A stretch of 60,795 nucleotides of DNA, the filler included, from Stramenopiles sp. TOSAG23-2 (lineage: Eukaryota), in assembly GCA_900128395.1 (NCBI GenBank). It is 47 parts of 47 records of this genome, joined end to end, with 100 filler letters (N's around TTAATTAATTAA, not from the genome) between each part and the next. Parts side by side here need not be neighbours in the genome. Positions count along the whole stretch, not along the records: positions 23,416 to 24,542 come from LT653645.1; 46 more parts are not named here. The stretch is one strand, 5' to 3'. Positions within the stretch are counted from its first letter, which is position 1. Each line of letters begins with the position of its first letter. The notes under the pieces are model-generated. The model did no database searches, was not told the DNA's origin, and saw nothing but the letters and a program-made list of their open reading frames with translations. A program made the position numbers and the translations under genes. Shown here in pieces: positions 1 through 60,795 of the stretch.

Positions 1-2
1 TA

Positions 3-1137
3 AATGCAATAAACTTAAAATGTATTCAAGAATTAGAAGAACAGTTTGGAGAATCGGTATCTGACATTGTAACACAACTAAAAGAAGTTAATAAAAACAT
101 TAAAAGTTTACACATGCAAGTCCAAAAAAATGTCAAGGATATTACAAATCTTGATGCACGTCTTAAAACATTAGAAGACCACAACAAGAAGAAACTTAAT
201 CACCCTTTTCGTATTGTATCATATAATAATACCAAAGGCATTATCTTTCTTGCAGTAGCTTATGAAGAAAGTAAAGTGGAAGCGGAAAAAATAAAATCTA
301 TTACTGATGCCGAGATATTTCAAGGCACAGTATATCAATTCTATGAAAAATTACGGGAAAACCGATATAAATTTGTACATTTTATTGGTCATGGAAATGC
401 AGCCATAGGAGATGCACATTTAGGTCTTACGTTTATTGATACAACAGCCACTCCAAAAAAAATACTTCGAATTTCACATCAGGACTTTGTTACAGCATTG
501 ATACAAAGTGGTATCACATTATTTACAATGAGTGCATGTGAGACAGCCATACAAAATTCTAATGTTGTGCAATATTTTATTGATAAAGGTGGTTTATATT
601 CATACGGCTTTAAGAAAAAAGTTGCATCGGTTGCTGCACCAATTTTTAGTGAAAATTTTTATTATCAACTTTTTAGAAATAAAATGGCACCGAAAGATGC
701 TTTTGCATGGAGTGAGACGGCGGTATGTGCGAAAGTAAAACAAATCGGAAGCTGGGGTGGCATGTTAGTTTATGATCAAGAATTTGATCTACGTAAAGAG
801 AATCGCGGTGGGGATCCAATTTTTATAGAAAATGATGTGGAAATTAAAAAAATATGCATTGAACAAGTAAAAAGATTGCTCTTACTGAAGGGTGCAGTTA
901 CATCCGATAACAAGATATCAGAGGATGATAAATATTTTTTTACCAAATTTTGCAATTTTATTGATAGAAGCAAAGAGAATTTGAAAACAATTTTAAATCT
1001 TCTGAATAAAAATTATGATGATACGCAAATACAACGCATTGTACTAGAAATGGGATTGAAGGATAGTCTATCTCAAAAGATATCACATAAAATGATAAGT
1101 ATGCTCCATAAAATTTGCGAAGCAAAATTATTAGCAC
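3..1137 (+). CDS. CHAT (caspase-like, clan CD) protease with N-terminal coiled coil; partial at both ends
   Basis: Frame is open from nt 3 (NAINLKCIQELEEQF..). Catalytic-dyad motifs VHFIGHG and TMSACET, preceded by EESKVEAEKIK and followed by FSENFY..L..AF, as in CHAT domains. Confidence 0.8.
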
Positions 1138-1359
1138 NNNNNNNNNNNNNNNNNNNNNNNNNNNNNNNNNNNNNNNNNNNNTTAATTAATTAANNNNNNN
1201 NNNNNNNNNNNNNNNNNNNNNNNNNNNNNNNNNNNNNCCTATCATATAAATATTTTCAAGCCTATTACAGCGTAGCTAATGTGATATTTCATCATTTGAA
1301 TAGCACTATATAAATCTGCCTCTCTCTCTGCTTGGCGGATCTATTTTTCAACATCGCTA

Positions 1360-1616
1360 CCCTCTCTAAAACATACCAAAAACACTGTACAAAACATGCC
1401 AAAACTGTGCACTTAACACTATTCACTATAGGGGAAATATTCAATCATTTTTTCTATATTTTCGGATATTTGCTATTTTTTCCAAAATATATGAAAAATA
1501 AAATTGGCATTTTAGAAAACGATATTTACATATTTCCACATATTTCCCATAGTGAATAGTGTTAATAAGTGCACAGTTTTGTGATGTTTTGTTCAGTTTT
1601 GTGATGTTTTAGAGGG
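1360..1616. mobile_element. Outer fold-back MITE hosting the 1417-1561 element
   Basis: CCCTCTCTAAAACAT...CAAAACTGTGCACTTA mirrors TAAGTGCACAGTTTTG...ATGTTTTAGAGGG. The right end is GGG|TTAA; the left TSD is degenerate. Confidence 0.6.
1417..1561. mobile_element. 145-bp MITE, piggyBac-like (TTAA target-site duplication)
   Basis: TTAA|CACTATTCACTATAGGGGAAATAT ... ATATTTCCCATAGTGAATAGTG|TTAA. The same TIR recurs at 19734-19748 and partly at 48679-48694. Confidence 0.75.
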
Positions 1617-2050
1617 TTAATAGCACTGCTGTCGTCATGTCGTAATGTCGTCATTATCTATTAAAAAAAATGAAAAAAAGTACGGTTACATCTATAATAG
1701 CGCTGCATAGCACTAAACTAGCTACGACAATTCGACACCATATGACATATGACATAAAATCGATCTGTAACATCATATAAAATTATATATATATATTTTA
1801 ATAGTTATAGGAAGGAGGGGAGACTTCATTTCTTGTTGTGCTTTTGTAGAAAGTATAAATACTAAGTGTACATCAGTAGATAACAACGGTGTATATTGAA
1901 GTATTTAGAGAGATAAATTTAGATTAAATAACAACTTGCTGTGTCGTATATTGAAGTATAACGCGTATTACTAATCAAACGAATGTTTCACCTATATATT
2001 TATCCCCACCAAATACTAGTTATTCTAGTAGTAGTAGTAGTGGAGATAGT

Positions 2051-2373
2051 ATGACAAATAGTAGTATTACTACAAGTGGTGGTAGTCATGAGAAACAGAT
2101 GATGGCAATCAATCGTAGTATTGAAAATGTTCATTCTTCTTCTACTTTCAATAATGAAACAGTGACTAGTATCATACTTCCAGCTATGTTAATCGACGAA
2201 AATGATTTTGCAGATAAGGTATACAATTCACCACCACCTACTGAGGAGGCAACTGGTAAAAATAATAACATGATGAAGCTTGGAATTCGTGGTTCTAGTA
2301 GTAGTATTATTATTAGTGATGATGGGAATACTACTGCAGTGAACAATGATAGAAGTGGAGGTGAGGAAATATG
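2051..2373 (+). CDS. Hypothetical protein, low-complexity N-terminus, 3' truncated
   Basis: ATG after an AT-rich 5' region; open to the contig end; S/N-rich. Confidence 0.55.
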
Positions 2374-2642
2374 NNNNNNNNNNNNNNNNNNNNNNNNNNN
2401 NNNNNNNNNNNNNNNNNTTAATTAATTAANNNNNNNNNNNNNNNNNNNNNNNNNNNNNNNNNNNNNNNNNNNNCGTAAAAAAAAAAAACAGCGTGAAAAG
2501 AATCACGAATATATATATAATAATAATAGTTTTAGTAAAACCAAAAAAAGGCCTTTATGATACCCTGATAAAACTATTTGAAAAAAAATACACACGTGTG
2601 AAGCATTTGTGGGGATACGGTTCTCTATTTTTCTTTTTCTTC

Positions 2643-3563
2643 TTACAATTTTGCATTACGTTGTAAATTTTTTAAAATAGATTTAAATGCATCATTTGGT
2701 GTTTTAGGATAATCAGAACCTGAAGAGAAATCCATTACTTCACTCCATTTAGAATGAATTGTTTCCAAATCCATACCCTTTGGATTTAAATCAAACGCAA
2801 CACCAGCAGATCGTTGATATTTAACTTGTCCAACCCAGCCACCACCAGTTTCAAAGACACTACCATTCGTTTCACACGCTTCGCTGCATAAATAGCCAAC
2901 AAAAGGCGCAATGTAATCTGGTTTAAGACCATTCACCATTTCAGGTGTCATGATAGTTTCTGTCATTCGGGAACCTGCAAATGGCGCAATAACATTAACT
3001 TTAATTCCACGTTTAGCACCTTCTTTTGATAAAGTATTTGCAAGCCCTACAACTCCTAATTTGGCAGTCGAGTAATTAGCTTGTCCAAAATTACCGAACA
3101 ATCCAGCAGATGATGTGATCATGACAACTCTACCATATCTTTTCTCACGCATGTATGGCCATGCAGCTCTAGTAACTTTGTATGCTCCAAATACATGTAC
3201 TTGTTGTACTAAGTTCCAGTCTTCATCAGACATTTTTGAAAACGAAACATCACGTAAGATGCCAGCATTGTTTACAATAATATCGACTTGTCCAAATGTA
3301 TCAATAGCAGTTTGAACAATTTTTTCACCATCAGTAACAGAATCGAAATTTGCAACAGCTTCACCACCACCTGCGACGATTTCATCAACAACTGCTTGTG
3401 CTGGACGATTATCAGCACCTTTGCCATCAAAACTTCCACCTAAGTCATTAACAACTACTTTTGCACCTCTTCCAGCTAAAAACAAAGCATATTGTTTTCC
3501 AATACCATTCCCTGCACCAGTAACAATTGCTACACGTCCGTCAAATCTTAATTTATCACCCAT
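2643..3563 (-). CDS. HSD17B4: Peroxisomal (3R)-hydroxyacyl-CoA dehydrogenase; stand-alone SDR domain of the MFE-2/HSD17B4 family
   Basis: LRFDGRVAIVTGAGNGIG, VVVNDLGG, NNAGILRD, GNFGQANYSTAK; complete ORF ending in the PTS1 tripeptide AKL. Confidence 0.93.
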   Translation of the reverse strand: MGDKLRFDGRVAIVTGAGNGIGKQYALFLAGRGAKVVVNDLGGSFDGKGADNRPAQAVVDEIVAGGGEAVANFDSVTDGEKIVQTAIDTFGQVDIIVNNAGILRDVSFSKMSDEDWNLVQQVHVFGAYKVTRAAWPYMREKRYGRVVMITSSAGLFGNFGQANYSTAKLGVVGLANTLSKEGAKRGIKVNVIAPFAGSRMTETIMTPEMVNGLKPDYIAPFVGYLCSEACETNGSVFETGGGWVGQVKYQRSAGVAFDLNPKGMDLETIHSKWSEVMDFSSGSDYPKTPNDAFKSILKNLQRNAKL

Positions 3564-3804
3564 TTTTATATTTCTTTTTTTGTCGTTATTATTGTTATTA
3601 TTTATATATNNNNNNNNNNNNNNNNNNNNNNNNNNNNNNNNNNNNNNNNNNNNTTAATTAATTAANNNNNNNNNNNNNNNNNNNNNNNNNNNNNNNNNNN
3701 NNNNNNNNNCATAGTATACATAATAGTTAGTACTATCAATCAGAATCCTAACTTTCCTTTCCAGTCAGTTTTTAGCTACAGAGCTAGACAATATTAAAGG
3801 CCAG

Positions 3805-4453
3805 ATGGAGGAATTTCATGGTAAAGAAAAGTTAATCAAATCAATACCAGTTTATGGTGCATCAGAGGAGACTGGGAAATATGTAGGTTTGGTAAACAAA
3901 GGTGCAAAACAAAATCCACAATCAAAATTTACATTTTCTAATTACACTTTAATTAAAGCTACAAATACATCTATTAAACTGCTACAGGTGAAAATTGTAG
4001 AAGAGGATAACAAGGAAGTAAATTACAAGTTGTTGTATTACACACTAACTGGAAAAACTATTACTTTGGATGTTGAATCTTCAGATACTATTGATATGAA
4101 AAGTATCCTAATTTTGGAGAAGCCATCCATGATGCATGGAAAACATTCATTTTAGGGAGAAATATTCCTGCCATCACAAAAGTGTGTAACTCTGCAGAGG
4201 ATAAATTGAAAGCAATAAAAAATGCTCAAGACTTCCAAGCCTATATAAATTTATACAATTTGGCATTTCAAAGAGCATCAAAATTATTGATTAATAATGG
4301 TTTCTTTTTTGTTAAAATAAAAAGCATACCATCGAAACATTATGATGCTTGTGGAGTAGTAGCATTGCTTGCTCATAAATATGGTTTTCAATACAATGGA
4401 GAACGCATATTAGTAACAGCTGTAAAAACAACAAAAACAACAAAAACAACAAT

Positions 4454-4501
<48 letters not shown>

Positions 4502-4697
4502 AGCTAGTCATAATGCTGTGTCTATGCTAAGGAGTGCATTATATATAGGATGTACCATAAATTTAAGTACAAAAATCTGTATGAAAAGACATAAAAAAGT
4601 GACATTTTACACATTTTTGAAAACGCAAGGAAGTCAACAATCGTTGCAATCATCTGATGATATAAAAATACATTTCTATTCATATACTGGTATTTGA
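3805..4697 (+). pseudogene. Disrupted CpG-depleted coding relic containing a ubiquitin fragment and a possibly methyltransferase-like segment
   Basis: TLTGKTITLDVESSDTID matches ubiquitin residues ~7-24. The frame changes near 4095 into ...YNLAFQRASKLLINNGFFFVKIK. An in-frame TGA follows the poly-Q and the frame continues to 4697. Confidence 0.4.
4425..4499 (+). repeat. (CAA)n microsatellite / poly-Q
   Basis: Direct reading. Confidence 0.95.
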
Positions 4698-6180
4698 GAA
4701 ACAAGACAACAACCCCTGGCTAGTTATCTATTGAACATCAACAATCATATCTCATATCCATCAGAACGATCAATATTATACTTCATTATTGAAGTATATA
4801 TATATATATATATATACCACGTATAATACTTATTAAAATATTTTTNNNNNNNNNNNNNNNNNNNNNNNNNNNNNNNNNNNNNNNNNNNNTTAATTAATTA
4901 ANNNNNNNNNNNNNNNNNNNNNNNNNNNNNNNNNNNNNNNNNNNNCTTTATTTGTATGTATATGTTTTATGTACATACTATCTATTTATATCTATTTATA
5001 TGTATATTATAATAAATATAGTCTCTGTATATATATATATTTTACTATATCCTGGTAGTTTTATAATTACTTGTCCCTATTTAGCACGTTGCTTTAGTGC
5101 TATAGTTGCTTTATACTATTATATTATTTTTTAGAACTAGAACTGCTCATACTGTACCGTGTTATTTTAACCAATCTTATTATTTTGGATAATTATTGGT
5201 TTAATAATTTATGAGTCGCTCTAATGATACTTCTATCTTAATCTTAACAGCCTTTTCCAAAAGACAAATAATCAAATAGAATGTATGGCACTATACCTTG
5301 TAGTGATTCTTCCAATAATCAAAACAACTATAATTATAATGTAATACTGTACAGTATTATAAGATCGAGAACCACCTTTGTTATTTGCTACTCAAATGGG
5401 TGGTCAAACCTGGCAAACCGCTGCAACCATACATACAGCAGCAGCTAGCTAGCTAGCCAGCTAGCTACTAATAAATCTACATGTAGCACATTACAAAAAA
5501 AAAGTGTTTCAAAAACGAGTTTCACACAGTATTTACCTGCTCGAGAGAGGTATACACTACATAGCATTGTAATGGTATCTATTTACTAGCACATATGTAG
5601 CACATAGCATATTGTAGCTATACCTGGCATACCAGCATACAACATAAATACACTACTTCTGGACTTCTTTGGATGATGATAACACAGTTTAAGTTGCCAC
5701 AGCGACAGTTGTTATAAAAAAAAATGAAGAAATATAAACCTCAATTGTATATTGCAACCTATTATTTATTGTATGTTTATGTTTGGATTACGGATTACCT
5801 GAGTTCATTATAACAAACAGAAACTACTATAATGGTATACGTAGAAATACAACTAGAAGACATAGATATTCATCAAATATCTCGTATAAGATACAATAGA
5901 AGACGACACATAGACGTAAATAACATTAAAATATGCCGTTCCTTAAAAGAAAATCGTTTTGCCGTAAAAAATGATAGAAACTTTTTTTACGTGATAATGA
6001 TAAATATATTTTACTTATTAGTGCTTTTGAAAATCAAATATATAAAAGCAGATATTCAAAATAACCATCCACCATTAGTNNNNNNNNNNNNNNNNNNNNN
6101 NNNNNNNNNNNNNNNNNNNNNNNTTAATTAATTAANNNNNNNNNNNNNNNNNNNNNNNNNNNNNNNNNNNNNNNNNNNNG

Positions 6181-7312
6181 TCATACATTGCTGAATATAA
6201 CATGAAGTCTCTTGATAGCAAGGATGATGTAAAGGAGAAAAAAATCGATGCACAATCCCATTTAGAACGATGTATGTTGCTTTTCTCGAATACGCCAGAC
6301 AATGCTTCCGATGCTGTAGAGAATAATCCTTTAGGTATTGTAAAAGAATGTAGAACAAATCAAAAGATACGCGAATGGGCAAAAACTATTGGTACACTCT
6401 TTGGCCGCTACACTATTGATCCCGGCCCCCCATTTCATAAATCATCCACATGCCAAGTATATTTTGCAAAGGATGTTGCAAATGAAAACAAGCCTGTTGT
6501 ATTAAAATTTATGAACAATAAAGATGAATTTGTTCGAGAAATCACTCATCGATATTCTTCTCTAGATAGACAATTGGACAAATGTGTTGCATCTGTAATT
6601 GGGTGGCATGTTCCTTCACAATTTGGAAACGGGTTGATTTTCAAAGAGAGCATGAAAGTATCTTCTTCGTTTTTAAAAATTATTGAAGAAAAAGAATGCA
6701 TAGAGTCAATTGAAGCGACTCAAAAGTCGGGTTACCCTCCGTTTCTGCTTGTCATGGAAAATGGTGGCCGTTCTGTTTGGTATAAAATGGGCGCAGAAAG
6801 GGTTGCAGGTGTTGAACCAATAGCCGTATTTGAAACTTTTTATGAAATAACAAAAAAAGTCAAAGCGTTGCACAATACTGGCTTAATTCACTCAGATTTA
6901 AAACCTCGTAACATTTTAGAAAGTTCTGAACAGAGAGGACGTATTCTTTTGTGTGATTTAGATGCGGCTGTTGAAATTGGTACTCTGCGCCCAATTGATT
7001 TAAAATGTAGTACAGGTTATGTCCCTCCAGAACTTGCATGGCGAGTTTTTGGTGGTAGCACAGAACTCTTAAAAGCAGATGCAAGTTTTGACGTATGGTC
7101 CTTGGGTATTCTTTTTTATGAACTTTGTACAGGGCGCCATTTGTTCTCCATCGACATTAGTGATGACAACCTTACATCGGAACATGATCAAATTCGCTTG
7201 TGTACATGGCTTCGTTGCGACATTGAGGATCTTATAAATATATTCCCTAATGAATCGAATGGCATTGGAGGTATGTTGAAACTATTTGCAACTTATTTGA
7301 TCGCCCATTGCC
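6181..7312 (+). CDS. Ser/Thr protein kinase domain (non-RD, DLD in place of DFG); partial
   Basis: VVLKFM..E, HSDLKPRN, LCDLDAA, STGYVPPE, DVWSLG. Confidence 0.9.
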
Positions 7313-7412
7313 NNNNNNNNNNNNNNNNNNNNNNNNNNNNNNNNNNNNNNNNNNNNTTAATTAATTAANNNNNNNNNNNNNNNNNNNNNNNNNNNNNNNN
7401 NNNNNNNNNNNN

Positions 7413-7708
7413 CTGCTATTTGTAGTGACGTCCTTCACATTTTCCTTACTTTTTATCAAATCAGATGACACTCCATTCGATTCCTTATTGCTATTATTAT
7501 TTGCAGATGATGCTTGATCTTGTTTGCGACGATCATTCAATTTTTTACTGGCTAATCCCATTGCAGTTGCGCGTCTAAATGCTTTTCCAATCTTCGTTTT
7601 GGCACTTTGTAAGGACAACACTTTTGATAATACTTGCGAGTTGTCGTGTGTAGATTTCAAAGTAACGCTTACAGGTGAAGTTGCCGAGCGCATTAATTGT
7701 GCAATTGC
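7413..7708 (-). CDS. Gene fragment beginning with a possible PDZ C-terminal helix/strand; chimeric join at its 5' side
   Basis: AIAQLMRSATSPVSVTLK followed by a natural-looking S/N/K-rich tail; open to the contig edge. Confidence 0.45.
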
Positions 7709-8247
7709 CCCAAGTGGGTGTTGATTTTGGAGCTAGTAAAAGAGGCGTACCTCCTTATAAAGGTTTAGATAAAGGAATAGATTCCCCAGGACCGGTTTTA
7801 CCACAAGGTTCAACATTAACTGGTGGGCGTATCACATTTGGTTTTGGTAAGCGTAAAACATTGGCTACGAATAAAGGTTTAGATTCTCCTGGCCCAGTCT
7901 ATTCCCCGATATTTTTAGATGCGATCGGCCGGGATCCAGAAAAAGGATGTAGTTTTGGGCAGACGGAAAGACCGCTACATGGAAAAAGTTGGACACCTGG
8001 TCCTGGAGAATATGTCTTGCCAGTAAATTTTGGCCCAGATATTAATCCTTTAGTAGGTCCAAAAATGATAAGCGCAAGATTTGGTAAAAATAATTGCTAT
8101 GATAAAAAAGACCAATTTTCTCAACAGAAATTCTATTACGGAAGTAGTGCTGATCATGCAGTTAATCATGATGTCTTATGGAAAACTAGAATTAAAGAAG
8201 AGAACAGAATTGAAGCACTTCGCAACAAATCAAATCGATTCAAATAG
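7702..8247 (+). CDS. SHIPPO/STPGR-repeat (ODF3-like) ciliary protein, C-terminal part
   Basis: Repeated FG...SPGP(V)Y / TPGPGEY motifs. Confidence 0.75.
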   Translation, partial: QLPQVGVDFGASKRGVPPYKGLDKGIDSPGPVLPQGSTLTGGRITFGFGKRKTLATNKGLDSPGPVYSPIFLDAIGRDPEKGCSFGQTERPLHGKSWTPGPGEYVLPVNFGPDINPLVGPKMISARFGKNNCYDKKDQFSQQKFYYGSSADHAVNHDVLWKTRIKEENRIEALRNKSNRFK

Positions 8248-8645
8248 GTACGAAGCGTTACATGATGCATTATTAAAAAAATTCGTTAATTTGATATTTT
8301 TTTTATACGTTCGTATATACTTTCGTATAATTAAAATATTTTAATATTTTACGAATCGTATAAAATGTTGGTAATGTGTGTGTCTATGTGTGGTGTGTTT
8401 GTGTGTGTAGAACGAGTAAAACATGTATCATACGCTTTTTCTCTACGAAGTAATTTTTACAAAATTTAAAATTAAAATATTACGAAGTCGTACCAAAAAT
8501 GATGCACCTAAAAAAACTTTTTTCTCAATCAGACATTTTTCTATCNNNNNNNNNNNNNNNNNNNNNNNNNNNNNNNNNNNNNNNNNNNNTTAATTAATTA
8601 ANNNNNNNNNNNNNNNNNNNNNNNNNNNNNNNNNNNNNNNNNNNN

Positions 8646-9656
8646 GGAAACTTAATAGAGTTGATGTCACCAGTGAAAAAAATATTACCATCATCATCTT
8701 CTACGTCTTTTTTTTCTAAACAATGATTCCATATGTGTTTAGCATCTTTTAACATTTTTCGTTTTAATGCTACTTTTTTCTTGTTTTCTTTTTTTTCTTT
8801 TTTTTCAATTTGATCAGCTGGTAATGTTTCTTCCTGTATTTGCCTTTCAGAAATAGTTTGAAATAAAAATTCAATACATACATTGATTTCTTTTGCATGC
8901 AATATTTCCCCACGTCATTTTATTGCCATCCTTGCATTCTTCTACATTTCTTAAATGTTTACATAATGCTTCAAGTGTTAAATAATTATTTTCTGGTAAA
9001 CGTTTTAATAATAATAAAATTTCTTTTTTTGTACGTGTGATTAATGCTTTTTGTTTATTAACGGGTGATGATGATGCATTTTTTGGACTATTAAATTTAT
9101 TGATATGCGTCACTTTTTTACCAATACTTATGAAATCATTGTAAAATTTAAATAATAGCAATGGTTCCTCCATAGTTCGTAAATAATTCTTTATCAAACC
9201 AGTAATTTCATGCATTGATATTTTATTTTCAACTACTTGTTTTGATATAGTTTTTTTGTATTCTTCATCTTTTTGTAATAATTCAATTAATGATGTAATT
9301 TTCGTTTTATCACCACTAATACGATATATTCCTTCTACTTCTAATGGATCATCAAGAAAATCATTTTCAAGTATATCTATTAATGTTATTAATTGCGTCG
9401 ATGGTCCCGGTTGCACATGCAACAATTTGTATTTTTCACATGCATCCCAAAACGATAATACTTCATGTTTATGTATACTAACAAGAAATTCTCGAAACAT
9501 GGAGTGATATTGCTCATCGTTTAAAACAGTTTCTACTGTAATTAAGTTAACTCTATTGGCCCATTTATGACCACTTTTACCTACTGCAAGTGTAGACGTA
9601 TGTGTTTGTTCTAAACATTCTTTAATAGCATGTCTCCATCTGCTGCGGCATGGCAA
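8646..9656 (-). CDS. PH(end)-RGS(partial)-RhoGAP protein, rearranged and frameshifted
   Basis: RWRHAIKE (PH helix); VLNDEQYHSMFREFL..EVLSFWDACEKYK (RGS); EGIYRISG, IKNYLRTMEEPLL, LPENNY, NKMTWGNIA (RhoGAP). The domain tail (EINVCIEFL) is in another frame after 8900. Confidence 0.8.
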
Positions 9657-9778
9657 TTGCCAACATTTGATGAGAAAACAAAAACATTAGTCTTACATGA
9701 AGATTCCTTGAAAATGAAAAAAACTACGACGTTTGGACATGGTATTATTAAATGGTGTGTATTAACTACGGAATGTTT
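9654..9778 (+). CDS. PH-domain N-terminal fragment, inverted relative to the RhoGAP gene
   Basis: VLHEDSLKMKK..KWCVLT resembles PH strands 1-2. Confidence 0.5.
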
Positions 9779-9878
9779 NNNNNNNNNNNNNNNNNNNNNN
9801 NNNNNNNNNNNNNNNNNNNNNNTTAATTAATTAANNNNNNNNNNNNNNNNNNNNNNNNNNNNNNNNNNNNNNNNNNNN

Positions 9879-10129
9879 TTATGGGTACGCCCGTCTAACA
9901 TTTTCGCAATTTTTGCCCATCTATTGCCAATACGTGCTTGTACTTCCAATATGATTTGATCTTCCTCCGTTGTCCATACTCGTCGTGGTTCATTGTTGCT
10001 ACTACTACTACTCCCATTATCATTATAATCATTTCTATTGGGAAGATCTATCTTTTCCGCAACAAGACTTGCAATAGTTATACCAATACCTTTAACTTTT
10101 TCTAAATCCTTACGATTACAAAAAAGCGT
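9879..10129 (-). CDS. Helix-hairpin-helix + Myb/SANT DNA-binding protein fragment (not in ORF track)
   Basis: Manual translation: TLFCNRKDLEKVKGIGITIASLVAEKI...RRVWTTEEDQIILEVQARIGNRWAKIAKMLDGRTH. Confidence 0.85.
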
Positions 10130-10135
10130 TACGAT

Positions 10136-10900
10136 ATGACATTACAATATACTCATGATCCTTTACCTATGATATTGCAATTACAACATAATGATGTTAG
10201 TGTTAACAAGAAAGTGACATGGAAGGAATTGCCATTTCGATGTAAAGCAGATGTTTTAAATAAATGGCCATGCGGTAAAATTTTTCAAGGTGATAAAGAT
10301 GCAGCATCATTATTACGTTTACCATTATCAGAATTATATACTGGGAAGGATGAAAACGTAGCACCAACAGCTATAATGCCAACATTTTATTTATATGAAT
10401 ATTCAAATGTAAGTGATTTATTTTATCATGGGAATTGGTGGAAACAAAAACAAACTGTTCAACGGGGCTCATTATTTATAAAACAATTTTTCAAAAATGT
10501 ACATAAAAGCAAAAATATAGACGAAATAAGTCCTGCGCGTGATTGGGCATTGATATTTTTAAGTATTAGCGTCACTATCTCTTGTATAGAAACTTTTCTT
10601 TTAAATGAAGATGATGGTGAGCAATGCATTTGGACAAAAATAGAAGACAAAATTCGTATTAATCTCGCTTTGTCTGCTGCTTTACTATTATCATATGTTC
10701 CAAATTATACATGTTCCGCTTGTTCCGCTATTTTTTGCTTATATTGTGCATATAAATATTGTATGAAAATTTATCATGATATACAATTGCATGGTAGTCT
10801 GAATGTTTATCGTCATACAAGTTTGTTCATACTTCTTATATTAGTCGTCATTAGTATTTATAAAAATATTGATGATTTTGATGCAAGGGATTATGATTGA
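10136..10900 (+). CDS. Membrane protein, C-terminal part (weak resemblance to lysophospholipid acyltransferase C-termini)
   Basis: Long ORF with several hydrophobic segments; YDMTLQY resembles the YDxTxxY motif; 5' end abuts a chimeric junction. Confidence 0.5.
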   Translation: MTLQYTHDPLPMILQLQHNDVSVNKKVTWKELPFRCKADVLNKWPCGKIFQGDKDAASLLRLPLSELYTGKDENVAPTAIMPTFYLYEYSNVSDLFYHGNWWKQKQTVQRGSLFIKQFFKNVHKSKNIDEISPARDWALIFLSISVTISCIETFLLNEDDGEQCIWTKIEDKIRINLALSAALLLSYVPNYTCSACSAIFCLYCAYKYCMKIYHDIQLHGSLNVYRHTSLFILLILVVISIYKNIDDFDARDYD

Positions 10901-11269
10901 GCGAGAGAGAGAATATAGTTCCTTAAAAAATATGGCATATTTTTATCCGAGGTTATCTGTTTGAATTTTTAAAAACTCTTTCAATGCATCTCGAACATGT
11001 TTTTCCGACGGNNNNNNNNNNNNNNNNNNNNNNNNNNNNNNNNNNNNNNNNNNNNTTAATTAATTAANNNNNNNNNNNNNNNNNNNNNNNNNNNNNNNNN
11101 NNNNNNNNNNNCAGAACTGATACCATCTTGTTTCACTTAATTTTATTTTAAAAATATTACATATACGAAGTATTATTTTAAAACACCACACATACAGCCA
11201 TGATAGCACATACGTTTTGATATTTTTCTACGAATAATAATGATACTCCCCATGTTTTTCCAAATTATT

Positions 11270-12244
11270 TTATTGCACTAATGATCCACGTGCAACAACA
11301 GTTGGTTTTTTCATACCATCTTTTGTTTCTTTTTCTTCTGCTGGTGGAGCAGCATCAACTTTTTCTACACTAGCTACATGGTTGATTGGTACACTTTGCT
11401 CCAATACGGTTTCACGATTGTGTTTAGCTGTTGCTGTAACAATAGTTTTTTTACCATCTTTAGAATCACTACTACCATTATCTTCTGCTTCTTTAATATT
11501 TCCACTTAATTTAGCTTTTGCTGATACTACTACTGCATGTTTTGTTGATTCTTCTTCAACATCAACACTACCACCTTTGACTTTTTTTTTAGGCGCTGCT
11601 TCCTCCTCTTCTTTCTTCTCTTTTTTGGCTGGTTTCTCTTCTTCCTTTTCTTCTTTCTTCTCTTTTTTGGCTGGTTTCTCTTCTTCCTTTTCCTCTTTTT
11701 CAGCTGGTTTTGCTGCTGCTGCGGCTTTTAGCTTAGCAATAGTTGCTTTTGCTTTTGCCAATGCACTTTCTGTTTCTGATAATTTATCAGACATAGCGGA
11801 AACTTTACCGTCATCTTTTTTTGCAGGTGCTTCCACTTTTGGTTTCTCTGCTTTGTCTTTAGCATCCGTAACTTCTTTCTTCTTGTCATCTGCCATTTTT
11901 TCAGCCTTATCTTCATCTGCCTCTTTTTTCTTCTCCGATTTAGCTTTTTCTGCTTCTGCGTCGGACTCTTTTTTCTTTTCTTCCATTTCAGCATCTTTTT
12001 TTGCATCTGCTGCTTTCTTTTTCGCAGCTTTTTCTTGATCATCTTTTTTATCACCTTCATCAGCTTTTTCTTTTTCCTCCATTTCTTTTTCTTGGTCTTT
12101 TAAGAATTTTTGTTTATTTTTACAAACATCCAAAATGGCTTTCATTTCTTTTTGAATTTTCATAGCATCTTCAAGTGCATCGTCACTTGCATCTTGTGCA
12201 CGTTGAGATTCTTCTTTCAATTCAGCTGCTTCGTTACGTGCTTC
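11270..12244 (-). CDS. Lys/Glu/Ala-rich low-complexity coiled-coil protein, C-terminal part
   Basis: Open from the contig edge; EEKPAKKEKKEE repeats. Confidence 0.8.
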   Translation of the reverse strand, partial: EARNEAAELKEESQRAQDASDDALEDAMKIQKEMKAILDVCKNKQKFLKDQEKEMEEKEKADEGDKKDDQEKAAKKKAADAKKDAEMEEKKKESDAEAEKAKSEKKKEADEDKAEKMADDKKKEVTDAKDKAEKPKVEAPAKKDDGKVSAMSDKLSETESALAKAKATIAKLKAAAAAKPAEKEEKEEEKPAKKEKKEEKEEEKPAKKEKKEEEEAAPKKKVKGGSVDVEEESTKHAVVVSAKAKLSGNIKEAEDNGSSDSKDGKKTIVTATAKHNRETVLEQSVPINHVASVEKVDAAPPAEEKETKDGMKKPTVVARGSLVQ

Positions 12245-13099
12245 NNNNNNNNNNNNNNNNNNNNNNNNNNNNNNNNNNNNNNNNNNNNTTAATTAATTAA
12301 NNNNNNNNNNNNNNNNNNNNNNNNNNNNNNNNNNNNNNNNNNNNCCTTCTAATGAAGCAAACACCTTTTTGCATTTTTACACCAACAGATGAAAATTCCA
12401 AACCCAATAATGTGGCAAGGGTGTTAAAACCTTCTTCTTTTAACATTTTAATGAAACCTTCAGGTTTCCATTAACATCATAATACATAATTGTTGTTGTA
12501 ATATCTCCTGACCATGTTAGGAACAATAAGTATTACAGTATGACAACCAGTACTAAATTTATGTAACAATTTAACAAGTGAATTTAGAATGAAGTTGTAT
12601 TATGAAGAACAACTCCATCATGATATGACAATTACAGTTGACAATGATGTAGAAGATGATTATATGTATAATTCTGCATATGAAACAAAATACAGTGAGT
12701 TGATTTCGAATTTGGTGTTGCTTTTGCTGTTGCTTTTGCTGTTGGTGATGATGATTTTGAAGTAGCTGTCATCACTTATAGTATATTGACATTGTTTGCA
12801 TTGTTGTCAACGATTGAATTAAATCTTGACATTGTGTTTTACATATATTTTATATATGTATGATGTATGTATATATGATATATAAATGTGATAAATTGTT
12901 GCATAGTAGTAGTTTACACGTTTAAATGACAGTGTTGATGCTTATGACACACAACATGTACTGTCATATTGGTACACATCTCATATTATTTACATGTTCA
13001 TTATCAGGGTATATTCAAATAGCATAGCAAGATAGCATTGAATATATATTCCATGCTGTGTTCGTACTGATCAACCACACCACAGCAGCACACCACCGA

Positions 13100-13158
13100 C
13101 CTAGCTACCATACTGGCATACCAGCATACCAGCATACCAGCATACCAGCATAGCTACC
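13100..13158. repeat. (CATACCAG)n 8-mer tandem in an intergenic core
   Basis: About 4 copies; shorter versions at ~5624-5640 and ~52027-52044 (reverse). Confidence 0.85.
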
Positions 13159-13382
13159 CAACAAGCAAAAAAAAAATGAATAAATTGATTGACAACAACA
13201 AGTAAAAGATATCAACAACAAAAAAAGCACCACAAGATCATCGATCAATTGACTATTTTGTATGTCTCAGACATAGGTGTGTGTAACGGTGTCATAATAC
13301 ATATATATATCCTTCCATATAACAACAACAAGAACAACAACAACAACAACAACAACAACAAGCAAACAATTCAATTTTTATC

Positions 13383-13477
13383 ATGGCATCAATATCTTCC
13401 TCTTCCACAGATAACAATAATACTGAATTCCCAGCAAGTTCAGATAAATATGGTGAAGTTGTATTTAGTGGTGGTGC
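13383..13477 (+). CDS. Gene start, truncated (MASISSSSTDNNNTEF...)
   Basis: ATG after a CAA-rich 5' UTR; open to the contig end. Confidence 0.45.
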
Positions 13478-13577
13478 NNNNNNNNNNNNNNNNNNNNNNN
13501 NNNNNNNNNNNNNNNNNNNNNTTAATTAATTAANNNNNNNNNNNNNNNNNNNNNNNNNNNNNNNNNNNNNNNNNNNN

Positions 13578-13631
13578 ATTTGTAGTGTTTGATATATTTG
13601 ATAGGCCAGATTAGGTATTTTTTGTACTTGA
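13578..13631 (+). repeat. Dispersed ~54-nt repeat, copy 1 (copy 2 at 43075-43128)
   Basis: ATTTGTAGTGTTTGATATATTTGATAGG(C/T)CA(G/A)ATTAGGTATTTTTTGTACTTGA; 2 differences. Confidence 0.9.
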
Positions 13632-13941
13632 AACTTTTGTTTTATTAGTGAAATCATAATAACATCATAAAAAGCGATATATAAAAAATTCTCTTATTTA
13701 AAATATGGTTAAAATCTAAGTTATAATAAATTTACACTTCTCGTGTTAAAGTAATATGCTCAATACTCAAATTCTCTTATTTATAATTTAAAGATTTTAT
13801 TTACTCATTAAATATTATATACTTCGTAATATATAACGTAAACACTAAAGATAATTGATAGTAATATCTAATATACGTGTGCGTTTAAAAAAATACATTT
13901 ATTTTAATATAAAAATTTTACTAGTATATCCTAGAAAAGAA

Positions 13942-14256
13942 ATGGGTGCAATTGAAGCACATATTATAAGTAGAAATGGTATGATTACTCAAACATTCTT
14001 TGAATTAAAGCAATTTGTCATGAAAAATTATGAATTAGAAGAAGTAGATGATGAAGAAAAAACGATTACGGTAACTTTAATGAGACAAGACGATTATGAT
14101 AAAGATAAATTGGTTCCTATCTTGGAAAACAGGGATTTAGAACATTCCATTGCAATTTGGCAAGCTGCCATAAAATTGCGTAAAAAACAACTAATTTTAT
14201 ATCACATCGAACCGGTGGTATCACTAATTCAGCTTCCGTTCCTTTCTTTGATTTAA
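13942..14256 (+). CDS. Small orphan protein; 3' end overlaps a convergent ORF (14117-14332, minus strand)
   Basis: MGAIEAHIISR... has protein-like composition; probable chimeric join near 14210. Confidence 0.45.
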   Translation: MGAIEAHIISRNGMITQTFFELKQFVMKNYELEEVDDEEKTITVTLMRQDDYDKDKLVPILENRDLEHSIAIWQAAIKLRKKQLILYHIEPVVSLIQLPFLSLI

Positions 14257-15259
14257 CTTTTTTTACAAAGCCCATATTGTCCCATCCTTTACTACCAGCA
14301 GATTTTTTTTTTATTAAATTTGCTAACGACATGTTTTATATGTATATATATATATATCTATCTATGAATCGTGTTAAATTATCAAATAATATATGTATAT
14401 TAATAAATAAATATCTTTTATTGTTTTCTTCCCGTTTTAATAAATCTATTTTAAAATACTATTATGTATATAATGGATCACACATACATGTATTATCTCT
14501 CTCTCTCTACAGTCGGATTTATATAAAGTTTCTGAAGAAAGAAATTGTTTGTTTCATAATTTATGTCAATATTTAGCTGTCGTCTAATGATATTGCCATA
14601 CTAGCTCTACTACCGCCAACGTTTTTATGCCATTTTTTATACGTTGTTATTGTGTATAACATCATTGTTATTGTTATTCTCATCCATATTTCTATTAGTA
14701 TTATTATTATNNNNNNNNNNNNNNNNNNNNNNNNNNNNNNNNNNNNNNNNNNNNTTAATTAATTAANNNNNNNNNNNNNNNNNNNNNNNNNNNNNNNNNN
14801 NNNNNNNNNNAAAGAAAAAAAGGTATAATAACACAATATCGATATTTAAGAATAATAATTTCAGTTTCAATTTATTTACGTATATATATCAACTGTATCT
14901 CGTATTTATATATCTATATCTATATATATCACCTACACATTGTGTATTTGCAACATTACATGTAATATATGTATCTTCTTGGATACTATTGTAATTGTGG
15001 CACATTGAAAGATTATTTAGATAGAAGCAAAGTTATAGGCAACTTATTATATAGCAGCAGTAGAAGAAGAAGAAGAAGAAGAGAAGAAAAAAAAAAAAGC
15101 TGTTGTTGTTGTTGGTTGTTGGTTGTTGGTCAATTATTGGATCGTAGGCAATGCTGTGTCCATTGTAAATATATGATAGCATAGTAGTACGCCTAAAATC
15201 AATAGCATAGACACATGGGGTGTTATTTTGCCACACGATTCAACACCTACATACCATTG

Positions 15260-15354
15260 ATACCATGTACAAGGCTCTCAGCACCACACAAAATAACACC
15301 TACATACCATGTACAAGGCTCTCAGCACCACACAAAATAACATCTACATACCAT
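15260..15354. repeat. 44-bp tandem repeat, ~2.2 copies
   Basis: ATACCATGTACAAGGCTCTCAGCACCACACAAAATAACA(C/T)CTAC occurs twice. Confidence 0.9.
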
Positions 15355-15475
15355 TTACAAGCGCACAGCAGCCACTCATTAGCGATATTATGTTCATTTT
15401 ATGAATAAAAAATACAAATATCGACATATTTCGGTAAATTAACATTATCTAGAATAATATAGTCGCTAAATTTGG

Positions 15476-15599
15476 TAGAAATACGAAATATGACTAAATA
15501 AAAAATTATGATTTTTACATTCATATTCGACAGAGAGAAGTTAAAACAATAGGTTTGAATATGATCATTTTTTCTATTTAGTCATATTTCGTATATCTA
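15476..15599. mobile_element. MITE-like element with 25-bp inverted repeats
   Basis: TAGAAATACGAAATATGACTAAATA (15476-15500) versus TATTTAGTCATATTTCGTATATCTA (15575-15599); 1 mismatch. Confidence 0.55.
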
Positions 15600-16225
15600 T
15601 TAAAAATAGGATTTTTTGGGTGTTTTTTGTGTACTTAGTTGTAGTCTTTAGATAAGAAATTGCTTTTGATTATTACGAAATGAAGCGATATTTGTTATTG
15701 AAACAAAAGTCAATAAAAAAAAAGACGTGTGTTTGAACACAAGGAGTTGATCCCTTCAGGGGTTGATAAATGTTCTCTACTCTTGGTGTTCGTGGCGATT
15801 TTAATGCTCGTATTATTTTACATTAAATAAAGCAGATGGTTACATATACGTGTGTGAAGAGAAAAAGATCTAGTGTGAGGAGTGTAATATAATAATAAAA
15901 ATGTAGAGAGCGTGGGTCTTACTTCTAGACTTGGTTCTTTTGNNNNNNNNNNNNNNNNNNNNNNNNNNNNNNNNNNNNNNNNNNNNTTAATTAATTAANN
16001 NNNNNNNNNNNNNNNNNNNNNNNNNNNNNNNNNNNNNNNNNNTGATTAAAAATCGATTCTACACAGAATATATATATATATATTGGGTTGTGTGTTGTGT
16101 GTTGCTGTAATCTATTTATATCCATATTATTTTTATGGCTAAAAACATTTTTTTGGCTAAAATTTACTCAATATTGCCGGAATCAATATTACCGCTTTTT
16201 TATGACAAATTATGAAAATACACAT

Positions 16226-17002
16226 AATCTTTATGTTATGAATATATTTTTAAAAATAAAAAGTATAATACGAATGCCAGAATGGATGAAGCAATTTTGG
16301 AATTTCTGATAAAATGGGAAGCTGTTCCGTTTTTTAATTTTTCGGCATGACAAAAATAAAACTGCTTTTCTAGCCCCTTTTGGTGCTTTTCTCTCTATTT
16401 CATCTACCACCGTGCCACCGTGGTTATACTCTCTCTCTCTGCTTTTTGATGTGGAAGCGTTAGATTATACCTTAATCTTGAAATTTTTAAAAATCTTTAT
16501 GTTATGAATATATTTTTAAAAATAAAAAGTATAATACGAATGCCAGAATGGATGAAGCAATTTTGGAATTTCTGATAAAATGGGAAGCTGTTCCGTTTTT
16601 TAATTTTTCGGCATGACAAAAATAAAACTGCTTTTCTAGCCCCTTTTGGTGCTTTTCTCTCTATTTCATCTACCACCGTGCCACCGTGGTTATACTCTCT
16701 CTCTCTGCTTTTTGATGTGGAAGCGTTAGATTATACCTTAATCTTGAAATTTTTAAAACACAAAACACAATAACAACCTAAACCTCTCTACATCTTGCCG
16801 TTTTTTAATTTTTCGGCATGACAAAAATAAAACTGCTTTTCTAGCCCCTTTTGGTGCTTTTCTCTCTATTTCATCTACCACCGTGCCACCGTGGTTATAC
16901 TCTCTCTCTCTGCTTTTTGATGTGGAAGCGTTAGATTATACCTTAATCTTGAAATTTTTAAAACACAAAACACAATAACAACCTAAACCTCTCTACATCT
17001 TG
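16226..17002. repeat. Near-perfect tandem duplications (~267-bp and ~204-bp periods; shared core present three times)
   Basis: CCGTTTTTTAATTTTTCGGCATGAC...GAAATTTTTAAAA occurs three times with no visible differences. Confidence 0.92.
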
Positions 17003-17069
17003 ATACAGGTAGCAGGTAGCCAGGTAGCATAAAGATTTGTATTTTTATTACACATAGATTAAATCAACA

Positions 17070-17132
17070 CGAACGTGCGAACGTGCGAACGTGCGAACGT
17101 GCGAACGTGCGAACGTGCGAACGGTGCGAACG
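17070..17132. repeat. (CGAACGTG)n CpG-rich minisatellite
   Basis: 6 perfect copies plus degenerate ones. Confidence 0.95.
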
Positions 17133-17769
17133 CCCCATATATATATATATATCTTCAATCCCACACAACACANNNNNNNNNNNNNNNNNNNNNNNNNNNN
17201 NNNNNNNNNNNNNNNNTTAATTAATTAANNNNNNNNNNNNNNNNNNNNNNNNNNNNNNNNNNNNNNNNNNNNGGGTTATTAAAGCACCAGCATCCGTTTC
17301 ACCAGCAGTTTAAAACTACAAAGTGTTAGCGTGTGTGGTGTTTGTGTTTTTTTTCATTTATCTATATTAACTTTAATATTTTAAAAAATTGCAAACCAGG
17401 CAAATATTATTTGATATCCTCTTTCCTCTCCATTTTTGAAGTGACCGCCTCCCTATCCGGTACATGTTAGAATACTATTAAAAAAATAGGAGATTCAAAA
17501 ATGTTTGATGAAAATCAAAATATTTTTTATTTTACAAGGCAAGACACACTCTTTTTACAATTTTTATACCACTTTTTCACTATATATTCAGCGAGTCCAG
17601 TTTTATTTATTTAATTTTTTTTACAATACAATATATATCATCACACTTTACGATAATCGTAACATATACACGCCGCATGTGATCAATTTTTGTTTTCACT
17701 CTTGTGTGTTTATTTTTATTCAAAGATATTTCAACATATAAAATATTTGAAAAAACAATTTAAAATTGT

Positions 17770-18096
17770 TCAATCTTCATCTGAATATATTCCACTTATT
17801 AACATAATACCATGTGTAACTCCAGCGCCTAAAGTCCATTTAAAAAGTCTATCCCTCAGTACAGGGTTATGACGAAATCCTATCCTTATCAATGGAAGTA
17901 TTGGTGCAAATGCTAATGGGGTTAACATCCACCAATTTGGCCCAGTAGAATGTTGTTCTCTCCATCGTTTTGTATTTTCTATTGATTCTTCATGACGTTT
18001 CTTAAACATTTCTTTTCCTACATAATCTTTTTTCGCTTTCCTAGTTTCCGTCTGTTTCCAATTCTCTAATGGTATTTTCACATCATCCTCTGCCAT
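17770..18096 (-). CDS. Small hypothetical membrane protein, complete
   Basis: 108-aa ORF with PLAFAPILPLIRIGFRHNP.LRDRLF and a C-terminal hydrophobic helix. Confidence 0.75.
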   Translation of the reverse strand: MAEDDVKIPLENWKQTETRKAKKDYVGKEMFKKRHEESIENTKRWREQHSTGPNWWMLTPLAFAPILPLIRIGFRHNPVLRDRLFKWTLGAGVTHGIMLISGIYSDED

Positions 18097-18502
18097 TGTT
18101 CCTATAATTATTGAATGTTTAAATAGAATTTTTAATCTCCTTCACTGTCATCTCTTATAATTTTTATTGTTCAGATCGAACAACACATCAAAACTTATAA
18201 AAAACCTAGGGAGGATTATTGGAAAGATATAGTATATATTATAAAGTATAAATAATAGTATACTAATAGTTTTGCAAAAAGGTACTCCTCTCCGCCCATT
18301 TGAAAATAATAAATCCCGCTTTCCTTTTGGCTTTCCAGCTTTCATACATTTCACATCTCCCAGATCTCTAGAACATTATTATGGTGTATTATTTCATATT
18401 TANNNNNNNNNNNNNNNNNNNNNNNNNNNNNNNNNNNNNNNNNNNNTTAATTAATTAANNNNNNNNNNNNNNNNNNNNNNNNNNNNNNNNNNNNNNNNNN
18501 NN

Positions 18503-19631
18503 GATGGCAAAACAAATACAAAATCTTTAGATGATACTGTCGTTATCCCAATTAGAGTCAACCCCGTGAATGACGCTCCACAAATTGTGTTGCCACGATC
18601 TCAGACTATCTTAATTACTGGCTATCAAGTCTCAGACGTTGATTTAGATAATACTGATTTGATGCAAGTAAATGTCTCTGTAGCAAGCACAGCCGGGTAT
18701 TTAACAATGGGCAATGTGGGCGATGTTTCATTATTGGGCTCCTCGACTGGTCTGTATGAACGAAAAATAAGTTTTGAAGCAACTGTTTCTAGTGTTAATG
18801 AAGCTTTGAAAACTTTGGAATATACACGATACCCAGCTTTTGATGGAGGTGATACACTCATATTTTCATTTAGCAATTCTAAGCAGGATACGGTAGATAC
18901 TACCCTAGTCGAACTTACTGTAAATAATAATGTGAAAAATACTAAAAGTCGTCCCAAAGTCCTAACAATCGCCCCAGGTCGTGTTCCAGTTGATGGTGGC
19001 TCCATAATTTTTGTTTCTGGATCCAACTTTGATAATTTGGATCAGTTTTTCTGCCAATTTGGCGAGATTGCTGCCGTGCCAGCGAGGGTTACGTCAAGTA
19101 CATCTTTAGAGTGCATAACCCCCGCGTTACAAACAGGCAGCGTGTTACTTCGTATTACAAATAAAAAAGACTTGTGGACTAACGCTGTTGAGGTAACTTT
19201 TGACGGACGTGTAACATTGATGTCTTTGTCACCAAAACGAGGTTCGACGCGTGGCGGAACTGAAATTATTATCGAGGGGATGAATTTTGCAGACTCGGAA
19301 TCCGCTCGGTGTAAATTTGGTCTTAATTCCCTTGTTCCAGCGCTTTGGCTAAGCAACACCAAGGTGAAATGTATCTCACCATCTCAGGACGCTCCGGGGA
19401 TGACCAGTGTGCAATTTAGTAGCAACGGGGTTGATTTTCCAGCACAGGCATTGGTTTATACTTATGACAAAGAAGTTGTGTTGACTAGCCTAGGCCCGAC
19501 GCGGGGTCCTATTGTTGGGGGCATGCTTGTCACGTTGTTTGGTGAGAACTTTCGACTAGATGCAAATTTAATGTGTCGCTTTGGCGTTGAGAGCGCGCGC
19601 GCGTCATTTATTAACTCTACAACTATCAGAT
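18503..19631 (+). CDS. Giant surface protein fragment: cadherin-like (PVNDAP) + IPT/TIG repeats
   Basis: Repeated P.xG.xxGG..I.I.G.NF....C.FG....A...S.T...C..P...SSNG.D units. Confidence 0.88.
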
Positions 19632-19849
19632 NNNNNNNNNNNNNNNNNNNNNNNNNNNNNNNNNNNNNNNNNNNNTTAATTAATTAANNNNNNNNNNNNN
19701 NNNNNNNNNNNNNNNNNNNNNNNNNNNNNNNTTCTATAGTGAATAGTGTTATTCGGGGAATCAATTTACATATTAATTTCATTTTGGAATAGTTCGGATA
19801 TATACAAAACAAGATATCCAAAAATGGAAATAAGGGTAATATTAGATTA

Positions 19850-19940
19850 TTGAAAGATGATCATAATATTGATGATGTAATCTCAATGTATTTTTGAAAG
19901 ATGATCATAATATCGATGATGCAATCTCAATGTATTTTTT
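19850..19940. repeat. 44-bp tandem duplication
   Basis: GAAAGATGATCATAATAT(T/C)GATGATG(T/C)AATCTCAATGTATTTTT twice. Confidence 0.9.
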
Positions 19941-20150
19941 GATATTTAATCTTGGATTTCTATTCAGATTTACTCTCCGATGTCGGCTCCTCGACCAACA
20001 ACTACTGAAAATCACGTTAAAAATTTAGTAAGAAGGAAGAATAAAATGAATAAACACACATTACAAACCGTAGCTCGCTCGCATGATGTGAACCGATAGT
20101 GGTGAAAAAGTAATAGTTAAAGAAAACAGAGATATAATAGTATAATATAA

Positions 20151-20795
<645 letters not shown>

Positions 20796-22216
20796 AAAAA
20801 AAATATATATTAAAATATAAAAATATGAAGCAAAAAGATTGTATATGGATACATATATACNNNNNNNNNNNNNNNNNNNNNNNNNNNNNNNNNNNNNNNN
20901 NNNNTTAATTAATTAANNNNNNNNNNNNNNNNNNNNNNNNNNNNNNNNNNNNNNNNNNNNCACTACGGGTTGCCTTTGCTGCTGCTCTTGCTTTGGATGA
21001 CATCTTCTCTCTTTTAATTGTTATTATTATATAAAAATTATATATGATATATGATATATATATATATTCCTGCTTTTGATATACAATACGATATTTATCT
21101 ATCTATTGTTTGTTTGTAAATATATGTATATATATAAATATATCTATCTGGTAGGTATTTCTATGTAAATCTGCCTAAATTCATGCATATATTATATGTA
21201 TTTGAGCATCTCTTATCATTCATTGTTTTCAATACTGTATAGTTATATATTTATATATATTCAATATGTATTTTACCAGATTATATACGTGTGATATTAT
21301 AGGTGTACTTGTGTAGTTGTTTTGTAGTTTATTTATACTTGTTAGTATATGAAATAAAATGGTATCGATTATTAGAATGCTTTCCTGGATTTCACTGGCC
21401 CTCAACAACCAGTGATTTTTAGCTCCTTACAGCATTAGAAATATTTTAAAATAGTTTTTATACTTAATCTATTTTATATTTAATAGTTTAGTATCAAAAT
21501 AGTATTATTATACGAAATATTGATAGGTAACATATGTCAGGTAAGAATACGCAAATTTATTTTAAGGTTTTATCGATGTTCTTGGACTCTTTTTGATAGG
21601 ACCGATATCGCTGTTTTTAATATTGTAATACATATGCTTGTGCCTGACATATCGAACTACACAGCATTGTTGGGAAGCATCCGCGCTCAGAATCTCTGAT
21701 TATGGGCTGTAGCAGGCGAAGATGAGGGGATCGAGTAGGGAAGCATCCTTCTGGCCTTCTTAGGGCCTTCTTAGGGCAAGCCAGTGGCAAGGATTTTTGG
21801 ATTTCTCCATATCAGGAATAAAACGACGCACTATTGCTAATGTATGATTTATGAAATACAATCCAGTGTATCGAGTAGATTAGTTAAGTTGTTATATAAA
21901 CAGGGAGAGGTAAAATGACTATTCTATACCAGTTAGACTAATGAAATTGTCTATCATAAACCATTTTGAAAACATTTTTTCACTTTAACTTTTTCCTTGT
22001 ATATTTATTTTTCAAACGATATTGGAAGCCCGACAGGTGTGTGTTTCTATCGACTGGAGGTACTCATTCCAAATACAAAAAACAACGCNNNNNNNNNNNN
22101 NNNNNNNNNNNNNNNNNNNNNNNNNNNNNNNNTTAATTAATTAANNNNNNNNNNNNNNNNNNNNNNNNNNNNNNNNNNNNNNNNNNNNATCCACCACCAC
22201 AACAACAAAAAAAAAA

Positions 22217-23315
22217 ATGTCATCTACGGCTTTGGAAAATGGCAAAGTTTGGCAACCTAATCCATTAGAAATCGAAGGAATTGATCTTGAAGTGGGTAAT
22301 ATTAATACCATCAAAGAAACGATTGAAAGTACCGCGGTTGGAGCGGCTGTTGTTGGTGGTGTAGTAATTGCTGGTGGCATCGCTGCAGCGGTCCTTCCAA
22401 ATGATGTGAAGGAGAAAATAAAAGAAAAAGGTAAAAGACGTGTTAGTTTTGTTAAACATATAGTCGAAGAAACGAAAGAGAAAAATCCATGTTGTTTTAA
22501 TTTTTTAAAGACATGTAGTGCTATATTTAGTACATTATTGTATTATTTGGATGTATATACAGATGTTCTGTTAATGGTGGCATTTTACAACTATGGGTAT
22601 ATGGTATGGTTTTGGCTAACGTTAAGTTTCGTTGGTTTAAATTATTTACTTGGTGTTGGTGGGGTGTTGGTATATTTGTATACTAATTTTGTAATGAAAA
22701 AGAGTAACTATGATGAAGAGCGCGGATTTTATGTATTTCTTACATGTTGTTGTTGCTGTCTTCCGTTTCCATTTGCATTTATCATTCCATTATTATTGGA
22801 TACATTTATGCCGTTTTATAATATTCCGTTTGTACAAAAATACATGTCAAACGAGTTCATTAACTTTATGAAACAATATGAAGCGACACGGAAATTATGC
22901 GAATCGTTTTTTGAATCATTTCCACAAACATGTTTACAAGTAATTATTTTTATTGATTGTAATGGAAATGATTGTAAAGGGATTGAAAAAGAAGCATTTG
23001 ATGCATTAGTCATGTCGCTAACAATAAGTGTAATTGCAATTTTATATCATGCTGCTACATCATATTTTGAAATGAAAAAGGAAGGCTTAAGTTTTTGTGA
23101 ATATTTTCAATCTTTATTGAAAATGGGAGCTGGATTGCCATTGCGTGGCATTGCTCATAATACACTTGATATAGTTGATCTTGAAAAGGTAACGTTGTTG
23201 GATGCGCAAGTTATATTACTTTCAAATGCTATGAAAGATAATACATCTGTGACAGAGCTTCATTTAAATAAGTCAGGTATAACAGATGAGGGCATAAAGG
23301 TACTATCCGAAATGT
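22217..23315 (+). CDS. XK-related multi-TM domain followed by RI-like LRRs; 3' truncated
   Basis: YYLDVYTDV and RKLCESFFESFPQTCLQ (XK signature), then LSNAMKDNTSVTELHLNKSGITDEGIKVLSE (NLRC3/RI-type LRR). Confidence 0.78.
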
Positions 23316-23416
23316 NNNNNNNNNNNNNNNNNNNNNNNNNNNNNNNNNNNNNNNNNNNNTTAATTAATTAANNNNNNNNNNNNNNNNNNNNNNNNNNNNN
23401 NNNNNNNNNNNNNNNA

Positions 23417-24542
23417 TTTATTAAAACATGTAAGAATATTTACGATCGATGTCAAGAACCAAGTCGTTTATGTGCTGAAATACAAGATTTTTTACATTTT
23501 TTAAAAATCATTGAAACAAATATTGTAAAAGGATTAAAACAATTTCCAACTGAGGAGAGATTAAAATTAATCAATAATAAATTAATTGAAGCGGCCAAAA
23601 CTATAAAAGAATCACAAACTAGGAGTACATTTAGTGCATTTTTTTATGGAAAAGCAGATCGTGAAAAATTTACAGAAATTAAGAAAGATATCATGGATAC
23701 CATGATACTGGTTAATTTTACCATGCAAATTGATGCAAATGTAAATGTTGCAAAATTGATGGCAAAAGATGAGGAATTACATAGTAAATTTGAAAACATT
23801 AATACATCAGAAGATGCATTGGAAACATTATTACAAGGAAAAAATAATGATGTGTTGAAAAAGGAGATATTGCAACATTTGAATTTGAAAGAAAATGATT
23901 TAATATTGGAATTAGATGAATTGAAGAAGCGATTGACGAAAGTGGAGGAGACACAAGAAAAAATAGCAGCAACACAGAATAACGTAGTCAAAACACAAGA
24001 AAAAATATTGAAACAAATCGATATTACCACATCATTAAAAACCATTTTAGACCCTCTCAATTTCAATTTAGAAATTGATGGTGCTGTTGTACGTTTTCAC
24101 AATGGTACAAGAAAATGGGCTTTCGATGATTTTGATAATTGGGTTAAAATTAAATTAAATTCACGTGTATTTCTGTTATCTGGTGGTGCTGGTATGGGTA
24201 AAACTGGTATTATGAGTATGTTAGTACGTACAAGAATGGGAATTGTCATTGCACATCATTTTTGTAGACATGATGATAGCCGTAAACGTGATCCAAAACA
24301 TGTATTATGTTCTATTGCATATCAATTAGCGGAGAAAATACCAGAATATCGTAAGAAATTAGAAGAATTAGGATTAAGTAATGCAAGTTTAAGTGAATTA
24401 AATGTGACGGGACTATTTGATAAAATTTTAAGAGCACCATTAGCAAATATAAAACGACCTGATGAATTTACATCAAAACGCCAAATTATTTTAATTGATG
24501 CATTAGATGAATGTGATCATAATGGTAAAAATGATTTATTAG
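23417..24542 (+). CDS. NLR-like STAND protein: MLKL/HeLo-like helical N-terminus + coiled coil + NACHT (NPHP3/TANC type); partial
   Basis: Frame is open from 23417, 92 codons before the listed ATG. GTRKW, Walker A GGAGMGKT, HHFCR, SIAYQL, Walker B ILIDALDEC. Confidence 0.85.
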
Positions 24543-25421
24543 NNNNNNNNNNNNNNNNNNNNNNNNNNNNNNNNNNNNNNNNNNNNTTAATTAATTAANN
24601 NNNNNNNNNNNNNNNNNNNNNNNNNNNNNNNNNNNNNNNNNNTATTGAGAATGCGAATAGTATGGGAATAGCATTGAACACTAATAGAAACTTTTACATA
24701 TCTATTTTATTGACAAAGAATGTCAGTATTTATATTTATTGATGTATATATATAGATATGAAAATTTTAAATGTAGATTTATACACACAGACTTTATTAT
24801 GGTTTGTAACAAGTTTTACAAACTGGCTGGAACTTTTTAGCTTGTTTGGTAGGATTTATTATTTCCTACCAAATGAAACAATAATTTGGAGACAGTTTGA
24901 ATAACTTTTTACAATACATAACCAATTACATTTTCATAATTAACATCTAATTATACATATATTATTATTAGTAGCAGTATATATATATCTTATAAATAAC
25001 ATTTGCAACTGTTCAATTTTATCTTGTATTATTTAATTTATAAACAGTTGTCTTCAATAAATGGATTTTTATTATTATATATAACATATTAATAATAAAA
25101 ATCATGATATAAACAATTATCTCATAGAGTATCTAATTTAAATTAATCATATTCTATAATATATCTGTCTATGTATCTATATATATTTTTGTATATGTGT
25201 TTGTATCTGAAATATATGTTGTTTTTCTGAACGTTTATGTTTTCATGGCATTTTAGACGAGAATCCTTAAATATTATTTCATTTTGATAGGTGTCTATAC
25301 TAATTACAATAAGAACAAAAATAATCCTTTGTAGACTGCCAAGCCTAAGATCCTATTTAAAAAGTGGAAAAACACTAAAAAATATGAAAAAAATAACACT
25401 ATTCATAATGGATGTTGGCGT

Positions 25422-25479
25422 TCTGGACCAGAGGTTTTCCTTGTCAGAATACTGGCAAGGAAAATCTCTGGTGTCCAGA
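25422..25479 (+). repeat. Stem-loop (20-bp stem plus 6-bp extension), part of a dispersed repeat
   Basis: CCAGAGGTTTTCCTTGTCAG-AATA-CTGGCAAGGAAAATCTCTGG; the right arm recurs at ~46253-46283. Confidence 0.8.
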
Positions 25480-25868
25480 GTAGGGCCAGGCAACATCAGG
25501 AGTTTCCAAAAAACAACTGAAAACCGAATTCTTCGAATGCTTTTATGCTAGCCCGGAGCTCTAGACTACTGTATATTAATATGAGTAGCAATATACCTGT
25601 ACTATGTACATACAAAAGAAAAATGTGAACAAGCTAATGTGAACATGTGAACAAACAACATTTAGTAACAACTAATTATACTTCTCTCTCTCTCTCTCTC
25701 TCTCTGAATATATAGATAGATAGATATATACATATATATATATACATATTAAAGCAACGAACATATATNNNNNNNNNNNNNNNNNNNNNNNNNNNNNNNN
25801 NNNNNNNNNNNNTTAATTAATTAANNNNNNNNNNNNNNNNNNNNNNNNNNNNNNNNNNNNNNNNNNNN

Positions 25869-26133
25869 TTGCTTCTGGTTTGACATTGATTTTCATTTTA
25901 TTATGTACAATTGCTTTTTTGGTTATGATTTGTTTTTTCTTAGTTATATTTGTTTTTTTATCAATAATTGGCAATATATTTTTTTTTTTAATTGGTACTT
26001 TTTTATACAACACTTTATTTGCATAATAATTGTTCTCCTTTTGATCATATATAAAACGTATGAAAATAATCCCAACAATTGCAAATAGCGAACCATATAT
26101 AAATATGGATTTAGGACTTGGCCATTGCCTCAT
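25869..26133 (-). CDS. Type II membrane protein start (signal anchor), truncated
   Basis: MRQWPSPK, one hydrophobic helix, then a basic stem. Confidence 0.55.
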
Positions 26134-26618
26134 TGTTAAATTTCAAATTAATACAAATTTAAATACCTAATAAAATTTATATTCTCAATAATTCAAATTA
26201 ATAACAATTACGATTGATATATTTATATANNNNNNNNNNNNNNNNNNNNNNNNNNNNNNNNNNNNNNNNNNNNNNNNNNNNNNNNNNNNNNNNNNNNNNN
26301 NNNNNNNNNNNNNNNNNNNNNNNNNNNNNNNNNNNNNNNNNNNNNTTTATATATATATATATACAAGAGTAATGTATTTATTACAAGGAGATTATGTTTT
26401 GACGTGTAATGAATCTCCTTATTTTTGCGTTTTTAACATCTATATATATTAATATTTTATATATATGTGATATATATTATTTACGAATAAGATATATAGA
26501 TATACCAGGTATAATTTATTAATATACGGCTATAGCTACATTTAAAAACATATAACATAAAAAACACCTCTTCTCTCCTCCTTTCTTCACACCAACAACA
26601 TATATAATTGAAATAATA

Positions 26619-26993
26619 TTATTCCTCAATGATATCAATTAATTCTTGAAAATCTGTTATAAAATAATCTGCTTTTTCTTTTACAACTTCCCGTTCAACT
26701 ATACCACCATAACCAATCACAATCTCCGCGGGTGGTTTTGCTTCTAAATCATTTGCACCATCACCTACCATAACGACTGAACATGTATCGGCACCACCAT
26801 TAATTTCTTGTATATGTGCAATTCCACGTGATTTTCCACCAGAACTTGATGTAAATGCAGTTTCATCAAATTTTGAATATACACCATTTTCATCATGTAT
26901 AAAACGATTGGCAAATAAATTTTCAGGAGGTACATCTAATAATTTAGCAGCTGGTAAAATAAGCGGTTCAAATCCACCTGATATTAAATATAC
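26619..26993 (-). CDS. PSPH: Phosphoserine phosphatase (HAD), C-terminal half (not in ORF track)
   Basis: Manual translation: VYLISGGF...FANR...FDE..FTSSSGGK...VMVGDGANDLEAKPPA...GYGG..RE.VK..AD.FITDF.EL*. Confidence 0.93.
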   Translation of the reverse strand, partial: VYLISGGFEPLILPAAKLLDVPPENLFANRFIHDENGVYSKFDETAFTSSSGGKSRGIAHIQEINGGADTCSVVMVGDGANDLEAKPPAEIVIGYGGIVEREVVKEKADYFITDFQELIDIIEE

Positions 26994-27094
26994 GNNNNNN
27001 NNNNNNNNNNNNNNNNNNNNNNNNNNNNNNNNNNNNNNTTAATTAATTAANNNNNNNNNNNNNNNNNNNNNNNNNNNNNNNNNNNNNNNNNNNN

Positions 27095-27870
27095 TCCTCC
27101 GTCATACTCTTAATAAATGAAACATTTTCTTTGAAATTTTTACCATATTTTTGAATAAATTCATCCCTATTAAAATTTGGATTTTGGAAATCATCTTTAA
27201 TCTGAGAAGTAAATTCTTCCATATCATTAAATAACGGATTCAACCAATCCATATCTGCCTTATCAGTGGAAGATTCTATTTCATCTTTACCATCTTGAAA
27301 ACCATTGTAGAATTCAGTACTTGATAACCTGAAAACATAAAGCCAATCACGTATTGAATTTTCCATAGATTCTTTTGCTGGCATCATATCTTGAATTTCT
27401 TTTGAACCCTCTACAAGCTTTTGTTTTTGTGATTTTTAATGTTGTTCAGTTACGTTTTGAATCACATCAATATTTTGCTTTAAATTTTTACCATATTTTT
27501 CAACATATTCTTTTTTTATCAATGTTTTCTCATTCCCTTCTTCATCACGGTTAGATTTTGTTTTCCCTCGTAATGACCAATTCCATGTTTCTATGTACAA
27601 TTGAAATCCATTCACAATACTTTTAATACGAGTTTTAGTTGTTTTTGGCGGTTTTTCTAGCTGTTGTTTTACATACCATTCNNNNNNNNNNNNNNNNNNN
27701 NNNNNNNNNNNNNNNNNNNNNNNNNNNNNNNNNNNNNNNNNNNNNNNNNNNNNNNNNNNNNNNNNNNNNNNNNNNNNNNNNNNNNGCTGTTGTTTTACAT
27801 ACCATTCTGGATTTGGCAAAGATTTGAAACTGTTTTTACAGCTTGTGATATAATTTTTCATTCGAATCAT
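27095..27870 (-). pseudogene. Unknown protein with an internal repeat, an internal gap and one in-frame TAA (27436-27438)
   Basis: ORFs 27436-27870 and 27043-27387 share a frame; EYVEKYGKNLKQNI..VTE is echoed by EFIQKYGKNFKENV..MTE. Confidence 0.5.
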
Positions 27871-27947
27871 TTAAAGTGCTAGAAGCAATATTGAATCGAT
27901 TTAGAAACCAAAAACTTCTTTTTACGATGTAATTTTTTTTTTTATTT

Positions 27948-28220
27948 TTAGGCTCTTCCTCTATAAGCAGTACCAGCACGTGAATAGTTTTCTGGATATT
28001 TTTTCAATGCTTTTACCATACAACGATCGTAACGAGTTAATTCACTTTTACAACCTTCAAGAATTGTATTTTTCGTTTGTTCACTACTTTTATTCGTATC
28101 ACTTAAAAACGTTTCAGTTGCTGTAGAAAAACAATTAAAAAAAGTATTTGCTTGTTGTTCACAACCTTTAGACCTGGGAAAATGCTTTGCCAATGCCAAT
28201 GTTGTCATACTCTGCGCCTT
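27948..28220 (-). CDS. Twin CX9C (CHCH-type) small protein, probably mitochondrial intermembrane space
   Basis: CEQQANTFFNC and CKSELTRYDRC. Confidence 0.75.
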   Translation of the reverse strand, partial: KAQSMTTLALAKHFPRSKGCEQQANTFFNCFSTATETFLSDTNKSSEQTKNTILEGCKSELTRYDRCMVKALKKYPENYSRAGTAYRGRA

Positions 28221-28320
28221 NNNNNNNNNNNNNNNNNNNNNNNNNNNNNNNNNNNNNNNNNNNNTTAATTAATTAANNNNNNNNNNNNNNNNNNNNNNNN
28301 NNNNNNNNNNNNNNNNNNNN

Positions 28321-29445
28321 ACTTTAAAAATGTAGACGGTTTAAACACTTTCCCCATGGTTTCTAACGTCATTTTAAGTGCATTTTGAATTTCCAAAACA
28401 GACTTATCAACAGCATGTATCAAACGGTGTAAAACTATTTCAAGCATGTTATACATGTATTTTGTCCTTTCATTCAAAATGCAACAAAGGGTGTCGCATG
28501 CATTTAATTGTACGCTCATATCGCCATCTTGCAATGCGTTCAACGTTACATTGACTAGTTGGGAATGGACATGACTCCATTTTAAATGCTTTGCCTTACT
28601 GATTTGTGAGATTGATGATAATGCATCGCATCTAGAATTGGCAGACTTCGACATTGCTGCAATTAAAATTTCCCCCAGAGTATTTAATATTTTAACATTA
28701 CCGTTTGCAGAACTATTGTTTTCTTTTAAACTTAATAAATCTCTATTCAATGATCTAGGGCTTATCATAGAAGATCCTCTTACTATTTGCTCTTTCAATA
28801 GATTTGCATCTTTTGGTCTCCTTACAACAGTTATTCCATTGTTCGATGAGGAAGCAGGACAAGCAGGAATATCTGTACTTTCTTGTGTTTTAACGTGTTT
28901 CGATTTATAGCCTTGGCGGATGTTTGCACTTTCCGCGTAGGAGGAAGATCGTACAAAAAACTTCAATTTTTCATCAATATCACCAATTTTATCTTTCATT
29001 GATTTTATCTTTCATTGTTTCTAAAATTAACTTTCTCTCATTATGTTCCATCAATGTTACTTGAGAGAAAAATGTTTTTTGGTTCCCTTTAAATAAAGCA
29101 CATAGCACATTACAGCAAGACACCTGCAACTTTACGTTGCGTATTTTCAAATTTGTACAAAGTTTCTTTAAAAGTAATCGAATTGGATTGGTGGCATTAA
29201 AGGTTTGAGATGCAGCTGGAATAATATGCAGAACAAAATCCTGAAAAGCAAGCTTGGATTCCCACGTTCTGTGCTCTAATGTGCCGCATAACGCACGAGC
29301 GAGCTCGTTTTTGTTAAATTTGGCCGATATGGTATTTAAAACTTGGTTGGTCGATGTCGTTACATCCCTACGTTTAGATGCTAACGTATTGAATAAACAT
29401 GGTAGTAAATTGTGCATATTTTTCATCATCGATGGCGCAAGACTG
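28321..29445 (-). CDS. CLASP-like HEAT/TOG protein fragment, frameshifted by a 16-bp duplication
   Basis: HEAT block, S/R-rich linker, HEAT block. ATTTTATCTTTCATTG is duplicated at 28986-29017, splitting MKDKI. Confidence 0.65.
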
Positions 29446-29920
29446 NNNNNNNNNNNNNNNNNNNNNNNNNNNNNNNNNNNNNNNNNNNNTTAATTAATTA
29501 ANNNNNNNNNNNNNNNNNNNNNNNNNNNNNNNNNNNNNNNNNNNNCATCATTTTTCGTTGCCATTATTATTATTTTAAATTTATATATATATATATATAT
29601 ATTTCACTATCGGAATCGTTTATATACACGCTTAAACTATACGAGAAGAAGCACAGGTGTTGATATTTCGTTTCTTTTTTTTTTTTTTGATCTTATTATT
29701 ACACAAAAAAAAAGCATGAATACAATTCTATTTGACTAAATATACATTTGTATAATTTTTCAATCTATATTTTATTGTTGAATTCTTCTTCATCAAAATT
29801 ATTTAAAAAATGTGCATAAAATCCGGAAATCATCTATAGAGGGTCCGACAATACAAGTATAAATATTAGTATGTAAGAAATATTATAAAAATATCCCATA
29901 ATAAATCCCTTAAATTAATT

Positions 29921-30349
29921 ATGAATGCAGAGGAACGACGTGGTATTGAAGATGAACGAATGAATGCGTTGGAACTAGATAATGCAAAGGAAGATAAGGA
30001 TGAAGATGATAGTGATTTTAGTGAAGAAGAGGAGGAACCGCCACAAAAAAGGAGACGTGGCACACGTAATAGAAATCCTGGGAAAGGGAAAGGAAAAGGG
30101 AAAAAGAATGCCACTGCAAAGAAAAAAGTACCAAAGAAAATTCCATTTGAATTATTATTATCAGATGAACAATTTCGAAGAGCATATACAAATGCAAATA
30201 CAAAAGAACCAAAAAAACCACGTAGACGTTTTTGTCCTGTCACAGGTATGCCTGCCATTTATCGAGATCCTGTTACACGTACACCATATTCAACAAAAGA
30301 AGCATTTGAACAAATAAGAGAAAAGAAACCATCGGTATTGTTAAGATAA
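29921..30349 (+). CDS. SWC6/ZNHIT1-like chromatin-remodeller subunit with a YL1_C-type C-terminus
   Basis: RMNALELDN..FELLL..Y.NA..P..PRRRFC, then CPVTGMPAIYRDPVTRTPYSTKEAFEQIR. Confidence 0.75.
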   Translation: MNAEERRGIEDERMNALELDNAKEDKDEDDSDFSEEEEEPPQKRRRGTRNRNPGKGKGKGKKNATAKKKVPKKIPFELLLSDEQFRRAYTNANTKEPKKPRRRFCPVTGMPAIYRDPVTRTPYSTKEAFEQIREKKPSVLLR

Positions 30350-30772
30350 AAATTGTATGTGACGAGAGATGTATACATCAAGATGTTATATTGAGCGAGA
30401 AATATAAAAAAATGAGAATTTATTTTTTGAAAAAGTAACACACATGTTTCGCGTACATATAAAAAAATTTGTTTTACATTTTGTACCAAACACACATTTT
30501 ATGTACACCACACACACGCACACAGACTTCTATATCTGCTACAAATCTGTAAAGCACACAAAATACTTTCAACACACACACGTACCACACATATTTATAT
30601 ATATATTCCTTTTTTTACGTAAACAATACAATTTGATTTGCTAAATTTTGAACCATACTATCAGTATTATNNNNNNNNNNNNNNNNNNNNNNNNNNNNNN
30701 NNNNNNNNNNNNNNTTAATTAATTAANNNNNNNNNNNNNNNNNNNNNNNNNNNNNNNNNNNNNNNNNNNNTA

Positions 30773-31867
30773 GAAGAGGAAGAAGAAGAAGAAGAAGCAG
30801 AAGAAAACAGCGAGCACCAACAACAACAAAAACTACAAGAGGGAGAGAAATTACCAATTCCAATGGAAGATGCATTAAAAGGATTAAATTTTATCGCATG
30901 TACCGTAAACAGATTAGCTGTCTTAAATGAAAATCGGGAAAATATTTGTAAAAAAGCGCCAGCTGTAGTTCTTTGCTTAATTAACATTTTGCAAGTAACA
31001 CCTGATGGGGTTCCATTCATGAAATTAGAAGCAATACAAGCATTTGGTAATTTATCGTTAGCAGCACCTAATTTAGGAAGAGATCATATATCTTGGAAAA
31101 AAGGATATGAAAGTATGTTAAACGTATTGACTGATACAGCAGCACATTCAGAAGATGAATTGTTGGCGTCCTTAAATGCATTACGACGATTGATAAGTGT
31201 TTACCCACATGTTGTAATGAAACCGGCTGCTTTGTTAAATGCTGTCGCCCCATTAGCAAATATTGCTACGGCCGAGGGTGTTAAATTAGCATCCTTGCAA
31301 TTACTTGTGCAGACATTATCATCCCATGCAATGGTCGACCGAGCATTTAGTGGCGATGCGGGATTGCCTGTTTTCTTAGAACAATTTGTTGCTAGTCTAA
31401 ATATATTAAGTGCGGGTACCCATCCTGCATTAGCAATTTTGGGGAAAGGTACTAGTGAAGTGTTGGCTATGCATGCTTTATTAGCTTTACAAGCGTTGTG
31501 TGCACATGGCGGTTTCAGAAGTTTGATGTTGAAAGAACATAGGAATGTTTTGCAACTTTTAGATAGTTTTATGACATCGACTAATGCATGTATTGTTCAC
31601 ATTGCAATGGAGATTAAAAAATTGGTTGGAGGGGAAATTGAAGTAGAAGAAGGTACTAATAACTCGATGTATGGAAATGACAACATTGACGATACGGTTG
31701 TTCGTGGCCGTGGTAGATCTAGTAGCAACACTCGTCGCCCATCTTTACCATATGAAAACAACAATAATAATGGTATGAGTAATAATTGGCATGGTGTGAT
31801 AGAAAGAAGAAAAGCGAGTATGATATGTATATATATGAGAAATTTTTTATATAATAGTGAGTGGTAA
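30773..31867 (+). CDS. ARM/HEAT-repeat protein fragment
   Basis: Leu/Ala-rich helical repeats (LAVLNENRENI, EAIQAFGNLS); the real exon may end at a GT near 31818. Confidence 0.7.
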   Translation, partial: EEEEEEEEAEENSEHQQQQKLQEGEKLPIPMEDALKGLNFIACTVNRLAVLNENRENICKKAPAVVLCLINILQVTPDGVPFMKLEAIQAFGNLSLAAPNLGRDHISWKKGYESMLNVLTDTAAHSEDELLASLNALRRLISVYPHVVMKPAALLNAVAPLANIATAEGVKLASLQLLVQTLSSHAMVDRAFSGDAGLPVFLEQFVASLNILSAGTHPALAILGKGTSEVLAMHALLALQALCAHGGFRSLMLKEHRNVLQLLDSFMTSTNACIVHIAMEIKKLVGGEIEVEEGTNNSMYGNDNIDDTVVRGRGRSSSNTRRPSLPYENNNNNGMSNNWHGVIERRKASMICIYMRNFLYNSEW

Positions 31868-31995
31868 TGATGATTAAGAATGGCAAATGTAGTTNNNNNN
31901 NNNNNNNNNNNNNNNNNNNNNNNNNNNNNNNNNNNNNNTTAATTAATTAANNNNNNNNNNNNNNNNNNNNNNNNNNNNNNNNNNNNNNNNNNNNA

Positions 31996-33118
31996 AATGG
32001 TTACGATTACGTCAGTGGAAAATCATTTCGATATGATGATGTGACTGTTGCTACGGAAATTTTTCCATCCTCAGGCCCATCTTCTGGAGGAACAGTTGTT
32101 ATTGTGGAAGTAACTTCGTTGCCGTTTTCAAAGAATATATTTTGTGTGTTTGGCTCGTCATCAATTAGGGAGAATAATGTAAACGCAGAATGGTTGAATT
32201 CAACTCACGTGTCTTGTATTACGCCGGCACAGGACACCTCCCATTCCATTCCTGTAAGAATTCGAAAATATAGTCTATTGCATAACAGATCTCAATTTTC
32301 AAAAAGTAGAATTTTCTTCAATTATTATTTGCCACCGTCAGTTTCGCATATCAAACCTAATTTTGGGCCCGTAGATGGGGGATATACTGTGGCAGTTTAT
32401 GGGGCCAACTTCAAGCCTTCTGAAGATCTTGTTTGTCGTCTTGGTGACACTGTTTCTGAAGCAACCTTTATTGACACTAGTAAAGTTTTATGTGACATTC
32501 CAGCTTTAGATATTCATGCTGATGGTGCGTTTGCCGTTGGTAAAATTTTAGTTAGTATATCAAACAATGGAAAAGATTTCAGCGCGGAGGATATTACTTT
32601 TAAGTATACCCCACGCGCGGAAATTTCATCCATCGAACCAGCTCGTGGAATGGTTCACGGTGGAACGAACGTTCTAGTTCATGGTAACAACTTTGTCGAA
32701 AACCACGCTTTGAGCTGTAAATTTGGCGATAACATCGTGAAGGCAGTGTATCATAATGCTGACTTTATTGAATGTGTTACGCCTAAACATCAAAACGTAC
32801 CAGAGGTGCAAACAATAACAGTATCGTCCCCAAAAAAAGGTCCTAGCATGATGCACGTAGACCGGTTAAGGACATTCGCGGCGCCGCCTGTCCGGGCAAT
32901 ACAAATTGTAATTCTTTCAGCTGCAGATGTAGTACACAAGGTTCAAAAAATAGAATTGTCTGGATCGAGTAACGCTCAGCTGCTAACAGAAACGGATACG
33001 TTTACACTTAAAGCTACGCACGATGGTTCTACCACAATTACGGAGAATATTGTCGCTACGGCATCTGCGATGGACGTGAGGCAAGCCGTGGAGCGTTTGC
33101 ATGGAGTTGGAGCTATCG
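31996..33118 (+). CDS. Giant IPT/TIG-repeat protein fragment with EVQTIT-type modules
   Basis: PSSGPSSGG, PNFGPVDGG, PARGMVHGG, SNNGKDF, PEVQTITV, VQKIEL, ATASAMDVRQAVERL. Confidence 0.88.
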
Positions 33119-33893
33119 NNNNNNNNNNNNNNNNNNNNNNNNNNNNNNNNNNNNNNNNNNNNTTAATTAATTAANNNNNNNNNNNNNNNNNNNNNNNNNN
33201 NNNNNNNNNNNNNNNNNNAATATCTTTTGTATTAATTTGTTTGCCTTCTTGTTGATCAGGTTGGTCTTCTACGTCATTTTTCTTTCGTATGATATTTTCC
33301 TCCATTTTTTCCTTCGTATTATTATTATCATACAGCCTTATATGCGTACAGAGTATATGTACCTTACACTAACGTTGTTATTATTCTCTTATTTTTAATA
33401 TATTGTACCTCCAAAACAACAAGTGTTATATATATGATATGATATGGTGAAACATTTTGTATTTTGTTGTTTGTTGAGTATTTTAGTTTTTATTAATTTA
33501 AATTTAAATTTATATTGAAATTAATAAAAAAAAATTTTATTATTATTATTATAATTATTAGGTGCTTAGAATAATAAAAATTGTGTTGTTGTTGCTAGAG
33601 CTATTGTGCTATTGGGTGCTGGCCCAGGCTGTGGGCCAATCTATTTTAATAGTTCAGAGTAGGGTAAATACGCGTTTAATTACCATTAACACACCACTAC
33701 TGCAGCAGCAGGTTTCCTTCTTCACACCTTTGCTTCACACCGATCTTTCCGACGCAAATTAATAACGTCCCAAATTTCATGAAGGCAGTTGCGTTGGTTG
33801 CATCATATATATGCATTTTAAACATTAGATAAAATACATCTGTACACATCTATATTAATAATGTAGATAAATGTAATATACATAGATATAATA

Positions 33894-34342
33894 TTGATAT
33901 ATAAATATAAATTGCTATTTATAATAGTAAAAAGAGTTGATAAGGTTGGCTTAGTTGAAGATTTAGTTGATCCTGCCTTTCTACCAAATGAAAATATTGC
34001 TGAATTAATTAAGGCGGTGACGAGTTATGGTGGGCATAAAGTAACACACGATGAAATTGAGACAAGGAAAAAAGGAAAAATATCAACCCATGATTTGAAA
34101 AATATATACAATGCTATAGCTCTACGCACAAACATATTAGAAAATTATAAATTGTCCGTATTTACAAATGAAGATTTACAAACAAATATAGATAAAACAT
34201 TTAAAAAACTTAAAGTTGATTTTGAGACTGATTTCAAAGAACATGAACAGACTTTTAGAAAATATATTATGTTACATAACACTGAAATTAATAATGATAA
34301 TAACCCGATGGTTAATTTTCCACATGAGAAATTTCTATCTTT
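33894..34342 (+). CDS. Hypothetical protein fragment
   Basis: About 150 open codons of protein-like composition; start uncertain. Confidence 0.45.
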
Positions 34343-34496
34343 NNNNNNNNNNNNNNNNNNNNNNNNNNNNNNNNNNNNNNNNNNNNTTAATTAATTAANN
34401 NNNNNNNNNNNNNNNNNNNNNNNNNNNNNNNNNNNNNNNNNNTGAAAAAGGATATCCTTTCTAACACATGACTCATTCATACGCTACACTCCACAG

Positions 34497-35566
34497 ACGT
34501 GATTTCTTCGGAAGATTATTATCTACTGGTAGATATTTTGGTAAAGAAGTACGTAGTGATGTTGCGCCATTGGTACAAAGTGCAGAAAACTTTTATGACA
34601 GGCGTATGTATCATCGTATACAAGATGTATTCAATCGACCAATTACTGGACCACCAGGTGCAAATGGTATGAAAATTTTAGAACGTAAAAGTACGGATTC
34701 TAATTTTTCATTTAAACAAACTGGGTATGTTAATTCGTTTCTTTTTTTTTGAATATATATCATATTCCCTCCTCCTTCTATCATCATCAATTTTTGGAAA
34801 CATACATATATATATATATATACAAACACGCACACACACACATTATACTAACAAAACAATGATCAACAAACATTATATAGCAAAACACTTGATGTTATCA
34901 ACTTAGGTTCTTATAATTATTTAGGTTTTGCAGATGATTGGCAAGAAACATGTAGGGATAGTGTATTGGAAGCATTTGATGATTTTGGTGTTGGTTTATC
35001 CTCATCCCCCGCAGATGTTGGATATTGTAAATATCATGTTCAATTAGAAAAAATGATGGCAGAATTTTTAAAAAAAGAATCATGTATTATATTTAATATG
35101 GGGTATGGTACAAATGCAACGACGATACCATCATTAATGGGTAAAGGTAGTTTAATCATATCCGATAGTTTAAACCACACTTCGATTGTAAACGGTGTAC
35201 GTGCTGCTGGCTCAACATGTAAAGTATTTAAACATGATGATCCAATACATTTGGAACAAGTATTGCGTAAAGCAATTGTGGAAGGGCAACCACGTAAAAA
35301 TCGACCATGGAGGAAAATATTAGTAATCTGTGAAGGTGTGTATTCCATGGAAGGGGAAATTTCACATTTAAAAGAAATTGTGCAAGTATGTAAAAAATAC
35401 AAAGCATATGTATATTTGGATGAAGCGCATTCCATTGGTGCTATGGGTGCGACTGGACGTGGCATTACAGAACATGCTGGTGTTGATACATCCGAAGTCG
35501 ATGTGATGATGGGTACGTTTACAAAATCATTTGGTGGAATGGGTGGTTACATTGCAGGATCAAAAG
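34497..35566 (+). CDS. LCB2: Serine palmitoyltransferase subunit 2; exons 34497-34724 and 34881-35566; partial
   Basis: ENFYDRRMYHRIQDVFNRPI, spliced TG|KTLDVINLGSYNYLGFA, SDSLNHTS, EGVYSMEG, DEAHSIGA, GTFTKSFG (PLP lysine). Confidence 0.95.
34725..34880 (+). other. Spliceosomal intron, 156 nt
   Basis: GTATGT donor, TACTAAC at 34846-34852, TAG acceptor; removal restores the LCB2 frame. Confidence 0.92.
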
Positions 35567-36890
35567 NNNNNNNNNNNNNNNNNNNNNNNNNNNNNNNNNN
35601 NNNNNNNNNNTTAATTAATTAANNNNNNNNNNNNNNNNNNNNNNNNNNNNNNNNNNNNNNNNNNNNATGAAGGACCAAATGAATTGGATTTCTTATTGCA
35701 ACGTATTCGACATAGTGCAGTAGCATTATTTGACATTGAAAAAGATTTTGTCATATAAAAAATGAAAAAAAGAATTCTGTTTCGTACATGTGATAGTTTT
35801 TTTCCACCTTGATCTATATTCGTATGATAGTGTTGTGTGTTCTAATACGAACGTAAGAGATTTATACGGTGGTATTTACCTTTTCCGTATGATACAGTAA
35901 AATAATAGTACGAATCATATATCTCTCCATATTAATATTTTAAATATTACGTGTCGTACGAAGATTCCTGTAATATTTGTTCCGACACTATATTTTTTAA
36001 AAATTATTTACGAACGAACTTCGGTGTATAATATATATTAAGGGGATTATTATTTTGCAGTGTGTGTGTGTTATTTTTAAAGCTTTCCGTTTGTTTCAAA
36101 TCTATTTCTAAGCAATTTATACAAATGTTTAGCTTTTTGTATAAAGTAGGTAGAAGGTGCAAAAGTGCAAAATATATGGCCGCCTGTATGTTTATACTTA
36201 TTAGAATACTTTCAATGAACCTCAAAACACAATCAAGATCGTCCATTATTATTATTATTTGTTACATTTATTCATATATTAAATAAAAATAAATTAATAT
36301 GAATAGAAAATAAGAAAAAGTAAAATATACATTCCTATGGTATGTCGTTGCTTATTTTTTCTTCCACTTAATGGTGAGGATACACGTATTGGCAATTCTC
36401 CTTCCATTTGATCATGATATCGCTCCATCATGAATGGTTAAATGCATATATATATATATATATATATTATTATACACAATATATGTGATCTTTTGTTTGT
36501 TTTAAAAAATCTAGATGTCGTCTTGTATTTTTCCCCCTTTTTTATATATTTTTCATCCATCATCATCATTATTATTAACTGTTATCATATATTTTGACTA
36601 TCCAAATATCCAATAATGTATATAATATATATACATGATGTATTATTATACAATAATATGTGCACAGCTGCATGTGGATAAAATATAAAAATGTGTTCGT
36701 TAGCTGGATTTTGGGGTTGCTTAGCTGGTTAGCCACTAGAGCAGCTGACATTTAAAATGAACAATTTTCCTCCGCGCCGATTCCTCCGCGNNNNNNNNNN
36801 NNNNNNNNNNNNNNNNNNNNNNNNNNNNNNNNNNTTAATTAATTAANNNNNNNNNNNNNNNNNNNNNNNNNNNNNNNNNNNNNNNNNNNN

Positions 36891-38012
36891 TGTTTCGAAC
36901 AATCCAGCAAGATTATTGACTGTTGTTAATGTAGATGAATGTTTTGGTCCTAACATTTCTTCTTGACCTTCTAATGCACGTTTATATAATGATTCAGCTT
37001 CATCGAATTTATTTTGTTTTGCGAACAAATTAGCAAGATTATTGACTGTTGTTAATGTAGATGAATGTTTTGGTCCTAACATTTCTTCTTGACCTTCTAA
37101 TGCACGTTTATATAATAATTCAGCTTCATCGAATTTATTTTGGTTGGAGTACAATAAAGCAAGATTATTGACTGATATTAACGTAGATGAATGTTTTGGT
37201 CCTAACATTTCTTCTTCACCTTCTATTGCACGTTTATATAATAATTCAGCTTCATCTAATTTATCTTGTTTGTAGAACAATACAGCAAGATTATTGACTG
37301 TTAATAATGTATCTGAATGTTTTCGTCCTAACATTTCTTCTCTACCTTCTAATGCATGTTTAAATAATAATTCAGCTTCATCCAATTTACCTTGCTCCAT
37401 TAACATTCTACCAAGCCGATTCATCAATGCCAATTTCTTCTTCACGTTAATACCACCACCAACATCTTCTCCATCACCCTCTTCCTCCTTCTCCTCCTTC
37501 CTCTCCATCTCCTTCAAATAACGTTTACCAATATCCACTAAACCACTTTGAATACCCATTTGACAATTTGAATTTACAGATTGAAAACCACCATTTGTAT
37601 CATTCACTGCTAATTTAATCTTTTCTTCATCATTTTCGTTACCTGCTTTTGAATTACGTGTATCAATATTACATAAATTCTTCATAATTTCAGTATAATC
37701 ATTTAATAACGTATCGATAAAATCATCTTCTTGACTTTTTGGTAATACAACTTCCAATTTTGATTCAGTTTCAATCGTTGAATTAATTTCCCATAAACAC
37801 CATGAACGTCTTAATGGTATTGGATTTTTCCATGGTGCTAATATTAACATGGTATGTCCTATATCACCAACTGCATCTTTAAATGTTGTTTGAAAATCAA
37901 CATTTTTCCATACATGTTGATTTACTGTACATATATCAAACCATATATAATCATTTATTGGATCAACACGTTCACTTAATGATTGTACAATATCTTCAAA
38001 TTTATATTTCCA
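36891..38012 (-). CDS. HET/TIR-like domain + 42-aa TPR repeats (often auto-annotated kinesin light chain); partial
   Basis: Frame is open from 38012: WKYKF..YIWFDICTVNQH..F..AVGDIGHTMLILAPW..P.PLRRSWCLWEI, followed by 126-bp tandem repeats (GPKHSSTL..VNNLA..EAELLYKRALEG). Confidence 0.85.
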
Positions 38013-38115
38013 TNNNNNNNNNNNNNNNNNNNNNNNNNNNNNNNNNNNNNNNNNNNNTTAATTAATTAANNNNNNNNNNNNNNNNNNNNNNNNNNNNNNN
38101 NNNNNNNNNNNNNCA

Positions 38116-39236
38116 CCGATGTCATTAGGCTTCGTTTTAGGTCCATTGGCACGTTTAATGTTGAAAATTGTTGCTGGCATTTCTACTGGTTTATTTCATG
38201 CAAGTTTTGCAACATCAGAACCAGATGAACGCCCACATATATGTACCTCGTTTTTTGGTGGGATGGATCAAGTCATTGTGACAAAAAATGGGGATCCATT
38301 ACCAAATCTAATGGAACAAGTAAAAGAAGACCCGGAAGCTAGAAAAGCCCGACGTCGATCGACAGACGCATTTGATTGTGATTTAAATGCAACATATACA
38401 TTTTCATTCCATGATATGCGTGTGGATCTGTTGAATTGGAGAATTACTAGATTGGTTAAAGATGTTGATTTGCATTCATTTTGGGAAGATCAGCCTTTAC
38501 GCTTATGTTTGTACGATGTAAAGGGAGTTCCTGATAGACATTTAAATCAAGATAAACGATATTATTTATGTATCCAATTTGAACATATTATTGGTGCGGA
38601 GAATAATGAAAAGATTGATTGGCCTGATAGTAATAGTGATGATGTTGATAATAATAATATCAATAATAACGCAGGTGACAACACCAATAACGGTGACTTG
38701 GCAATCGATCTAGATAGTAAAATGCGTCGCAGAGTATCATCACGTGATAGTAGTTCGCCAGTGAGTCAATCCATCAGCGTTCCTGCATGGATTGAATATT
38801 CCGATCAAACAAATAAACGGGTTGCATATTTGTTTTTAGTATCAACTAAAGCAAAAAGACATTTTGTATTACGCACCGTACGTGAAATTAAAGAATTGAT
38901 ACCATCATTAGACGGTGATTTTAAAGATGAGTTAAAATCACTAGTAAGTAGCTCGAAAATGTCACGAGATACATCAAAATTAAGCAGACATTCTTATTTT
39001 GAAAGAAAACGCCGTTCATTGGATTTAATTGTCCAAGCCCATTGTGCCTCTACTAGGAAAAATCGTATTGCAATTAACCATTTCGTGAAAGATCGTACAA
39101 ATGGGTTGGAACATATTGTCTTGCGCCGTACAGTTGAAAAAGATCGATTCAAGGTCTTGTCACGACGTCCATCATCAACATTTGCAAATATTTTTCTTGA
39201 ATGCTCCGTTCTATTTGCTGAATGGGAAACATTTTG
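38116..39236 (+). CDS. DUF1769-domain protein fragment
   Basis: YTFSF...DLLNW...DLHSFWEDQPLRLCLY motif. Confidence 0.7.
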
Positions 39237-39650
39237 NNNNNNNNNNNNNNNNNNNNNNNNNNNNNNNNNNNNNNNNNNNNTTAATTAATTAANNNNNNNN
39301 NNNNNNNNNNNNNNNNNNNNNNNNNNNNNNNNNNNNGTTTCGCATCAACTTCTTGCGCGTGTTGGTATAATTCCATACCAGCTGCTTACCAGGCTTACCT
39401 TAACCTGGTACTAAAGCTGGACAAACAACAAATAATAAAAATATAATAAAGTAAAACACAACAACCACACGCGGCCTATCGATAGATCAAAAAGAATCTT
39501 TTTGTATAGATAGTTAGTGGAGAGAGTAAAAGTAAATCATATACTAAATAAAAACACAACAACCACATATATATATCATCAAATATAAAACAATATAAAA
39601 GAAAATCAGACAAAGAACATTTAAAAGTATTGCTATATATAAATTGAAAC

Positions 39651-40459
39651 ATGACATCATTACCGCCTGCGAAGAAACAGAAGACGTCCTCGAGTAATGG
39701 CCATTCAACGAAACCAATACGCATTGGTGGTGTACCTGAACATTTTAATTATTTGTTTACATTGGCAAAAGAGCGTGGATTATATGAAAAATATAATGTG
39801 GATGTAGAGTTTGTTATAAAAAAATGTGGTACAGGCGCAATGATTGAATCATTGAAAAATAAGGAAGTCGATATGATTGTTGCATTGACTGAAGGATTAG
39901 TTGCCGATATTACCAAAGGTAGCAATGTTCGGATATTGGGTACGTATGTACAATCACCACTATGTTGGGCTATTTCAGCAGGTTCACAAAGTGAAATTCA
40001 TAGTGTAGGTGACTTAAAAGGTGGAACATTTGCAATAAGTCGTTATGGTTCAGGTTCACATTTAATGGCATATGTGCTGGCTATGCAACGTGGTTGGGAT
40101 CCACAGAAAGATATTAATTTCAAGGTTGTTGGCGCTTTCAAAGCATTGCGTGATTCCGTAAATGACTTATCTTCTGGTAACGGGACATCAGCTTTTATGT
40201 GGGAAACGTTTACAACGAAACCATATCATGATTCGGGAGAAGTTCGACGAGTTGGTGATATTACTACGCCATGGCCATGTTTCATGGTTGCTGGTTTAGA
40301 AGATCGTGTAACAGAACGATTAGACGATTACAAACGTGCATTAGCAGCGGTAAATGAAGCTGCCCAAATGTTTAAAATGGAACGAACTACAATGCCTTTA
40401 ACTATATCAAAAAATTATGGAATTAATGAAGAAGATGCGAGATTGTGGTTCAAAGGTGT
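39651..40459 (+). CDS. Periplasmic-binding-protein type 2 fold protein (NMT1/THI5-like, Ca3427 family); 3' truncated
   Basis: IRIGGVPEHF, GTGAM, VALTEG, SPLCWAI, ISRYGSGSHLM, FMWETFTTKP, TPWPCF. Confidence 0.88.
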
Positions 40460-41065
40460 NNNNNNNNNNNNNNNNNNNNNNNNNNNNNNNNNNNNNNNNN
40501 NNNTTAATTAATTAANNNNNNNNNNNNNNNNNNNNNNNNNNNNNNNNNNNNNNNNNNNNATGGATATCTTTATATATATATATATACTCAAGTGCAACCT
40601 GTCGTGCTGTCGTAGACGGAAAAGGCTGTGCTTTTAAGGAAGAAGATATTCTATACTTAAAATTCCAAAAAAAAGGCTGTTGTTTCGAATGGTTCAAGTT
40701 CAAGCTTTACTTTTTTAGTATATCGCTACAGCATTATATACGCCTCATAATACTGCTGGACTGATTACGACAACATGGCACCATGCGGAACTCCAGAACT
40801 CTCTTCCTTTTTTCTCTCATAGTTTATTTCATACTAAGTGCCTAATACTACCTGTAATACAGTATTAATACCGGTATTGTAATACCAGTATATAGTAATA
40901 TACATCAGCGTATTATACACTATAAACTTTTAGTTAGAGCTAGTAATAATATATAACATCATAGACTAGAAACACATACCAAAAGTAGAAAATATATAAA
41001 GTAAAAGAAGGCCATTTGATTCCATAACAAGCATAAACACTTTCATTCAGGTACTAAGAATCAAT

Positions 41066-41646
41066 ATGCAAGACCAATCATCAAACGACGATGATGAAAT
41101 GATGGGTTATATAAGAACACCCCTTGTGCCTAATAATAATTATGATGATGAACGACCATCTGCTAGCAAGAATGCGAAAAAAATTCTTCGGATAATTACT
41201 ATAACGACCATAGCTTTTCTTAGTGTATATTTATTGATTTTGCCAGCTGTCGTAAGCATCGTTGTTGTTTTTGAACCTTTAAGTGTTGTAGATTTAAGAA
41301 TATTAGGGCTTCCAACAGATGATGAGCAGAAAATAATGCAATCATCTAGAATAGGTGGTCAAAACCCGTTGTCGAAGTCAATCAGTAATTTGAAAAAAAA
41401 TAGTGCAAATAAGCCGACATTTCCAACGCTCCACGTGGTCACAACATTGAAGCTAAGCAAGTCACTTCCAGCAAACGCCGAATTGAAAACCAGTGCGTTG
41501 AAAGTTTCTTATCGTGGCATGCATTTAGGAACAATTGTACCAAACCAGCCATTAGACACCACTGTAAAATCTGAAGTTACTTTCAACTCATCCATGCAAG
41601 TCGAAACAACGACAGGTTTTCACAAACTCGGCCAGGAATTAGTCCA
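41066..41646 (+). CDS. Single-pass membrane protein with a beta-rich LEA2/DUF3712-like region; truncated
   Basis: One TM helix, then VSYRGMHLGTI and F..LGQELV patterns. Confidence 0.55.
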
Positions 41647-41680
41647 AGATCGGAAGAGCACACGTCTGAACTCCAGTCAC
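41647..41680 (+). other. Illumina TruSeq adapter contamination
   Basis: AGATCGGAAGAGCACACGTCTGAACTCCAGTCAC, exact; translates as DRKSTRLNSSH. Confidence 0.99.
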
Positions 41681-41783
41681 GCNNNNNNNNNNNNNNNNNN
41701 NNNNNNNNNNNNNNNNNNNNNNNNNNTTAATTAATTAANNNNNNNNNNNNNNNNNNNNNNNNNNNNNNNNNNNNNNNNNNNNT

Positions 41784-42522
41784 AAATATTTCAGTGGACG
41801 TTTAAATACAACTAATGGGAAATATTTATATGGTGATGATATTACTGCAATTGATTTACAATTGTTGTAAGTATATATATACATTTATATACATATATAT
41901 GAATATCTATTGTAACAAAAAAAAATTATAATAATTAGATCATCTAACAACACAAAATATTTTAATAAAAAAACATTACTCTATATCATATATGCATATA
42001 GAGGGCATTTATATATATACATTTATATACATATATATGAATATCTATTGTAACAAAAAAAAATAAAGATCATCTAACAACACAAAATATTTTAATAAAA
42101 AAACATTACTCTATATCATATATGCATATAGAGGGCATTTTCAATGCATGTTTAGTGGTACTAAATCATTTGGACCATTAAGTGAAGAAGTAATTCCAAT
42201 TATTGATGAATATCCAAACTTATGGACATGGTTAAAAAATATGCATATGCATCCATCATTAAAAAATTATGATCGATTTTATACAAGAATACATTCTTCT
42301 GTTTCAAGACGTTTAGGTACGACGGAGGAAGATATGAATTATGAAGCAGTACGTGCAGATTGGTTTCATTTTTTAGAATATTATCTAGGCATGTATGGAT
42401 TGGCCACTATCTTTCCTTTGACAAGCCTATCCGTCGTTGGATTAAGTGTCATATTATCACGTTTTGCACCAAATGTAAGGAAGGAAATACAAAATCGATT
42501 GTTTCTTCAAAGTAAATTGTGA
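41784..42522 (+). CDS. GST-C-like protein, 3' part, with PTS1; exons 41784-41866 and 42132-42522
   Basis: KYLYGDDITAIDLQL|LGHFQCM..YPNLWTWLKNM; GTAAGT donor, CTAAC, TAG acceptor; ends SKL. The intron carries a duplicated segment. Confidence 0.75.
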
Positions 42523-43195
42523 GTAGTGTTTGTTGAGATACGTATTACATAATAATCAATCATCTATATTACAAAATTGTATATATATATATATGAAATC
42601 AATCTAAATATCGTATATAATTTTGATAAAAAAATCCCCTATATATATTCAATAAATTAGTATTCTTTATCTGTACTTCTTCTTTTCGATTACATCATTT
42701 TAATTTTTTGATTTCAACAACATAAATTCATTTGAATATTTCTATATATATATTATATAGACTAGATACAAATTCAAAAGTGCAACAAAGCAAACAAATA
42801 CAATATAAAAATCGCCTATAATCCAACAAACAAATATATAACAAAAAAAATCATTATGGAACGTTCATCAATCGAATGGGAGGGAAAAACCATGCAACAA
42901 TTGGANNNNNNNNNNNNNNNNNNNNNNNNNNNNNNNNNNNNNNNNNNNNTTAATTAATTAANNNNNNNNNNNNNNNNNNNNNNNNNNNNNNNNNNNNNNN
43001 NNNNNGCCATGTTTTCTGTTTTTCATTTCCTATCATATTTATACTTAAAATAGTACTTTTCATATACTCAGTAGATTTGTAGTGTTTGATATATTTGATA
43101 GGTCAAATTAGGTATTTTTTGTACTTGAGAGACCCAAGTATTATTTATTCGTAAAAAAATTTAAATATTTATTCTGTAAAAAAAATTTATATTAT

Positions 43196-43936
43196 TTATA
43201 TCAACCCGGTTTCTGCTTCATGATCAGCTTCCTCCATATAATGCAATTCATCTTCTTCATCATCGTATACTACATATTCTTCTTCATTCCATCCACGATC
43301 TGCACCTGGAGAACCTATATGAACATATTCTTCGGTTGCATAACCTTCTTTTGTCTCTTCTTTTTCTTTCTCTTCTTTCTTCTCATCTTCCTCATCTGGT
43401 GGTGGAGGCGGTGGACCTGTCAAAATATGTTTTATCTTGGTGGGCATTTTTATACTTTCACGTTCTTTTTTCAATTGCTGATTCCATGTATCCAATTCAA
43501 ATGTAGAATGTGCAAATACACACTTATCACCGCGATCACATCTTTTATTACTTTTAAAATGCCGGCATAGCTGATATCTTATTATAGAAATTATTTTTAC
43601 AGATGGACGAGGACGTACGGTAGGTTGATTATTACCCTTATTTGTTTTTACTATTTTTGTCTTTTCTTTTCCATCTGACACATTATATTTATGATATTTA
43701 GGACGACTCTCTTCCATGCCAATTCCTATTGTATTATCTATTACTTTCACGCCTCTCATACTCTCAATCGTTACTTTCCTCACGCTGGTAACGTTTTGGT
43801 ATTTATTTTCAATATTTTTGATATGGCGATTAATTTTTTCCTTTTGACTTAACGATGGACCTAAACGAAAAATGTCCATATTACCTTCTTTCTCCATCAT
43901 TGTATTGCAATGTTTATGATTGAAGAACGATTGCAA
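43196..43936 (-). CDS. CCCH zinc-finger protein
   Basis: C-x8-C-x5-C-x3-H (CRHFKSNKRCDRGDKCVFAH) plus S..EL..W; acidic tail; start uncertain. Confidence 0.78.
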   Translation of the reverse strand: MQSFFNHKHCNTMMEKEGNMDIFRLGPSLSQKEKINRHIKNIENKYQNVTSVRKVTIESMRGVKVIDNTIGIGMEESRPKYHKYNVSDGKEKTKIVKTNKGNNQPTVRPRPSVKIISIIRYQLCRHFKSNKRCDRGDKCVFAHSTFELDTWNQQLKKERESIKMPTKIKHILTGPPPPPPDEEDEKKEEKEKEETKEGYATEEYVHIGSPGADRGWNEEEYVVYDDEEDELHYMEEADHEAETGLI

Positions 43937-44227
43937 TGGTTTTTGATTGATAGACGATGCGATTACATACTACTATATCTGCGTATATACATTTCCTGTT
44001 ATATTATTCTTGATTATAATTTCGTTGATTTAGATTATTGATTAGCAACATTACGATGGAAATAATAATAATAGGAATAAAATAATTATTATTTCCTGAC
44101 TTTTATTCAGGATATCCTAAAAATTAANNNNNNNNNNNNNNNNNNNNNNNNNNNNNNNNNNNNNNNNNNNNTTAATTAATTAANNNNNNNNNNNNNNNNN
44201 NNNNNNNNNNNNNNNNNNNNNNNNNNN

Positions 44228-44470
44228 ACAAAGGACAAGTCAAAGAGGTTAAAGATGATTAGAAAGAAAAAGGAATCAGTGTCTCGTGAGGATTTGTGTC
44301 GTGGTTTACCGAATGAATTCAAGGTATATTTCGAGTATGTTGATTCTTTGGGGTATTCTGAAAAGCCGAAATATTCATCATTAATAAAGTTGTTTACTGA
44401 TTTGTTTACGAGTATTGGGTATACAGACAAGACTTTGGAATGGGAAAGGGACAAGTGTGAAACGGAATAA
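44228..44470 (+). CDS. Casein kinase 1-like C-terminus (virus-like contig)
   Basis: KK..S.EDLCRGLPNEF..YF.YV.SL.Y.EKP.Y..L..LF; no long C-terminal tail. Confidence 0.8.
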   Translation, partial: TKDKSKRLKMIRKKKESVSREDLCRGLPNEFKVYFEYVDSLGYSEKPKYSSLIKLFTDLFTSIGYTDKTLEWERDKCETE

Positions 44471-44497
44471 TGAATGTAATTTTGTTTGATAATACTA

Positions 44498-45349
44498 ATG
44501 AATTGGATTAGTATTATAATTGTGGTATTGTTGTGTATGGTATTTTTTTTTGGTGGTTCTGCGAGTGTAAAGACGAGTGAGCCATTGGTGTTGTTGAAGG
44601 ATATATCAAAGTTTGTGATGGAGCCGGTGCAAAATAATTCTGCGTATTTGGTGAGATCTGATCGTGATTCGTATTTGGTGGACAACAGTGACTTGGAGTA
44701 TTACAATGAAAAGCGTGATAGAGAAATAGTTACTCAAAAGAGGTTTAATGACGAATTAAAGAGTCGTGGTTTAAGATGTGTGCCGTCAAGAAGGGAGCAG
44801 ATTCCTATTGACGAGTATTTGGTGAATGAGTTGATTGGCGGTAATTTTATAGAGAACGAGGTGCGTCCCGAGGTGCGTCCCGAGGTGTATCGTGATACGC
44901 AGAATGTGCATGACACGCATGTCCAGAGAGATTTGAGAATGGTGTATTCAGGTGTGAAAGAGACATCAAAGGAGGCTAATCGTGTGTTTAGTGAGAATGA
45001 TATAGTGCGTTTTGCGTCGACTTTGAACAAGGACACTGAGAAGCTTTCGCGGGTAATAACTACGTTAAAGTCTAGGAAGGGAAATGTGACGAATTTCTCA
45101 GGTGATACCGAGTACACAATTCTTCGCAATACTTGGAAATCGGGTAATGACAATGTGAGGGAGCAGATTATAAATAATTTGTTGGATTGTGAGAGTACGA
45201 CGTCTTTGGGTGATTCTGTGGTGTGTCCAACGGGTACATCTTCTAGGATAGTAGAGTCTGTGTTTATCGAGACACCAGAATTAATGCCCAAGACCAAGGA
45301 TACTTTGGTGCAAGAAATGTTGGCAAAGGCGGGTGCGATAAGGGGAACG
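44498..45349 (+). CDS. Giant-virus-type hypothetical protein (DxQNVHD ... CxTGxxxR family) with N-terminal TM; truncated
   Basis: DTQNVHDTHVQ and VVCPTGTSSRIV motifs; 27-nt intergenic gap; G/T-skewed codon usage unlike host genes. Confidence 0.7.
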
Positions 45350-45716
45350 NNNNNNNNNNNNNNNNNNNNNNNNNNNNNNNNNNNNNNNNNNNNTTAATTA
45401 ATTAANNNNNNNNNNNNNNNNNNNNNNNNNNNNNNNNNNNNNNNNNNNNCTAACTCACACCCTTAAAAAACAAATGTAGGGCCCTCGCCGTATGGCATTT
45501 TTTTTATATTTTAATTGATGTTGAAATTTCGTAATAATGTTGCTAATAATATCATCTATTATTAATTCGTCGCCATCATCATTCGTATAACAGATAGAAA
45601 AAAGCACAAAAGTGTACTAAATAGTTTGTACTGTGCACATGCTATTTTTCTAGCGTACAAACCGTGACAAAACAAATTAAAACACTAAATTTACTGTGTA
45701 TCATTGTGCTATTCAA

Positions 45717-46034
45717 CCTTGTCAATAAGAGGGAAATAAGTGCCTCGAAAAAGTGTTGCAGTGGTTGGGATAGGATTAGGTTTAATTTAAGTACTACTTT
45801 AGTATACTAATATATGCATATTTGATAGAGAGTTACTGGTATTGCAAAAAATCCAAAAACAGCCAATACTTATTTTGATGAATTTACTAAGAATATCCGA
45901 TTTTTGCAATACCAGGAACTCACTATCAAATATGCATATATTAGTATACTAATGTAGTACTTATATTAACCCTACTCCTATCCCAACCACTGCTACACTT
46001 TTTCGAGGCACTTATTTCCCTCTTATTGACACGG
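45717..46034. mobile_element. Fold-back element / MITE with ~135-bp inverted arms and a ~45-nt spacer
   Basis: 45717-45853 is the reverse complement of 45899-46034 with about 8 mismatches; CC...GG ends flanked by TCAA/TTTA. Confidence 0.8.
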
Positions 46035-46320
46035 TTTATATATGTAGCTGCAGCAACTATTTTTATAATACAGTGTACAGTATTACGACCTCGTACTGGT
46101 ACAACTTGTAACGAAGTTAAAATGTTTATGTTTAAGTGTATAGATAATTTATTAATTTTGTACTTGTTAGAATAGTAACTATATCTCAACTTTTACTAAC
46201 AATTTTACGCCGAAGAACATTGTTCAAATTTAAATTGAACACTGAACATGCCCTGACAAGGAAAATCTCTGTTTTCCAGAGTACCGGGAGCCACTGAACA
46301 CCCATTTGCCTTTTTTTTTT

Positions 46321-46569
46321 TTACATTCTTGACCTCATACGTTTTCGTTTTGGTTTTAAAATTGATGCATCCAATGTAGATTCAGACTCGTTATGAAATA
46401 AAGAACCAAGATTCATATCTTCATAGTCTGTATTTTCAACATTGTCTCCCCACGGGAATGGTGAATTACTATCACCTAAGAAATTGCCATTTTGAAACCA
46501 GGCACTTTCATCAAAATTAAAAGTTTCATTATTACCTTCATCTTCTAAAGAAAATAAGCGTTTACCATT
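46321..46569 (-). CDS. Gene 3' end with acidic region and basic NLS-like tail (KPKRKRMRSRM*)
   Basis: Manual translation; open from the contig edge. Confidence 0.6.
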   Translation of the reverse strand, partial: NGKRLFSLEDEGNNETFNFDESAWFQNGNFLGDSNSPFPWGDNVENTDYEDMNLGSLFHNESESTLDASILKPKRKRMRSRM

Positions 46570-47111
46570 GCNNNNNNNNNNNNNNNNNNNNNNNNNNNNN
46601 NNNNNNNNNNNNNNNTTAATTAATTAANNNNNNNNNNNNNNNNNNNNNNNNNNNNNNNNNNNNNNNNNNNNTGGCATAATTAATATTACCTAATACGGTT
46701 GCCATGATGTGTATGTATATATATATGTAATATTATTTATTATTTGTTTTTTCTTTGATTACAATAAAGTAATATGAATGTATTCCTATCTCTGTTACTA
46801 GTATACTTCTATATACATCTTTTAACATTAAAAGTGGATTGGGTGTGAGTGGAATAAATTAAAAATTTCTTCCTCTGCGGTTAGACGCACTTGAACACTA
46901 CTATTAATAATACTTATATATTTACCTATGAATATATCAACTCGGGTCATTTTAAATTTTGAATTACAATTTGACCTTTGAAGATCATTATTGGACCATG
47001 CTGTATTCACTGATGATTTTTGACAACTCTTTTTGGTAATGGTGGTAATCATTGGATGTTGTGACAATTGAATTATTATTCTTGCATTACACTATTGTTG
47101 CCCCTTCTACT

Positions 47112-47465
47112 TCAGTAAAGCTTGTGGCTTTGAAATGAGTATATAATTGGATGTTGTGAATTTGACGTGGCATGATTTGAACATTTGCAACTGTTTGCAG
47201 ACCAATTGTTTGGCGGCGAATTTGTGGAGCATGTGCATGCGTTACATGTAATATATGTGATGTACTTTTCCAGCAAATCTGCTTTGTCTTTTGTTGTGCC
47301 TGCACGAGACAACAACTTCTCCATGTAACGTTGAAACGAAAATTCTGCAGCTACCCAATCCATCACACTGTCACTCCATGTGACATCAATGGTTTCCAAC
47401 AGTACCTCTGCTAAGTGCAGTATATAATATTGGAAATTATGTTTTACTCTTGCTACAAATGCATG
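47112..47465 (-). pseudogene. Degenerate coding relic, weakly like the CACTA/EnSpm transposase DUF4218 region
   Basis: YYILHLAE....FSFQRYMEKL versus the family pattern HLxxHLxxE...YPFERYMxxL; stops in the flanking frame. Confidence 0.25.
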
Positions 47466-49117
47466 CTACAAACAAACAAAGTTTGTTGGAGAAATACTTT
47501 CCATGCATGTTCACGTCAAATGTCGGTTCCCGGGACAAGGCCGTATCCACATCTATGCGCTTAGGCAATAACAAAGAGGAAGATGCCAAAGACATGGAAA
47601 ACGGCAGTTGAACAGCTGAGCCAGAGACTTGGTGGTTCCGCCTCTACTGGTACGCCACCAAGAGAGGAAAGAGTTTTGTAGTTATGTTTTGTTGTTCTTT
47701 GTAGGGTATTCAGTATTCATAGCATAGACACAGCATAGCAGGATATTCCACATCTCACACTACTATATTATAGTACTTAATCCAATATCCATCNNNNNNN
47801 NNNNNNNNNNNNNNNNNNNNNNNNNNNNNNNNNNNNNTTAATTAATTAANNNNNNNNNNNNNNNNNNNNNNNNNNNNNNNNNNNNNNNNNNNNTATCGGG
47901 GGAAAAGATGCAACGTGTGGTGGGGGGGTGTTATAATGAATTTGTAATATTGTATAAAGATCAAAAGATTGCATTTGTATATGTACATGTTGTTGGATAT
48001 GTGTGCACGAGGACTCGTATGTACAATACAAGTATATCTATACAAGTATATCCATATCAAAACATATCTTTTTTTTTTTTTTGTGCTTCTGTGCTTCTCT
48101 TTGCTGGTTTGCGAAAGGCGTGCAAAAAATGCAAAAACAAAATGGATAAAATGGATTTTGTTTAGATTTTAAGATATGATGATGTTGAGATGTGGAGATT
48201 TTAATTTAGGATTCCGGACTATATTTACATTGTATTTAGTATGCTTATTTTTTTAAAAGATTGGTATTTATACGCGTATATTATCTGCTATCTATCCGTG
48301 GCTTATACGCTTATACATTATACATGGAGATCGCGGAGATCCGAGTTTGATATAGGCATGAAATTGAATTTTTAGCTTCACTGAAAGGTCACTGCTGGTG
48401 CCTGCGGCCTGCTGTGTTAGTGTCGGATAGGATCCTCTCTAATTTTGATGTGCAAAAGTTCTATAAGGTGCCACGCTAAAAATATCTAATAATAAAAAGT
48501 AAAGTTGTGATGTGTGTGGATAAAATCTCTCTGTTTTTGTTAAACAAAATTGAAATTTTCATTTTTATACTTATTGCGTGTTTTAATATACTAAACCTGC
48601 TATATGGACCGAGCCCGAAAAAATCCAATGCTATGTACTTGCCAGCCAAATCCTGTTTATTCGTTTCGATTAGTAGTGATATTTCCCCTATAGTCTATTT
48701 TAGTCATTTTCAAGATCTGGTAATACCATGCACATAGCATTATTAATCACAAATTCGAGAACGGATAGAAATGCGGAGATGGCAAAGTGATGTGTGCCCT
48801 CTTATTATAACAGGGAGATACCATTGTATGAGTTACTTTCTTCCATCTTTTTTACCATATATATATTCACCATAGAGAGATAGAAAAGATCAAATATCTG
48901 TCATCATATATATATATATATACAGATACTAATTGTAAATCAATTTTAAGAATTATATTAATAGATATATAGACTTAATATACATACATACATATATATA
49001 CGTACATACATATATNNNNNNNNNNNNNNNNNNNNNNNNNNNNNNNNNNNNNNNNNNNNTTAATTAATTAANNNNNNNNNNNNNNNNNNNNNNNNNNNNN
49101 NNNNNNNNNNNNNNNCA

Positions 49118-49303
49118 GCAACACAAAACCGACTTGATGATGTGCAAGATGATTTGGAAGATGCACAAGAAAATTTTGGTTATCAAACATTATATACAAA
49201 CTTTTGGCAATCAAAATTTGATGAACTTATGGAACTTGCCATTCAAAATGGTGCTGACCAGAATGCAATAAATGAAATACGCGATCGACAATATGTATCA
49301 TAG
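49118..49303 (+). CDS. Gene 3' end, coiled-coil
   Basis: ATQNRLDDVQDDLEDAQE...FWQSKFDEL...RQYVS*; open from the edge. Confidence 0.65.
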   Translation, partial: ATQNRLDDVQDDLEDAQENFGYQTLYTNFWQSKFDELMELAIQNGADQNAINEIRDRQYVS

Positions 49304-49621
49304 AGAGTAAGACAACTATATTAAAAAAAAATTTAAATAAAAACATTTTATTAAAAACACATACGAGCGTTCGTACAGAAAAAACATTGTATTTACTGTG
49401 TGAAGACATATGTCCATTTAGAGCTTTTTACCAATTTTAGTATAGCACAGTATTTGAGCCATTTTTTAGCATGTGTTTTTACACAAAAAAAGATTTCGTA
49501 CATTTTTTTTAAATAAAAAAATACGAGTAGTTCGTAAAAATTTATCATAACTTTTAGATTTGCTCATATTTTCCCTCTTCTCTCTCTTTTAAAACTATTA
49601 TATTACAAGCGCGCTATTATT

Positions 49622-50218
49622 TTAAATCCCACCAGTCAAAACTTTACCACCACCATGCAATGTACTACTAATATTACGCAACCTTGCATTGTTTTCTAAA
49701 ATAGTTGTTGAACTATTAAATCCAAAAATCCAAAAAATGATGATACCAAAAAATGCGGATGCTGGTAATGTTACGAGCCAACTCATTATAATCTTTTTTA
49801 TCGTTGCTTTATTAATTTTATCAGAACCTTCTACCAATGCAACGCCAGTAATCGCACCAATTAAACAATGCGTTGTTGATACACTTAGACCTAATTGAGT
49901 TGCCATTAAGACGGTTAATGCAGTAGATATTTGCGCAGTAAAGCCACGTGTATAGGTTAATTTTGCGATATTTTCCCCAACAGTTGCCATGACTTTATGA
50001 CCATATGTTCCTAAACCAAATACGATTCCAACACCACCACCAACTAAGATCCATACTGGAGGTTTGCTATTGGTACTGATTTGACCTGTAAACCATATTT
50101 CTTGTATTGCAGTGAATGGACCGATTGCATTGGAAACATCATTACTACCATGTGCAAATGATACAACACATGCTGTGATAACCATTAAATTGATAAACAT
50201 TGCTTCAGGAGTATACAT
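49622..50218 (-). CDS. PiT/PHO4-family phosphate transporter, C-terminal domain
   Basis: SFAHGSNDVSNAIGP, GHKVMATVG, RGF, VSTTHCLIGA, SWLVTLP. Confidence 0.95.
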   Translation of the reverse strand: MYTPEAMFINLMVITACVVSFAHGSNDVSNAIGPFTAIQEIWFTGQISTNSKPPVWILVGGGVGIVFGLGTYGHKVMATVGENIAKLTYTRGFTAQISTALTVLMATQLGLSVSTTHCLIGAITGVALVEGSDKINKATIKKIIMSWLVTLPASAFFGIIIFWIFGFNSSTTILENNARLRNISSTLHGGGKVLTGGI

Positions 50219-50337
50219 GAAAATTATGTATTAAAANNNNNNNNNNNNNNNNNNNNNNNNNNNNNNNNNNNNNNNNNNNNTTAATTAATTAANNNNNNNN
50301 NNNNNNNNNNNNNNNNNNNNNNNNNNNNNNNNNNNNA

Positions 50338-51156
50338 TACATATATGGTGGCTTAATATCAAACGGAATTTCAAATAAATTGTATGCTTTAAATTTAAAG
50401 ACATATATATGGAGACAAGTTCAAGCGAAAGAAAATTTATTTTATCCAAATTCCCGAGCACTTATACAACATAGTATGGCAAAAACGAGTGAATATACCT
50501 TTATTGTTGGTAGTGGTACATCAACAGATAAATTCGATGATGATTCCACATATGAATTTAATATTAAAACAATGGAATGGAATAAAATCAGTGATGGACA
50601 GTGTCCAAATACCAATAAAAATGCGCAAGAATGTGGTGGTAATGTTGGTGGCTCATCTATTGTATACGATAAAACAAGTAACTCATTGATACTTTTAGGT
50701 GGATATAAAAATGGAACTTTAAATGAATTAGGATCGTTAAGACGAGAAGAACGACCAAACCAAGAATGGAAAAAGATATCAACAATTAATAATACCAATA
50801 ACGGCAGTAAATCTAAATTTAACCCAATTGCATTTCAAGCAGCTCGAATGATATACAATGTTGAAAACAATAAAACATGTATGATTGTCGAAGGTGGTTT
50901 TGATCAATTAAAATTAAATAATAAATTATGGGTATTAAATATTGAAACAGACGAAAACGATAATTTAAATGGTATGTGGAAATCACTTAAAACAAAATTT
51001 CAACCACCATCGCATTTTGCTAGTGGATTTGAAATTGTTAATAATCGTTATATTGTTATATTTGGAGGTAGAATACATCCACGCGGCAAACATGAAGAAT
51101 TATGGAATGGTTTGTGGATATTGGATTTAGGTCAAAATATCGATAGTATTTGCTAA
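50338..51156 (+). CDS. Kelch-repeat protein, C-terminal part
   Basis: YIYGG, ILLGG, IVEGG, VIFGG blades with spaced Y/W residues. Confidence 0.85.
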   Translation, partial: YIYGGLISNGISNKLYALNLKTYIWRQVQAKENLFYPNSRALIQHSMAKTSEYTFIVGSGTSTDKFDDDSTYEFNIKTMEWNKISDGQCPNTNKNAQECGGNVGGSSIVYDKTSNSLILLGGYKNGTLNELGSLRREERPNQEWKKISTINNTNNGSKSKFNPIAFQAARMIYNVENNKTCMIVEGGFDQLKLNNKLWVLNIETDENDNLNGMWKSLKTKFQPPSHFASGFEIVNNRYIVIFGGRIHPRGKHEELWNGLWILDLGQNIDSIC

Positions 51157-51557
51157 TAAAGAGAGATGCACATAGAGAAGAAATATTGTGCATATCAATA
51201 TATGCATAGAAAAATATATTTAATCATATCACAGTATGATATTGATGGAAATTTAAATTTTATTTTTTAAAAAATATAAATATGCCATATTTCATTAACA
51301 CATTGAACATACAAAGCATATATCATAAATTTCGTATTCGTAAAAAAATAAATAACACTTGATTTGTCGTAATAAAAAAAAATATATTAAAATAAAATAA
51401 AGTCTCAGTTATTGTATTCTTTCTGGAGAGTAGGAATTATCATGAGTAAATTAAAAANNNNNNNNNNNNNNNNNNNNNNNNNNNNNNNNNNNNNNNNNNN
51501 NTTAATTAATTAANNNNNNNNNNNNNNNNNNNNNNNNNNNNNNNNNNNNNNNNNNNN

Positions 51558-51913
51558 AAAATTATTTTACGGAAAATCTCTTGCACCTCCCAAAAATAGG
51601 CATTTCTGTTATATGGGGTATACATCCACCCAATAGAATCAAGTATTTCAGGTCTATCAAGCTTGTCTTTTCGTCTGTACAAGTAAAAAAATACACCAAA
51701 TGGCAATCCTATGATATACACGATTCCAACAACAAGAAATACGACATAAAAGGACCACCACTTTTCATCGTAGCACAGCACTGAGAAATCTGCCTTCAAA
51801 TATAATACACCTTCTATACGAACGCAATTGCTGAATTGCATCCATTTTCTTGAAATTGGTGTATGGATTAGGAACAAGATTTCAAAACTCCACCTGATAC
51901 ACTGAGCACGAAG
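51558..51913 (-). CDS. Exon of a protist multi-TM (TRP-like C-terminal) membrane protein
   Basis: YLKADFSVLCYD..W, YIIGLP, IGWMYTPY..YFWE..EIFRK; upstream GACTAAC...TACAG acceptor. Confidence 0.75.
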
Positions 51914-52482
51914 CTGTAATATTAAGAGTGGTTAGTCATGTAAATTTCTTTTTTATAAGATATTGCTATTCAGAACAATACGTTACTAAACAAATTTTTA
52001 CTGTAACAAATTAAAGAGATTTTCAATGGTATGCTGGTATGCCATGCTACGTAGAAGAGGACTATCATATTAGGAGGATAAACTGAAGTTTAAAAACATA
52101 TGATCCAGCTGATGAATTCAATGAAAGAACTACAAATAGAATACAAAACATGAAACGAACATTTTCCGTACTTTACGAATAGTTCTAATAGTAGTACGTA
52201 TTTTGTTGCCTATTTGATGTTATTTTATGGTTTTTACATGTAAATAGCTCGCTACTTACCAGCTTTTGGCCTCGAGCTAGTAGCTGCCAGGCTAGCACAC
52301 TGGCACACAGCCTTTTGCTTAATCGGTGTTAAATGAAAACATTATTGCACCCTATTATTTATATTAATACATTCTTTTATCACGCTTGTTCAACGGAAAA
52401 ACGAAAAACAAGTAAGATTCAACAAAGTAAAGAAATCAAGAAAAAAGATCAAGAACCTTCTCGCAACAACAAAACAAAAAAT

Positions 52483-52678
52483 ATGAATAACAATTCTACG
52501 TCGAAAACACAGGAACTTGCTGGAGTTTCACCTGGGACTCGAGGGTTGACTACTGTAAATAGTCGCAACTCATGGGCTCAACAACATGAACGTCGAAAAA
52601 GTGTTCGGTTATTGGGGAATGTAGTTGAACTGGACGAGTGGTTGGATTGGAGAGTGAAGTGGGGACAGCATGTGGCGG
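52483..52678 (+). CDS. Gene start, truncated
   Basis: MNNNSTSKTQ...; open to the edge after an A-rich UTR. Confidence 0.5.
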
Positions 52679-52779
52679 NNNNNNNNNNNNNNNNNNNNNN
52701 NNNNNNNNNNNNNNNNNNNNNNTTAATTAATTAANNNNNNNNNNNNNNNNNNNNNNNNNNNNNNNNNNNNNNNNNNNNC

Positions 52780-53703
52780 AACGCGTCGTCGCCAGTTAAG
52801 TTTATAAACGCGTCTTCGTTGTTGGACGGGGAAAAGTCGTTCGAGTTGTCGCCGCCGTTTAAGAGCTCGAATAACAATAACGAAGATGAAAACAAAGAAG
52901 ATGGAGATAAATCGTTTGACGGGAAATCGATTCAGCGCATACCGAGTTTTACGCGATGGAACAGAAGAACGGAAGAAGAAAATGAAGAAGAAAATGAAGA
53001 AAATATTCTCTCGAGTTTCGCCAAAGGAAGAAATGAATCTTTGGCGTGGTTTTCACCGCTCAATCCAGATAAACCCGCATTATCTCAAGCGGAATCGACG
53101 CTTTCGGTTGCCGAAATAGCTTTGTTGAGACGCGGAAAAGCTTTGTCTTCATCGTTATCATCTGAGGAGAAGAAGAAGAAGAAGAAGAATGATAAAGTCT
53201 CGTCTCCGTATTTCACGACAAAAAGTGCTGAATCGAAACGCGCGAAGTCACCATTATCCCAATTATCATCATCGAGATCGCCAACTCACTATGGTAAACG
53301 AACGAACGCTTCTGAGATCAAAATAGCTTTGAAATTCGGTGCCTTGGCGGGAGAAAGCGACCAGATGAAACGTCTTCGAAACGAAGCGTTGAAAGCTTTG
53401 GAAACCGAAAACGTTCCGGGGGCCAAACGTCAGTTCGTAGTTTTGTTTTCAGAAGCGAGCGAAAATTCGAAAACGTATCGAGGTTTATATAAAGTCTGTG
53501 AAAGTCTCGAAGGTTGCGACGACATCACTTTGCGAAAAATCCACGGCGTGAGCGAGAAAGTTCCGGACGCTTTGAGCACTTGTCGAATCTTAAAATCGTT
53601 AAAGTACAACCTCGCGACGAAAATGTGGCGCGAGTTGCATAACGAAAAGGATCGCGTGAACGCGAACGTGATGGCAGTCGTTTTGAAACCAAAGAAGAAA
53701 TAG
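52780..53703 (+). CDS. CKK-domain (CAMSAP-type microtubule-binding) protein, 3' part, on a compositionally foreign contig
   Basis: TN...I..AL...LAG, FVVLF, YRGLY, KIHG..P, KYN...K.W..L, AVVL. Confidence 0.8.
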   Translation, partial: NASSPVKFINASSLLDGEKSFELSPPFKSSNNNNEDENKEDGDKSFDGKSIQRIPSFTRWNRRTEEENEEENEENILSSFAKGRNESLAWFSPLNPDKPALSQAESTLSVAEIALLRRGKALSSSLSSEEKKKKKKNDKVSSPYFTTKSAESKRAKSPLSQLSSSRSPTHYGKRTNASEIKIALKFGALAGESDQMKRLRNEALKALETENVPGAKRQFVVLFSEASENSKTYRGLYKVCESLEGCDDITLRKIHGVSEKVPDALSTCRILKSLKYNLATKMWRELHNEKDRVNANVMAVVLKPKKK

Positions 53704-54001
53704 TACCGTAGAGAAAATATTAGCGAATTAGAATGTATTCACACGTCAAAGAGAAGAAAAGTCACGAGCGCGTCAAAGGAAAGGCGAAAAAAAGAAATGT
53801 GTGCACCTACCTGTCTTTTCCCTTTTTCCCCTTCCTCTTTTTTCTTCTTTTTTTGACGCGCACAAACTTACGGACCCGCGCGTTGCACGATCATCGTCTN
53901 NNNNNNNNNNNNNNNNNNNNNNNNNNNNNNNNNNNNNNNNNNNTTAATTAATTAANNNNNNNNNNNNNNNNNNNNNNNNNNNNNNNNNNNNNNNNNNNNT
54001 G

Positions 54002-55119
54002 CATAAGAATACAATCAATAAACATGATGAAAAACTTAGTACAATGGAAAATGATTATATGAATCAACTGGAGACTTTAAAAGCAACACACGAAACATTA
54101 TTAGGAGATGTTACAAGTAAACATGAAGAAATTCTATCGAATATGACGATAAAACATCAAGAAAACATGCAAAACCTTGTTACAAAACATGAAGAAATTG
54201 TAAACGTTATGAAAAGAAAGCATAGTGAGGATATGAATAACATTAAAACAAATTATGATAATGATATTGTTACAATGACAACAAAACATAGTACAGAATT
54301 ATCAACATTAAAAGAACAACATAGTAGAGAATTATCAACATTAAAAGAACAACATAGTACAGACTTATCAACATTGAAGGAACAATATGGTACAGACTTA
54401 TCAACATTGAAAGAACAATACAAAGTTGACAATGATAATTTATTACAACGTAATATATCGGATATAACAAGTAAACATCAATCATTGATGGAACAAACAA
54501 TTGATAAGTATGAAAAAATTGTAAATGAACATTCAGAAACAATTAAAACACTTGAAACAAAATTGGAAGATTCGCTGGAAGAAATACGTAATCTTCAATC
54601 AGAAAAAGAACAATATGAAAATACCATTAAATCATTAAAAGAAGAAATGACTACCGGTATAAAAAATGAACAAGATATAATTATTACTATGCATCAAGAG
54701 GAAACAAACAATTTAAAGAATCAAATCACAGAGTTAACATCTAATTTAAACATAGCAACATTAAAGCATGTCAAGTTGGAAGAAATAAATACAAATCATT
54801 CAAATGAAATGATCAAATTAAATCAACAAATTGATGAATTAAATGTATTTGTTGTCAAGTTAGAGCAAGAAAAAACAGAAACAGAAGCCAAAATAAAAGA
54901 TGTAGAAAGAAAACATAAAACGACGATAACAAAATTACAGGAAAATATCAATGGAATGGAAATGAAATATAATACAACGCAAAAGACATTGGAAGAGGTG
55001 CAAACAAAATTACAAATTAATATGACAGAACATGAAAATGTACAAAAACAACTAAAACATGCAAAAAATCAAGAAATGACATTAAAAGAAGAAATTGACT
55101 CGTTAAAGAATCAAAATAA
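54002..55119 (+). CDS. Long coiled-coil protein fragment with 11-aa repeats
   Basis: (H/Y)(S/G)(T/R)(E/D)LSTLKEQ x4 (33-bp units); heptad-rich. Confidence 0.85.
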
Positions 55120-55219
55120 NNNNNNNNNNNNNNNNNNNNNNNNNNNNNNNNNNNNNNNNNNNNTTAATTAATTAANNNNNNNNNNNNNNNNNNNNNNNNN
55201 NNNNNNNNNNNNNNNNNNN

Positions 55220-55632
55220 CCATATCCTTTGTCATTGTTGTTGTAGCCACCGCCACCGTTGTTGTTGTATCCATTATTACGGTTGAATGCTTGGCCACTT
55301 GCATAGCCACCGCCACGATTCCCACCACGCCTGTTATTGTTGTTGTTATTTCTTTTTTTACCGCTGGCAACATCAATTTTTACTGATCTACCTTGAACAT
55401 CAGAACCATCACGTTGTAACGCATTGTTTAAACTTTCACGATCTCTAAATTCCACGTAGCCGAATCCTTTGAACTCATCTGTCTCTCTGTCTCGAACCAA
55501 ACGTACACTTACGACAGGTAATCCTTGAAATAGCGTATCAAGATCACCTTGAACAACGTTGTAGTTCAAATTACCAACATACGCAGTGAACGGTCCATCT
55601 TGATCTTGTTGTAAAGCAGAAAATCCAGACAT
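55220..55632 (-). CDS. EIF4H: eIF4H/eIF4B-type RRM protein; 3' truncated
   Basis: PFTAYVGNL..VVQGDLD, SVRLVRDRETDEFKGFGYVEF, then an RGG/N-rich tail. Confidence 0.8.
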
Positions 55633-56833
55633 AATAATATATTATTTATAATTTACTTTTTTTTTATATATAATAACTAATAATATGAAATTCTTACTTA
55701 AAAAAATAATAAATGAATATATTATTTGATGAAGAACGAAGGAATAATTAAAAAAAGAAGAAGCTCGAAAAACGCAACGAAACGAAATGAACACTGAAAT
55801 GCGAAAATGAAACAGTATATATATATATATATATCCTATACCTCTCTCTCTCTCTCTATCTTTATCTAATATTAACATTTACACACATAGATAGATTGAT
55901 CTATATCCAACAGGATATATAAAAGCTCAATTACAGGGCTATTATATCCCCATACCAGGTATAGTATATTACGTGTTTATAATATTTGGACCTTTTCTTG
56001 ATTTATTTTCGCTCTTGTTTTAGTATACTAAATATATATTTAAGTATGATGTTATTCCTATCAAATATAGATTCCCAATATTTTAGATAAAAACGAGTTG
56101 GTAATGGTATGTCCTTGTATTTTGTTGTAGGCAATATATTGTGAGGTTGCGAAGCAATCAGGCAAATTGCGAACTACGTAATATACTTAGAAGTATAAGT
56201 ATATATTAATATACTATCAATAATTGTGAATGATCCTGATATTCAATATACAATATGACATAGTACCTTGTAGTATTAAAATAAATATTCCCTGCCCTGA
56301 TGTGTGTGTATAGGGGTATTAACGAAGCAAGATAACAATNNNNNNNNNNNNNNNNNNNNNNNNNNNNNNNNNNNNNNNNNNNNTTAATTAATTAANNNNN
56401 NNNNNNNNNNNNNNNNNNNNNNNNNNNNNNNNNNNNNNNATATATATATATTTTATATATATTTTATTGATTTTTATGTTATTTTAATGAAAAATGTAAA
56501 AAAATGAAAAAAATGCGTGTGCGTGTGCGTGCGTGTGGGGGGGGGGCACCGCCGGTTTTCGTGGATGATCTTTTTTGCAAGTTACTGTAAGCTGTGTGCT
56601 CCTCTTCTGGCCTCGAATATATATATATATATAAAAGAAGATACACAAAAAAAAAACAGAAAAGATACTAGTATAATTATATTTCTTGCACTCTTCACAC
56701 CACACACACAAAAGATAAATAGTCAGTGAGTTGTCATCATCATCTTGTACCTTTTATTAAAACATAAATCAGATATACATAGATATATATATATATTAAG
56801 TACCCGATATATTCACTTATCTACTAATACAAT

Positions 56834-59726
56834 ATGGCAAGTTTAGCAAATAATAATAACAATAAGGAATTATCCTCCTTTATTTTATTACGTCATTCTA
56901 AATTAACGTTAGACACACCATTATTACATATAACATTGCAAGGGGATATGTCTCGAGTTGTTATTGATAGTGTTAAAGCATCGTTAAAAGAATTAGAAGA
57001 AACGAAAACACATTACCAAGATCAATTTTCCAATATGAGGTATGAACTTGGTGCATTCTCGTTCAATTCAGCATGTCCAGCATTTCATCATGGCGAAATT
57101 TTGTTACTTGGGTTTGTACGTCCAATACAAACAATTGGATTTATAATATGTACGGATAAAACTATTTTACAATCGTTTTCATCGTATGGCGATTGTATCG
57201 TATTTCAAGGCCCAGCACAAATACCTTTCTCCCCGCTTGATGATTTGAAGGAAGGAGCAATGTACAACATATCGGATGATGTAGCCCTTGATTTAAGACC
57301 AGGGCAAATGCTTAACATGGGAAAATTAGGTACTGCTAATCATAGTATGATTATCGGAGTTGGCTGGGATGCGACAGTGTCAAAAACTGAAATGATGATG
57401 AAAGGAAAAAATTACAAACCTCCAGATTTGGATCTTGAAATATGTTTATTTGATCATCAACATCGTCCGATACAATTGATGACACCTAAAACTAAACGCC
57501 AAACAACATGTGGCGGAATTGTTGTAACAGCAGATGCTACAGATGGTGAAAGCATTGGTGATGATGAACGTGCACTTGTTAAATTTAAGATTTTAAGCAA
57601 ACAGATACATAGCATAGTAGTTTGCATTCGCGCAGTGGCCAATGCTGGGGAAGCTCCATTTTCACGTGTTCGTAATGTATATGCTCGAATGCTCCATTTA
57701 ACAACTACAAATGAATATGAACTTTTCCGAATTAGGATACTTCAACACCATGCTGGTAATGATACCATGGCTCGTATGTTTCGCATGAAACGAGCTGGAA
57801 ATAGTTGGACAGTACATACATTGTCAGGACCGGAAACGTTTATACCAAAAGCATTAGGTCCTACTAAGAAGATTAATCCAATGATTGATATGAATGCAAA
57901 CGGTAATAATAATCACGGAAAACTACAAATTATGGCTCCTTCATTGCAACCAGCTCTTGAGCAAGTTAAAAAATGTATCACTGGTGCTCCAGGTTTTGAT
58001 TTAGGTACATTGGGTTCGCCTGATCATGCATTGATTGGTATTGGTTGGTTAAATGCTTCAAATGCAAATGATCTAACAATATCTATCACAGAGCTTGATG
58101 AATTTGGATATACAAAAAATATTCACAAACATACGGTCAGGCGTCAAAAAGTGGGTGTTTTTAATGGGAAGAAACTGTTTCATAATGTTACCATAATGGA
58201 TGATTCTATACATTTTGATCGTGACTGTTGTCGCATTTTAGTCGCGGCCGGTTCAAAAAATTTTACCATTGGTATCTCGCCAATTGGTCGAACGCAACAT
58301 GGTGCATATGTAAGATTCATTGAAACTAAGAAAAATCCAGAAACTACAATTGCAATGCGTCATGTACCATATGTAAACCTAGCAAATCGACATCCAAATG
58401 ATGGGGCAATCAAAGCAATTGTGCATTTTGGCGAAGGAAACAAATTGTTCATGGATGATAATTCATTTAATATCCTGAAGATGCCAAAAGATTTTACCCC
58501 AGATGTATTCAAACCTATTCAATTTAATGCTTTTCCTATCTGTTTTGGTGCTGGAAATAATGCCAAAAACGATGCAGGCACATTTAAAACTCGAATATTT
58601 AACATGTGTGGGGAGGAAATGATAGTTTGGGGAGGACACGATAATATATTGTCCAATGTGTCTAAACTTTTCTATGCAAGAGAAACGGATGTGTGGGGAG
58701 GAAATGATAGTTTGGGGAGGACACGATAATATATTGTCCAATGTGTCTAAACTTTTCTATGCAAGAGAAACGGATACAACACAAGCTTCATTGCTTATGA
58801 AGAACACTTTGAATAATGAAGGAAATAGCCTAATGCATATATATTCAATTATGTTGACATTTCAGACGAACAAACCAAGCGCAGGAGCATATTTTCGAAT
58901 ATTAAATCCAAACAAGGCTGGTCAGCCATGTTTGAAAGATGAAGAAGGTAATAATCTTTGTGTCTCCCCTCAAAAGACAATTATTGTGAATTTTACTCGT
59001 TTGCCAGAAAAGCAATTCCTGGCATCCACTGTAAACATATCGCATATAGCGGATGATCAAGCTGTATTTAACCGCATGGGATTAATGAATACTTGTCCAG
59101 CTGCAAATCGAATACAATATCCATTTAAATTTACCCTGGAATATATTCATGCAAGGATTCCAGCAACAGATTCAAAAGGTACATTTTTGAAGAAAAGTTA
59201 TCAAGGTTATACAGATGCATATATGAAAATATATATTTATGATGTTGAAAGCTATTCCTCTTCACACCACCCGCCTCAGCTTAAACCAACAGGAAATATA
59301 GTTTCTTGGATTGAACAGGGTGATAATTATAAGAAAGAGCGTAAGCACTTTCTCAAAAAAGTATTAAAAACAGAGGTGACAAAAAAAATACCGTGTCCAA
59401 ATTGGTACAAATTGGACAATCTGAACATACCATTCAATTTTGATGAAAAAGCAATGATGCGTGAAGAGAAATTGTTATTGCATGAAAAAAACAAACGTGT
59501 CATCGTGCTTGAATGCTGGGATAAGGATTCGATGTCTCTTGATGATTTAATATTTAGACATCGTATTGATATGGCAGAATTGAATTGGAATTTTGAAAAA
59601 GGTTTTGCAGATTGTAATTTTCAACGAGCTACATTTGAAACCCCTGTGGATAAGGGTATAAAATCCAATCACGGCTTTCACCATTCGAATATTAAATGTC
59701 GAATCAAATTGGAAGTTGTTGCCTGA
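56834..59726 (+). CDS. TerD + degenerate TerD + C-terminal C2-domain protein (~935 aa once an 85-bp duplication is removed)
   Basis: IGVGWD..DLDL..LFD..DATDGESIGDDE..FSRVRNVYAR; second unit LIGIGW..DL; C2 motifs TDAYMKI, KTEV.KK..CPNW, LECWDKDSMSLDDLI. The duplication at 58604-58775 links the two listed ORFs. Confidence 0.8.
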
Positions 59727-60045
59727 ATAAAAACAGAGAGAGACACACCAGGGTTTTAATTAATTTGAAACACGGACTCCGTTGTGCGTGTATGTTGTTG
59801 AGATAAATATCAGAAGAGGAGAGAGATACCTGGCTTCGTAAATATTTTTATATATATATAATAAAAAAATATAATATCAAATATATACGTCTCGTATTAT
59901 TATTTATTATTTGTTTTTTGTTTTTTTGCTATTTCCCATGGATTTCACCTATCAAATTGCTCATAATTTATACTTGAATTCGAAATTAGAATACCAGAAA
60001 CACGACATATTTTTTACTGATCGATTATTTCCTGTAAATATCAAC

Positions 60046-60581
60046 TTTAAATATAAATTTCCTGTGCATGCTGGCAAAAGTAAAGTAAGAAATCAAAAAT
60101 GAAAATAAATGGCTACTTAAATTCCAATATAATATCCTTAGCATAATGTTATTTATATTATATTTTAACTGTAATTGTCAAGTTTAAATATAAATTTCCT
60201 GTGCATGCTGGCAAAAGTAAAATAAGAAATCAAAAATGAAAATAAATGGTTACTTAAATTCCAATACCCGACACATTTTTAGCAAGACAGAACGAACTGT
60301 TTTAATTGATTTACACACAATTTCTCTTCTTCGTTCAGTAACCATTTCGTTTATTTAATTTTTATGTCATCAAATTTAATAACGAATTAAAAAAAAAACA
60401 ACAACAACAAAAAGACGATATATAATTTTACACACATTTTCTCTACTATATATATACACAGTAACCATTTCGTTTATTTAATTTTTATGTCATCAAATTT
60501 AATAACGAATTAAAAAAAAAACAACAACAACAAAAAGACGATATATAATTTTACACACATTTTCTCTACTATATATATACA
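60046..60581. repeat. Two near-identical duplications (60046-60127/60183-60266 and 60336-60458/60459-60581)
   Basis: Copies differ only by SNPs or homopolymer length. Confidence 0.88.
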
Positions 60582-60597
60582 GATGAAAACAAAAAAA

Positions 60598-60795
60598 ATG
60601 ATGAACGTACATTACAATCATCTTTTTATTATTATCAGTCTGATTTTCATTACAATTATCTCCAATTTTATTGCCGCCAATGCGCAATCAACGGCAATTA
60701 CGGCAGATATGAAACAATTAACGATGTTTGCTGCAAATAGTGGCTCTATGCCAAGGCTAGGAAAGATAATTACACCAACGGAGATCGTTCACCAT
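60598..60795 (+). CDS. Secreted protein start with signal peptide; truncated by the window end
   Basis: MMNVHYNHLFIIISLIFITIISNFIAANA|QST...; open to the end. Confidence 0.7.
   Translation, partial: MMNVHYNHLFIIISLIFITIISNFIAANAQSTAITADMKQLTMFAANSGSMPRLGKIITPTEIVHH

Follow-up and report, generated by a model that had tools for sequence, protein, structure and literature searches.

The locus

The window analysed here is a stretch of 60,795 nucleotides from Stramenopiles sp. TOSAG23-2 (GenBank assembly GCA_900128395.1), made up of 49 ACGT segments, each roughly 1.1 kb long and set between N/TTAATTAATTAA spacers; since two of the contigs hold inner N runs, this figure agrees with the 47 counted in an earlier, sequence-only reading of the same DNA. 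One segment, 23416-24542, has a single frame that is open at both ends, and translating it reproduces the product quoted in that reading from position 23417 onward, 375 residues starting FIKTCKNIYDRCQEPSRLCAEIQDFLHFLKIIE. The frame contains no stop between 23417 and 24541, against 7-50 stops in each of the five other frames, and the chance of 375 stop-free codons, computed from the contig's own composition (71% A+T), is about 6e-17. The segment is a genuine gene fragment, and the 92 codons said to lie upstream of the listed start are indeed there, the first ATG-started open reading frame listed beginning at 23693. Within the window the family is confined to this contig, as judged by tblastn with five family proteins as queries, and a search of the whole window against Rfam returned no match. 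The features of the fragment, all on the + strand and numbered along its 375 residues, are as follows.

23417..24541, + strand: open reading frame fragment of 375 codons, both ends open (translation, stop counts, match to metagenome contig L001)
23417..23710, + strand: MLKL_N-like four-helix bundle, residues 1-98 (AF2 model, Pfam, family profile, VIA at Z 9.0-10.3 to MLKL, AtMLKL3 and NRG1.1 CC-R)
23630..23665, + strand: motif FSAFFYGKADRE, short helix and start of h4 (alignments A1 and A2; HMMER to 4btf_A and 6lk5_A)
23747..23878, + strand: brace-like helices after the bundle, residues 111-154 (AF2 helices 111-125, 131-139 and 142-154)
23891..24031, + strand: heptad coiled coil, predicted as one long helix, residues 159-205 (heptad scan, AF2 helix 159-190)
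23951..24007, + strand: 21-nt tandem repeat, 2.7 copies, encoding whole heptads TQEKIxK (TRF)
24104..24523, + strand: NACHT-type P-loop NTPase, NPHP3_N, residues 230-369, cut by the contig end (Pfam)
24182..24205, + strand: Walker A, GGAGMGKT (translation; invariant in alignment A1)
24485..24517, + strand: Walker B, IILIDALDECD (translation; invariant in alignment A1)

P-loop NTPases are recognised by a Walker A pattern GxxxxGK[ST] and a Walker B pattern hhhhDxxDE; the fragment fits both and matches Pfam NPHP3_N at E 7.4e-25 (88.5 bits, cut-off 24.8), so that the clear NACHT announced by the sequence-only reading is borne out. The PF05729 NACHT family, with a cut-off of 26.7 bits, scores 16.8 bits on the fragment, which falls short since the contig breaks off directly past Walker B, and 25.9, 29.9 and 39.2 bits on the relatives P0002, P0026 and P0025, respectively. 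Weak HTH_TANC1 and APAF1_C matches accompany that to NPHP3_N, and relatives on the same NOD clade carry TIR_2, HEPN_DZIP3 or PX domains, which points to effector swapping. Ahead of the NTPase, the coiled coil that had been proposed between bundle and NACHT is found both by the heptad scan, whose signal is strongest at residues 149-205, and by the 21-nt repeat that encodes heptads; the same array is present in L001 at 8463-8519, and homologues differ in the length of their coiled coil by 7 and 14 residues.

Three other fragments of the window, which the sequence-only reading had grouped with this gene into an immune and cell-death repertoire, retain part of their assignment. For the XK-LRR contig, the XK-related match stands (E 3.6e-10) and the LRR_6 match is weak (E 1.2e-3); the CHAT match of a second contig, at 20.4 bits, lies under the cut-off of 24; the third, described as HET/TIR-TPR (36891-38012), matches TPR_10 and TPR_12, with neither HET nor TIR among the best 25 of its 34 families.

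The whole gene and its N-terminus

Positions 7932-9054 of L001 match the fragment with 96.4% nucleotide identity over 1,126 nt, and that contig allows the complete gene, some 1,640 codons long, to be read; the open reading frame fragment corresponds to approximately residues 207-581 of the protein of about 1,640 residues. The order along the L001 protein is an MG motif with lysines, a conserved domain of about 90 residues, an acidic linker, an extra helix and the bundle, the brace-like helices and coiled coil, a NACHT with winged-helix and helical parts, six near-identical WD40 repeats and about seven ankyrin (ANK) repeats. The same domain order is found in P0024 (1,596 aa). Neither the sensor repeats nor the N-terminus lie on the window contig; both come from metagenome contigs that are 96.4% and 91.4% identical to it. 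In Pfam searches of L001:7314-10574 and of P0133, the best 25 rows are WD40 families; an in-frame TAA lies inside the L001 WD40 array, and L003, the contig that encodes P0002, is without this array. The C-terminal repeats for which the sequence-only reading had looked to the full gene are thus WD40 and ANK, and its description of the protein as NLR-type agrees with the NACHT, WD40 and ANK of L001 and with the effector-NOD-repeats build seen again in P0024.

The claim that did not hold is the position of the bundle at the protein's N-terminus: it is internal, after the MG motif, the domain of about 90 residues and the acidic linker. In L001, L002, P0002, P0003, P0020, P0021, P0022 and P0024 the bundle follows some 200 residues of other sequence, and only in the distant relatives P0017 and P0026 does it lie near the N-terminus. 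The L001 protein starts MGGGASK, with a stop two codons ahead of the ATG. A start of the form MGxxx[ST] occurs at seven of nine distinct protein starts (P0002, P0003, P0020, P0021, P0022, P0024 and P0011), being absent from the P0004/P0007 and P0005/P0010 pairs, and L001 and L002 also begin in this way; together with the lysines, this start is what we take to be a putative myristoylation-type motif. The domain of about 90 residues has no Pfam match and, as profile A5, no match in the PDB at E<=10; its ESM features score 0.79 at best, and 0.77 for a Rad60-SLD cluster, under any useful level.

The four-helix bundle

The AF2 model of residues 1-191 (pLDDT 76.8, pTM 0.64) is the one of five to exceed a pLDDT of 70 (76.8, 67.0, 62.9, 59.5 and 57.3). 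Its helices, as assigned by DSSP, are h1 (residues 2-12, cut by the contig end), h2 (20-42), h3 (46-67), a cross helix (71-76) and h4 (78-98), and they are predicted to form an up-down four-helix bundle with the short helix between h3 and h4. A first AF2 model, of a P0002 segment (260 aa, 9 sequences), had reached a pLDDT of 55, and its Foldseek matches, with a TM of about 0.2, were discarded.

Among 48,161 chains compared with VIA, AtMLKL3 ranks first (Z 9.7, rmsd 4.2, 127 residues aligned), followed at ranks 6, 7, 9 and 16 by NRG1.1 CC-R, Rx-CC, human MLKL and mouse MLKL, respectively. Superposition on MLKL, AtMLKL3 and NRG1.1 CC-R gives Z 8.3-10.3; human MLKL is covered over 115 of its 140 residues (rmsd 3.2) and the NRG1.1 CC-R chain over 96 of its 109 (rmsd 3.1). 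VIA scores of Z 8-10 are tied with those of unrelated and designed helical bundles, values below about 13 being common for such folds, so that superposition speaks for the fold and not for kinship. Foldseek places 2msv, the MLKL N-domain, first (probability 0.85, TM 0.50) with E-values of about 1, and returns no match at E<=0.001 for the model of pLDDT 76.8. The brace region aligns as well, 2msv over residues 1-154 of the model and AtMLKL3 over 1-139. Four copies of residues 1-191 are predicted to self-associate with a score of 0.70, the best of three controls scoring 0.00, in runs with contact agreement of at least 41% and partner pLDDT of at least 57; as solved MLKL tetramers exist, the prediction may merely reproduce known structures. 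The self-association mark is reached by 21 of 30 solved one-chain pairs and by none of 23 solved single chains, or among eukaryotes by 17 of 29 pairs and none of 30 single chains, a calibration made on sets other than four copies.

Kinship is addressed by sequence profiles. Pfam MLKL_N (PF22215, cut-off 27 bits) matches residues 11-117 of the fragment (P0001) below that cut-off, at 17.9 bits, and close homologues score 22.8 and 23.7 bits. The family is listed in 6 of 16 scanned proteins with the domain, P0024, a seventeenth, standing outside this count; its E-values are 2.3e-3 for P0001, 7.1e-5 for P0002, 3.7e-5 for P0020, 2.5e-4 for P0016, 0.11 for P0017 and 6.3e-9 for P0026. This last relative, at 35.9 bits, is over the cut-off, and the family's N-domain profile A2 aligns with it in hhalign at a probability of 96.8% (E 2.6e-10). 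Against 177,635 PDB sequences, A2 yields 22 matches of which the first seven are all MLKL, the best being 4btf_A (E 1.9e-6); MLKL chains span E 1.9e-6 to 6e-3, and coiled-coil proteins appear at E>0.1. The whole-protein profile A4 is as selective, its six PDB matches at E<=0.1 all being MLKL (best 9.3e-4). Single sequences carry little of this signal: P0001 finds a streptococcal M protein, a coiled coil, at E 1 and nothing else, and P0026 one Hsc70 chain at E 0.22. The motif FSAFFYGKADRE is kept across the family and lines up with the W/F-x-x-F...D-K stretch of MLKL. Searching residues 1-225 against 1.84 billion representatives gave 11 matches at E<=1e-3, mostly fragments, and the alignments are shallow; by ESM features the closest clusters (0.95) are basidiomycete proteins, and in one of these clusters 26% of the members carry MLKL_N. 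The A2 profile, the hhalign match to P0026 and the AF2 model with VIA agree in supporting what the sequence-only reading had proposed for the helical region, a predicted four-helix bundle with kinship to the MLKL/HeLo/RPW8 class.

The WD40 repeats

The 126-nt WD40 units match one another at 91% without indels. In eight units from two contigs, 27 of the 42 codons show no nucleotide difference, and pairwise codon differences number 196 non-synonymous against 12 synonymous, as plain counts from near-identical repeats that may be misassembled. Positions 9, 12, 28 and 30 vary most. In the WD repeats of het-d/het-e, the published analysis describes codon pairs 7/9 and 25/27, around conserved positions 8 and 26, as positively selected (PMC1805685), and the four variable positions found here correspond to those pairs at an offset of 3. 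This suggests that the units resemble recognition-type repeats, with variation on a few codons that would lie at the surface.

Host and genomic setting

On three contigs the genes alongside are of eukaryotic kind (PROPPIN, RCC1, SNF2, EF-hand, Pga1, Rce1-like), runs labelled marine metagenome hold shares of 0.43-0.56 of the sampled words, and the EukProt label of one relative names MAST-4; from these we infer that the gene belongs to a protist. A search of 2.9 million viral contigs, with a protein query and with alignment A1, found no relative. Copies with 87-96% nucleotide identity occur in unrelated genomic surroundings: no blastn match of at least 300 nt connects the flanks of L001, L002 and L003, and tblastx pieces between them measure 7-48 residues. 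Taken with the domains above, the contig probably comes from the interior of a nuclear gene without introns that encodes a STAND/NLR-type receptor in an AT-rich marine microbial eukaryote.

Contigs of three marine metatranscriptome runs map to the stretch, one of them over 23417-24279; presence in RNA libraries is not proof of transcription, and in two of the three runs large parts of the stretch are without contigs.

A candidate mechanism and its alternatives

By analogy with the receptors compared below, a death or immune function is inferred, in the form of an abortive-infection or non-self response. The resting receptor would be kept at the membrane by its presumed myristoyl group and polybasic start. 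In each WD40 blade, the small set of hypervariable residues, which would lie on the propeller's top face if the HET-E model applies (PMC1805685), may form a ligand surface that diversifies by repeat exchange. Ligand binding would cause the NTPase to oligomerise, and the oligomer would in turn cluster the four-helix bundles, which could engage the membrane and make it permeable, leading to cell death or ion flux.

That the protein is instead a non-lethal STAND scaffold or signalling ATPase, like NPHP3, TANC or NWD1, with the bundle acting as an interaction or oligomerisation module, is unlikely. Such a protein would account for the NPHP3_N match of the NTPase and the weak HTH_TANC1 and APAF1_C matches, for the internal position of the bundle, and for the N-terminal MG motif, NPHP3 itself being myristoylated; many proteins contain helical bundles of similar size, and superposition gives unrelated ones equally high scores. 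It accounts less well for profiles that single out MLKL (seven of the top seven matches and six of six), for hypervariable WD40 units evolving in concert, a signature of recognition genes and not of housekeeping scaffolds, or for the TIR and HEPN effectors borne by the same NOD clade.

Allele-specific incompatibility of the het-d/het-e kind, as the use to which the gene is put, is quite unlikely. In its favour, the hypervariable WD40 positions coincide with those of het-d/het-e, and copies 87-96% identical sit in unrelated surroundings; against it, no partner locus is seen, and we know of no somatic fusion in small marine flagellates. In fungi, one use does not preclude the other.

A plain coiled coil in place of the bundle, the likeness to MLKL being an artefact of composition, is very improbable: the region is rich in lysine and glutamate, its single-sequence PDB match is the M protein at E 1 and its Foldseek E-values are about 1, but the model is a compact bundle superposing on human MLKL and NRG1.1 CC-R, the A2 profile separates MLKL from coiled coils, and P0026 passes the MLKL_N cut-off. 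Equally improbable is an origin in a giant virus or a fungal or bacterial contaminant, which might be suggested by the AT-rich, intron-less, short contigs and by the closest named NOD relatives beyond the clade being bacterial and fungal, and against which stand the viral-contig search, the eukaryotic flanking genes on three contigs, and NOD identities of 22-29% to fungal and 26-32% to named bacterial TIR hits.

The receptor reading preferred here has a wider form, which we put forward tentatively and rate as possible at less than even chance: uncultured marine heterotrophic protists would possess a fungal-style, self-diversifying NLR repertoire in which an MLKL-type bundle, held by a myristoyl group and masked by a new N-terminal domain, serves as an abortive-infection switch. 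If true, the switch might be directed, for example, against giant viruses, and the pairing of a four-helix bundle (4HB) with NACHT and WD40 would be far older than fungi or would have moved between kingdoms.

Significance

The joining of an MLKL-type bundle to an NLR switch and fast-varying repeats has so far been described mainly in fungi and plants, MLKL itself being known from animals. According to a survey of 67 protists with human queries, no homologues of necroptosis regulators were found, and the pathway was taken as vertebrate-specific (PMC7539657); our search of the literature, mostly openly accessible papers, found no such gene outside fungi, plants and animals. What is new is a fungal-type HeLo/MLKL-NACHT-WD40 receptor, as predicted from sequence, in a marine protist, with a presumed function in defence or death. 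Its features can be tested, namely the bundle and its switch combined with het-e-like WD40 units, the lipid-anchor motif and the internal bundle. The gene allows the question of receptor-triggered lysis to be put in abundant marine flagellates, and it bears on the origin of the 4HB-NLR pairing.

Comparison with known systems

Fungal NLRs are close in architecture. In them, HeLo-like, Goodbye-like or basidiomycete MLKL-like (BaMLKL) N-termini are joined to NACHT and WD40 (PMC4986451, PMC9815663), the same order as here of a 4HB effector, an NPHP3_N-type NACHT and WD40; effectors are likewise swapped on related NODs, and BaMLKL is likewise described with one more helix before its bundle and a short one separating h3 from h4 (PMC4986451, PMC9815663). 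The fungal hits differ in sequence, with NOD identities in the range given above, and in build: unlike them, the protist gene has about 170 further residues ahead (MG motif, domain of about 90 residues, acidic linker), adds a heptad coiled coil between bundle and NACHT, and combines WD40 and ANK arrays in one protein.

For the repeats, a close parallel is HET-E/HET-D (HNWD) of Podospora anserina, which also couple NACHT to conserved 42-residue WD40 units, show a large non-synonymous excess, and vary in two codon pairs each beside a conserved residue, the counterparts here being 9/10/12 and 28/30 (PMC1805685). By the same account, their effector is a HET domain and their analysis covers 69 units, compared with a predicted 4HB and 8 units in the protist gene (PMC1805685); among the Pfam matches listed for family members there is none to HET.

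Beyond the marine clade, the NODs most similar to this one (26-33% identity) belong to bacterial TIR_2-NPHP3_N STAND proteins and to HEPN_DZIP3-NPHP3_N-WD40 proteins, which have other effectors and no 4HB. The brown-alga NB-ARC-TPR candidate receptors are, according to the abstract, STAND proteins with fast-varying repeats in a stramenopile too (PMC3341825); their variation arises by exon shuffling, and a 4HB is not mentioned in that abstract (PMC3341825).

Plant CC-R and CC NLRs share the predicted bundle fold (NRG1.1 CC-R Z 9.3-10.3, Rx-CC 9.2, MLA13 7.5), and their logic, an NTPase-driven oligomer that presents bundles, is the one to which the proposed mechanism is likened. They are built with NB-ARC and LRR, whereas the protist gene has NACHT and WD40/ANK; among the matches listed within the clade, NB-ARC appears in the relative P0025 only, below the cut-off (E 9.9e-4, 18.9 bits), and Pfam RPW8 weakly in one relative (E 5.8e-3).

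With MLKL (4btf, 2msv, 6zvo, 6ka4) the protist protein shares an apparently homologous bundle, brace-like helices and, here as a prediction, self-association. MLKL carries a pseudokinase, whereas the protist protein is without a kinase match and has a NACHT after the bundle; with no pseudokinase there would be no RIPK3-type phospho-switch, and the NACHT NTPase would be the switch. In MLKL, HeLo and plant CC proteins, the bundle stands at a free N-terminus, and one account proposes that a helix at that end is driven out into the membrane (PMC9815663), whereas in the protist protein it is internal. If the protist bundle does act as an executioner at the membrane, it would either need no free N-terminus or be freed by cleavage.

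Reading frame and NTPase module

The window is made of 49 ACGT segments, mostly of about 1.1 kb, with N/TTAATTAATTAA spacers between them; since short segments are joined by spacers, its genes are without physical linkage. Open at both ends, a single frame crosses segment 23416-24542; its translation (23417-24541) has 375 residues and no stop, versus 7-50 stops in the other five frames, and 375 stop-free codons would arise by chance with a probability of about 6e-17 (71% A+T). The translation quoted in the sequence-only reading is identical to the start of these residues at 23417, and the first listed ATG-started ORF begins 92 codons downstream, at 23693, as that reading had it; its contig observation as a whole is confirmed, the open frame being real and the domain call right. 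The NACHT that it called clear is borne out by the NACHT-type P-loop module NPHP3_N of Pfam (residues 230-369, E 7.4e-25, 88.5 bits versus a cut-off of 24.8) and by both Walker motifs. PF05729 NACHT reaches 16.8 bits, under its cut-off; the contig end lies just past Walker B. The coiled coil claimed upstream of the NTPase is also found, as heptad periodicity is strongest at residues 149-205, between the helical region and the NTPase.

Motifs and repeat of the fragment
24182-24205, Walker A, GGAGMGKT
24485-24517, Walker B, IILIDALDECD
23951-24007, 21-nt tandem repeat, 2.7 copies, encoding whole heptads; also at 8463-8519 of L001

At this repeat, P0003 and P0002 (a related protein encoded by L003) are exactly 7 residues shorter than the window and L001, and L002 and P0004/P0005 are 14 residues shorter; such length steps of whole heptads fit a coiled coil.

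The whole gene in metagenome relatives

A scan of metagenome contigs yielded four loci with relatives of the fragment.

Metagenome loci compared with the window contig
L001, 96.4% nucleotide identity, whole gene
L002, 91.4% nucleotide identity, gene runs past the contig end
L003, 87.2% nucleotide identity, contig encoding P0002
L004, 53% protein identity

The L001 gene extends, intron-free, from its ATG at 7314 to 12245, and a stop stands two codons 5' of that ATG. Its protein starts with MGGGASKNK..., followed by a conserved domain of about 90 residues (7314-7600), an acidic threonine-rich linker, an extra helix (LAILNNVLDGIEVVAEII), the bundle, a brace and the coiled coil; NPHP3_N (435-601) is then followed by a helical region (in homologues matching HTH_TANC1 and APAF1_C weakly), a glycine-rich loop, six 42-residue WD40 repeats, a spacer and about seven 35-residue ankyrin (ANK) repeats. 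Completing the gene thus brought the C-terminal repeats, both WD40 and ANK, into view. The same domain order, with more WD40 units, is found in the related protein P0024 (1,596 aa). The bundle had been read as N-terminal; in L001 it is internal, lying behind the MG start, the 90-residue domain, the linker and the extra helix. Seven of nine distinct family protein starts read MGxxx[ST], including P0002, as do the starts of L001 and L002, and the remaining two read M[PR][WF]WKRKKK; we take the MGxxx[ST] start to be a putative N-myristoylation motif with a polybasic patch. The 90-residue domain has no match in Pfam or the PDB, and its ESM leads are weak (best 0.79; a Rad60-SLD cluster at 0.77).

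The four-helix bundle and its kinship

Relatives of the fragment are few: four longer homologues in a word-indexed search of 5.8 billion proteins, 11 matches at E<=1e-3, mostly fragments, in a HMMER search of all 1.84 billion representatives, and three further relatives from a profile search. Pfam places MLKL_N on residues 11-117 of the fragment (profile 24-126 of 142; E 2.3e-3; 17.9 bits versus a cut-off of 27), and lists it in 6 of the 16 scanned domain-holding proteins (P0024, a 17th, lies outside this count), five of the six being under the cut-off. The one above it is the distant relative P0026 (35.9 bits, E 6.3e-9; RPW8 match weak), whose NTPase module (NOD) is 46% identical to that of the related protein P0003. 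Aligned with P0026, A2, a profile of the family's N-terminal part, gives an hhalign probability of 96.8% and an E of 2.6e-10 over 93 columns. Against 177,635 distinct PDB sequences A2 finds 22 matches, the best seven all MLKL; PDE9A comes next at 0.024 and coiled-coil proteins lie above 0.1.

MLKL matches of profile A2 in the PDB
Mouse MLKL 4btf_A, profile 35-191 on residues 12-191, E 1.9e-6
MLKL 6lk5_A, E 8.6e-4
MLKL N-domain sequences 6d74, 2msv, 6zle, 6ux8 and 6zvo, E 4-6e-3

With the whole-protein profile A4, all six PDB matches at E<=0.1 are MLKL. By ESM features, residues 1-135 are nearest to basidiomycete clusters (0.95), one with MLKL_N on 26% of its members, and plant MLKL_N/RPW8 clusters follow at 0.88.

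A first structure model (P0002 segment, 9 sequences) had a pLDDT of 55, and its structural matches were discarded as meaningless. A second (window residues 1-191, 18 sequences) reached pLDDT 76.8 and pTM 0.64 at best, the other four having pLDDT 57-67.

Helices of the best model
Residues 2-12, 20-42, 46-67, 71-76 and 78-98
After the 78-98 helix, brace-like helices, then a long helix at 159-190

Foldseek returns no match to this model at E<=0.001, although the MLKL N-domain 2msv ranks first (probability 0.85, TM 0.50), with other MLKL chains and NRG1.1 CC-R lower down. The VIA-align search covered 48,161 representative chains; unrelated and designed bundles equal MLKL in it (Z 9.0-9.6), such Z being common for helical bundles.

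VIA-align ranks
1, plant MLKL3 6ka4_A, Z 9.7, rmsd 4.2, 127 aligned
6, NRG1.1 CC-R, Z 9.3
7, Rx-CC, Z 9.2
9, human MLKL, Z 9.0
16, mouse MLKL, Z 8.4
33, MLA13, Z 7.5

A second VIA look gives Z 10.3 for NRG1.1 CC-R and Z 9.2 for 6zvo_C (115 aligned, rmsd 3.2), and aligns 2msv across model residues 1-154. The helical region is thus predicted to be a compact four-helix bundle and no extended coil, and a plain coiled coil, the outcome that would have spoken against the sequence-only reading, is very improbable, the more so given the poor rank of coiled-coil proteins in the A2 search. The call of an MLKL-type bundle stands, its fold coming from the model and its probable kinship resting on sequence profiles.

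Folded in four copies, residues 1-191 score 0.70 (best of three controls 0.00), with contact agreement of at least 41% and partner pLDDT of at least 57; in a calibration that, unlike this fold, did not use four copies, 21 of 30 proteins whose solved form is a pair of one chain passed the mark, versus 0 of 23 solved as single chains (eukaryotes 17/29 and 0/30). Confident contacts involve h2, h4 and the stretch after h4, none lying in the heptad helix. Because MLKL tetramers have been solved, this predicted self-association may reflect likeness rather than binding.

The bundle also occurs in other contexts. In the distant relatives P0017 (1,571 aa) and P0026 (760 aa) it lies at the N-terminus or close to it; P0017 has ankyrin repeats besides and lacks a NACHT match, whereas in P0026 the bundle directly precedes the NACHT and the 90-residue domain is missing. 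P0009 (266 aa) matches Phage_integrase, a tyrosine recombinase family, over residues 19-111 and also has the family N-domain and bundle; it may be a mobile element beside a paralogue or a chimeric gene model.

Host and genomic setting

The ORFs flanking L001 (PROPPIN, SASA esterase, a collagen/ephrin-receptor-like protein), L002 (EF-hand, RCC1) and L003 (SNF2, Rce1-like, Pga1) are eukaryotic, and no relative of the gene was found in the viral contigs searched; a viral or contaminant origin is accordingly highly unlikely. These flanks are mutually unrelated, while the gene copies share 86-90% of nucleotides with one another and 87-96% with the window contig; either the gene exists in several copies or it has moved. 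The stretch is wholly or partly present in 20 of 24 listed public runs from 15 studies, most labelled marine metagenome (0.43-0.56 of the sampled words) and six being RNA libraries. In the four runs compared, one metatranscriptome has a 1,235-nt contig that spans 23417-24279, shows 29 differences there besides a 3-nt gap and extends 375 nt further upstream, and a poly-A library holds four short pieces on the stretch; these matches show presence in the libraries and are no proof of transcription. That the host is a marine microbial eukaryote is well founded; that it is a stramenopile is only a hint, as in the EukProt label 'Stramenopile-MAST_4' of the related protein P0025, whose NOD is 55% identical over half of the query. 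P0025 (1,091 aa) has two NPHP3_N-type NTPase modules, and Pfam matches nothing in the region ahead of either one.

Other window contigs encode RhoGAP-RGS, kelch, TIG, kinase and XK-related proteins. Three unlinked fragments had been grouped with the gene as an immune repertoire. The XK-LRR fragment (22190-23314), on the contig next to that of the gene, indeed encodes an XK-related membrane protein (E 3.6e-10), its terminal LRR_6 match being weak (E 1.2e-3); the CHAT match (3-1136) falls below its cut-off (20.4 bits versus 24); and the HET/TIR-TPR fragment (36891-38012) retains strong TPR_10/TPR_12/TPR_NPHP3 matches but no HET or TIR among the best 25 of 34 families. The sole long segment, 56828-58726, has a 633-residue open frame with a TerD domain (E 4.9e-11).

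Sensor repeats

Tandem repeats make up both arrays, with units of 126 nt in WD40 (91% matches, no indels) and of 105 nt in ANK (84% matches). Ten WD40 units were taken from the L001 and L002 genes; each gene's first unit, being divergent, was left out (n=8). Among these, 27 of 42 codons are nucleotide-identical, and raw pairwise codon differences number 196 non-synonymous versus 12 synonymous, all 12 in one codon, in near-identical repeats that may be misassembled. Residue variety concentrates at positions 9, 12 and 28 (six each), 30 (four), and 10 and 15 (three each). In Podospora het-d/het-e, codons 7, 9, 25 and 27 of the WD repeats are positively selected; they flank conserved 8 and 26 and sit on the propeller top face (PMC1805685). 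With an offset of three, the matching places here are 10/12 around V11 and 28/30 around D29. For the five central ANK units the raw counts are 98 non-synonymous versus 26 synonymous differences.

The third WD40 unit of L001 has an in-frame TAA (10575-10577) at a codon that reads lysine in the seven other units analysed. It may mark a pseudogene or an allele, or be a mistake of sequencing or assembly among near-identical repeats. In L003 (11860-12176) the frame breaks off just past the helical domain, an ANK-like repeat follows in a different frame and a WD40 array is missing, so that this copy is either a truncated variant or was collapsed in assembly; a short tandem repeat with units like CTGGAATGC / CAGAATGC occupies 12470-12629, up to the locus end.

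Mechanism and alternatives

From the observed domain order, bundle homology, NTPase motifs, repeat pattern and eukaryotic setting, we infer that the protein is, on balance, probably a membrane-tethered receptor. A ligand would be bound by the WD40, perhaps the ANK, surface, the NACHT would oligomerise, and the clustered bundles would attack the membrane, in the manner of fungal HeLo/HELL proteins, MLKL and plant resistosomes (PMC9815663, PMC12881547). The main objection to membrane attack is that known killers have a free N-terminal helix, whereas the bundle here is internal; the extra helix and bundle may act differently, or the N-terminal part may mask them or be removed. The internal bundle leaves some room for a non-lethal scaffold, an unlikely reading. 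Slightly less likely still is a role in allorecognition, towards which the het-e-like positions point, instead of one against pathogens.

Comparison with known systems

A NOD search with P0003 gives 117 proteins at E<=1e-5. The closest (37-89% identity) are marine or eukaryotic sequences with the four-helix bundle wherever the N-terminus is assignable; elsewhere in the clade, P0033 has a weak TIR_2, P0032 a PX domain and P0025 two NOD modules. The next group, at 26-33%, comprises HEPN_DZIP3-NPHP3_N-WD40 proteins along with TIR_2-NPHP3_N proteins from bacteria, followed by a green-algal protein (29%) and fungal NACHT-WD40 proteins (22-29%), some named HET-E-1. No title or abstract listed from the literature searched, in which subscription journals are sparse, reports a protist gene of this kind, an earlier mention in a domain census being possible, and a 2020 survey of 67 protists with human queries reports no MLKL homologue (PMC7539657).

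A four-helix effector with NACHT and WD40 is a kind well known in fungi. In fungal NLR surveys, HeLo-like domains nearly always occur with NACHT, often with WD40, and effectors are swapped on one NOD type, as in the NOD clade here (PMC4986451). Basidiomycete MLKL-like NLR N-termini have a short helix between h3 and h4 and an extra helix before h1 (PMC9815663); the short helix is present in the model here, and the extra helix in homologues of the fragment. New here are the host group, the heptad spacer, WD40 and ANK arrays in one protein, and het-e-like hypervariable positions outside fungi. While not categorically new, the gene is a clear, testable extension of the death-switch biology of four-helix-bundle NLRs into marine protists that are abundant, strengthened by a parallel with allorecognition genes of fungi that was not expected.
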